Origin: Octopus vulgaris
Taxonomy: Eukaryota
DNA length: 64,000 nt
Direction: 5' to 3'
Assembly (NCBI GenBank): GCA_951406725.2
Contig: OX597823.1
Coordinates: 104,098,001 to 104,162,000 of the forward strand
The translations under genes and the position numbers were made by a program. Shown piece after piece: positions 1 to 64,000 of the stretch. Under the pieces are notes generated by a model. That model was not told the DNA's origin and did not search any database. It saw only the letters and a program-made list of their open reading frames with translations. The stretch's first letter is position 1. The number at the start of each line of letters is the position of its first letter.

Positions 1-1005
1 ACAGAAAGATACACAGAGAGAAAAAAACACAGAAAGAAGGAGAGAAAAAAAAATGCGTGCAGTAACTAACGAATCAACATGGCGATCTGATTTCGGCCAG
101 AGGTCAAAGATCAAACATGAGACGCGAGAGCGAAATAAGGGGAGATAATAGGGTTGATAATAGGGTTGAATGACCAGCTATTAGTGCGTAGGAGGGGTCT
201 GGACGTGTGTATGTATAGGGTTGGTGTATGTATTAGTATGTATTAGTATGTATAAGGGTGTGTGTGTGTGTTTGTGTGTGTATGAGAGAGTATTAGTGCG
301 TGGGATAGGTCTGGACGTGCGTATGTATGGGATTGGTGTATGTATTAGTATGTATTAGTATGTATTAGTACGTATTAGTATGTATAAGTGTGTGTGTGTG
401 TGTATGAGAGAGTATAAGTGCGTATGAGGGGTCTGGACGTGTGTATGTATAGGGGGGGTGTATGTAGTAGTATGTATTAGTATGTATTGGTACGTATTAG
501 TATGTATTAGTTGGTGTATGTATTAGTATGGCACATCATATATGATGGGATGTGTAAAGTCGTGTGGTGTAGTGAGGAGAAGAGGGGGAGGGGGAGAAGA
601 GGGGGAGGGGGAGAAGAGGGGGGAAGGGGAGGGGAAGAAGAGGGGGAGGATAGGGGGGAAGAGGAGAGGAGGGGGGAGAGAGAGAGGAGGGGGAGAAGGA
701 AGGGGCGGAGGAGGGGGGAGGAAGGAGGAAAGATGGAGAGGGGGAGAGAGAAGGGGAGTGAGGGAGCAGAGGGAAGGGGAAGAGGGAAGGAGGGAGGGAG
801 AAAGAGGGAAGAAGGGAAGGGGAGTAGGGGTGAAAGGATGAAGGACTGAAGAAGTAGGGGTCGGGGGGAGGATAGGTGAGGAGGGGGGAGAGAGGGGGTT
901 AGATGAGGAGGGGGGAGAGTTGAGACCAAATGGCGTATAAGAGCGAAGAGAGAAGATTAATTCCTGTTCACGGCGCAAACGGGAATCCGGATGGCCTCTG
1001 TGTAA
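1..1005 (-). mobile_element. Penelope-like retroelement 3' portion (GIY-YIG C-terminus plus pyrimidine-rich 3' region)
   Basis: Minus strand 919-1005 translates LHRGHPDSRLRREQELIFSLRSYTPFGLN, which fits the R..E..LI..L....P.GLN end of PLE GIY-YIG endonucleases. It abuts (TA)n at 1006. Window bases 1-8 (ACAGAAAG) match the start of the HHR motif at 41430-41437, so an HHR probably lies just off-window. AAGGGGAGATAATA is shared with the ~41540 remnant. Confidence 0.75.
179..510. repeat. ~115-120 bp tandem repeat (3 copies) inside the PLE 3' region
   Basis: TATTAGTGCGT..GGTCTGGACGTG(T/C)GTATGTAT..GGTGTATGTATTAGTATG recurs at ~179, ~291 and ~412. Confidence 0.8.
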
Positions 1006-1037
1006 ATATATATATATATATATATACATATATACCC

Positions 1038-1470
1038 GTGTGATGCACTCTCTCTCTCTCTTGTCTTCATTCTTTCCCCTTACCTTTCTTTCGTCCTCTC
1101 ACTTCTACCCTAGGTTTTCCACTTTCTCGTTTTCTCACCCTCACACTACTATTCTAACCTTTATACTTTCTCCTTTGCTCTCTCTCCCACTTGTATTCCT
1201 AGCCTTTCTCTTCTCTCTTTTTTCTCACTTCATCCTTCCCCTTTTTTTTCTCTTTGTCGTTCTCTCTCCCTCTCTCTTACTGACCCGCGGCCAGCTTTCT
1301 CCCTTTCTCAATATGGGAAACCCACAGTCTTATCATTAATGGTGCGAAACTGAGTATTACCAATTGGCTGATAACCGATGAAGAATTAGGGACCCTCTGT
1401 GTTTGTCTCCCGTCCAGTTTTACACTCAATATACGTTATGTCGTTTGTTTATTTACCATACATTTTTTTA
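1038..1470 (+). mobile_element. Probable second PLE 3'-region remnant, back-to-back with the first across (TA)n
   Basis: CT-rich tract followed by GATAACCGATGA (1370), which resembles the HHR 5' half at 46221 (GATAACCGAAGA), and a T-rich end. Confidence 0.35.
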
Positions 1471-1509
1471 TTTATTAAGTAATGGAACGCAACACACACG
1501 GAATTAGTA

Positions 1510-1571
<62 letters not shown>

Positions 1572-1863
1572 TGTATGTATGTATGTATGTATGTATGTAT
1601 GTATGTATGTATGTATGTATGTATGTATGTATGTATGTATGTATCAAACGAAGCTTTTGCACAGTTTGCGTTCACCAAATTCGTTCGCAAGACATCGGTC
1701 GGCCTTGAACAAATAGAAGCAAACATTTGCCCAAGATGGCTCCCAGTGGAAGTGGGGACACCAAAGCACGTGGTTACGAAACTAACTTCTTAAATAAGCA
1801 GCCATTTTCTCCATATTTAAAGCTCTAGTATTTCCTCTATTTTACTTTCTGAAATATTTCAAG

Positions 1864-2076
1864 ATACTTTCAACGATGCTTGCATTCAAAGGCATATCTA
1901 TACCAGATGGTGCATTCAACGGGTTATAACATCTGTTTCGCATGAAGTAAACGTCACAGGTTTATTCGTTTATTTATTTATTCATCCATTAACTTATTTT
2001 TTCTTCTTTCTAGTTCAGGTTGTCGTCATTTAAGTTTGCTACTTATAGCTATTGACGATTACAGTCTTCATAGCCC

Positions 2077-2080
<4 letters not shown>
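1864..2080 (+). pseudogene. Possible decayed leucine-rich-repeat exons
   Basis: After an AG at 1862-63 the frame reads ILSTMLAFKGISIPDGAFNGL*HLFRM (LRR-like IPxGAFxGL). After a strong pyrimidine-TAG acceptor (~2013) it reads [20 protein letters not shown]. An in-frame stop is present. Confidence 0.25.
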
Positions 2081-2136
<56 letters not shown>

Positions 2137-2181
2137 AACACACACAAACACGCTTATACACGCATTAGAAGAAAGGGACAT

Positions 2182-2228
2182 CCATACGTATTCGTTTTGA
2201 TCAGCAGTGATCTAAACCCCTCATGTCG
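2182..2228 (-). ncRNA. Decayed hammerhead ribozyme-like motif
   Basis: Minus strand: CGA-CATGAGGG-GTTTAGATCA ctgc TGATCAAAAC-GAATACG-TA-TGG. Stem II is intact, both core strands carry insertions, and it lies between (TA)n tracts. Confidence 0.35.
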
Positions 2229-2280
2229 TATATATATATATATATATGTATATATTTATATATATATATATATATATATT

Positions 2281-2648
2281 TCATAAAGATCCATTAAATA
2301 CTTTTTACCTAGTTTTGGATCATAAAAAATGACTAAAATTTGGTTAATCCCCCATTAGAGGGTCTTAGAATCATCCAAAGAAATGGAAATTTTGAGTATA
2401 TTTTTAAAAAAAATTTCTAATACCTATGGTTTAAATTTCACAAAAATCCGAAGCTTTTGAATTTTCAGGGGAAGTGGTTCTGCCCCACTTTATGTCCCCT
2501 CAAAATTGTATTAAACATACGGCATTACCCTTCTCCCTAGGCTTGGATTTTGTGCTCGAAATTTCATTAGGATCGGTCCAGTAGTTTTCGAATCTATAAG
2601 TAACACACGAACATACGAACATACAGACATTGACTTTTGTATAATAGA
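2281..2648 (-). mobile_element. Non-autonomous Helitron-like element, 5' part
   Basis: Minus strand starts A|TCTATTATACAAAAGTCAATGTCTGTATGTTCG...GACCGATCCTAATGAAATTT, the same layout as the complete Helitron at 27773. The 3' end is lost in (TA)n. Confidence 0.55.
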
Positions 2649-2863
2649 TTAGAGACAAGAAAGTAAATTTCGAACGCGGTATAGCTGTGAAAACAACAGA
2701 AAGATTGGGTATTTTATCCTTTTACCCAAATAGGATGGGAGCATAAAGAACTCAGTCTTTCTGTTGCTTTCACAGCCATACTGCATTCGAAATTTACTTC
2801 CCACTCTGTAAAATACCAAGCACATTCGACGCTTCCAAAGTTTGTTTGTTTGTTTGTTTTTGT

Positions 2864-2958
<95 letters not shown>

Positions 2959-3032
2959 CAAAATAAGTAACAAGGATATCCAAAAGGTAATGCATTACGA
3001 TCGTTTCATGCGATATATATATATATAAATAT

Positions 3033-3071
<39 letters not shown>

Positions 3072-3297
3072 CATACATACATACATACATACATACATAC
3101 ATACATACATACATACATACATACATACATACATACCTGCTCACACATACACTCTTACATATACATATACATAAACACACTGAAACATACAAACATTCAT
3201 AAACGTATGTGGTAGTATATTTTCGTGCGAACGTTTGAGTATACGAATACAAACAGGAACTAAATGTATGTCTGAATGTGTGCGTACATATGTATAC

Positions 3298-3380
<83 letters not shown>

Positions 3381-3740
3381 CGCGTGATTGAATGAATGCG
3401 TATGTGAGTGCACGATCATGTATGCGCGAACGTGTATACTTTACATATATGTGTATATGCTTGTGTTCGTCCGTTAGGAAAGGGATCGAAACAGATCTGA
3501 TTCGTTTCTATGAATGGGATTAGATTAGATAAGACGGAACAGGCTTTGACGAAACAACAGTATTTTGACACATAGGTTTCATTCCGTTATATTTAACCAT
3601 CTTTACGAGATTATTCTAGAAAATAAATTCCCTACCCACGGCAGTGAGCAGATTCGAATGTCATGATCGAGATACATCAACGATGATTTTCTTTTCTTTT
3701 TTTCCTTTTATACTTACTACTTCCTGATACATGTTGAAGG

Positions 3741-3839
<99 letters not shown>

Positions 3840-3897
3840 TGATAATAATAATAACAACAACAACAATAATAACAATAATGATAATAATAATAATAAT

Positions 3898-4456
3898 AAA
3901 TGCCTTCATGCAGTACCAAGCAGTGGCTCTCATGACTGCTGATCTTAACTGATTGGAAGTGTTATCATGTACATTGTTTTGTCTTGGTATAAAAGATGAG
4001 CTACAGTAAATATTCTGCTCAATACCACAGATTTGCTTGTTACTTGTTTGACCATAACCAGTTGAGCATGTCCCTTAGTGGCTGACGATATGTACATCTC
4101 TTGATCATGGGCAGAAGTAGTGGGGGAGCATCATAGCCGTGTGTTGTAAGGAATTCTTGGTGGTTTGGATAATTCACCTTTGGAAACATGGATAGTTCGT
4201 TCAACATCCTTAAACAACCCTTATTCAGGGACCTTTTGAGCGAGATGGGTTACTCGACCAGAAGAAAATTCTAACTGGGCCCCACCTGCAAGGTCATGCG
4301 CTGTTTATCTTGATTTGAGATCACCATGTCAGGCACATATGGTTGTGATGCATGTGCCTAGTGTACCCTTATCAGACGGCTAGTCCTGATGGGTATACTG
4401 GGCTTCGTATATTTTACCCCAGTGTCACTTTGATGGCATGCAATACTCTCTCACTC
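3898..4456 (+). mobile_element. ~560-bp (TAA)n-embedded interspersed element, copy 1
   Basis: AAATGCC...CTCTCTCACTC flanked by (AAT)n on both sides. Near-identical copies occur at 13241, 32886 and 35133. Confidence 0.9.
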
Positions 4457-4540
<84 letters not shown>

Positions 4541-4542
4541 AA

Positions 4543-4573
<31 letters not shown>

Positions 4574-4656
4574 AAGAAGAAGAAGAAGAAGAAGAAGAAG
4601 AAGAAGAAGAAGAAGAAGAAGAAGAAGAAGAAGAAGAAGAAGAAGAAGAAGAAGAA

Positions 4657-4851
4657 CCTTTCTGCTGTAGGCACAAGGCCTGACATTTTGGGGGAGGGAC
4701 TAAGTCAATTACATCAACCCCGGTGTTCAAGATTAAAAGCCTGAAAGGCAAAGTCGACCTCGGCAGAATTTGGAATAAGAATGTGAAGACTGACGGAAAG
4801 CTGGTAAGCATTTTGTCTGACGTCCGAACGATTTTGCCAGCACACAGTCTT
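4657..4851 (-). mobile_element. tRNA-derived SINE family A
   Basis: Contains AAAGGCAAAGTCGACCTCGGCAGAATTTG and GCACAAGGCCTGA, as in the other family A copies. Confidence 0.8.
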
Positions 4852-4857
4852 AATAAT

Positions 4858-5944
4858 AAGCTTTTTAATAAGAATAAAAATATAGATAGATTCCTTAATA
4901 CAGACTGTAAGACTTTTCAGCAAAGATACAGGCATGGAATTTGGCACAGATAAGTGTGCAGTATTAATCATGAGAAGGGAACAGGTTGTCAACAGCGAAG
5001 GCATACAATTACCAGATGGCCAGATATTAAATCATTGAAAGAAGAAGAGAGTTATAAGTATCTAGGAGTATTAGAATCTGACAGGGTACAAACTATAGAA
5101 ATGAAAACGAAAATTGAGGAGAAAATCAGAAGGGTAAGGAAGTTAATGAAATCAAAGCCAAATGATCCAAATCTAGTGAAGGTTGTATATACTTGGGCGG
5201 TATCATTACTTAGATACTCAGTAGCTTTTGTAGATTGGACAAAAAACTGAATTAGCAAAGCTAGACAGGGGAACTAGGGAGGGATTCAATATGAATAGAG
5301 GACTGCACCCAAGGGCAGAAATAGCAAGAGAATACTTATCTAGAAAGGAAAGTGGTAGAGGGCTAATGTCAGTAGAAAACTGCGTGGAGTTAGCTAGAGT
5401 AGATATAGGTAATAGTAAAGAAAGTTTATTAAAAATTGCTTGAGTCACAGGAAGACATAGGGAAACCAAAAACCCAAACGAAGCCAAAAACCAGAAAAAA
5501 ATAACAAAGGTCATCTGACTGGTAGGAGAAGGCTTTGCATGATAGGTTCCCAAAGATAGTTGACATGGTAAAACATGGTTATGGTTGCAGAAAGGAAGGA
5601 TCAAAGGGTAGACAGAAAGCTGGTTAGTAGCTGTATAAGATCATGTATTAAGGACTAATCGGATAAAAGGCAAGATAGAAAAAAACCAACTAGATTCTCT
5701 ATGTAGGTTATGCAAATTAAAAGAGGGAAGTGTAACTCACATAGTATATGAATGTAGTATGCTTACACAGAACGAATACATTAAAAGACATGACAACTTA
5801 GGAAAAGTAATCCACTGGGAGTTATTCAGGTCAAAAGAGTAAGAAGACGAACCTAATAAAGGACTAGAAAGTAAAAGACTTAAGATGTTGTGGGACTTTA
5901 ACATTCAGACTGTTAGAACAGTAGAAACTAGGAGGCCTAATTTG

Positions 5945-5955
<11 letters not shown>
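4858..5955 (+). pseudogene. R4/Dong-clade non-LTR retrotransposon fragment (RT C-terminus, CCHC knuckle, restriction-like endonuclease)
   Basis: Frameshifted translation gives FSKDTGMEFGTDKCAVL, YKYLGVLE, TWAVSLLRYS, LSRKESGRGLMSVE, CRLCKLKEGSVTHIVYEC, KRHDNLGKVIHW, MLWDFNIQT and RRPNLVVV. Confidence 0.9.
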
Positions 5956-6004
<49 letters not shown>

Positions 6005-6254
6005 AGGTGATTATAATGACGAAAGTGAGCGGCGTGAAATGAATCACCAATCAGGATGAGAATGAGGATGATGTTGAGAAGGATGAAGAGGCGGGCCAGT
6101 AGAGGTTATGACGATGACGGCGGCGACGATGTTGATGATGATGATGATGGTGGTGGTGATTGTAGTGGTGGTGATGATGATGATGACGATGATGATGATG
6201 ATGATGATAATGGTAGTGATGGTAGCGGTGATGATGATGATGATGCTGATGATA

Positions 6255-6307
<53 letters not shown>

Positions 6308-6420
6308 GGTGGTGATGATGATGGTGGTAGTGATGATGATGATGATAATGATATGAGGATGATGATGGTGGTGGTGGTTGTGGTGGCGATGATGTTGATG
6401 AGGAGGAGGATGAGGTTCTT
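5945..6420. repeat. Compound triplet microsatellite (AGT)n/(GAT)n/(GGT)n
   Basis: Directly visible; it explains the poly-D/M/S/I ORFs. Confidence 0.95.
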
Positions 6421-6777
6421 GAAGAATGTAAACTTCAATTTTGTCGGTAAGCGCAAGCAATAATTAGACCTGCATCTCTCAAACTAATTAAAGTGAAACT
6501 GTTTTGTTTGGTGTGGAGAAAACTGGTTTGACCGGACTGACAACTAAAATGGTCCTTCTCCATAGGCAGCATGTCCTCACCCCCCCACCTATGCTCTCTT
6601 TTATCTGCGATCTCCGCTATAAGTAAGACACGGTTGAGTGACCAGTTGTTCAATAGAATATGTAAGTCATCGGTGCAATCGGCGCCAAGACGTGATTTAT
6701 CTGATCCAACTCTGTATTATTCAACTATTGTAAAGGGCGGAAGTGAGGCTACGATCTCCGTTTTCGTATTTCTTTAG

Positions 6778-6858
6778 GTGAATCGGCTTTTGCCTGGCCA
6801 TAAAATCAATAACTACGCCTTTCGTGATCATCGCTTGACCAGTGCATTTGAAGTTATT
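6778..6858 (+). CDS. Candidate 81-nt internal coding exon (VNRLLPGHKINNYAFRDHRLTSAFEVI)
   Basis: Acceptor TTTTCGTATTTCTTTAG| and donor |GTGAGT. Length is 27 codons and only the phase-0 frame is open. The sequence is non-repetitive. Confidence 0.4.
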
Positions 6859-7039
6859 GTGAGTGGCCATTGTATCTGACATCATTATTGGGTGGGTAAT
6901 CGGTGTAAAGGGCTTCATTTCATTATTGGGAGAACAACAAAAGACTGACGCTATCAGTGAATTATTGATGGAGATGATGTCATCTGTGGACGATAAATTG
7001 TAGTTCACATCATCTGAAGATATCAACGTGTGGGCGATG

Positions 7040-7552
7040 CTGATGGCGTCATAAATGGACGATCATATCAAATGACGTTATAAATGGTTGATGGGATCAA
7101 ATGACGCTATAAATGGGTGAGGAGATCAAATGACGCTATGAACTGGTGATCAAAGGAAATGAGGTCATAAACAGGCTAGCGGATCAAATGATTTTTTTGA
7201 ATGGGTTATCAAAGCCAATGATCAAAGCAAGTGACGTCATAGACGGGTGAAAGACGTCATAACTGAGTGCGCAGACCAAATGAAGTTTTGAATGGGCGCT
7301 CAAGTCAAATGACATCCTAAATGAGCAATCGGGGCATGTGACGTCATGAATGAATCGTTGGCTTATGTGACATCATGAATGGATGATCGGAGCAGGTGAC
7401 GTTATGAGTGGGTAACCATACGCAATGATGTCATGAATGGATATCGGAGCAATTCACGTCATGAATGAGCGCTCAGAGTAAATGGTGTCATGATTGAGCG
7501 CTCAAAACAAATAATGTTATAAATGGGTAATAGAAGTAGATGACGTCATAAC
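7040..7552. repeat. Degenerate 29-bp minisatellite (~18 units) with a CRE-like core
   Basis: TGACGTCA-like octamers start at 7044, 7073, 7102, 7131, 7160, 7189, (7219, 7232, 7252), 7281, 7310, 7339, 7368, 7397, 7426, 7454, 7483, 7512 and 7541. Approximate consensus: AAATGACGTCATGAATGGGYGATCRGAGC. Confidence 0.9.
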
Positions 7553-7619
7553 TCTGACGGTAAAAGAGATGTTAACGGTTTTGCTAGCTAGTTGATAGTA
7601 TGGGTTGCTTGGTTACTGA

Positions 7620-7805
7620 TACTATTGTTTAGTCCCAGGTCAGTTCTGATCAAGCAAACCTAATCTATGCTAATGAACGCTTCAGCGTTGTAATACCTAG
7701 GACTGATTTATCCAGTATTTCCTTCCTGTTCTAAGGCGTGAAAGGATGGTTTCAGGGAAATTTATTTACTGTTTGTAGCAAGTCAAGATGTTAAACCACA
7801 GAGAT
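7620..7805 (+). mobile_element. Ancient interspersed repeat (family D)
   Basis: TATTGTTTAGTCCCAGGTCAGTTCTG...CCAGTATTTCCTTCCT. Related segments lie at 21652/21985, ~12310-12480 and ~40440-40560. Confidence 0.6.
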
Positions 7806-7835
7806 ACTAAAGACCACGCAGCAGCAGCAGCAGAT

Positions 7836-7890
<55 letters not shown>

Positions 7891-7984
7891 AACCAGTAGC
7901 AGAAGCAGCAGTAGTAGTAGTAGTAGTTGTTGTAGCAGCAGCAGCAGTAGTAGTTGCAGTAGCAGCAGTAACAGTAGTAGTAGC

Positions 7985-8042
<58 letters not shown>

Positions 8043-8290
8043 TGGTGGTTGTAGTAACTGTAGTACTGCTGCGGACAGTGGTGGTAGTGATGGTGTTAGT
8101 GGGAGTAGTAGTAGTTTTGCTGGTGGCGGTAGTGGTGGTGGTAATGATGGTAGTGATAGTAGCAGTGGTGGTTGTAGCGGTGGTGGCGGTAGTAGGTACA
8201 GTAGTAGTAGTAGTAGTAGCTATTGTTGATGTGGTTATTGCCTCTTGTGTACACAAACTATTGCGTGCATGTGTGCTGCCGCGTATGCGT

Positions 8291-8352
<62 letters not shown>

Positions 8353-8689
8353 ATGTGTGTGTGTGTGCGTGCGTGTGTTTTCAAGAGATCCTTGACCTAT
8401 ACAATTACAGTAAACATTGAAACCTTGAATGGAGCAGCTCATGTCTAACCCAGAAGACATGTAATCACTTTTGGTATTCAATTATGTGAAAATGCCATTC
8501 TTTATGGAAGCCTCTGCTTAACCGCCGAACCTTCTCATATGCAACGTTGTTAGCAACAGAAGCTATAACAACACCAGGAACGAATAACCTACAACGATGC
8601 GATTAATAATGGAGGTCACACATTCAACAACTACTGCTATTACTACATATTACTAATGCTGCTGCTTTGTTTGTTTGTTTGTTTGTTGA

Positions 8690-9027
8690 GCGGAGCGGTC
8701 TTCGTCCGTAGTGGGAGAAGTCCGAAGACCCACAGAAGAGAAAGCAGGTCAAAAACCCGACACCGAGAGCATCGAGGGATGGATGAATGCGCATCCAGGC
8801 TCAGCGGTTGCGTAGAAAGTTGGGGACAAGAAACAGGAAGAAAGAGTGAGAGAAAGTTGGAGCGAAAGCGTACAACAGGGATCGCCACCGCCCCCTGCCG
8901 GAGCCTCGTGGAGCTTTAGGTTTTTTTTTCGCTCAATAAACACACACAACACCCAGTCTGGGAACCGAAACCGCGATCCTCCGACCGCGAGTCCGCTTCC
9001 CTAGCCACTGGGCCATTGCGCCTCCAC
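8690..9027 (-). mobile_element. tRNA-derived SINE family C
   Basis: Minus-strand head GTGGAGGCGCAATGGCCCAGTGGCTAGGGAAGCGGACTCGCGGTCGGAGGATCGCGGTTTCGGTTCCC has Pol III A/B boxes. A second copy lies at 26107-26469. Confidence 0.85.
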
Positions 9028-9111
9028 ACTGCTGCTGCTACTTCTGTTTACTAACATCATCATCATCATCGTGACCATTGCTACAACTACTACTAACAAT
9101 AGTAATAATAA

Positions 9112-9537
9112 TCCTTTCTACTAAAGGCCTGGAATTTGGAGGGAGAGGACTAAACGACCCCAGTGTTTCAATGGCACTTTATGTCTTGACTCCGGAATGA
9201 TTAAACGCAAAGTCGACCCCAGCAGAATTTGAACTCAGAACATAAAGACTGAGAAATGCAGCTAAGCATTTTGTCCAGCGTGCTGAAGATTCTGCCAGCT
9301 CGCAGACTTACTACTAATAATAATGGTTTCAAATTTTTCCACTAGGGCTGCAATTTGGGGGAGGAGATGAGTCGATTACATCGACCCCAGCGTTCAACTG
9401 GTACTTATTTTATCGACCCAGAAAGCATGAAAGGCGAAGTCAGCCTCGGTGAAATTTGCATTCAGAGCGTAAAGACAGACAAAATACCACTAAGCGTTTT
9501 GCCCGGCAGGCTAAAGAGTCTGCTAGCTAGCCGCTTT
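9112..9537 (-). mobile_element. Two tandem SINE family A copies
   Basis: Two successive copies (9112-9311, 9325-9537) carrying GTCGACC../GAATTTGAACTCAGAAC, separated by (TAA)n. Confidence 0.85.
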
Positions 9538-9539
9538 AG

Positions 9540-9620
<81 letters not shown>

Positions 9621-9685
9621 TGATGATGATGATTTCATTTAGTTGCCACAAGGGCGAAGGATGAGGGGACAATAATATTATTATT

Positions 9686-10214
9686 AAGGCGGCGAGGTGG
9701 CAGAATCGTTAGCAGGCTGGGATCTATTATATCTCGTTGCTCTATGATGATTCTTCGAACAGAGTGGTGACATTTAGTAGAGATGACCCGGAAGTTGTTC
9801 CTCTTCGATTACTATCGTAAACAGCAGTAGCTTTCTTCAACCGAATACACGTCGTTGGTTGGTTGATATTACCCAAATACGACAAATTTAACACGAAATA
9901 ACTTCTAAAATAGGAAATTTTGTCAAAAACGTTCATAGTAAACCGTGTTCTACGTGAGAAATTCTACAAGTATTCGAAATTTCAAACTGTTTAGTTAAAA
10001 AAAAATTAATTAAAAAATCTGTGATTGAGATGGAATTCATCCCCACGCTGGATGAAACGCTTAGCGATATTTCGCCCGTCGCTACATTCCGCCGAGGTCG
10101 ACTTTGCCTGCCATCCTTCGGGATCGATAAATTAGGTACCAGTGAAATTTTGAGGTCGATGTAATCGACAGGTCCCCTCCCCAAAATTTCAGGTCTTGTG
10201 CCTTTGTAGAAAGG

Positions 10215-10215
<1 letters not shown>
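9686..10215 (+). mobile_element. SINE family A interrupted by a MITE
   Basis: The head AAGGCGGCGAGGTGGCAGAATCGTTAGCA at 9686 resumes at ~10043 as CACGCTGGATGAAACGCTTAGCG...GTCGACTTTGCC. Confidence 0.85.
9720..10042. mobile_element. MITE with GG...CC termini and imperfect 8-bp TSD (Merlin-like)
   Basis: Left end GGATCTATTATATCTC; right end GAGATGGAATTCATCC (reverse complement GGATGAATTCCATCTC). The flanks GCAGGCTG and CCACGCTG are each one mismatch from GCACGCTG. Confidence 0.55.
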
Positions 10216-10258
<43 letters not shown>

Positions 10259-10274
10259 TATCATCATGTTTGGA

Positions 10275-10745
10275 CTCATGGCCTAGTAGTCAGGGTGTTG
10301 CACTCGCGATCGTTAGAACGTGGTTTCTATTCCCAGCCCAAGTGGTACGTTGCGTTCTTGAGCAAAACACTTCATCTCACGTTGCTCTGCGATCACTTCA
10401 ACACCTGACGCGTCGTACATCGATTTGATGGTGGGAGGGCGCTAATGTACAGCACAGACATTCGATCACCATTAACAAATTATTGTCCAGAAAGAGCAGA
10501 CCACTCCTACGTCATCTTCGATGGGAGAGTCGATCATCATTATCATTACGAAAGGGGTGGGATGTCGAAATCGTTAGCATGCTGGGCAAAATGCTCTACA
10601 GCATTTCGTCGTTACGTTCCGAGTTCAAATTCCACCGAGTCCGACTTTACTTTTCGTCCTTCCGGAGTCGATAAAATAAGTACCAGTTGAACACTGGGGT
10701 CGATGTATTCGACTTAAACCCTCGCCTCAAATTTCAGGCCCTGTG
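10275..10745 (+). mobile_element. tRNA-headed SINE (family C-related) followed by SINE family A
   Basis: ATGGCCTAGTAGTCAGGGTGTTGCACTC...TTGAGCAAAACACTT at 10279, then a family A copy at ~10550-10745. Confidence 0.7.
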
Positions 10746-11004
10746 CAGTGTTATTGTTTTTGTTGTAGTTGTAGTCGTTGTTGTCAACGTCGTCGTCGTC
10801 ATCATCATCATCATTGTCGTCGTCTAGGAGATCATCATCATTTCTATGTAAAAAAAAATCATTTCTATGTAAAAAAAATTATGCAGAGGAAATGAAAAAT
10901 GAAAATAAAAGAAAACATATCCTCACCATCGATGCCCCTAGTACCACCACCGCCACCCACCACTACCAAGTCCCCACTACACTACATTACCACCAGCACT
11001 ACTA

Positions 11005-11043
<39 letters not shown>

Positions 11044-12994
11044 GTGTTGCTGTTGCTACTACTACTAACAATAAACACTCTCAATAAATGCGCCCGAAAT
11101 TAGAACGTTATATAACAAAGAGACGAAACCAACCGAGCTGGAAATAGTGAATGTTTGATCAATTTTAGCAATATTTGGAACAAAAGCGATGGGATTGATT
11201 TTTTTCCTTTTTTTATTAAGTAAAAAGCAAAAGCATTGCCGCTGGGTTACACATTGGGATACGGACAGAGAGCAAACGACTGAAATTATCCCTCAGAATA
11301 TTACTGAAATCTATTTTAGATTTGATGGTGGAAATTGTTAAGAACCAGCAGAAAATAGATGCCTTGTCTTTGCCCCCTTGTCAACGTGTACTAGTACCCG
11401 TTTTACGAAATTTGAACGAGTCCACGTTCATCATGCCTTGAACGAGTCGACGTGTAATGAAGAAGGGCCTGTTAATGTGATTATATAAAGGGATATTTTA
11501 TTTGTCTTTGATTCTTGCCTTGTCTCATCTTTGTAATTATCTATTTCGAAATACAAATCTTTTTTCGTGTGTCCAAGATTTCGGTCACATTACAAGGTTA
11601 CAAAACAAACAGGTACCACATGCGAAACTGTATCTTTTATTCACTTAAGTAGCTAAATAATTATGTAGCTAGATAAGTATTCCTAAATTAGGCTCAAAGT
11701 TATAACTATGTTGAGAGACGTTTAATTGAATAAATCGAGCCTAGCTTTTAACTGATACTTTAATTGAATGAAAAGTGAAGTTAATCTTGGTGAGTTTTGA
11801 ACTCAAAACATAAAAAGCCGGAAGAAAGCCTGTTCGAAGCCCTAAAATTTTGACAAATGTTAAGTGGTTGAGTGCACCATATACACGTGTGCCCTCACTC
11901 TAATTCTCAAGTGCAACCAGAACGACACAGCGTGACAAGATATTACAAGTATAGTCATCAGATGGGCTTCTATACAGTTTCCGTCTACACTATTTCACTC
12001 ATAATGTAAGGGTCGACCCGAGGCATTCGCTTAAGATTCCATGTGGTGGAATCAAACCCGGGGCCATATAATAACATATGCTTGCCATATAACAATGCCT
12101 TAATATTACTGTAACTCATTCTATTGAACCGGAACTTAGGTAAGTCCTGATATCAGTTGCAGCCAGTTTCAAGTTCTGTCTTTCTTTTATTTCTCTCCTA
12201 TCATCTTTAACAGGAATAATCTGTTAGAAATTTGGAAGCTCTACTTCCCATTACAATTTTACTGTACTCTATCACTTTTTCCTGATATTAAGCACAACTA
12301 TTGTTAAAATTATCCTATCGTAGCCATCCCGTCTAATTTTCATACTTGGTTTATACCAAGGCCTTCATAATTTACTATGTTGTTCTTTTTTTAAATAATG
12401 TTATTTGTGGGGGAAGGCTGAATTCGGCTGCTTTTCCTAAGAGTTTGAACGATTACGTAAGAGCATCCTTCTTGGCTCGAGGAGGTGCTCGTTCGTTGGG
12501 TCACATGATTATCGAAAGGATAAAAGTTAAAGTTTAACTCCAAAAGCGAATTGGACAAAATGTAACTTATTTACAAGAACATTCAATCATTTTGGCCTTC
12601 TGCTTCTAGCTCCACTTTCGTACCTCTATCGAAAGTAAACTCTTTGGAATCTAAATGATTCCTTCTCAATCGCTGCAATCCAGAAGTTTAACAGCAACGA
12701 ATAAATGCAATGATATAGCAAAGTTTTCCCTATTCTGCAGACTACGTGGGCTTCGAAAAGCTATGAGCACCCTCCTCTCTTTCTCACAGATAATTTATAC
12801 GAACAAGCTCAATCGCAATACAAGTGAGAGGACGTATATCATTGCGCTCTCATCAGAGATTTGGGAACCATAACAATGCATTTATTTCATTTTTATCTTA
12901 AAGTCGCTTTCGTTATTGTTGTTTAATCGAGTAGACTACAATATCTAATATTTTTCTCTTTTTCTAAAGAAAGACAGTGAACGGTTAATTATGT

Positions 12995-13205
12995 GGCAGG
13001 CTGGTCGAATGGTTAGGAAACCTGAAAAAGGCTTTGCTTTTTCATGTGTTACGGCCCTTTACGTTCTGAGTTCAAATTCCACCGAGGTCGACTTTTCCTT
13101 TCCTCCTTTCATGATTGATATAAGTACTAGTCAAACAATGGGGTCGATGTAATCGTCTTACCTCACTCTTAAGAATTACTAGCCTTGTATCAAAATTAGA
13201 AAGAA
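12995..13205 (+). mobile_element. SINE family A
   Basis: ACGTTCTGAGTTCAAATTCCACCGAGGTCGACTTT...GGGGTCGATGTAATCG. Confidence 0.8.
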
Positions 13206-13240
13206 TTGTTATCATTGTTATTATTACCATTATTATTATT

Positions 13241-13784
13241 GAGTGAGAGAGCTGCGCATGCCATCTAAGTGACACTGGGGTAAAATATACGAAGCCCAGT
13301 ATACCCATCAGGACTACCCGTCTGATAAGGGTACACTAGGCACATGCATCACAACCATATGTGCGTGACATGGTGATCTCATATCAAGATAAATAGCGCA
13401 TGACCTTACAGGTGGGGTTCAGTTAGAATTTTCTTCTGGTCGAGTAGCCCATCCCGCTGAAAAGGTCCCGGAATAAGGTTTAAGGATGTTGTTTAAGGAT
13501 GTTGAACGAACCACCCATGTTTCCAAAGGTGAATTATCCAAACCACCAATAACACACGGCTATGATGCTCCCCCACTACTTCTGCCCATGATCAAGAGAT
13601 GCACATATCGTCAGCCACTAAGGGACATGCTCAACTGGTTAAGGTCAAACAAGTGACAAGCAAATCTGTAGTATTGAGCAGAATATTTATTGTAGCCCTT
13701 CTTTTATACCAAGACAAAACAATGTACATGATAACACTTCCAATCAGTTAAGATCAGAAGCCACGAGAGCCACTGCATCAGAGC

Positions 13785-13788
<4 letters not shown>
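13241..13788 (-). mobile_element. ~560-bp (TAA)n-embedded element, copy 2
   Basis: Reverse complement of 3898-4456, flanked by (TTA)n on both sides. Confidence 0.9.
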
Positions 13789-13841
<53 letters not shown>

Positions 13842-14959
13842 TATTATTATTATTGTTGTTATTATTGTTATTATTGTTATTGTTGTTGCTGTTGTTGTTG
13901 TTGTTGTTTTTGTTGTTGTTGTTGTTGTTATAATCGTTTGTAGTAGCTGTAAATTGTCTTGGTTCCCGAAGGTTGGTTAAATGTTGAAAACAATTTGTTT
14001 ACTGGTGTAAATTTTTGCCAATACTTTGAATAATGATTTCTACTTCACTGTGTGAAGAAGTGTACTGCCAAATTATGCCCTAGAGGTACAACTTTTGTAT
14101 AATTTCGTCTGTTTTGGTCTCTGTTGGAACTATGGAATTAGTAACACCTACTATCAGACTCAGCGATGAGGTAATAGCGAGGACTCCTGCCACTACCAAC
14201 TTCATTAGAGAACACTACTCTCTCCTTTGTTCTAATGAAAGAGCGGCATGGATTGGCGTTAAAAAGCAGAGCGTGCACGAGAACAGCAGCAGCAGCAACA
14301 ACAACAACGACGACGACAACTTCAATTGTAATGAAAACGGTAGCAAAAAAGTTTTTTCTGTAATAAGCACAAAATTTAGGGGTGGGGCAAGTCGATTACA
14401 TAGACCCTAGTGCTCAACTGATTATATTCAGTATGCTAATGACTCTGCCAGGTCACCGCCTTAGACGTAATAAAGCATTTAAAAACGACACATTCAATCA
14501 TAGCAAATTAAGATATCTCCAAAACCACCACCAAATACAGACAAATCCCCGACGACTTCACAACCACCATCACCAACATCCACATCAACAAAAATAAAAT
14601 AAACAGTCGAGTGGCACCAGCAGACCGACACAAATACAACAACACACGAAAAACCACACAATTACGCCCAAACCTTTTGCAGATAAGCAGCACGAATCAA
14701 AAACTGGAAACTGGTATCCTTTATCGCATAAAAGGTAAACATTCACACAAGGGAGAGGATTGTAAGACCAAAACTTTCAGGATGCCACATAATTTGAAAA
14801 TAAGGCTGGACTTGGTGGCTAACAGAATAAGGAAGAAAAATTTCTTAATGATAAGCCAACAACAGGTTCGTAAAGGACTTGTCAGGATTTCTTGGAGACC
14901 AAGTCACTCGGTCTCTGGGACACCAAATGGCTTTCTCTTCAACCAACATGGCAGTTGAG

Positions 14960-15385
14960 AGAGTGAACTGATGGGGTAGGGTTCACCTTCGAAACAGGGT
15001 TACTTGCTCAATAATCTCAGATCACTAGGTTTGGGTGTGATAGCCATCGGCGAGGTCAGTTTTTCATTCCTCGCATTTTAGCAACTATTTGTTAGCGACT
15101 TTGAGGTCTTTGCATCTCTTACTCGACCCGGAACAGGAAGACCTTGTGGAGGCACTCTTCCAGAAATGCCTGAGCCTCAAGATACCGTCAATCTTCCTGG
15201 ACCTGGATGGGAAGTTGGTGATCCTTGACGTGAAGGGTGGCGAAGATGGTGACTTTGGACTTGTCACCGTGTATGGACCAACTGATACGGTGTAGCCAGA
15301 TTTTTTCAAGCGTTTGGATGTTTCCTAGGAACATCTCGCTCTTTAGAACTAGTGGGTGATTGGAATCCCTATTTTGCATCAAGAT
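14960..15385 (+). pseudogene. Tx1/L1-type LINE ORF2 APE endonuclease fragment
   Basis: Translates (with frameshifts) KQGYLLNNLRSLGLGVIAIGE, FLDLDGKLVILDV, LVTVYGPT and FLGTSRSLELVGDWNP, i.e. APE motifs VYAP and GD(F/W)N. Confidence 0.75.
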
Positions 15386-15394
15386 GATCACTTT

Positions 15395-15800
15395 CAAACA
15401 CGTGGTTGCGAATTCAGCCTCCTGCACAGCACCTTGGGCAACACTGGGCCGGCCATTGCCTTGTGCGTAAATTTGATAAACGGAAACTGTGTGGAATATC
15501 GCCGTATATATATATGTGTGTGTGTGTGTATACACACACAAACACACACACACATATATATATATATTAAGTGTATGTTTGTGCGTGTGTTTGTTTCTTT
15601 GTATTTGCGTTTATCTCCCATCACCTTTGACAACCGGTGCTGGTTTGTTTACATCTCTGTAACTTAGCGGCTCACCAGAAGAAAACACTAAAATAGGTAA
15701 GAAACTAAAAAGACAAATAAAATAAGCACTGGGTTCTATTTGTTCCACTAGACCTTAATCAAGTTGGTGTGCAGGGCAATGACTGGAGCAAGTAAAAAAA
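15395..15800 (+). mobile_element. SINE family B (CORE-like ACCTTGGGCAA), diverged
   Basis: CACCTTGGGCAA, AAACGGAAACTG, internal (TA/TG)n and TTGACAACCGGTGCTGG..GTAACTTAGCGG, as at 47917. Confidence 0.7.
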
Positions 15801-16468
15801 TAGAAGATAAAGGATGGAGAAAATGTCCGAATTATTCTGAATTTCGGTCGATTTCGATATTTTAGAGAGGATTTATTTTAAGGAACCTACAAAAATCACT
15901 GTATCAACACCTGCTAATTAGCAGCATTTTAACAATTTCTGATAAAGATACTCATACCCTGCACCATCCTTTCGTCAGAAACAAATGTACTTTATCCAGC
16001 AACGTTAAATATATACAATACGCAAGCTTGGTTTTTTATATGAATACTCAGGTATATTTTCTCGTGTCAAGCACTTTATCTTTTATATATAAATATATAT
16101 ACAATGTATGTGTGTGCGCGCGCGCATTTTTGTTTGTGTATGTGCGTTCATGTATGTATGCATGGGACGGGGTGAGAAATACGAATAGATATATTGATTG
16201 ATTGAAATATCTATGCTACTCACTTAGGCATATTGATTTTCATAATGTCCCTATTTTCACTGTTGTTCCACATTTTCCTCTCATTTAACCCGCTGGGCTT
16301 CTTCTTTTTTGTTTTGTTTTGTTTTTTTATTTGTTTTTTTTGTCTTGTTTTATTTTTTGGCGGGATGAGGGATTGTATATTTTCCAGGTTTTTATCTTTG
16401 ATCAACATATTGCAGGTCGGATACAATGTGTTTGATATCCATACACATATTTATACACTTACTTACGT

Positions 16469-16825
<357 letters not shown>

Positions 16826-17421
16826 AGGTAAGCAGGCAAGACAGATTTAAAAGTAGAATGACAGAAAAATAGGGAAAGATGAAAGAGGGACATAAGTATA
16901 AAGTTGGAGAGAGAGAGAAAGTAAAAGAAGACGAAAGGTGCTTCGTAAATACAACCTGTAAGAAGACGCTTGAGAACAACAACAACAACAACAACAATAA
17001 CAACAACAGTAGCTGTAGCAGCAACAACAATAACATCGCCAGCAGCAGCTGCATCGAGCAACAACAACAGCAGCAACAAGAAGACAAACCGCTGGCCGTT
17101 CCACTTTCGATGTCGCCATGTTTTAGTTGCGCAGTAAAATCAATATTTTGACGAACAGTTTCTGGTGTGTACACACATTTATGTATAACATGAGTGTGTG
17201 TGTGTGTGTGTGTGTGTGTGTTTCTATGTGGTAATGTGTATGCTTTGAGCTGCGTGCTCGCCCGTCTGCGTGCGCACGCGCGTTTCCAGACCTGTTAGAC
17301 AAGAGAATAGTGTACCTCGGTGTTTTAGGTTGCAATGGCAATGACTGCTAGTAATACTATTACTACTACTACAAGTGGTAGTAGCAGTAGCAGCAGCAGC
17401 AGCAGCAACAGTAGCAGCTGC

Positions 17422-17468
<47 letters not shown>

Positions 17469-17491
17469 CAGTAGCAGAAGCAATAGTAGTT

Positions 17492-17551
<60 letters not shown>

Positions 17552-17587
17552 TTGGTTTTCTACACACACATTTACACACGCACACAC

Positions 17588-17640
<53 letters not shown>

Positions 17641-17763
17641 TTCAGACAGAAAAATCAAAGCTCGCTAACTATTGGGATCCGACCAACGGATTGTATGTTT
17701 GTATCTTTGTTTCCGTGTATGTATCTATATGTGTATACATGCATACATACATACATACATACA

Positions 17764-17833
<70 letters not shown>

Positions 17834-17851
17834 TCTATATATATATATGTC

Positions 17852-17939
<88 letters not shown>

Positions 17940-18080
17940 TATATATATATATATTCTAATATCTCTGGATATATACATGCATACATAAATGCATATATAT
18001 ACAGTGAAGCCACTTATTGTAACCATTTCCATCTTTCAGCTGTTTTCCCCTATTTGCTTATTCTCTCGTTCATTCTTCCC

Positions 18081-18132
<52 letters not shown>

Positions 18133-18264
18133 TTGTGTTTCCACTCTTCTTTAATCTCCCCGGAATTCGCTGCGCTGCGCAGTGTGAAAGTTGTCGGAGG
18201 GAATCCCTCGCAGGGCTTGCGATCTCAGAGAAGACAGGAGACCTTAATGATATAATTTTTAATA

Positions 18265-18462
18265 TCTGGTAGAATCGTTACCGCACCGGGCAAAATGCTT
18301 AGCGGTATTTCGTCCGTCTTTAGGTTCTGAGTTCAAATCCCGCCGAGGTCGACTTTGCCTTTTATCGTTTTCGGAGTCGATAAAATAAGTACATGTTGAG
18401 TACTGGGATCGATATAATCGACTTACCCCGCCTCTGAAATTACTGCCAAAATTTGAAACCAA
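18265..18462 (+). mobile_element. SINE family A
   Basis: CTGGTAGAATCGTTACCGCACCGGGCAAAATGCTTAGCGGTATTTCG...GTCGACTTTGCC. Confidence 0.85.
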
Positions 18463-19240
18463 TATCTCTAGATAGCTCAGAAGAGTCACCCTTACCCTAA
18501 GAGTTGGAAGTTTTCGATAATAATGAAGACTATTTAACCCTGTACAGTTCTAAAGTTATAGAAGCCCTGTGTCAATGGTAGAAATCCTAACTGCTGGTTT
18601 TGTGCGCAAACTTCTCCACGGGAGGAAGAGAAGATATTAACGTTTTATAAATTTACGTTATCTAGCTGGGAATATCGCTCGGACATTGAAGAAAATACCT
18701 ATTTCTTTACTACCCACAAGGGGCGAAACAGAGAGGGGACAAACAAGGACAGACAAACGGATTAAGTCGATTACATCGACCCCAGTGCGTAACTGCTACT
18801 TAATTTATCTCGTTGACATGTACATGGAACCTTTCCGAACAGGTTAAATTTAGGCAATCCACGAAAACTACTATTCATGGTATCCATGAACTGGCAACGC
18901 ATGTAACATGTGGGTTTTCGCTTCGCGTCACTATGTTAGCACTATATATGCATACAAACAGACACACACACACACACACACACACATACACACACACACA
19001 CGCACGTACAGACATACATACACACATATTTATATACATCCATACACAGCTATATATACTCAAAAGTATATATATACAATTTCACACAGACTCACAAACA
19101 CACACACATGCTCACATATCCATATTATTTATATATGGGTGTAATATATGTGCGTTGATTTATGCTGAAACAATGAGAAAGGAGTGCTCAATATATACTG
19201 TAGGGGATATGATGTTATATATGTATACATATATATATAC

Positions 19241-19314
<74 letters not shown>

Positions 19315-19386
19315 TAAATGTGTTGCTGAAAATGCATTTAAATTTTAAAAACTTGTAAATGTTTAAAATACATTTATTTACATATA

Positions 19387-19428
19387 TACCAAACTAGTTT
19401 CAACAATACTTTTTGTTTATCAATGGTA
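19387..19428 (-). ncRNA. Minimal type I hammerhead motif, U3:A8 variant
   Basis: Minus strand: TACCA-TTGATAA-ACAA aaagta TTGT t-GAAA-CTAG-TT-TGGTA. Stem I is 5 bp, stem III is the palindrome ACTAGT, and it lies ~75 bp from a (TA)n tract. Confidence 0.55.
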
Positions 19429-20151
19429 AAAGTGTAAAATTAGAAAAACGTCGTTATAAGTTTCAATGTTGACAAATCAAAATGTTTCAATGTTGATAAA
19501 CTGAAATGTTTTAATGTTGTTAAATTATCATGTTTAAAACAGAAGGTGTAAGTTTGAAACGACAAATACTTCTGCAAATTTAAGATATATAAATTTACAC
19601 ACACACACACACACACATATATATGTATGTATATATGTGTGTATGTATATGTATGTCTACAGAGGTGTAGACTGATCCGGTGGTGATGCTGGGCTTTGTA
19701 TTTTTTTCATAGCTCCCATGGTTACCGAGATAATCTACTATAATAATACTCATATGTTTGTGAATGAGATGTCATACTTGGCAGTGGGATGATGAAAATC
19801 GTACACTGAAAAAATTAAATCAAACAGCATTTCAACTGTGTGAATATATGTGTGTGTATGTAAAAGGGGTGTACGTGAATGTGTGTGTTTGCGCGCGTGT
19901 GTGTCTTCGTGTGTGTTTGCGTGTGTGCGCGTAATGGAAGTGGGGTGGTTCATCTTTGTTCGCTTGGTATTTGGGTTTATTTTTTGGTTATTTTTTTGTT
20001 GGACAGTTATTTTTAGCGCTTTGACAGAAAAAAGTCATTCTAAAATTGTTTTTTAAAGTAAGCGTGCCCAAACAAGTCGAATGCTTACACAGAGCAGGTT
20101 TTACAGCCACATCATCCAAACCGACCGGGTGAGACCAGGCTTAACTGCTAG

Positions 20152-20254
<103 letters not shown>

Positions 20255-20342
20255 ATATGTATGTATATTTGTATATATACATATATATATATATAACAAA
20301 TGAAGGAAACGGAAAATGGAATTCACGAGAATTTTTATTGAT

Positions 20343-20444
20343 CACAACGGTAGTTTCAACTTCTGTTGCATCGGTCCTTTGCGGGTGGGATATTATACAA
20401 CTGGCTGTGCTGCATCCTCCGGTGCAGATGTATCTCGTCAGGTG
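20343..20444 (-). ncRNA. Type I hammerhead motif with canonical core and long stem II
   Basis: Minus strand: CAC-CTGACGA-[GAT..TGCACCGG...CCGATGCA..GTT]-GAAA-C TACC G-TT-GTG. Confidence 0.65.
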
Positions 20445-20531
20445 CCCTTTTTAAAAAAGATGGCTCGCCCAATATACTCGGTTTCGCTTGGCTCAATGAT
20501 ACAGATATGTTGGACCACTGAACTCTCAATT

Positions 20532-20569
20532 TCTTTCTGTTGAAGAGTGTACGCTTGAAATGTAAAAGA
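20532..20569 (+). ncRNA. Minimal hammerhead motif, CUGUNGA variant (PLE end)
   Basis: TCTTT-CTGTTGA-AGAGT gtac GCTT-GAAA-TG-TA-AAAGA, followed by the PLE terminal segment (TTCCGAGCGTCAAACTAATAC...) ending in (TA)n. Confidence 0.6.
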
Positions 20570-20671
20570 CTGTTCCATTTTTTCCGAGCGTCAAACTAAT
20601 ACACTTGCTTGTTGTTCCTACAACTGTGTTCGTCTTTGTTTTTCTATAAATTTGAACTATATTATATATGT

Positions 20672-20786
<115 letters not shown>

Positions 20787-20789
20787 CCT

Positions 20790-21185
20790 CTATTTTTCCT
20801 TGTTTCAGTCATTGGATACAGCCACGTTGGGGCACCGTCTTGTAAGATTTTAGTCAAACAAATCTACCCAGTACTTTTGTTTTTTTTTTGGGGGGGGGAC
20901 TACAACTTAAGTATCATTCCCTGTCGCCGAACCGCTAAGTTACGGGGATGCAGCCAAACCAACACTAGAATCCAGTGGTGATTAGAGGGCGGGGCAAGCA
21001 CAAATACAAAGATTTGCACGCTCACACACACACATGCACACACATACAACTGACTTCCATACAGTTTCCATCTACCAAATTTACTCACAAGACACTGGTC
21101 GACACGGGACTATAGTAAAAGACACCTACCTAACGTTCCACGCAGTGGAACTGAACCTGAAATGACGTGGTTGCAAAGCGAACAT
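20790..21185 (-). mobile_element. SINE family B
   Basis: CCGAACCGCTAAGTTACGGGGA, CAGTTTCCATCTACCAAATTTACTCACAAG and CCACGCAGTGGAACTGAACC. Confidence 0.8.
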
Positions 21186-21395
21186 TACTTAATCATTGTT
21201 ATACATTTTATCTTATATCTAATCTTTCTATAATATGTAATTTTTCTATATGGTAATATTTAATTTTTCATTATTGAATTGATAAAGGGTGGGGTTTTTT
21301 TTTCTAATTTATATATATATATTATATTTTGTCAAATTTGATTTAGTATTTCTAAATTGAATTTTTCCCTGTAAGTTTGGAATAATATTCCCTCA

Positions 21396-21476
<81 letters not shown>

Positions 21477-21754
21477 GCCTTGCTCTTCTCTTTTGTTAGG
21501 TGTCATTTTTAGCGATACGTGTGACCTTGCACACAAGCCAATTTATTGAGTCTTAGAGAAAGAAATAGCTTTGTTTTACGTATCTTTTTTCATGTCGTGT
21601 GCATTTTCAAGGTATATTTATTTTCTAGTTTCTTTTATCTACATTTATGATTATTGTTTAGTCCCAGATCAATTCTGCTTGAGAATACCTTATGTTTACA
21701 GAGATTCCATTTATGAGTATTTGTCTTTTATTTATTTTTTCGTTGTTTTCTCAG

Positions 21755-21939
21755 ACAATCAAGTGTGTCCGTTTTCCCTTTTCATATGATAGAGCGTAAT
21801 TTTACAGGAGACTTCACCGTTGTGTCTACCAGCTCTAGCGACTACGTAGCGGCTCTCACACTGGCTCTTTTGCAAATAGCTGTTGGTGATGATGGAGCTC
21901 CTATTGGTATTTTGCCCAAAATCATCCATGGTCGAGCAG
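21755..21939 (+). CDS. Candidate coding exon (QSSVSVFPFHMIERNFTGDFTVVSTSSSDYVAALTLALLQIAVGDDGAPIGILPKIIHGRA)
   Basis: Long polypyrimidine tract ending CTCAG| at 21754 (alternative AGs at 21792 and 21807) and donor CAG|GTATGT at 21940. A single frame is open, GC is higher than the flanks, and the peptide is protein-like but unidentified. Confidence 0.5.
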
Positions 21940-22408
21940 GTATGTAACGAATAGTGTTTCAACTACGACTAGCTGTCTTTTGGACCAATATTTCCTTCCT
22001 TTTTTTAAGAATGCTGAGTGAATTTGAGAATTTTGTTCTATTTCTCGTAAGTCGAACTATCGCATAGAGGCTCATTCGTTTACTGTTTTAGCCATGATTG
22101 TATGTTCTGGCGAACATTTCCATTACCCTATATACCTAACAGCAACGCCATAGCAGGGTTATGGTTATTATAAAGTTTATAGCGACATCCATTAGAGTCT
22201 TGGACACAGCCAGGATAAGTTAGAAGAGGACGGAATAATATATATAAAGGCATAAGCGATTCAGCTTCTTTTGACAGTGTTGATATACTAGCTTTCATGA
22301 ACCGCTCAAGCAATAAAAATAGATTGATTCCAGGAGCAATAAATTTTATCCTTTGTCATCGAATGCTTGTTGAAATCAATTATCTGAAATATTGGTTGAT
22401 TTTTCTTT

Positions 22409-22445
<37 letters not shown>

Positions 22446-22811
22446 CTCTTTCTCTTTCTTGCTATATAATGCTTTAATTTTGTTGCCACGAATATAACCA
22501 TGTTATCTTGTATATCTCTTGAACGTGTTCGTAGCAAAAATAAAAACCAAAAAATTTCATTACCCTTTGATACTAGACTCTTAAAATTAATTGATGAATC
22601 TTGTGGAAAGCTTGAAAGATTTGTTAAGTCAATATTTTCAATATTGACTTCGATATTTTATAGAATTTGTTCAATATCCTTATTGAAATTTTGTTCAATA
22701 AATAGATAAGGTACGTAGATGGTTTATCCAAGAAAAAACTTACTAAATATTATTTGCTGCTCTTTTTATTTTTATTTTCTTTCAACAACTTCACTCAATT
22801 TCCCTTCTATA

Positions 22812-23190
22812 TGGGCGCAGGCGTGCATCAATGGTTAAGAATCTTGCTTTCCAACCATGTGGCTTTGGGTTCAATTCCACTGCGTGGCACCTTGGGCGAG
22901 TGTCTTCTACTATAACCCTTGAGTAGATGCCTTGTAGAGGAAACTGAAAGAAACCTGTCGTATGCGCACGTGCGTATTGTGAGTGTCTTTGTTTCGTGTT
23001 TGTCGCCACCATCGCTTGACATCCGGTATGAGTTTGATTATGTCCCGTAATATAGCGGTTCGGCAAATAATACCGATAAAAGAAGTACCAAGCTTAAAAT
23101 ACAAGGTTTGATCTGTTCGATTAAAGTCGTCAGGATGGTGCTCCAGCATGGCTGTAGTCCAAAGACTGAAATAAGCAAAAGATAAAGGTA
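22812..23190 (+). mobile_element. SINE family B, near full-length
   Basis: GGGTTCAATTCCACTGCGTGGCACCTTGGGCGAGTGTCTTCTACTATA...GGTGCTCCAGCATGG. Confidence 0.85.
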
Positions 23191-23834
23191 TAGTTTGATT
23201 CATTCTATGTAACAACATTAACGATCTTTTACTATGTTATTTAATTTTTAATTAATGAAACGAATCGGTAAAACGTCGAACAATGCTCCTTACGCCATTT
23301 TATTCTGCCACTTTATGCTCTAAGTTTAGATCCTTCGCTCCCGCTCCATTGTGCACTTTGCGTTTCATCCTCCCGAGGTTTCATAAAGTAAATTCCTTAC
23401 TTAAGCTGGCCAGTTGGCAAAGTTGTTAGAGCGACGGATAGATAACTTCTTATTAATCGCTCTGTTACCCCACGCTCTTAGTTCATATCTCATCAACATC
23501 AACTTTGTCTTTCACCCATTCGGGGTTGATAAATAAGTAAATAAGTACCAGTCTTGACCTGATGTCGAATGTTCTCTTTTGTTTCTTCTCTCTGTCTAGA
23601 CCTTTTTCTGGAAGAAATCGACTGTGGTCAAACCTGGCAAATGATGGATTCACATCAGCTTTAAAATTGCCCAGACAACGCTGCGGCACCTCGACATCGT
23701 TAAAAGATTATGGACCTAAGGTAAAGCAAGGCGAAATAAATACCAGTCAGCACCAACACTGAGGATGATATTGTCGCCTATACTTTACAAGTCGATTCCT
23801 TGTCCGTTACATTAGAATTTTCTTTCATTGGTTC

Positions 23835-24055
23835 ATTTTACTCTTTTACTCTTTTACTTGTTTCAGTTATTTTAACTGTGGCCATGCTGGAGCACCGCCT
23901 TTAGTCGAGCAAATAGACGCCAGGACTTGTTCTTTGTAAGCCTAGTACTTATTCTATCGGTCTCTTTTGCCGAACCGCTAAGTTACGGGGACTTAAACAC
24001 ACCACCATCGGTTGTCAAGCGATGTTGGGGGGGACAAACACAGACACACGAACAT

Positions 24056-24086
<31 letters not shown>

Positions 24087-24260
24087 CATATATACGACGG
24101 GCTTCTTTCAGTTTCCATCTACCAAATTCACTCAGAAGGTTTTGGTCAGCTCGAGGCTACAGTAGAAGACACTTGCCCAAGGTGCCACGCAGTGGGATTG
24201 AACCCGGAAACTATGTGGTTCGTAAGGAAGCTACTTACCACACAGCCACTCCTACGCCTA
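23835..24260 (-). mobile_element. SINE family B, full-length
   Basis: Reverse complement of 47917-48357, including the (TTTTACTC)n tail. Confidence 0.9.
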
Positions 24261-25055
24261 TAAAAATTTTTATTTCTGATCTGAAATTTTTGAACTGACA
24301 ATATTCCTGCTTAAAATTTGATTTTATATTCATATGTGAATTTCTTTAGAAGAAATCATCTTCAGAAATATATTTTTTCTTTGATTGTTTTATCGTCTTT
24401 CCAAACGTCTTGCATTTTTGTTTTCACTTTTCTTCTTGGATTTGGTTTATGATTGCTTTCTTAAAGTTGACATTCTCTTCTGCTATTTTAATTTACTTTT
24501 CTTATGTTTTAGGTCGGTTATTTTCTTCCTGTATGACTTTTTTTCTCTCTCTCTCTTTCACTTTCACTTTCCTTTATAATAAAACACGTCATAATTCATA
24601 ATTCTGTTTTTCATAGAATTCTCTGCGCCCTGAACCTATTCCTAAAATGACAGTATTTCTACATTTATTATAGCATTTACAGCAGCTCAACGATTTATAC
24701 TTCTTTTTTTATGCCCATTTAGAAAATTGTGCGAAACATTCAATATTGCATAAGTTACTTTATTCCTTTTCTCAAATCTCTTTCTTCTCATTTCTGAGTG
24801 CCTCGGTTATGTTCAGTGTTATGCTTTTTTTCTTCTTGATCTGGGTATCTTCCAATGTATTCAAAGTACATAGCTTGATATGTGCCTGCAGTGCCTAGTT
24901 ATGTTATTTTCCGTATATTGCGTATATATTTATGCCCTGAGTTAATACCAGATTATTTCTTTCAGTTGTGGTACTTCTACTTATATGTGCGTGCGTATGT
25001 ACATGTGTGTGTGTGTGTGCGTGTCTTTTTACGGCGGTGATGCGGTGATATATAT

Positions 25056-25141
<86 letters not shown>

Positions 25142-25190
25142 TTTTTGAATTTGGTTTGCAAGATTCTTTATATGAGTTCGTGTGTTGAAG

Positions 25191-25441
25191 CATATTCTGT
25201 TGTGTCTGGGGAGAGTCATTTTTTTTTGTGCCTTATAATGGAACACATTCACCGGTAAAATTTCCACGTTTTTTTTTTTTTTTTTTTTGAAATTTTCGTT
25301 GCGTCTTGCAACCTTTTGACTATTAAAAAGGTTGCAAGACGAAAATTTTAGGAAAATAAAAATAAGAAAAAAATGGAAATTCTACTGGTGAGTGTGTTAC
25401 ATTATAAGGCACAAAAAGAAAATGACTCCCCAGACACAACC

Positions 25442-25447
<6 letters not shown>
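25191..25447. repeat. Fold-back inverted repeat with HHR-like apex (PLE-derived)
   Basis: Arms TTGTGTCTGGGGAGAGTCATTT..GTGCCTTATAATG..GTCTTGCAACCTTTT and AAAAGGTTGCAAGAC..CATTATAAGGCAC..AATGACTCCCCAGACACAAC surround the apex GACTATT. The two arms together reconstruct CTA-TT(G)AAAA-GGTTGC aagac GCAAC-GAAA-AT-TT-TAG. (TA)n lies on both sides, and a related single arm is at ~39015-39085. Confidence 0.85.
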
Positions 25448-25506
<59 letters not shown>

Positions 25507-25536
25507 CAAATGAGGAAATGGAACAGGTAAAATCCA

Positions 25537-25612
25537 GGCTACATATGTTTCAAAGCTAGTGATAAGTAATAATTACTCCATGTGGGGTACTCCACTAGCT
25601 ACTCATTAGGCC
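25537..25612 (-). ncRNA. Type I hammerhead motif, CUAAUGA variant, within a short fold-back
   Basis: Minus strand: GGC-CTAATGA-gtAGCTAGTG...CACTAGCTtt-GAAA-CATATG-TA-GCC, with palindromic ACATATGT. Flanking inverted repeat 25507-25539 / 25628-25660. Confidence 0.7.
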
Positions 25613-25810
25613 GAAGATACCTTAGTTGCCTGGATTTTACTTGTTCCATCCCTCATTTTGGGTTTTTATTCGCATACATAGCAACCCTAGTTGCTAACTG
25701 TGAACTTTTGTTCCTGAAATCTGTTAGTTATACTTTCTACGTACTGCTCAAAGCTTACGAACTTAGATCCTTGGAGCTTATATAAATATATGTATGTATG
25801 CATGTATATA

Positions 25811-25862
<52 letters not shown>

Positions 25863-25868
<6 letters not shown>

Positions 25869-25953
25869 ATCTAAACAAGAAAACACAGAAAAAAACTCAG
25901 CAACGCGAGCACGTGGAACAATTAAATTATTATTTGACGCTCAGGAATGAAGG

Positions 25954-25956
<3 letters not shown>
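25863..25956 (-). mobile_element. Short PLE terminal segment between (TA)n tracts
   Basis: Similar to the reverse complement of 42011-42105, 20575-20660 and 30200-30290 (TTCCTGAGCGTC.AATAAT..TTGTTCCACGT..GTTTTTTCTGT). Confidence 0.65.
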
Positions 25957-26011
<55 letters not shown>

Positions 26012-26046
26012 GTACGTGTATGTATATATATGCATATATATGCATA

Positions 26047-26106
<60 letters not shown>

Positions 26107-26107
<1 letters not shown>

Positions 26108-26469
26108 CGGTACTCCGTCGGTTACGACGACGAGGGTTCTAGTTGATCCGATCAACAGAACACCCTGCTCGTGAAATTAATGTGCAAGTGGCTGAGCACT
26201 CCACAGACACGTGTACCCTTAACGTAGTTCTCTCGGAGTGTGACAAGGTTGGACCCCTTGAAATACAGATACAACAAAAACGGAAAGAAAGAGTGATAGA
26301 AAGTTGTGGTGAAAGAATACAACAGGGTTCCCCGCTACTCCCTGCCGTAGTCTCGTGGAGCTTTAGGTGCTTTCGCTCAATAAACACTCACACACCCGGC
26401 CTGGGAATCGAAACCGCGACCCTACGACTGCGAGTCAGCTGCCCGAACCGCTAGGCAGTTGCGCCTCCG
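26107..26469 (-). mobile_element. SINE family C, full-length
   Basis: Same tRNA-like head as 8690-9027 and GTGGAGCTTTAGG..TTTTCGCTCAATAAACAC. Confidence 0.85.
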
Positions 26470-26509
26470 CACACACACACACACACATATATGCATATAT
26501 ACATACATA

Positions 26510-26790
26510 TACGTACATACATACATATATAAGTATATAGGTACGCATATATGGGTGCAGGACGTCGTAAAACGTAAACAACATGAAATACGAAAATAAA
26601 GTTGGGTACGCAAAGAACGGGAAAAACAAATGGAAAACAAGACAAGTAACATAAAAAACGACGACAGCCGACAACTGATGAAGGGTCATTTTTTATGTTA
26701 CTTGTCTTCTTTTCCATTTGTTTATGTTCTATGACGTCCTGTACCCATATATGCGTACCTATATACATATATATGTATGTACGTATATTT
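26510..26790. repeat. Fold-back inverted repeat with CTGATGA at the apex
   Basis: TATAGGTACGCATATATGGGTGCAGGACGTC..AAACAAATGGAAAACAAGACAAGTAACATAAAAAA pairs with TTTTTTATGTTACTTGTCTTCTTTTCCATTTGTTT..GACGTCCTGTACCCATATATGCGTACCTATA. The apex contains CTGATGA (26675-26681) but no GAAA strand. Confidence 0.85.
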
Positions 26791-26854
26791 ATGTATATAT
26801 GATCTGTATTATTATTTGATTGAACGCCACGCATCCATTTCCAAGTAAGTTTAT

Positions 26855-26927
<73 letters not shown>

Positions 26928-26934
26928 TATATTG

Positions 26935-27119
26935 TTTTCCAGCTTCCACAATTTATCATTTAGATATTTTGCGTGCATCCAGTGCATCCATGTGGAAGTG
27001 TCCAGATGTTTGTAATAACTTTATTTGCCAACGTTTTCCAATAAACGAAGTTATCCTTATTTTTTCCATTTTTACCCAGAATTTTTCAAAAGTGTATAGA
27101 TAATTCATGGACACCCTGT
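26935..27119 (+). mobile_element. Tc1/mariner-type 3' end fragment
   Basis: Ends ATAATTCATGGACACCCTG, the reverse complement of a CAGGGTGTCC-type TIR. A similar CACCCTGTA end occurs at 44690-44698. Confidence 0.45.
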
Positions 27120-27772
27120 GTATAAATGTGTATATATGCCTTGAGTTATATCACGTAATATATATGCAATGCCCTGCCAACTATTCCTGTTGAACAGGTC
27201 TCCATTCTTCAGCAGCTTCACAATGATTCTCTTTAGCCAATTCTGTGCAACCTTCTGCTCACGCCTGCAGCAATTATTCAGTCGCTACAGTGTTATCAGT
27301 ACAACATCGACATATGTAAAGAAAACAGTAACCAACAGAAACCAGTGGTGTTAATTTACAACCCAATGAACTTGAAAGCATAGAAGAAACTAATAATTAT
27401 ACCGATGTACAATGTCTAGTTGTCTTATCTCGTATACGTTGCACATATTTGTTAGTCCCGAAGTCTTAGTTATAGATTAGCCTGCATGTCTTTTAATCAT
27501 TCTTAAAGCAACTAAGACTGTATGAATTGTTTATTATTCACATTCTGTTAATAGTATTACTGACAAATAGTTGACACACTCTTCTAAATGTATAATAGTT
27601 TGTTTGTCATTCAATATTTTTGCCAGTCAAACATACCATAAGCACTTACATAATACAAACACACATATATATATATATATATGCATGCACACCAGTTTTA
27701 GTGCAGTATATTTTTGCTGCTCTCCAACCTATCTTTATTACGAGAATTGTTACGTGCATTTGAAGATTTATT

Positions 27773-28154
27773 TCTCTCTATATAAACGGCAGTTTGTCTG
27801 TGCGTGTTTCTGTGTGTCTGTTTGCTTGTACCCTCACCCTGACCACGGCTTTCAACTGATTCTGATGAAACTTGACACACACATAGCCCAATGTCATAAT
27901 TCAAAACAAACGCAGCGAAAATTTTGAAAAGTTCCCCCAGTTCTGAAAAAATCGATAAATTCGACATGGGGTCGAGAATCAGGAATACGAACCACAAACT
28001 GTCTAGGGGACGCAACTCTACCTTTTTTAAATCTCAAAAAAAAATTTACCATCATTTTTTTCCATTTTTTTGCTATTTTTTGGCTATAACTCTCTAAAAA
28101 TGCTTTATAGTTATTTCCCTTACAAACCTGAGCAACGCCGGGCGATACTGCTAG
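27773..28154 (+). mobile_element. Non-autonomous Helitron (~380 bp)
   Basis: 5' TC(TCTCTATATAAACGG), 3' hairpin CCTGAGCAACGCCGGG (28127-28142), then CTAG|T at 28151-28155. No TSD. Confidence 0.8.
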
Positions 28155-28164
28155 TATATGTATA

Positions 28165-29431
28165 CAAGGTGGTATCAAAATGTTCCTGAACTAGTTCTGT
28201 AGCACGCCAATAGATGGTAGCACGTGGTTGCGTGTGCAGTGATAACTAGCAGTGACCTTCATGAGGCAGTGTGCCGAGTTACATTGCAGTGTTTACTTTG
28301 TAAGTTGTGAATTTTGTGCTTTTGTGATCGCTTGTATGCTATAGTTTGTGATTGTGTCATGGACAACAACAAAGAACCAACGTGAAATTTTGCGTTAAAC
28401 TTGAGAAGTCTGCTACAGAGACATGAATATGCTTCGGCAAGCTTATGGCGACTATGCAATGGGGTACACGCAATGTTTCAGGTGGCATGGGTCAGCAAAT
28501 GTGGAAGTACGTTTCTTGAAGACAATGAACGATCTGGAAAACCTGTCACGTGCATCAGGCACAGGAATGTGGAGTAAATTCATCAGCTTGTGCATGAGGA
28601 TGGTCGAAGGACAATCAACGACATTGCTGATGTTGTTGGTCTGTCGTATGGGTCCGTGCAGGCAATCCTAACGTCTAAATTGAACATACGGCGTGTCTCT
28701 ACCAAGTTTGTGCCCTGCCTGCTAACCACTGAGCAGAAAAAAACATTGTATCGAAGTATGTCAAGATCTCGGTCAGCATGCCGCTGATGACTCATCTTTC
28801 ATGTCGAGGATCATCACCGGTGACGAGAGATGGAGCTATTGGTACGGCCCTGAGACAAAGCAACAGTCAGTACAATGGAAGAGCCCTTCATCTCCACGAC
28901 CAAAGAAGGCACGGCAGAGCTGCAGCTTAATCAAGAGTATGCTCATCATTTCCTTTTTTTCTACATCTGCGATATTGTACGTCGGGAATTCGTCCCTCAG
29001 AGCTAGGATATCAATTAAGAGTTCTACTTCGATGTTTTGAAGCATTTGAGGACATTCGGCGAAACGACCGGATCTGTGGAGCTCGAAAACCACAATGCAC
29101 GGGGACAATGCACGCTGTCCCACTCGTGGGTTTCTCCCCTAAAGCAACATAGTATCGCTTCCGCACCCACCCTATTCGCTAGATTTAGCACTTGCGGATT
29201 GCTGGCCTCTTCCCCACGATGAAAAGAAGCTCAAAAATCGCCGTTTTATCACCATTGTCGATATGAAGAGAGCGAATCGCAGAAATTCCTCGACTCGCTT
29301 ACGGAAAACGACCTCCAGGCCGGATTCCCAGAACGCTGGGACCGGTGTATTGCTGCGCAAGTTGATTATTTCGAAGGAGATGATGTTAAAACTTAGGTAA
29401 ATAAGTAATTTTTATATTAAACATAACTAGT
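28165..29431 (+). pseudogene. Mariner (DD34D) transposon with decayed transposase
   Basis: TA|CAAGGTGGTATCAAAATGTTCCTGAACTAGTT left TIR. Frameshifted motifs: NVKFCVKL, MLRQAYGD..CFRW, RRVSTKFVPCLLT, IITGDERW, PETKQQSVQW and HPPYSLDLA. The right TIR is truncated at AACTAGT by a SINE. Confidence 0.9.
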
Positions 29432-29580
29432 GGAGTGGGTGTATGGTAAGTAGGTTGTTTACCAACCACATGGTCCCAGGTTCAGCTCCACTACGTAGCA
29501 CCTTGGTCAAGTGTCTGCTAGGGCCGATCAAAGTGTTGTGAGTGGATTTGGTAGACGGAAACTGAAAGACGCCCATCGTG
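29431..29580 (+). mobile_element. SINE family B 5' part
   Basis: GGAGTGGGTGTATGGTAAGTAGG..ACCAACCACATGGTCCCAGGTTCAG..ACCTTGGTCAAGTG. Confidence 0.85.
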
Positions 29581-29667
<87 letters not shown>

Positions 29668-29732
29668 TATGTACATACATATATGTGTGTATGCGCGCGG
29701 GTGTAGTATGTAATATAAATTTATATATATAT

Positions 29733-30283
29733 ACACTTGGCTGCACCAACGCATCCACACACACTTCTTCTCATCCTACCCATTCTCACACCCTCTTCTG
29801 ACTGCTTCTGATCCACTATTGACGCGTCCATCTACGCACACTGATCCTACCACACAGACACACGGACAGACTACACACACGCTATATCCGTGCATATACA
29901 GTTACCACCACACGTACACACGCTACTATGCACACGCACACACGCTACCATACATACACACTCTACAACACACACCACACACTACCATATAAACACGCGC
30001 GCGCGCGCACGCATAGTGACCATTTTCGCACTCTTCTGTTCCAGAAAGCATTTTCTCTTCATCCCTACTTCCGGTCATTTACTTCAAAATTGTAACCGCA
30101 CATGATTGTTGGCGATTTTTTCTTCCTTCCTCTTGGATTTCACTGTTCCTTCCTGTTTCCGAAGAAGAGCTATGCTCGAAATGTAAAACTTTTACTCTTT
30201 TCTTTCTCTAAGCGTCTTATTAATTCATTGCTTGTACCACGTCCAAACGTTTGTGTTTTTCTTTTTCGCTGTGTTTTTTTTTT

Positions 30284-30290
<7 letters not shown>
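29733..30290 (+). mobile_element. PLE 3'-region remnant between TA tracts
   Basis: CA/CT-rich 3' region, an HHR motif at 30156, and a terminal segment like 20575-20660. Confidence 0.6.
30156..30188 (+). ncRNA. Minimal hammerhead motif, CCGANGA variant
   Basis: TTT-CCGAAGA-aGAGC tat GCTC-GAAA-TG-TA-AAA. Confidence 0.55.
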
Positions 30291-30351
<61 letters not shown>

Positions 30352-30984
30352 GTACACAGACATACATAGGTTATTTCACTATCTTTGTTATAACGTTTTG
30401 CGGATAACTTCTTTTATGTTTCCCAATATATTTCCAATATATTTCTATTTTGTATTATGTCCTCTATATTTATACCACGCATCAAACATCTCGAGATGAT
30501 ATATACAGAATAATACGTGCATTTTATTTCCCAAGTTTTATCTCAGTTTTACGAGTAATAATAATATAGCTCTGCGTGACTTATTACCAGGTAAATTCCT
30601 GTAATCACCGAAACAGCTTGGAAGGAAATATCTTTATTACCCACATGTGGTCTTACTGATTTCAGTTGAAAACATCAAGGATTTTTTTGTTTGTTTCTGC
30701 TATAAAAAAAAATTGGCATTATCTTGGAATCCTTCTCCTTCATCACCACCACCAACACCAACACCTCATCCTCCCATTTCCTCCTCCTCCTCCTTCCTCC
30801 TCGTCTTCTTGCTCCTTCTCCTCTTCTCCCCACCTTTTCTCCCTCCTCTCTCTCACTCCTCCTCCTCGACTACCATCACCACCACCATCACTACAACTAC
30901 TACCACCATCTCTCCTTCCTTCTTTTTTCCTCTCCTCCTTCTCCTTCTCCTCCGACTCCCCTCTTCTTTTTCTCCTACTCCTTG

Positions 30985-32870
<1,886 letters not shown>

Positions 32871-32885
32871 ATTATTATTATTATT

Positions 32886-33346
32886 GAGTGAGAGAGCAGT
32901 GCTTGCCATCAAATTGACACTGGAGTAAAATATACGAAGCCCAGTATACCCATCATGACTACCCGTCTGATAAGGGTACACCAAGCACATGCATCACAAC
33001 CATATGTGCGCTACATGGTGATATCATATAAAGATAAACAGCGCATGATCATGCAGGTGGGGCCCAGTTAGAATTTTCTTCATGTAACCCATCCCGCACA
33101 AAAGGTCCCTGAATAAGGATTGTTTAAGGATGTTGAACGAACCACCCATGTTTCTAAAGGTGAATTATCCAAACCTCAAAGAATCTCTCTCAACACATGG
33201 CTATGATGCTCTTCCACTACTTCTGCTCGTGATCAGAGATGCACATATCGTCAGCCACTAAGGGACATGCTCAACTGGTTAAGGTCAAACAACTGACAAG
33301 CAAATCTGTGGTATTGAACAGAATATTTGCTGTAGCCCATCTTTTA
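32886..33346 (-). mobile_element. ~560-bp (TAA)n-embedded element, copy 3 (5'-truncated)
   Basis: Starts GAGTGAGAGAGCAGTG after (TTA)n and matches copy 2 up to CCCATCTTTTATA. Confidence 0.9.
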
Positions 33347-33347
33347 T

Positions 33348-33430
<83 letters not shown>

Positions 33431-34752
33431 TAGTAGTACTAGTAATTATCTTTCTCGCCATCATCATCATCATCATCGACATCATCATATCAATATCATC
33501 GTAATGTCGATAGACTTCTCCTCACAGCGTATTTTCAGTGCATAACCGCGCTTACTTCTGAACATTCGATTGCTTCTCTATGTATGTAATGCATGTATGT
33601 TTGTCTGTTGCGTGTGTAGGTGTTCAAAGCAGTGCTTTTACTAGTGTTGCATTGAAACCAGTTTAATGAAATTATATATATGCATGTGTGTGTGTGTGCA
33701 CGCGCATGCGTGTGTGTTTATGTAAGTGTGTGTGCATGTGCGTATATCTATGCACTAACTACATTGAAATTCAGACTTTATATGGTGTCCATATAAGTAT
33801 ACTTACATTACTCTTATATTTTATTATCTTTTATTTTTCTTTATTCTTTATTCTTCGGCGTTAATGGGATTGTTTCTGTTAACTTACATGATTGAAGTCG
33901 CTATTTCTAGCCTTTCTTTCATCTGCATTAATGAAATTGCAAGCAGTAAAGACGTCTCTAATGATGGCGTTCGTCAGACAGTGTCTCCATACAGAATTGA
34001 GTGTTAATGGCGGAATGATGGGCTGCGTAAGTATGTGAGCGTGTGTGCGTGTATGTATGTATGTACATGTGTATGTGCATATGTGTGTGTATCCATGAAT
34101 ATGTGTGTGTGTGGGTGTGAGTGTGCGTAAGTGTGAGTGTGTGTATCAGTGTGTGTGTGTATGATTGTGTGAATGTTCGTGTTAGTGTGCATGTGAATGT
34201 GAGAATGTGCTTGTATGTATGTGTGTGTGTGAGAGAGAGAGAGAGAGGGTAGAGGGTCATGTGTGGGTGTGTGGGGGGAGTGTATGTACAGTCCAATGAC
34301 TGAAGCATGTAAAAGATTTATTTTATCGCGTTTCATGTTTAGAAGAAGGAAAGGCAGTTCTTAAATCGCGAGGGACAAATGTGAGCATAAGTTTCGATCT
34401 GATCAAATCGTCAGTAGAATATAGTGTTACAAATTCTGACGATCAGTTAACAAAGGTTTATAAACATTCAGAAGGGTATGCGAACATTTTGGGGCCAATA
34501 TTACTTGCATAATTAAAGAAGTACAATGAACTAAGGGAGGTAACCTCAAAATCGCAAACGAAAAAACTCGGAAAATTTTGTTAAGCTGTAATGTAATGAA
34601 TTATGTAGATGTAAAGTTCTTCATTAAAATTTCCTAAGATCATCATTATGGGATCAATAAATTAAAGTACCAGTCAAGTAGTTGGGTCGAAGTTATTATT
34701 TAGCGCCCTCTTCTCCAAATTTCAGGGCTTGTGTATGTAGTAGAAAAGGTTA

Positions 34753-34807
<55 letters not shown>

Positions 34808-34819
34808 TATTATTATCAT

Positions 34820-35083
34820 ATTGGTTGGGCTCAGGTTCGAGCTTATTCATGGTAGGATTTATGTGGAATCAAACGGGCCTAGGATCAAACGGGCATGATG
34901 GCTCGATAAGTAAGCAACTTCGTTTTTCCTCATCTATATTCGTTATGTATGGTCTGTTATTTTCTAACTCCGTTTGAATAAGAAAGTCCCACAAAATCTT
35001 ACATTTCTCCGACTCCAATACTCTTTCGACTCTATGATTGTACCATGTGATTCTAGCTTCAAATCCCCATTTCTGAAATTGAT
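34820..35083 (-). pseudogene. R4/Dong restriction-like endonuclease fragment
   Basis: Translates QKWGFEARITWYNHRVERVLESEKCKILWDFLIQTELENNRPYITNIDEEKRSCLLIEPSCPFD. Flanked by (TTA)n on both sides. Confidence 0.85.
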
Positions 35084-35086
35084 TAC

Positions 35087-35132
<46 letters not shown>

Positions 35133-35662
35133 GAGTGAGAGAGCAGTGTGTGCCATCAAAGGAGCACTGGGGTAAAATATACGAAGCCCAGTATACCCAT
35201 CATGATTACCCGTCTGATAAGGGTACACCAGGCACATGCATCACAACCTTATGTGCGCGACATGGTGATCTCATATCAAGATAAACAGCGCACGATCTCG
35301 CAGGTGGGGCCCAGTTAGAATTTTCTTCATGTCGAGTAGCCCATCCCGCTCAAAATGTCCCTGAATAAGGGTTGTTTAAGGACGTTGAACGAAACACCCC
35401 AAAGAATCCCTCTCAACACATGGCTATGATGCTCTTCCACTACTTCTGCTCGTGATCAGAGATGCACATATCGTCAGCCACTAAGGGACATGCTCAACTG
35501 GTTAAGGTCAAACAACTGACAAGCAAATCTGTGGTATTGAGCAGAATATTTGCTGTAGCCCATCTTTTATACCAAGACAAAAACAATGTACATGATAACA
35601 CTTCCAATCAGTTGAGATCAAAAGCCAAGAGAGCCACTGTCTGGTACTGCATCAGGGCATTT
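35133..35662 (-). mobile_element. ~560-bp (TAA)n-embedded element, copy 4
   Basis: Same two termini as copies 1 and 2, with a small internal deletion. Confidence 0.9.
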
Positions 35663-36291
35663 ATCATCATCATCATCATTATCATTATTATTATTATAAT
35701 CATTATTATTATTATTATTATTAAAATTATTAATAAGGCAGTGAGCTGGCAAAATTGTTAGCCTGCCAGGCAACAGAATAAAATAAAGGACCAGTCAAGT
35801 ACTGGAGTTGATGTAATCGAGTTGTCCCTTCCCCTCAAAATTGCATGCCTTGTACCACCAAAATTAAAAATAATTACTGATGTCAATCAGTCAAAACCAA
35901 AGATTTATCCTGGTCAGGAAGCTGCTAATGACGACGACGACGACGATGAACATCATCATCATCATCGTCGTCGTTGTGCTCCTCTCCTCCGCATCCTCCA
36001 CCATCACCATCACTCCAACTACCACCATTACCCTCATTAAATTTACCCCTACTACCACCGCCAACAGCAACGAATCATTATAATTAACATCGTTGTTATT
36101 CTCACCCTCGTTATTATTACCGAGACTACCGTGACCACCACCACCAACAGCAGCAGCACCACCACCGCCACCATTATTTCTACCTCTACCACCAACAACA
36201 ACATATCATCATAATCGAGATCATCATCATCGTCCTCATAGTCATCATCACCCATTGTACACATCTTTAATAAATAATTGTCAGGAAACAC

Positions 36292-36326
<35 letters not shown>

Positions 36327-36983
36327 GCGGCGCTATTTATTAATTTCACAGTACATCTGAACTATCAACACACCATCACAGCCACCGTTCATCACCAGGA
36401 AACTGTTCCCCAACCAATACCAATGCCACCGCCACCACCAACAACAACAACAATAACAACAGCATCGTTGCAACCACAATAAATACCCTCACCTGCCCCC
36501 ATGCCCCTCTGTCAGCACCAACACCAGCACCACGCACACCGCCACCTCCTCCTCTACAACCATGCCTGCCACTAAGCACAAATAACTGAATAAATCGATA
36601 TATGCGATTTTAGTTGACAAATTATGGCCGAATTTTAAAATTCAAATTTATGGGAATCGTAGAGGACAGCCGACAATGATTTAATGACAAAAATAATTAG
36701 GTTTATAAGTGGTGGTCGTTACTGTTGAGGCGGTGGTGGGGATTGTGGTAAGGGTGGTAATGATGGTAGCAGAGGAGGTAGTGATGTTAATGATAGTTGT
36801 TATTATTGTTGTTGTTGTTGGTGGTGGTGGTGGTGGGTGGTGTTGATAGCGATAATGGTGTTGGTATGGCGATGATGATGACTGTAACGGTGGCGGTAGT
36901 AGAGATTGTGGTAGTTAGTGGTGTTGTTGTTGCTGTTATTGTTAGTAGTAGTGCAAGTAGTAGTAGTAATAGTAGTAGTGGTG

Positions 36984-37054
<71 letters not shown>

Positions 37055-37097
37055 GGTGGTGGTGGTGGTGGTGGTGGTGATGTTGTAGTTGTTGTTG

Positions 37098-37135
<38 letters not shown>

Positions 37136-37199
37136 GGTGGTGGGAGGACGTAGCTTCAATTCAGCATGTTGTAGGGGGCCGGAAAACGAATTACGGCAC

Positions 37200-38300
37200 A
37201 GATATCCGTCCTCCCTGTTACATCATATCTCCACCGATAGCCACTTTCTAGCAGTGAATATATTCCTCCCTCTCCACTATCCAGTTTGTTTCAGTATGCC
37301 TACACGCTCTATTAATGTTGCTACTATTTCTATATTTTCTTTATCTTTTTCTAAAGCGATTGGAAGGATTGTTTTTCTGATGTAGAACTTGTACGGATTT
37401 TAGATTTGAAAATGGCTTCTCAAAGTACTGCAGGAATTTTATAGTTTTCATCTTGGGTCGCATGAAACGATGCCCAAAGACTAATTATACAACTAAACCA
37501 AACTACTGGAGTGATCTGTGATTGATGCATACTACGGTATGTTGTGTTCTTAGTAGTTTATTGGGGTCAGTTCTTGAGAGGCTGGAGATCCATGAATATC
37601 TGGCATAGTCTGAAATAGATATAATCTATTGCTTGTACACCTATGTTGTTTCTTTCTGTTGGTCAAATATGAAATTTCTGATTGCTTTAAGTATATTTGT
37701 CTTTCATTTTTCTCTTTACTATGTCTTCAATATGAGTTGCAAATTTTATGGAGTAAATGTATATAAATCAAATGTTTTTTGTCTATGTAAGTGCGGTGCT
37801 TATGCCGTTGAAGGAAGTCATTGATTGTAGTCGATGTTCTCTTGTATTGCTTGCAAATGGGGAAGAGGTGGATTAGTTGGGTTTTGCTTTAAACCAGTTG
37901 TTGTGGATTCCCGATTTTAGATTATTAATGTTGGAGTGGTTGTACAAAATGTCTGAAAAATAGTAGTAGAGTGTAAATGTGATGTCACACGCTTTTCTGA
38001 CTTTCTGTACGTCCTATGGCGACACAGGAAGGTTGTGTCATCACAGATCGTATACAAAGAGTGCAGATCCCCTCTGATGCAAGGATGTGCAGCATAGCTA
38101 GTAAATTACTTGCCAGCGTTTTGTGTCGTTTCTTGAGGAGGGGATGTCGATGATAGAATTGAACATATGGGAGGTGTTTGGGGTCGATGTCATCGTATAT
38201 TTTCTGTTTTAGGCTTGTGAATCGGATTGTGTTAAGTGTTGTGGGCTGAATTAATGTTGTCATAGGTATGTGGGAAGATGTGAATTAGTGAAATCAGGGA
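37200..38300 (-). pseudogene. Highly decayed LINE reverse transcriptase (I/Jockey/CR1-like)
   Basis: Minus-strand remnants resemble (G)SILSP (~38160), YA(DD)I (~38095), KANP (~37885) and DYA..W (~37600), in the expected order. Confidence 0.4.
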
Positions 38301-39494
38301 TTAACCTTCCTATAATCTTTACTATGTAGTGGTTAGGGTGTGGCTCATACAATCGCAAAATCGTGGTTTCAGTTCCCGGAACAAGTGATACGTTCTGTTA
38401 TTGAGTAAAACATTTCATCTCATGTTGTGCTCAGCACACTTTGCATCTGTACAGGAAATATCAACTTGCTAGAAAGGGTGAGTTAATGTACTGCACAAGT
38501 ATTAGATCACTAGAAAATTATCATCTTACAGATTGCTCGGCAAGAAATTGCGAAACCCTCATCTGCCCTCTACGACAGGAGAGTTCACCATACATACATA
38601 CATACATACATAGGAGCGGAGGGGTGAAGCGAAGACAAGGGGGCGGAAGAGGCGGCTGAGGAGTGGAAGAAGTGTACAATGGGTTTGTATAATATTGTCT
38701 CGCTTATGTTTCCGTGGAACTTTACAACTGTTATAATTTTGCTCGGTTTCCAGATTCTGGTGATTTCACTACGTTGCTACGAGTAGCTTTTAGACAGTAG
38801 TAAATATCACTGAGTTCTTCAAACCTCAGGTGGTTAAAGTATGTGGCTGTGATTTGTGTGAACCTGGCGCTTTTGAGTTTTTCGTTTTCCCCGTGGTCTT
38901 ACTATGTCTCATAGAAGGAAGGAAGGAAGGTGTGGAAATCGTGGTCTTTATTATTTTTTCTGTTTTTTTTTTTCTTTTTGCTCTTCTGGCGATTTTCGAA
39001 AAATATCTAACAATGATTCAGCTGTGTCTGGGGAGAGTAATTTTCTTTTTGTGCCTTATAATTTAACACACTCACCGGTAAAAGATGTTTTCTTGGTTTT
39101 TTTTTAACATGGTAGCTTGGTCGTTGTTGTTGTTGTTGTTGTTGTAATAGTTGTTATTCTTGTATTGTTCTTGTCGACGATGATGATGATGAAGATGACG
39201 ACGACGACGACGACGACGACGTTGATGTTGCTGCAGCTGCTGTTACTGCTGCTATTGTTGATACTGCTACTGATATCATCATCATCACCATCATCATGCT
39301 TTTTACTCTGTATGATGTTTTACTCTTGTGTAGAATATGTTGGCTACAAATATTTGCCAATTTCTCTTTTGCTATGATTGTTGTAGCTGTTGTTGTTTAA
39401 TTAGATGTTGAGTTTAATTTCGATTCTGTGTATTTTTAGAGTAATGTATTTGAGGTTTATACACTCAGTTTATACACTCACACACAGACGCGTG

Positions 39495-39560
<66 letters not shown>

Positions 39561-40610
39561 AAATCTTGGTTATGTCTGCTGCGTGACTGTGGTTATCTTG
39601 CGGTGGCTTGTGCGATATCTTCTTTTACTAAGGGTCTATAATTTTTTTTGTTGAATGCATATAATGCAGAGTGTATACTGTTAATTGTGCTATTGTGAAA
39701 TTTTGGAAACCTTGAATGTTTTCTAATGAAATTCGTTCTATTGTGCTTTTTTCTCTCAAGATTGGGAAAGCATTTTTTCTTATTTTATTGATGTATTCAG
39801 TGTATAGTGCGGATAATTAGTAGGAAGGTTGAAAAAAGCTGGAGAATTTTTTTACCAAAAGGTTGTGGCGAATAAATACGTAGAGTGGAATGTAATGGTA
39901 TTTGTGCGAATTTTTTTTAGCTGTAATAGAAGTGTTGCTGTGACGTTACAACGTTACCTCTTATGTTATCTGTTTTATTTGAAAACCAGGATGTCTTGAG
40001 TGCATTGAAGATTCCCCTCACAGTTAGTGATCGCAAGAGTGTTAAGTGTTGCAGATGATGGAAAGATTCGTGAGATCGGTGTTGGTGTAAACGTTTACTG
40101 ATTTTTATTACTGGACTGCGGCTAAGCTGGTCCATTAATTCTACAGCTTAGAAAATCATATCACACCCTATAGATATTTCAGTCTGGTATCTCTTTTACC
40201 AAAACCTATTTATCGAATCGCTTTGTTACGAGATATTATGGTGCCGCACAGTGGTAGTGAACCTGAAACTAAGTGATTGCATAGTGAGTTTCTAACCCTA
40301 CAACCATATCCGCAACCATTTCCTTCTATACAGTTAATTAAACATAGTATCTATCCGCCCTCATTTCAATCCCCTCAATCACACATTCTCTGCAGACAGA
40401 AGGCCTTCCTCTTTCCAATCGGGAAACACTGTTTTAAGGATATATAAAACCACATTACTTAATGCGTGTTTTTCGTAATTTAGGACGCTAGCACGACTTA
40501 AGGATGTGTGGCTGCTCTTTCTAGCAAGTTAAGAGGTTACATACATGTTCAATGAAGAAAGCCCTTGGTGATGAACATACTGGTGGTGGTGGTGGTGGTG
40601 GTGGTGCTGC

Positions 40611-40651
<41 letters not shown>

Positions 40652-40949
40652 ATGAGGAGGAGGAGGAGGAGGAGGAGGAGGAGGAGGAGGAGGAGGATCT
40701 TCATGTGGTAGTCATAATGGGAGGAGTGAAAGGCGAAAATGTTTGCTTCTGGTGGAACGATGGTGGTGTTGGATTTTGCAACAAGTGAAAATGGTACTGA
40801 TCGAAAATTTTAGAAATATAATAATGCCTCGCAGATAATTCTTCAGCAAATACGTGAGCAGCACAAAACAAGTTTGACCCAAAAACTGAATAGCTTCTTT
40901 AAATAAAGAATACATCTACTAAACATGCATATTACATATATATTCATAC

Positions 40950-41007
<58 letters not shown>

Positions 41008-41034
41008 TCTTTATATATATAAATATTTATAGCT

Positions 41035-41170
41035 GTAAAAACATCACAAAAAGCTGCTAAACAGAGCTCCACGTTCCCGTTTGTCGAACAGGTTGTGATT
41101 CTTGAATCACAGCCTGTCCGACGAACGAGAACGTGAAACTTTGAGTAGCAGTGTTTTTTGTGATTTTTTG
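41035..41170. repeat. Near-perfect hairpin formed by two opposed HHR-bearing PLE ends
   Basis: ATCACAAAAAGCTGCT..ACGTTCCCGTTTGTCGAACAGGTTGTGATTC tt GAATCACAGCCTGTCCGACGAACGAGAACGT..AGCAGTGTTTTTTGTGAT. Confidence 0.9.
41114..41151 (+). ncRNA. Minimal type I hammerhead motif, CCGANGA variant
   Basis: CTGT-CCGACGA-ACG agaa CGT-GAAA-CT ttg AG-TA-GCAG. Confidence 0.7.
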
Positions 41171-41257
41171 CAGTCTTAATAATAAAGCATATTATTCTAC
41201 CTCATGTATTCGAGTACTGTTCTTTCCAACCTTGTTTCACATTTATGTACTTAATTT

Positions 41258-41320
<63 letters not shown>

Positions 41321-41324
<4 letters not shown>

Positions 41325-41600
41325 GGAGAATTCACAAAAAAAAATAACAAAAGACGAAGACAAATAGATGTATTAGATTAACGCTCGGGAAGGGAAAAAG
41401 TCTTTAATGTTTCGAGCCTACGCTCTTCCACAGAAAGGCATGCAGAAAGAAACAGGGAAAGAAAATAAAGAATGTGTAGTGGCTAGCGATCTATCATGGA
41501 GAATGCCAAACAAATGGGTCACACAGGAGAGCTAGGAAGAAGGGGAGATAATAAAGTAGTAGTGATCCCAAAACGAAGGTACGCATACGTGTGTATAAGA
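41321..41600 (-). mobile_element. PLE terminal remnant with HHR motif (41402-41437)
   Basis: Minus strand: CTTT-CTGTGGA-aGAGC gtag GCTC-GAAA-CA-TT-AAAG. Same family as 20532 and the element at the window start; abuts (TA)n. Confidence 0.7.
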
Positions 41601-42101
41601 GATGTATATATACATATATATATATGTATATATGTACATTTCCAGTGACGTGCTTAAGCAACTATTAGTAGTATTATTAGTCATAAAGGGAACTAATATC
41701 CATTAGTTCTCTGTAACTTAATGCAATGGAGTTTTCCTTGGTGATCCGTTCTTGTTAAGCATTAAATGTACCTGGAACATTCAGTGAATTGTTCCAAATA
41801 ACCACAATAGTACGTAGGATCTAATGATGTAAACTTGTGTTTTTTGTGATTCCTCATACCTATCTTTCTACGTGTTTGTTTGAGTGTAGGTATCTATGTA
41901 TGTATATTTAAAAATATCACACACACACGCACACAAGTTGTTCACCTGCTGACTAACTGGCAAAACTCACGTGCGTGTGTTCGATACTGTTTATATATAT
42001 ATATATATACCCTCCTTCTTCCATTTTCCTGAGCGCCTAATAATAATAATACTGTAATTGTTCCACGTGTTGTTGTTTTTTCTGTTTTCCCGTTTGGATT
42101 A

Positions 42102-42152
<51 letters not shown>

Positions 42153-43722
42153 TCTTAGCTTTTACTTGCTTCAGTCATTTCACTGCCGTCATGCTGAAGC
42201 CCTGCCTTGAAAAATCGCCCCCAGGACTTACTTTTTTCAAAGCCTGGTATTTATTCTATCGACCTTTTGCCGAACCGCTAAGTTACAGGGGCATAAAGAC
42301 ACCACCACCAGTTTTCAGGTGGTGGTGGTGGTGGTGGTGGTGGATACAATCAATACTTCGAATAAAAGACACGTTGTATTATTGTGTTCCGGCGCGGTTA
42401 CATCTCTTCATGTCCACTACCAGTTTTCTCTTACGAAGTTGACTGAATAAAGTACCAGACCAGAGCAATAACTCTGTTTCATATATCTACACACACACTT
42501 AGTTGCTGCAAATGTAAGGCCACCAATTTTGGCTTCCTTTTTTTTTTTTAATAAGTGAGATAAAGGATGAGCCACGGCTCAAATAATCTTTAGAAGTCCT
42601 CCTAGACTGATAAAGATGATATAGCAAATGTCCAGCCTTAGTATCTTGTGAGTAATATTTGATAGATAACTTTGAGCCAGAAGGAAACCAAGATTCTGGT
42701 CCAATGAATATAACATACTAAAATCCATTAAAATTCACTGTAAAAAATCGTCGCCGTGCTATTACCTTTGAGAAATTTTCGCCAAAAGTAATTAAATCGC
42801 GGAAAATACATGACTTGTAATTTCATTAGCTGGCAACTCTAATTCCCAAGTAATTACACCGTATACCAATACATTGTGGATAAATTCATCGGCATGCTTT
42901 TTATCCGCAGAGTAAATACATCGCTTTACATTATTTGAAGCTTCATCAATAACAGGGTAATTAAATCGTTAAACATTGTTTAATGTTTAAACCCGTAAAA
43001 TAAATACTTAACAATTCATTAGATAAATAAAAGAAATTCCAAAGACAAGAAAACAAAAAGATTATGAATATTAAATTTCCTCAAGATATACAAGAAAACA
43101 ACAAATTACAAATACTTTTAAAAACAGAATTATAAAATGTGCCATCAAAAGGTAACAATATAATATGTTATGAAGTGTTTAAAATAATTCAGTAATTCGT
43201 TATTTTTATATTCATTGACATGTTGAATTCTCGCTGGACTAGATTCATATGTACATACGATAATGCATAAATACATACATATAGACATACGTCATACACG
43301 CACACACATTCATTATACATACATTCTTACACGCACATACATATATCTCTCTCTATATGCATACAAACCCACTTACATATATGGGAATATATATTTAATA
43401 TACTTGTTCTCTGTGAATCTTTTGTATTTTGGAATATCATTATTTCTCCATTCTTGTAAAGTTGAACTTGTTTAAGAGTTCATGATCTATGGTGATTACA
43501 GATATTGATATTGCAATTGCTGTTTAATACCCAATTTTATAGAGGAAAACCTGACAAATCACATAGGTATATATTAAATTTATAAAAATGAGTAGAAAAC
43601 GGAGATATACAATAGCCAATTCAAAAATTAAAATTCCTTAACATAATATTATATTATATATTATTATATTATATTATATTCTTATAATAATATAATATAA
43701 TAAATAAAACATATTAAATACA

Positions 43723-43807
43723 AATTACATACAATTGTTTCTATTCTTACCCATAATAAAATTATAAAAATCCATTGTTTGTGGGTAAGAATCTCTTCTG
43801 AGTAATT
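43723..43807 (-). ncRNA. Type I hammerhead motif in an AT-rich fold-back (arms ~43660-43778 / ~43916-44035)
   Basis: Minus strand: AATTACt-CAGAAGA-gATTCTTACCCA...TGGGTAAGAATa-GAAA-CAATTG-TA-tGTAATT, with palindromic ACAATTGT. The other arm keeps GTAAGAATC-GAAACAATTG. Confidence 0.65.
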
Positions 43808-44762
43808 TTTTATATATACGGATTTACAAACTGAATTTGAATATATTTAAGTTTTCAAACGTGAGCGTCAATAATTAAAAAGAAAAACTATGAAAAATAA
43901 ACTAATATAACGGCCATAATGCATTTTTATAATTTCATTATGCGTAAGAATCGAAACAATTGCACGTAATTTTTTATTTAGTACTTATCATTTATTATAT
44001 TATATTATTACAAGAATATAACATAATATTATATTTTATTTTAATGCATGTGTGTGTGTGTGTGTGTGTGTGTGCGTGCTTCTTTCAGTTTCCGTCAGCC
44101 AAATCCACCCACAAGACTTTAGTCGGCCTGAGCTTATAGTGTTAAAAGCCCTTTCCAATACATCCTGTACCTAATTGTATCATGTTTGATATCGTGATTT
44201 TCACAATGGATATTATCAGCATTATTCTCCTCAGTTCGAGAAGATCCTACAACAAACGAAGACAGTGTTTCTCTTTTCACCAATAAATATGTAAAATACC
44301 GAACCCAGAGCGTATAGTCCAATATTACACAGCAGTTGTACAGACGCATACACTATGCACACTCACGCACACAGAAACATACTCATGCACACAGAAACAC
44401 ACACACGTAAATGTACTTATACACACATTCGTGACAGTATGTGCGCGTGCATGTCTGATGGTATGTAGATAACATTCCCATTATATGTAGTGTACATAGC
44501 GTTGCTACAACTTTTAAATATTTCTCTACTACTACCCTTCGCCAGATAAATGGTCTCGCTTCTGACCTCTGGTATATGACCCTTGGCATCTGACCTGATG
44601 TACTACATATTTCTCTCTAACACAGCGTTAGCACACACACTGCTTTCTGTTATTCACTTGTCGTCTGTTCAACAGGGTCCTTAAAGTGGCACCCTGTATA
44701 TATGTATTTTAATATATATATATCTATACACACACATATACATTAATAGACATATACATATG

Positions 44763-44828
<66 letters not shown>

Positions 44829-45049
44829 TGTGAGTTCATAAGTTTGTTGAGATTTGATAGAAAACCAGAAAGCCATTTTTGTAATTGAAAATTGTATTTT
44901 GAAGTGATTTATCTTGAGATAGCATTGAGCCCATGTAGTTTGTACTATGAGTGCAGACTTAAGAGACAACTTCCTTGAGAATTATATTAATTGTTATACA
45001 TTTGTCATTTCTAGTGTGAGACATTTTATTAACTCCTTTTTATCTTTAG

Positions 45050-45620
45050 CTCAGCGACTAAACAATCTACGATGGACTGAAACTGGAGATATAATCAAAT
45101 ACAATGTAGACAATCTTATTATGTTGTCCTATATCCTTATCTTCACATCAAGGAAAAGTACATGCCGCTGGGACTGAACTCATGTATCACTGAACAAAGT
45201 ACTGCAGCTATCCCACGAGACAGAGCATTACAACTGCTATCGCCCCTGAACAACAAACTCACAAAAGCAAAGGCAGCAACGACACCTGTCAAAGCACATT
45301 AAAAGCTATTCATTTGCTGGTGTTACAAAAACTTTCGATTTAGTCCCATTGGATAAAAATCATCACTGGTTGGGAGAACCTAAACGAAACATCAACGGAG
45401 AGAAAAATTAACACTCACGATACCATAGGATATACGTGATGTATGTTATTATATACAAAAGTATATGGCAGAAGAACCGTAAACGGGAACGAGTCTCACC
45501 GTAGTAAGTTGAACTCTGTTTAAAAGCATCGGCAGAGGCACAGACTTTGTGCCTGCCGAGATGGTTGTATAGGAGTGAATTTTCTGAAACAAAAATTGGG
45601 TTGGGATGGGTTTGGAAATC
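45050..45620 (+). pseudogene. Possible decayed LINE RT fragment
   Basis: FAGVTKTFDLVP at ~45313 resembles the RT motif FxDxxKAFDxV; the rest is degenerate. Confidence 0.3.
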
Positions 45621-46060
45621 CTGGTTCGGGTAAAATTTGAGATACTAGACAGGATCCCCGACCTAATAGAGACCCCGGGAGTGCAATACATGCAGGTAGT
45701 AATGGAGAGTAAATATCACAGTTGAGGAAACCTTCAGATCATCTGAAGGCCCCCCCCCCACACCAACTACTATGTCACGACTGAAAGAAGGCCTCATCTA
45801 ATACCAACTGTACATTTACAGCGATAACAACAGCAGCAACTACAACACCAATAGTAACAGCAACACAAGCAGCATGGTACAAGCATAACGACAGTACTTG
45901 CAGCCCTAGTTTCAACAGCTTAGGTCGAGCTACCCACTGTAGAGTAGCTCTCCCACGTTGCTTCGTATAAGTACCACTAATACACTACAGTAGATTTAAT
46001 AGAATAATATCTCTTCAGTCTTCTTTAGAAGTTAAAATAAATACTTTTATATACATGTAC

Positions 46061-46142
<82 letters not shown>

Positions 46143-46219
46143 CTTTCTAATTACTTTTCTATTTTAATCTTATTAACATGTCAAAAGAAAAAAATATATA
46201 TAATGTTTTTCTGATGGGC

Positions 46220-46282
46220 AGATAACCGAAGAGATGTTGGTGTGGATTTCCACCTCGGCATCCGAAACTCAGAGTTTTATCT
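46220..46282 (+). ncRNA. Type I hammerhead motif, CCGANGA variant
   Basis: AGATAA-CCGAAGA-GATGTTG gt GTGGA tt TCCAC ct CGGCATC c-GAAA-CTC a GAG-TT-TTATCT. Stem I is a perfect 6 bp. Confidence 0.75.
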
Positions 46283-46340
46283 TGGCTACCGAATAACTGT
46301 CACATATTATTTTACACATATCTATCTATCTATCTATCTA

Positions 46341-46375
<35 letters not shown>

Positions 46376-46471
46376 GTGAGTGTGTGTGTGTGTGTAAGTA
46401 TGCGTCTGCGAATGAGGTACACCAGCATGGCCATTTATACATTAATACGTACATACATGCATACATATATA

Positions 46472-46568
<97 letters not shown>

Positions 46569-46804
46569 AAGATCCAAAGATCGAGGTGTAAAAAGGAAAT
46601 TAGCGTCAAGCAATCCGTACTAAATATTAAAAAAACGACTTTCAGGGACAATAGTGGTTCATTGAGACGGAGGGTTGTGGATGTTTTTCGTATCGAAGAA
46701 CTTTCAGCTAAAGAAAAGTTCTTTTTGTGCATCAACAGGTACTTCCTTGCGACAATGTAACCTTTAACTTAATCAACGTATTCTTGGCCTGAAGAGTAGC
46801 CGGC

Positions 46805-47275
46805 GGTATATACCTCGCTGGCAGAAACTTTAGCATGCCGGGCGAAATGCGTAGCCGCATTTCGTCTGCCGTTACGTTCTCAGTTCTTTTTCCGCCGAGG
46901 TCGACTTTGCCTTTCATCCTTTCGGGGTCGATTAAATAAGTACCTATTTCTTTATTACCCACAAGGGGCTAAACACAGAGGGGACAAACAAGGACAGACA
47001 TAGGTATTAAGTCGATTACATCGACCCCAGTGCGTAACTGGTACTTAATTTATCGACCCCGAAAGGATGAAAGGCAAAGTCGACCCCGGCGAAATTTGAA
47101 CTCACAACGTAACGCAGATGAAATACCGCTGAGCATTTCGCCCGGCGTGCTAACGTTTCTGCCAGCTCGCCGCCTTAAATAAGTCGATTAAATAAGTACC
47201 AGTTCGTCTGTCCTTGTTTGTCCTCTCTGTGTTTAGCCTCTTGTGAGTAGTAAAGAAATAGGTATATGCCTCGCT
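46805..47275. mobile_element. SINE A (-) nested in SINE A (+), both with TSDs
   Basis: Outer TSD GGTATAT(A/G)CCTCGCT at 46805-46819 / 47261-47275. The inner full-length copy 46945-47176 has GTCGATTAAATAAGTACC duplicated at 46927-46944 / 47183-47200. Confidence 0.9.
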
Positions 47276-47916
47276 TGGATTTTTACCACTTCTGAGTACC
47301 GTCCGCTATGAAACATGTAACCCGGATCTTATCTACTCCATTCCGTAACTCTTGTATACATACATAAACACACACACACACATACACACACTGTGTTATG
47401 ACGAGTAACTTGAGAAGTATACGTCTACCAACATGGACAATACCAAAGCGTAAGGCCTACTCTTAATCATTACTTTAATTATAATTAATCATTATTTTTA
47501 ATTTTCATCATATTTCTTGCGGCTTATGAGAATGAGAAAATGATTATTAATATTCATAAAAAATTTTTCTTTAACATAAAATTAAATGAAGCGAATTTCT
47601 TATTTGCGTATTTGTAATAAATACGTTACTTTCCAAAATTTTAAGAACATAATCTCCAACAAAAACGTTATCTCTGCAAGATTTCAATAAAAAAAATGTA
47701 TATTTTGCGGATTGATATCTTTGCCTGTCACCAAACCCTGTATTTACCCTCATCCTGTATCTCTTATGCTAACTCTTCTTGTACTTCCCCACCGCCACCG
47801 CCACCGCCACTCTATAGGATATAGAATGTGATTGGGGAAATCAACCAATCAACCAGCCAACTAACATTTATGGCGGTCGTTTTACACATACACACACATA
47901 CACACACACATATACA

Positions 47917-48074
47917 GGAGTGGCTGTGTGGTAATTAGCTTGTTTACCAACCACATGGTTCCGGGTTCAGTCCCACTGCGTGGCACCTTGGGCAAGTGTC
48001 TTCTACTATAGCCTCGGGCCGACCAAAGCCTTGTGAGTGGATTTGGTAGACGGAAACTGAAAAGAAGCCCGTCG

Positions 48075-48138
<64 letters not shown>

Positions 48139-48357
48139 TGTGTGTGTTTGTGTATCTGTGTTTGCCCCCCTAGCATTGCTTGACAACCGATGCTGGTGTG
48201 TTTATGTCCCCATTACTTAGCTGTTCAGCAAAAGAGACCGATAGAATAAGTACTGGGCTTACAAAAGAATAAGTCCCGGGATCGAGTTGCTCGATTAAAG
48301 GCGGTGCTCTAGCATGGCCGCAGTCAAATGACTGAATCAAGTAAAAGAGTAAAAGAG
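47917..48357 (+). mobile_element. SINE family B, full-length (tRNA head, CORE-like box, internal (TA)n, GTAAAAGA tail)
   Basis: GGAGTGGCTGTGTGGTAA..GGTTCAGTCCCACTGCGTGGCACCTTGGGCAAGTG..GTAAAAGAGTAAAAGAG. Confidence 0.9.
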
Positions 48358-49041
48358 AGAGAGATATATATAGTATATATATATATATACACAAACATAT
48401 ATATATATATATATATATGTATATCTATCTATCTGTGTGTGCATATTTAAGTGTATATAGATACATATATGTATGGCGCGGCGCGCGCGTGTGTGTAGGT
48501 AGTATATGTATTAAGTATGTATAATACATGTATAGGCGTGTGAGTTTGTGTGTGGTGTCAGATGTGAGGAAATCATAAACAAACCAAATTAGGACACAAC
48601 CAAGGCACTTCACTGGAAGAGAGAACGATCTTGTTTGTGAAAAACACACAGCGATGCTTCTATAGAATAGAGCTAATTGCGGAGATGGCTTGCAGTGTTG
48701 AGTTATACATACATACGTGCACACATACATACATACATACATACATACACACACACACATACATACATACATACATACATACATACATACATACATACAT
48801 ACATGCGTGCATGCGTATGGTGCACTCATATACATGCATATATGTAAGTATAAATACATTCAATCATACGTACACACACGTACAAAGAGAACGAGAGAGA
48901 GAGGGAGAGAGAGAAGTGGGAAAAAGAGTTGGGGTATGATATATGAGTAGACACATGCGCATAAATATGACTGTACGTTCATATGTATGTATACGTATGT
49001 GCGTGTGCGCGCACGCGTATATATATATATATATATACACG

Positions 49042-49079
<38 letters not shown>

Positions 49080-49124
49080 CTTATTCTTATAGATGTTTAT
49101 ACGTATCTGTGAATATGTATGTGA

Positions 49125-49176
<52 letters not shown>

Positions 49177-49736
49177 GCGTATGTGTGTATCTATATATCT
49201 CTATGTACACACATGCACACTCACATGCACACATATTCATAAATATAGGCATACACACACTGAGAAATGTATATGGAAGTATGGAGGTATGCTTATGTAT
49301 GTTTGAGCATGTTTGGGAATGCGAAGAAATGACTTCAAGGAAACCAGGTTGTATGTGAACGACCGACCTTCAGAGCCGTTCCTTCTCGTAGCAGAGCAGC
49401 TGGTAAATGTATCTCTACTGGACACACACTGGCATCAATTGTAAAGAAGAAACAAGCAGCATTTTATCGTTCATTCAGCCTGACATGTTGATTTACTGGA
49501 TGTCTACGATAGCACGTCCACATTAGGAGCCACTGAAACACAGCTACGCTCTTTGTCAACCCCACAGTTAATACCATGTACATAACAGTCTATCTTGCTT
49601 AGTGTATTACATCACGAAAAGTGACGTATTGTCCCATTTCGATGAACTGCTTCTAGTGTTTCAGTATGATACTTCAGGGCACAGCTAAACCATAGCGAGA
49701 GTGTTCTCTACCTGGACGCCGCTGGATATGATAAAC

Positions 49737-49909
49737 CAGTGCTTCGCAACCGTTATGTCGTGGCGCACTGGTGCGTCACAAGACGATGTTAGGTGTGCCG
49801 CAGTGTATCCTGAATATAAATTTTTTCCTTATACTTTTAGTTATATTTTTAGCCGAATTTTAAATATAATATAAGTGTACCGCAAGTGAGAAAAGATTGC
49901 GGAGCACTG
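49737..49909. mobile_element. hAT (Charlie/Buster-type) MITE, 173 bp
   Basis: TIRs CAGTGCTTCGCAACC / GATTGCGGAGCACTG and 8-bp TSD TGATAAAC / TGATAGAC (nnnTAnnn). Confidence 0.85.
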
Positions 49910-49929
49910 TGATAGACGCATGCTAGTTG

Positions 49930-50410
49930 ATGGTGCGTGGCGTGGGGATTAGGGTGTTGCACTGACGATCGCAAGATCCTGGTTGCAATTCTCAGACCGG
50001 CTGTGCGATGTGTTTTTGAGCAAAACACTTCAGTTGTACACGAGTAACCTAGTGACGGATTGGCGTACGTAGAATCTGGGTAGTACCAGCTCTTTGAAAT
50101 ACTGGTACTACTTATTTCTGCCAGCTGGTCAGACTGGAGCAACGTGAAATAAAGTGTCACACTCAAGGACACAATGCTCTGTCAGGGATCGAACTCATGA
50201 CCTTATAGTCGTGAACCGAATACCCTAACCACTAAGCCATGCATCAAATCACATTATCTTATCTTTTAATACCACTCCTGTACAGAATTTTGTTAATATT
50301 TTGGTATGAATTTCCACCGAGGTCGACTTTACCATTCATCCTTTCGGGGTCAATATAATCAACTGGCCCCTTCCCACGAAATTGGTGGACTAACACCAAA
50401 AATTTGAGGC
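49930..50410. mobile_element. SINE fragments (C-related + and -, then A +)
   Basis: tRNA-like heads at ~49930(+) and ~50245(-) with GAGCAAAACACTT / AAAGTGTCACACTCAAGG, and the family A core at 50310-50410. Confidence 0.65.
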
Positions 50411-50654
50411 CAATATTTTGGAATGATTTGTTAATAATGATTTCATATTTGATCAATATTTCTCTAAAAAATAGAAGCAATCTAGAATTTGGTCAATCAC
50501 TGTCCTGTTGCTCGAAGTGGACATAGCTATGTATATTTATAAGCATGTGCGTGTGTGTGAATGCGCACATGTGATAGAGAGAGGGCAAGATAGATGTGTA
50601 TGGGAATGAAAGAGAGAGAGAGAGAGAGAGAGATGTATGTTTCTGTGAAAGATA

Positions 50655-50883
50655 TGTTTCTTTATTACCCACAAGGGGCTAAACGTAGAGGGGACAGACA
50701 AGGACAGACAAACGAATTAAGTCGATTACATCGACCCCAGTGCGTAACTGGTACTTAATTTATCGATTCCGAAAGGATGAAAGGCAAAGTCGACCTCGGC
50801 GGAATTTGAACTCAGAACGTAACGGCAGACGAAATACGGCTACGCATTTCGCCCGACGTGCTAACGGTTCTGCCAGCTCGCCG
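50655..50883 (-). mobile_element. SINE family A, near full-length
   Basis: TTTCTTTATTACCCACAAGGGGCT...TGCCAGCTCGCC. Confidence 0.9.
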
Positions 50884-51751
50884 GTGCAAGTGTTTGAAAA
50901 AGAAAGAGAAAGAAAGATGTATTCGCATGTGAAAGAATGAGATATAGACAGACAAGGACAGAGAAAGAGAGAGGTGTATGTCTGCGAAAGAGAGAGAGGG
51001 GGGGGGGAGAAAGTCTTTATGATTTGTTAATGGATCAAGTCGTACACGGGCAGCAAAAAATGCGGGCGGAGAGTTTCATTCAGCATGGGAAGTCAGAGAG
51101 AGTCTCACCCGCAGCTAAGTATGAAACAGAGCAAAGAGACAGGTTTGGAAAGTTGCCAAACGGTTGTGTTTAATGAAAGGAAACTATAATGTCAGGCAAT
51201 CGATCAAACACTTGTGATGCTGATTAACAGAGGAGAACCAGTTTGTAGTCTCTAACAGGGATTATATTTTATTAATGATGTAGAAAAACTGTTTGGACTG
51301 TTGAAACAGTAATTCACATGATAATTACAGTTAGTGAACGATGGTAAAGAGGAAATAGTGTAGGGGGGTAACGTATTTGGCTGCCAACTTCTCGGTGTTG
51401 AGTTCGAAACCGCAGAAGGTTGTGTACGTACGTATGAATATATGGATGCGTGTATGTGTGCGTGTAAGTATATGTGCATGTATGTATTAGTGTATGAATG
51501 TATGTATGTATGTAAGTATATATGAGTTCGAAACTGCAACAGGTTATGTTGTATATATGTATGTGTATATGTATATATATGCGCGCATTTATGTATGTAT
51601 GAATATATGTATTTATATATGAATGTATTTATATATATGTATTTATATATGAATGTGTGCTTGCATGTATGTATATATGTATATATGTAAGTATGCATGC
51701 ACAAATGCATGCATGCACGTATGTATGTATGTATGTATGTATGTATGTATG

Positions 51752-51785
<34 letters not shown>

Positions 51786-52452
51786 TGTATGTATGTATGT
51801 ATGTATGTATGTATGTATGTGTGAGTGCTAACATATCAAGCACCTACAGTGCAGAATCACCTCAGCAATTCATCACATATACATACACACATAATGCAGA
51901 GACAGATATATGCATATACGTTTCACACGTACATTCATACACGCTGATATATACACTGCGTTAACCACAAATCTAGACAGTTAATTCTATAGCCTTCTGT
52001 TCACTTAGCAGTCAGATTATAAAGATCAAAATTTTTCTAGGGATATCTGAGACAGACTGGCGTTCTAGCCACTGAAGATATGTATCTCTCATCACCTTAA
52101 TAATGTTTAAAATAATAAAGATACAACCTGAGCGATTCACGTGTCTGTGTTAGTTGCAGAGATTTCGGTGACATACATATTTATAACACCATAAAATGGT
52201 GTCTCTTTCAATGTTGAAAGTTTTGCATGATCAAAGGTATTTAGTTAAATACCAATATGTCTTTGGGTAATTACATATTTAAAATTATTTGACGACAACG
52301 GCAAAGAAAACCACAACGATGTCAACAAGCAGCATTATTTCCATATATTTTAAATTTTAAATTTAGTTCGCTTATTGCCGTGAAATATGTGAAAACATTA
52401 CCTTTGATTGTATTCTATGGAAAACAGAACAAACGTTGTGCTTGTGTGTATG

Positions 52453-52511
<59 letters not shown>

Positions 52512-52669
52512 TTATCCAAATGTGCAACCTAGGAAACTTGATGTGGTAATGTGTTAGCGTTAAAATTCTTGAATTCCTAACGCAAAGAGAGAGTAGTCTT
52601 TTCATTCCTTGTTTACACAAATTATGTAAAGCTACTATAACTAATGCATGGATAATATATATATACACA

Positions 52670-52722
<53 letters not shown>

Positions 52723-52886
52723 ATGCATGTTGCACACACATGCACACACATGCATATATATATGTGTGTGTGTGTGTGTATATATATATAAATACATACA
52801 TATGTATGTATATATACACACATACACATAAACATCTGCATGCGTATGTATGTGTGAATGTATGTATGGTATAGATGCATAAATCG

Positions 52887-52925
<39 letters not shown>

Positions 52926-53510
52926 ATATAATAAGTAGCTTTGTCAATATATGCCTACAGTTCTCTTGTACAACAGACCGGAAGCGAGCTTCCATAGTTT
53001 ACTATGATGTCGTTTACTATGAAGTTGAGGTCTTCAAAGTAAGAGCGAAATAATCGGAAGTGTGTACATCTTGTTGCATCCTGGACACTATTGCATCTAT
53101 ACATCTATGCAAATGTATCTCAGTGCACCGTACATACACATACACACACAGAAACACTTACACACACACATACACTCATACACATATATACTAATAAGTA
53201 TATCAAGTACCAAACGATTTCAGACATCAACATCTATGCACATATATATGCATCTAAGTAAATGCGTACATCCAGTTGCATACATAAATGCACTCACACA
53301 TATGCAAATGCTCATCGATCAAGATGCAACATTTACGTGCATACAAAATTACCTGCATGCGCGCACACGCAGTCATGCACACGCACTCATGCACACGCAC
53401 GCATATGCATACGCTGACGTATATTTATATACACACATATATGCATTCATATGTTAATTTTACATACATACTTCCCAGCGTATGTGTTTGCGCAATTATA
53501 TGCATCCACA

Positions 53511-53576
<66 letters not shown>

Positions 53577-53593
53577 CTTATATATATACATAC

Positions 53594-53625
<32 letters not shown>

Positions 53626-53781
53626 GTATATTTATATATAGTTATACATACATACACAATATAAATACATATATATATATATATGTATGTATATTTATAT
53701 AAATTTATACATACATACGCAATATAAATACATGGCCGCAGCTCTGAGCTGAAACTAGAAAAAAAATATATATATATATAC

Positions 53782-53833
<52 letters not shown>

Positions 53834-53954
53834 ATGTATGTATGTATGTATGTATGTATGTATGTATGTATAAAACCTGCATACTCATCTATTGCTATAT
53901 GCATACATACATAGTTTCGCATATTTAAGATGCACATGAAGATATGCACACTAT

Positions 53955-54012
<58 letters not shown>

Positions 54013-54563
54013 CACACACACACACATTCACATCCGTTGGGGCATAGTAACTTTCAGTGATGGCTCTGAACTCTATACGAAATCTGTGGAGATAAACTTC
54101 AGAGGATACAGTAGCATCTGAAGACGTCTGCGAAAAATTTAGCATTCTTCTCTTTATTTATAGAAACTATATAAAGTTACTAAAACTAATTGCATATATG
54201 TGTTTGTTGGTGTGTGTGTGTGTGTGTGTGTGTGCACCTATATGTGTATGCGTGTGCGTTTGTGAGTGTGTGTGTGTGTGTGTATGTATGTGTGTGTATG
54301 CATGAATATGTGGCAGTTATCGTATATATGCGAGTAGACCTTCACTAACATAGAAAGCTCTTAACAATCATAGACATGTCTACATGTGCGTGCAAACATA
54401 CAACACACGAGCAACCACCCATCCACAAACAAGCACACACACACTTACACACACGCATTCACTCACACACACACACACACACACACATCACAAACTAAAA
54501 TAGACACAGACACTCACACACACACACTCACACGAACATATAAGCATGTCTATATATCTATGA

Positions 54564-54598
<35 letters not shown>

Positions 54599-56419
54599 CA
54601 TATGCATGATGCACACACACATGCATATATATATATATGCATATATAAATACATACATATGTATGTATATGTACACACATACACATAAACATGTGCGTGG
54701 CGTGCGTATGTATGTGTGAATGTATGTATGGTATATCCACCATTCTTTCGGCAACAACTCTCTACATACTCCGCTGAGCTTACAAACAGTCCCGTACGTA
54801 CACAACGTTCCAAAGAGCACACGACCGATTGTAACTAAGCTAAGCGGCCATCTTGATTTAAGTTCAATCTGTATGTCTGACTGTCTTATTTATGGTAACC
54901 GACGTGAGAGTATCATGGAATGGGAATATGGTTGGGTGCGCCAAATATTATCTACCCTCATTAAAACACCTGCCTCGTGTATTGATCGCAAGACCTGCAC
55001 CGCCAACATCAAAATTTTCTTTTATTTCGAGTAGACACACACACTTCTATATATATATATATATGTGTGTGTATAATGTAAGTTTGTATGTGCATATATA
55101 TAGCGGGTGTATATATATGTGTGTGTACAAGTGTGCCTACATTTTTACCTACTTACATACATACATACACACGTATATAGAGAATGGGAGTAACATAGGA
55201 AGAGAGGGAACAAATAGAGTTGAACAGACACGGAGAAAAAGATGAAGATGAAGATCAGTCGTGAGAAATAAATAGAGGCATAGCGAAAATGAAAGAACAA
55301 GGTTAAGGAGAAGGGGCAGACGCTGACATATATTAACAATGCAAGTTCTATGGAGATATAAGGAAAAGAAGAAACGAGATGAATCATGAAATAATGAGTT
55401 GGTCAGTCTGACCCAATGACAAATATTGATTATTATCAAACTACTTAGGATTGTTTGATTAGGGATGACAGAGACTAGACATTATCTGTCATATATCTAT
55501 TTGTGTTAGAGATGCTTGGGACTAAGCAACAACCAAGTAGGTTTATAAAACCTCTTAGGACTGTTTGATCGGGACACTCCGGAGCTACGAGACCAGAGGT
55601 ATACAATGATTGTCGTTAGAATATTTGGATGGCCACTACCAGGTCTGACCATAAACGCAAAAACAATCTTTCAATGAATATTAACTTCATTCTTTGATTA
55701 TCATTTGCACAAAAGAATCTGTTGTTTAATGTCTACCGCTAATACTGGACGAGCGCAGACGACCGTCATAACATACTTGACAACGTACAAAGAGGTTGAC
55801 TTTTGATTTGGCTACCAACAACCAAGTTAGCCTTACTATAAGTAGCCTCCACAATCTGGTGTGAAAAGTAAAGTGAAAAGATGAAAGAAAATTAAATGTC
55901 ATTGGTTTCGACGATGAGAATTCGGTCAGTCGATCATCTGAATCACCTTCCCATTGAATTAGCGTTTGGGTGCAGCAGTATTTCGCAGACAAATGCATCC
56001 TTAACGTAATACTCAGGCAGAATCAGTATGATAGTTTGTAACAAGGTTGTACCTTTAAATTACTGGTGCAATCCAGCCGCTTGGCTTCCGCACAGCATCC
56101 TTCAACCTATTTTCATTCACAAGGCTTCGATTGACCCGAAGCAATAGTAAAAGCTGCATTCCCAAGATACTACACATTGTGTCAAACACTGGACCTTGTA
56201 ATTGGGAAGAAAGTTTCTTAAACCTTTATTCATGCTATGTCCGCAATGGTATATAAATCACAATATATGCGGCAATGGCAGCAATTTAGAATGAAAGCTA
56301 GCTTTCAATATCAAGTTCAAAATCATCTTGTAGAAAAACCTGGACAAGTCGTTACACTTCATCAGCTGTTAAGGCTGAATTCAGGAGTTTTGAGGTGTAC
56401 GGAATTACTATTTTATCTC

Positions 56420-57200
56420 TATTAATACCAAGTTCTCCCTTGTCCTGGGTGGTAGTGTCTGTCAAGATCCCCAGTTACGGGTCAAATAACAGAAGATGGT
56501 GCTGGTTAATGCATACCAGAATCGCAAGAAGGCTAGCTCCTAAATATGTGTCATACCTGATGTAACATTAACCAATTCCAATCGCAGTGCGTCAAGGGTA
56601 AGCCTGAGAGGACAAGACTAACAGAGTAAACTGTAAATAAGTCTGAGAAAAACCCCTACGGTATCTTTCCTTACAAAAATCACGAATTCTCATTCTATAG
56701 AAGTCAGTCATAGCTGACGCCTGTCAGCATTACACCTGAAGAGAAGAAAAGGGAGAAAAGTGCTTGTGATACACTGGATTTCTACTTAGTCGTGGATATT
56801 TATATCTCATCTGTTGCTGAAACTACAAGGACTGGACTCATAGTTCCAATATTCTTTGGATTTCGGAAAAAATAAATAAATACAGGTACCCATTGCTTTT
56901 TTTTTTATCATTGAAACAACAAAATACAGTTGAAGGTGTTTTCTACATGCCCTCAGCTTATGACAGCACCACATCCTTCTTTATTATTCTCTGGTGAAGA
57001 ATAACTCTCCGAACAGTTTGATCCTAAATACCTCGTAGCATATGGATATATCGAACACTCACATTGTTTGAATAGAGTTGGAGTCATTTGCAAATGCATA
57101 AGGGCTTCCTGGACGTTTCTATTTATTATAGGAATATGCGAGAATCGGTAAGAACTTTATAGACTCCCTTCTGTAGCTACTATGAGCACCATTCTCACTT
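56420..57200 (+). pseudogene. Possible decayed LINE 5' region/APE endonuclease
   Basis: Remnants resembling ..VAET, SAY(AP)T and (I)ILGD(F)N occur in APE order but are heavily degenerate. Confidence 0.25.
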
Positions 57201-57360
57201 AAGTAGTGTACTCCCTTTCAACTCGTCTGTAGCGGATGTTATATATACTATATATATATACTTCGATTAGAGGTTGTACTAACCTCATGAAGGGATGGTT
57301 TAGGAAATACTAGTTCAGTACCTAGTATTTTAGAGGAATTCATTTCCTTAAAATGATAGG

Positions 57361-57427
<67 letters not shown>

Positions 57428-57515
57428 CATGTAGTTTTTATTCATATAACGGAATTACAAGAAAATGAAGATTGAGAAGTTATCAATTGTTTATTATTAA
57501 CAGCAAATTAGTCAT

Positions 57516-57577
57516 CATCCTTTACAGATGTTTCAATTAATACTCAGTAAGTATTAATCGAGGTCATTAGATAGATG
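57516..57577 (-). ncRNA. Type I hammerhead motif, CUAAUGA variant
   Basis: Minus strand: CATCTAT-CTAATGA-cctcGATTAATACT tactg AGTATTAATT-GAAA-CATCTG-TA-AAGGATG. It lies ~90 bp from (TA)n. Confidence 0.55.
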
Positions 57578-58362
57578 TTTCCCTGACTGTGGTGGACATT
57601 TTATCTATTGCTAACTTTGCCATTTCAGTTCTTACTAAAACTGTCTCACTTTGAGTTTTCTATCTCCGGTTTCACTGAAGTTTGACGCACATACGCATGC
57701 ACACACACACATGTACACATATATGCAACGCATTTGTTTTATTTCGGAAATTTACAAAGTCACACCTCTTACCTAACCTTAGAAATACGCGAGATGATTT
57801 ATTATATATTTTGTAAGGCTTTAATTTCTATCTATTTATCTCAGTTGTCAGAGTCGTTATCGTTTCTTGTCATACTCCTATTTTGGAGAAGTATGATTCA
57901 CTGGGGAGTTGAAATATTCCAGTGCTTTCGATGGGCTTCGGGATATTTCTAGTGAGCTGCTGATTTATCTTCAGACAAGGAACACATTGTTTAGGTATAG
58001 TATAATTCAGAATTATACTAACCTCATAAATAGAACCAACTAGGAAATAGATACATAAAACAGAGAATCTCTTCCTCAACTGCCTGAAGAATTTCAACAA
58101 CGTATCAAGCTCAACAAGAATATGTATTATATGCGCATGCATATGTGAGCATGTGTGTATGTGTAGCTATTATTTACTTTCATTTACCTTTAACCGGACC
58201 TGATCTTCGTATCCTAATTTACAGATTGTACACCATCTTTTGTATGTATAAAAAAACCTGAGCGTGTGATTTAGCACCAAATTCTTTCAATGTTTTTCAC
58301 CATGTCTTTTACGAATATTGATATTTCCATTCTGATGTCTTGCATTGAGTCTTAAAATGTAT

Positions 58363-58407
<45 letters not shown>

Positions 58408-58493
58408 GTATGTACGTATGTATGTATGTATGTATGTATGTATGTATGTATGTATGTATGTATGTATGTATGTATGTTTGTATGTATGATGTA

Positions 58494-58561
<68 letters not shown>

Positions 58562-58579
58562 TACATATATATATAAACA

Positions 58580-58621
<42 letters not shown>

Positions 58622-58688
58622 TCCATACATTCATACATATATATATACATTCATACATGCATACATGCATATTTATATGTATATATAT

Positions 58689-58728
<40 letters not shown>

Positions 58729-59058
58729 GGGGAGAGAGAGAAAGAGAGGGAGAGAAAAAGAGGGGAGAAAGACATACTATTTATCTTCTATGGGGAATCA
58801 GAAATGCATTCCACTTTAAGAATAGGTAGCCATCTTCCTTCTTCTTCTTCTTCTTCTTCTTCTTCTTCTTCTTCTTCTTCTTCTTCTTCTTCTCCTCCTC
58901 CTCCTTCTTCATTTTACCATCATCATCATCATCCTCTTCCGTTTTTTCTGTTTTCTGTTTCTTCTGCTGCTGCACTAACAATTTTTGTTATTCTTTTGTT
59001 CGTTTAGAATCATTATACTACGCAGTGTTTTAAATTTCTCTTGTCTTCTTCTTCCTCG

Positions 59059-59089
<31 letters not shown>

Positions 59090-59752
59090 AATCAACATCA
59101 TCGCCAGCAGCAGCAACAACAACGGTTGCAATTATAACAAAAATATCATCAATCTCGGCCATATTTGATTTTTGTTGTACACATTTGTTTATTTCCAGCT
59201 ATTTTTGTGAAATTATTTTCTTTTTGTTTCGTGCTATATTTCTTTATCATCATCATCATCATCATCATCATCATTATTGTTTGGTGGTGGTGGTGGTGGT
59301 GGTGGTGGTGGTGGTATTATCATTATCATTTTGTTATTACCTCACTGTAATTCTTTTTTCATTCTTCGTTGTTTTTTCCTTGCCAGTCCTACCATTTCTT
59401 AAAACACTTCCTGCTATCTCTATCTAAGCCATTATTCTCAACGAACCTTCTGCATTTTCTGAAGAAGCTTTTTCGTAACCAATAATTGCTCAGTGGAGCC
59501 ATACTGCTGCCTACTGAATAACTTAGTTAATTATAGCAATGTGCTTCAACCAGTTTTTAAAGAACAATAAATAATGATAATAATTTTTATTCCAGCATCC
59601 GTGAATGTCGTAATCGTTTACAGATCACAATGTCTGGTCGTCGTTGCAGCACACAGTAAAGTTGGTGGAGAAGGTGGTGTGAAGTGGAGAAAATGAATGA
59701 GAACAAGAGGGCGGTGAATGTAAAAATGATATCCATGTATGTATAGTTATAG

Positions 59753-59805
<53 letters not shown>

Positions 59806-59864
59806 TATATAGATAGTTAGATAGTTAGTTAGTTAGTTAGTTAGTTAGATAAACATACATATGC

Positions 59865-59917
<53 letters not shown>

Positions 59918-59922
<5 letters not shown>

Positions 59923-60331
59923 ATTTAAAGGGCTAAAAACACTATGTGGTCAGCCATATGCCAGAAGTAGATCACCTACGATCAAACTACAAAGAAAAGA
60001 ATGTTCTCTAGAGAAAAATTCAGATATAGGAATTTTGATACGGAAAACTGGTGGTTAATTTTACAAATTATATTACTTGTGAAACGATCGCACTGAGGAG
60101 CCCTACGGACGAGGGATTACGTAAGTGATTCATTCGTTGATAGGCGAAACCGCCGGTCTGCGTTTAATTCTTGTTTTTTATATAATTTTCATCTGTCTTG
60201 CCCGCATATTGTTCTGGTTACCGCTGAATTTTTCTATAGAGAACATTCTTTTCTTTGTAGTTTGATCGTATGTGATCTACGTCTAGCATATGGCTGACCA
60301 CATAGTGGTTTTTCAGCTCTTTAAATATACA
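59918..60331. repeat. Fold-back inverted repeat (~105-bp arms) enclosing a hammerhead
   Basis: 59918-60023 (..CACTATGTGGTCAGCCATATGC..TACGATCAAACTACAAAGAAAAGAATGTTCTCTAGAGAAAAATTCAG) is the reverse complement of 60224-60331. Confidence 0.95.
60089..60162 (+). ncRNA. Canonical type I hammerhead ribozyme
   Basis: CGCA-CTGAGGA-GCC..ACGA..ATTAC gtaa GTGAT..TCGT..GGC-GAAA-CC gcc GG-TC^-TGCG. All core nucleotides are intact, with a GUC triplet and predicted cleavage after 60158. Confidence 0.9.
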
Positions 60332-60437
60332 CATGTATTAGAATTTTCTCTGATTTTTCAGATTTTTGTATGCTAGGCTACTGGTTTTAAATTGATATTA
60401 ATTAAATTAATATTCAATTTATCTCCCTCTTTACTTT

Positions 60438-61296
<859 letters not shown>

Positions 61297-61479
61297 AAGT
61301 TGATGAATACCACCTCTTGATCCCCTCCATTTTCTTATTGCCGTATAAATTAAGGGTAAAACAACTTCTTACCCTCACCCATTTATTACATTCAGTAGTG
61401 TAATCGCCAGGCAATGAAAAACACTTGTGTATTAATAATTGGGTATTCTACCAGCAGTATATTGGATAGATATTATCCC

Positions 61480-62623
61480 TTAGTTGCTAGCTAAACCATG
61501 CAGAGTGAAATCGCTTGAGCTCTACTGTACATGCGCACTAAGTTTTAACGTTCTTGCTCACTTCCGTTGTTTACTGCAGTGCTTGGAAGGAACGTGTGTA
61601 GCGTATGGTCGTCGCATTGAACATGACAGAGAAAGTTGAGCAGAGAATCTGCGTCAAATTTTTCTAAAAGCTTGGCGATACCTGCTCAGAGGCTTACGCA
61701 AAGTTTCATAAAATGTATGGAAAGGAGTGTATGAGCTGCACACAAGTGTATGAGTGGTTCAGACGTTTCCAAGGTGGCCCAAAAATGTCGATGGTGACGA
61801 ACGTTCTGGGAGACCTGCAACCAGCAGAACTGAATAAAACGTCGCAGATGTGTACACAGCTGTGAGAGGAAATCGTCGAATCACCATCCGTGAGTTATCA
61901 GAGGATGTGAAGATTAGTTACGGTTCAGTTCAGTCCGTTATCAATGAAGATTTGGGTATGAGACGCGTGTCTGCCAAGTTTGTGCCAAAACTGCTTTCTG
62001 CTGCCCAAAAAGACACTCGGGTTTCAGTTGCACAAGATCTCCTTGATTTTGTCGAGAGCGATGAAAAGTTTTTGAAAACGGTCATAACGGATGACGAATC
62101 GTAGGTCTATGGCTATGACCCCGAAACAAAGCCTGTCTTTGCAGTGGAAGACTTCAACCTCTCTGAGACGGAAGAAAGCACTTATGAATCGAAGCAATGT
62201 GAAGACACTGTTGAATGTTTTCTTCGACTACAAGGGAATTGTTCATCATGAGTATGCTTCACCTGGTCAGACAGTAAACAAGGCGTACTACTGCGACATT
62301 TTGCGGCGTTTAAGGGAAGCCATTTGTCGGAAAAGGCCACAGTTGCATGCATCTGGTGAGTAACAATTGCACCATGACAACGCGCCTGCCCATTCTGCGC
62401 AGCTCGTGCAGCAATTTTTGGCTAGGGACAGCATTCCCCTAGTCCGACAGCCACCGCATTCCCCAGATCACGCCCCTTGCGACTTTTTCCGCCTTCCAAA
62501 AATCAAATCCCGCTTGAAAGTAAGAATGCAACGAGACAGCTGCTGAAACGAGTTCCAGGAATGCTTCCCTCAGTCGAAACAGCTCTGGATTAAGTGTGCG
62601 ACTTCCGAAAGGGACTATTTTGG
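61480..62623 (+). pseudogene. Mariner (DD34D) transposase pseudogene
   Basis: ATG at 61623 starts MTEKVEQRICVKF. Further motifs: VYEWFRRF, RRITIRELSEDV, RRVSAKFVPKLL, VITDDES*VYGYDPETK, FFDYKGIVHHEY, HHDNAPAH and PPHSPDHAPCDFF. Stops and frameshifts are present. Confidence 0.92.
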
Positions 62624-62698
62624 ACATCCATCCATCCATCTTTATGTATGTACATACATACATTCATTCATACATACATACATACATACATACATACA

Positions 62699-62732
<34 letters not shown>

Positions 62733-62742
62733 CATACATACA

Positions 62743-62974
62743 TATTTCTTTACTGCCCACAAGGGGCTACACACAGAGGGGACAAACAAGGACAGACAAA
62801 CGGATTAAGTCGATTATATCGACCCCAGTGCGCAAGTGGTACTTAATTTATCGACCCCGAAAGGATGAAAGGCAAAATTGACCTCGGTGGAATTTGAACT
62901 CAGAACGTAACGGCAGACGAAATACGGCTACGCATTTCGCCCGGCGTGCTAACCATGCTGCCAGCTAGCATGCA

Positions 62975-63008
<34 letters not shown>

Positions 63009-63246
63009 CATACATACATATTTCTTTACTGCCCACAAGGGGCTACACACAGAGGGGACAAACAAGGACAGACAAACGGATTAAGTCGATTATATCGACC
63101 CCAGTGCGCAAGTGGTACTTAATTTATCGACCCCGAAAGGATGAAAGGCAAAATTGACCTCGGTGGAATTTGAACTCAGAACGTAACGGCAGACGAAATA
63201 CGGCTACGCATTTCGCCCGGCGTGCTAACCATGCTGCCAGCTAGCA
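62743..63246 (-). mobile_element. Tandem pair of apparently identical SINE A copies (276-bp period)
   Basis: 62743-62970 and 63019-63246 share private variants (GCGCAAGTGG, AAATTGACCTCGGTGG, AACCATGCTGCCAGCTAGCATG) and are separated by (ACAT)n. Confidence 0.9.
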
Positions 63247-63863
63247 TGCATACATACATACATACATACATACATACATACATACATACATACATACATA
63301 CATACATACATACATACATACATGCAATGAGTGAGGCTATGAGCGAAAAAGAATGGGTGAACTGGAGTAATTGAGTGAGAGAAGATGAGAGATAGAAAAA
63401 GGGAGATAATGCATGAGTGAATGAGAAAGAGACAGTGATAGAGAAAGATATGCTGAGCTAATAGAGAAAGTGAAAGAGCTGATCAAAGAGCTGCAGTGGG
63501 AAAAAGAGGGGGAGAGAGGGAGGAGGAAGAGGGAGTGGGAATAAGTAATAGAGAGAGCTGTTGACCTAGAATAAGAGAATATGTGCATAAAAAAGAAACA
63601 GGTGAACAGAGCGGAAGGGAATGCATGACGTCACACATCAATCTCCATTTTAGCGTAGTAATTTCAAAAAATAAGGGTACCAAAGATTTTGTTTTGTGTT
63701 TTTAAAATGTAATTTACAAAAATTATTGGGTTTCTTCATTGTGATAATTATCTCTCGCATTGGCACCTGGGTGCAATATAGGAGGAAGTTTGGGGCAACT
63801 AACGTAGATATATATGTAAGAAAAGTATTTATGAAATCGTGAATAGTAAAGCAGCTTTTATTA

Positions 63864-63926
<63 letters not shown>

Positions 63927-64000
63927 ACTACTAACAAGAATGAGGAGGAGGAGGAGGAGAAGAAGAAGAAGAAGAAGAAGAAGAAGAAGAAGAAGAAGAA

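Follow-up and report, generated by a model that had tools for sequence, protein, structure and literature searches.

A truncated copy of a non-coding hammerhead repeat with insertion marks of Penelope-like elements in the genome of Octopus vulgaris

A window of 64,000 nucleotides from Octopus vulgaris (contig OX597823.1; by window is meant the whole stretch of DNA analysed) contains a complete type I hammerhead motif (60089-60162, + strand), located between the two arms of an inverted repeat. Is the hairpin a functional device, as a sequence-only reading of the window had proposed, or the trace of a mobile element? With high probability, the element is a truncated copy of a non-coding tandem repeat, likely a non-autonomous Penelope-like element (PLE) of the non-LTR retrozyme type, and the inverted arm likely arose in the course of insertion. 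Taken alone, the locus is probably ordinary debris of a retroelement.

Features of the locus are listed in Table 1. The inverted repeat of about 105 bp is confirmed, as the arms are identical in 101 of 108 alignment columns, with 5 mismatches and 2 gaps. A + strand transcript would form the long hairpin foreseen by the sequence-only reading (-199 kcal/mol, z = -18.8). The insertion has been diagrammed on one natural unit, used as a ruler for all unit coordinates. It includes, from left to right, an inverted segment (443-550), a 9-nt filler, and two forward segments (254-550 and 1-105), and the element extends beyond the right arm, up to 60436. The second, unrelated hammerhead family inserted next to it has 1516 first-look candidates in the genome; core and palindromic stem III are kept in 21 of 30 fetched copies.

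Table 1. Features of the window element and its surroundings, and the tandem array of the same family
Feature	Position	Strand	Remarks
(TA)n-rich microsatellite	59735..59917	.	left edge; likely insertion target
Left arm	59918..60023	-	inverted 5'-truncated copy of unit 3' end, positions 443-550, without tail
Filler	60024..60032	.	9 nt at inversion junction, unlike either piece
Forward copy	60033..60331	+	5'-truncated copy of 550-nt unit, positions 254-550
Stem I	60089-92/60159-62	+	4 bp
Core CUGAGGA	60093-99	+	
Stem II	60100-60145	+	long, GUAA cap
GAAA	60146-49	+	
Stem III	60149-60157	+	palindrome: 4 bp, 1-nt centre, 4 bp
GUC site	ends at C60158	+	predicted cleavage after C60158, unit position 378/379
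Right arm	60224..60331	+	unit's own 3' end, first fixed terminus at position 550
Tail	60332..60436	+	~105 nt, start of next tandem unit, to second fixed terminus
Short palindrome	60388-60421		within tail
Second hammerhead family	60433..61500	+	abutting, unrelated insertion
Inverted piece of second family	60433-60596 vs 61139-61300		
Hammerhead of second family	61020-61135		between inverted pieces
Tandem array	G000:C2:212107971-212119230 (L061, L062)		about 20 units, inverted head, (TA)n flanks

All the conserved core parts (CUGANGA, GAAA, UH site) are present in order in the window hammerhead, and the 4-bp stem I and the GUAA-capped stem II were found where they had been placed. Four cores in the window fit a loose descriptor, which on average finds 0.21 in a shuffled sequence (100 shuffles). 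The convincing ones are the 60089-60162 copy and that of the second family at 61020-61135. Two weaker hammerhead-like matches on the - strand (20346-20441 and 24253-24365) feature a stem III of 2 bp only, and may be due to chance. No Rfam hammerhead model matches the window copy at the gathering and E-value thresholds, likely on account of the long stem II.

The fold of minimum energy predicted for the window copy is not a hammerhead, either alone or within the hairpin. Adopting the hammerhead fold costs the copy alone 5 kcal/mol relative to the minimum, and within the hairpin about 10 kcal/mol relative to the ensemble, in models which leave out the hammerhead core contacts and therefore rank copies, but do not decide activity. 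Stem III is weak as a hairpin (+0.4 kcal/mol) and strong as a duplex between two copies (-10.2 kcal/mol), and as a monomer can close 3 bp. A lone copy should cleave weakly, because the palindromic stem III favours the dimer, and the window copy, having no partner in cis, is predicted to cleave little. The designation of this motif as the best candidate for an active ribozyme is hence doubtful: stem III is of the dimer type, one hammerhead only is present, and better candidates reside in the tandem array. The copy ranks mid-family for hammerhead folding (20 of 47 scorable copies); the notion that it is unusually misfolded by a private G at position 7 (1 of 77 copies) was rejected on this rank. 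Variants at 60082, 60097 and 60139 are specific to this locus and distinguish it from other copies. A 4-bp decoy hairpin burying the GAAA core (60143-60154) can form in 32 of the 47 scorable copies, with a median probability of 0.54, and is possibly a built-in off state of the monomer.

As judged by sequence matches, the window element is one truncated copy of a 550-nt non-coding tandem repeat, bearing a hammerhead and found hundreds of times in the genome. The loop, described as single-copy by the sequence-only reading, is single within the hairpin, but is a repeat at the genome level: a first look at the 2.8-Gb genome gave 785 candidates for its sequence, the other full-length places among the 40 scored are 89-96% identical, and an exact 18-mer of the hammerhead occurs 58 times. 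An exact 20-mer near the 3' end of the unit occurs 177 times, which gives this subfamily at least 177 motif matches. A sister subfamily accounts for 151 and 332 exact matches to two motifs. The sister unit (547 nt) is about 75% identical to the window unit and colinear with it over 547 nt; its copies are younger (93-98% identical to the query, 79% at one partial place). Units measure 547-551 nt, have a GC content of 33-36%, and are non-coding, the longest stop-free stretch being 68 aa.

A tandem array of about 11 kb (period about 550 nt) contains 20 forward hammerheads, plus an inverted head with one more; all core residues are present in 19 of the 21. Sister units are found in a run of at least three in tandem on another contig. 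In the array, a four-unit block has a nearly identical second copy 2.19 kb away, a sign of later local duplication, and one unit is 99.8% identical to the ruler. When the two subfamilies are compared, conservation is highest in the tail region (about 90% or more), and the hammerhead (67-75%) ranks among the least conserved parts. This contrast hints at the tail as the site of protein recognition.

Of 77 aligned copies, 58 retain the full set of core residues. Among 30 copies not chosen by core pattern, the set is complete in 20, and departure from the commonest letter is 0.030 in core columns versus 0.063 elsewhere. The third pair of stem I, in 56 dispersed copies, is GC in 37, AU in 10, GU in 6, and unpaired in 3. 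Pairing is observed in 94% of cells, versus 31-41% in slid controls (54 of 77 copies). Doubly changed cells are 11, a number reached by 0 of 500 shuffles, but all are at one base pair, in copies which are related and not independent. In the sister subfamily stem I, stem II and the triplet are changed with pairing kept, and the core and the palindromic stem III are retained; the GUAA cap is retained in both subfamilies. These patterns are best explained if the hammerhead is maintained by selection in source copies. Of 11 tandem pairs examined 6 could be scored, and in all 6 the double hammerhead is predicted to be 7-10 kcal/mol cheaper than two monomers.

Hammerhead variants of PLEs (Cervera and de la Pena 2014, PMC4209133) are reported to feature the same short helix I (4-5 bp), long helix II and palindromic helix III. 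In that work a palindromic helix III denotes the dimer type, and in vitro activity of such motifs is low. The octopus unit differs in having a helix II of about 18 bp with internal loops and a stem III able to close 3 bp as a monomer, and is known here from sequence.

Marks of cleavage in vivo were sought in the 5' breakpoints of the copies. These show no peak at the site (12 of 117, versus 10.6 expected, p = 0.37), so there is no clear fossil of cleavage. The rate of stops falls upstream of the site (20/111 vs 3/91, p = 0.001, the comparison window being chosen post hoc), but at the site is not significantly above that found downstream (20/111 vs 16/144, p = 0.15). Stalling at a structure would give the same pattern. 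Of 111 pieces, 91 extend beyond the cleavage site, which means that the majority of templates had been left uncut there, or had been religated.

Insertions were analyzed in a sample including the first 100 listed places for each 3' motif (of 332 and of 177), merged by locus and with the array left out, which gave 79 + 79 loci. An inverted piece abuts the 5' end at 72 of the 158 loci, and is missing at 86. Arm lengths and inner breakpoints differ among inverted copies, and breaks are spread along the unit. A whole hammerhead is missing in 41 of the 72 inverted copies; 23 have it only in the loop, 7 in both parts, and a single one only in the arm. Forward 3' ends correspond to position ~550 at 59 loci, to positions ~105-125 of the next unit at 83, and fall elsewhere at 16. 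There are two fixed 3' termini, about 109 nt apart, and 56 of the 57 scorable inverted insertions use one terminus of each kind (Fisher p = 3e-13); insertions were scorable when both outer ends were at a fixed terminus, and 15 with a non-canonical end were not counted. The tail is accordingly one-sided, each of these insertions having one tailed and one tail-less end. Two samples picked by hammerhead, which overlap partly with the 158 loci, gave 19 reciprocal insertions out of 19 (27 of 60 inverted) and 14 out of 14 (21 of 58 inverted).

In 60 sister copies, a microsatellite is found no more than 40 nt from the left edge in 54 and from the right edge in 56, versus a background of 23%; target-site duplications, longer than 4 bp in retrozymes when present, are unreadable where the flanks are microsatellites. 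A tail (often at one end only), 5' truncation, partial tandems and an inverted head are the insertion signature of PLEs, and, to judge from the copies, all four are found in this family. Endonuclease-positive PLEs are described as sharing these traits and the (TA)n targets, the inverted head being likewise 5'-truncated (PMC8557442, PMC3846280). They differ in having an ORF for reverse transcriptase (RT) and GIY-YIG endonuclease, and a tail of 30-40 nt; the distance of about 109 nt between termini, and the tail length of 105-125 nt, are outside this range.

Coding elements able to move the repeat were searched for by the GIY-YIG domain. Among 150 scored of 6136 candidates 148 matches were obtained, many in intact 781-aa frames also matching RVT_1. 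A cysteine cluster precedes the endonuclease in the translated frame, as described for Neptune-type elements (PMC8557442). One abundant young PLE family (L141-L144) has intact RT + GIY-YIG frames of 771-781 aa, and a hammerhead with a U3-A8 core variant near the 3' end. The resident autonomous PLEs have similar A/T-rich termini beside (TA)n and a tail of about 35 nt, and carry a different hammerhead. A GIY-YIG frame at L148:4108-5109 has no RT match and a weak, below-cut-off match to Parvo_NS1 (E = 0.004), which is not the typical PLE arrangement.

The repeat unit could be only the pseudo-LTR, or 3' end, of an autonomous PLE, and its copies ordinary 5'-truncated stubs. Autonomous PLEs typically leave stubs with inverted heads (PMC8557442; L145), and the 150 GIY-YIG candidates scored are a small part of the total. 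Yet copies longer than one unit enter the previous unit, not an ORF, and about 20 units follow one another in the array with no ORF. No RT or GIY-YIG ORF was found in the unit, or joined to it, in 294 fetched stretches (157 + 137, some overlapping); PLE coding remnants are near only two of these, and both are separated from the unit by a microsatellite. A unit match near a GIY-YIG fragment at L147 was discarded as a partner, being a separate sister-subfamily insertion 2.9 kb away; L159 and L325 are likewise separate insertions. The pseudo-LTR explanation is improbable. Two observations count against the main reading: the tail is far longer than in the PLEs described and in the resident autonomous family, and no autonomous partner sharing the unit's sequence was found, as the unit profile matched no PLE-linked terminal repeat in 46 GIY-YIG loci, a small sample of the 6136 candidates.

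A non-autonomous repeat, served by PLE proteins, may give rise to hairpins as follows. Multimeric transcripts would fold into double hammerheads via the palindromic stem III, and would be cut to unit length, and perhaps circularised. A PLE reverse transcriptase/GIY-YIG protein, supplied in trans, would cut (TA)n DNA, and each target strand would prime a cDNA, the two strands using different start sites. Head-to-head joining of these partial cDNAs would generate a hairpin. An arm of less than about 170 nt, combined with a forward piece long enough to contain the motif, would leave the hammerhead in the loop.

In vitro, the protein of the Anolis Poseidon element, a PLE, is reported to begin synthesis at two internal RNA sites which delimit the tail, and to cut both target strands and extend both (Frangieh et al. 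2024, PMC11167929). Synthesis in that system relies mainly on uncut RNA as template, as the many pieces running past the cleavage site suggest for the octopus unit. Poseidon is autonomous and its start sites are close together, whereas the octopus unit is non-coding, with the sites about 109 nt apart. The reciprocal ends and the two fixed termini fit the two-site priming of PLEs. Another origin proposed for head-to-head repeats, self-priming with an antisense template (Arkhipova et al. 2013, PMC3846280), is compatible with the reciprocal rule as well, but two-site priming accounts for the rule more simply. That PLE enzymes mobilise a true retrozyme family in trans, and that, almost as a strict rule, each inverted insertion uses both RT start sites once, one per strand, is a tentative proposal, with the chances leaning somewhat against it.

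The hairpin could alternatively be functional, nicking its own loop to produce a defined dsRNA, or cutting host pre-mRNA. The intact core of the window hammerhead and the high stability of the hairpin are in keeping with this, as is a 144-nt contig identical to 60050-60193 (depth 3) found in a run guessed to be RNA; the nearest other copy compared differs from it at 6 places. The contig crosses the cleavage site by 35 nt, hence is either uncut RNA or DNA, and is a weak hint of expression. The four runs guessed to be RNA consist of contigs, from which ends, strand and level are not readable. Among the contig pieces listed (218 more are beyond the list), none spans the inversion junction. A>G differences, considered as a sign of editing, are accounted for by other genomic copies. 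The lack of a whole hammerhead in the majority of sibling hairpins, and the diversity of their inner breakpoints, speak against a hairpin designed to release dsRNA; the dimer-type stem III and the cost of the hammerhead fold inside the hairpin weigh in the same direction. No host exon was found at cut-off by a Pfam scan of 178 open stretches (>= 55 aa) of the window, a result still compatible with small exons or a long intron. A functional hairpin is on the whole very improbable, more so than the pseudo-LTR origin of the unit.

The only matches at cut-off in the Pfam scan are transposase remnants. A decayed mariner-type transposase at 61630-62600 has HTH_48 and Transposase_1 above cut-off, and a weaker HTH remnant lies near 28580-28780. 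At 62693-63244 a SINE-like repeat with a microsatellite is tandemly duplicated (276 bp, 100% identical), which is either a very recent event or an assembly artefact.

A MITE, or foldback DNA transposon, having terminal inverted repeats which enclose the hammerhead by chance, would account for a short non-coding element edged by arms of ~105 bp, but is refuted by the variable arms and inner breakpoints, all different, by the 86 loci with no abutting inversion, by the lack of fixed terminal inverted repeats across copies, and by the head-to-tail multimers and 5' truncation, which point to reverse transcription.

The retroelement reading places the octopus family next to the metazoan non-LTR retrozymes (PMC7229834; bioRxiv 10.64898/2026.07.22.740005), described as low-GC tandem arrays of non-coding units, every unit carrying a type I hammerhead. 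Similarly, these occur as dispersed monomers and multimers, and coexist with autonomous PLEs (PMC7229834). Hammerheads in consecutive tandem units and a short, non-coding sequence with GC under 45-50%, by which retrozymes are recognized, are all found in the octopus repeat. The unit of 550 nt compares with 150-450 nt (PMC7229834) and 51-972 nt (bioRxiv 10.64898/2026.07.22.740005) in the retrozymes described. Stem II is very long in the octopus unit, and no sequence link to the terminal repeat of resident PLEs was found in the 46 GIY-YIG loci. Circles have been reported for retrozymes (PMC7229834), and cleavage was seen in 1 of 9 dimers (Li et al. 2026, bioRxiv 10.64898/2026.07.22.740005). The kind of element is already known (non-LTR retrozyme, or non-autonomous PLE), and the family itself is apparently new. 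A repeat annotation for one octopus genome reports recently active Penelope families, and the word 'ribozyme' is absent from its main text (PMC13282606). No account of the hammerhead family, or of a counted reciprocal-end rule, was found in the literature searched; subscription papers, repeat libraries and supplements may contain both.

The mobilisation of animal retrozymes by PLEs is stated as an open question in the literature consulted, the 2026 preprint dealing mainly with vertebrates. In octopus, marks of PLE insertion are borne by a purely non-coding tandem unit, at well over a hundred of the loci sampled. For tests of dimer cleavage and circle formation, better substrates than the window copy are offered by the tandem array and by the young sister subfamily. 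Models for the formation of PLE inversions gain from the reciprocal-end rule a prediction that can be counted. If mobilisation in trans is true, the inverted insertions would allow twin priming by a PLE dimer, from start sites 109 nt apart, to be read from the genome, and would provide direct invertebrate evidence on who moves animal retrozymes.
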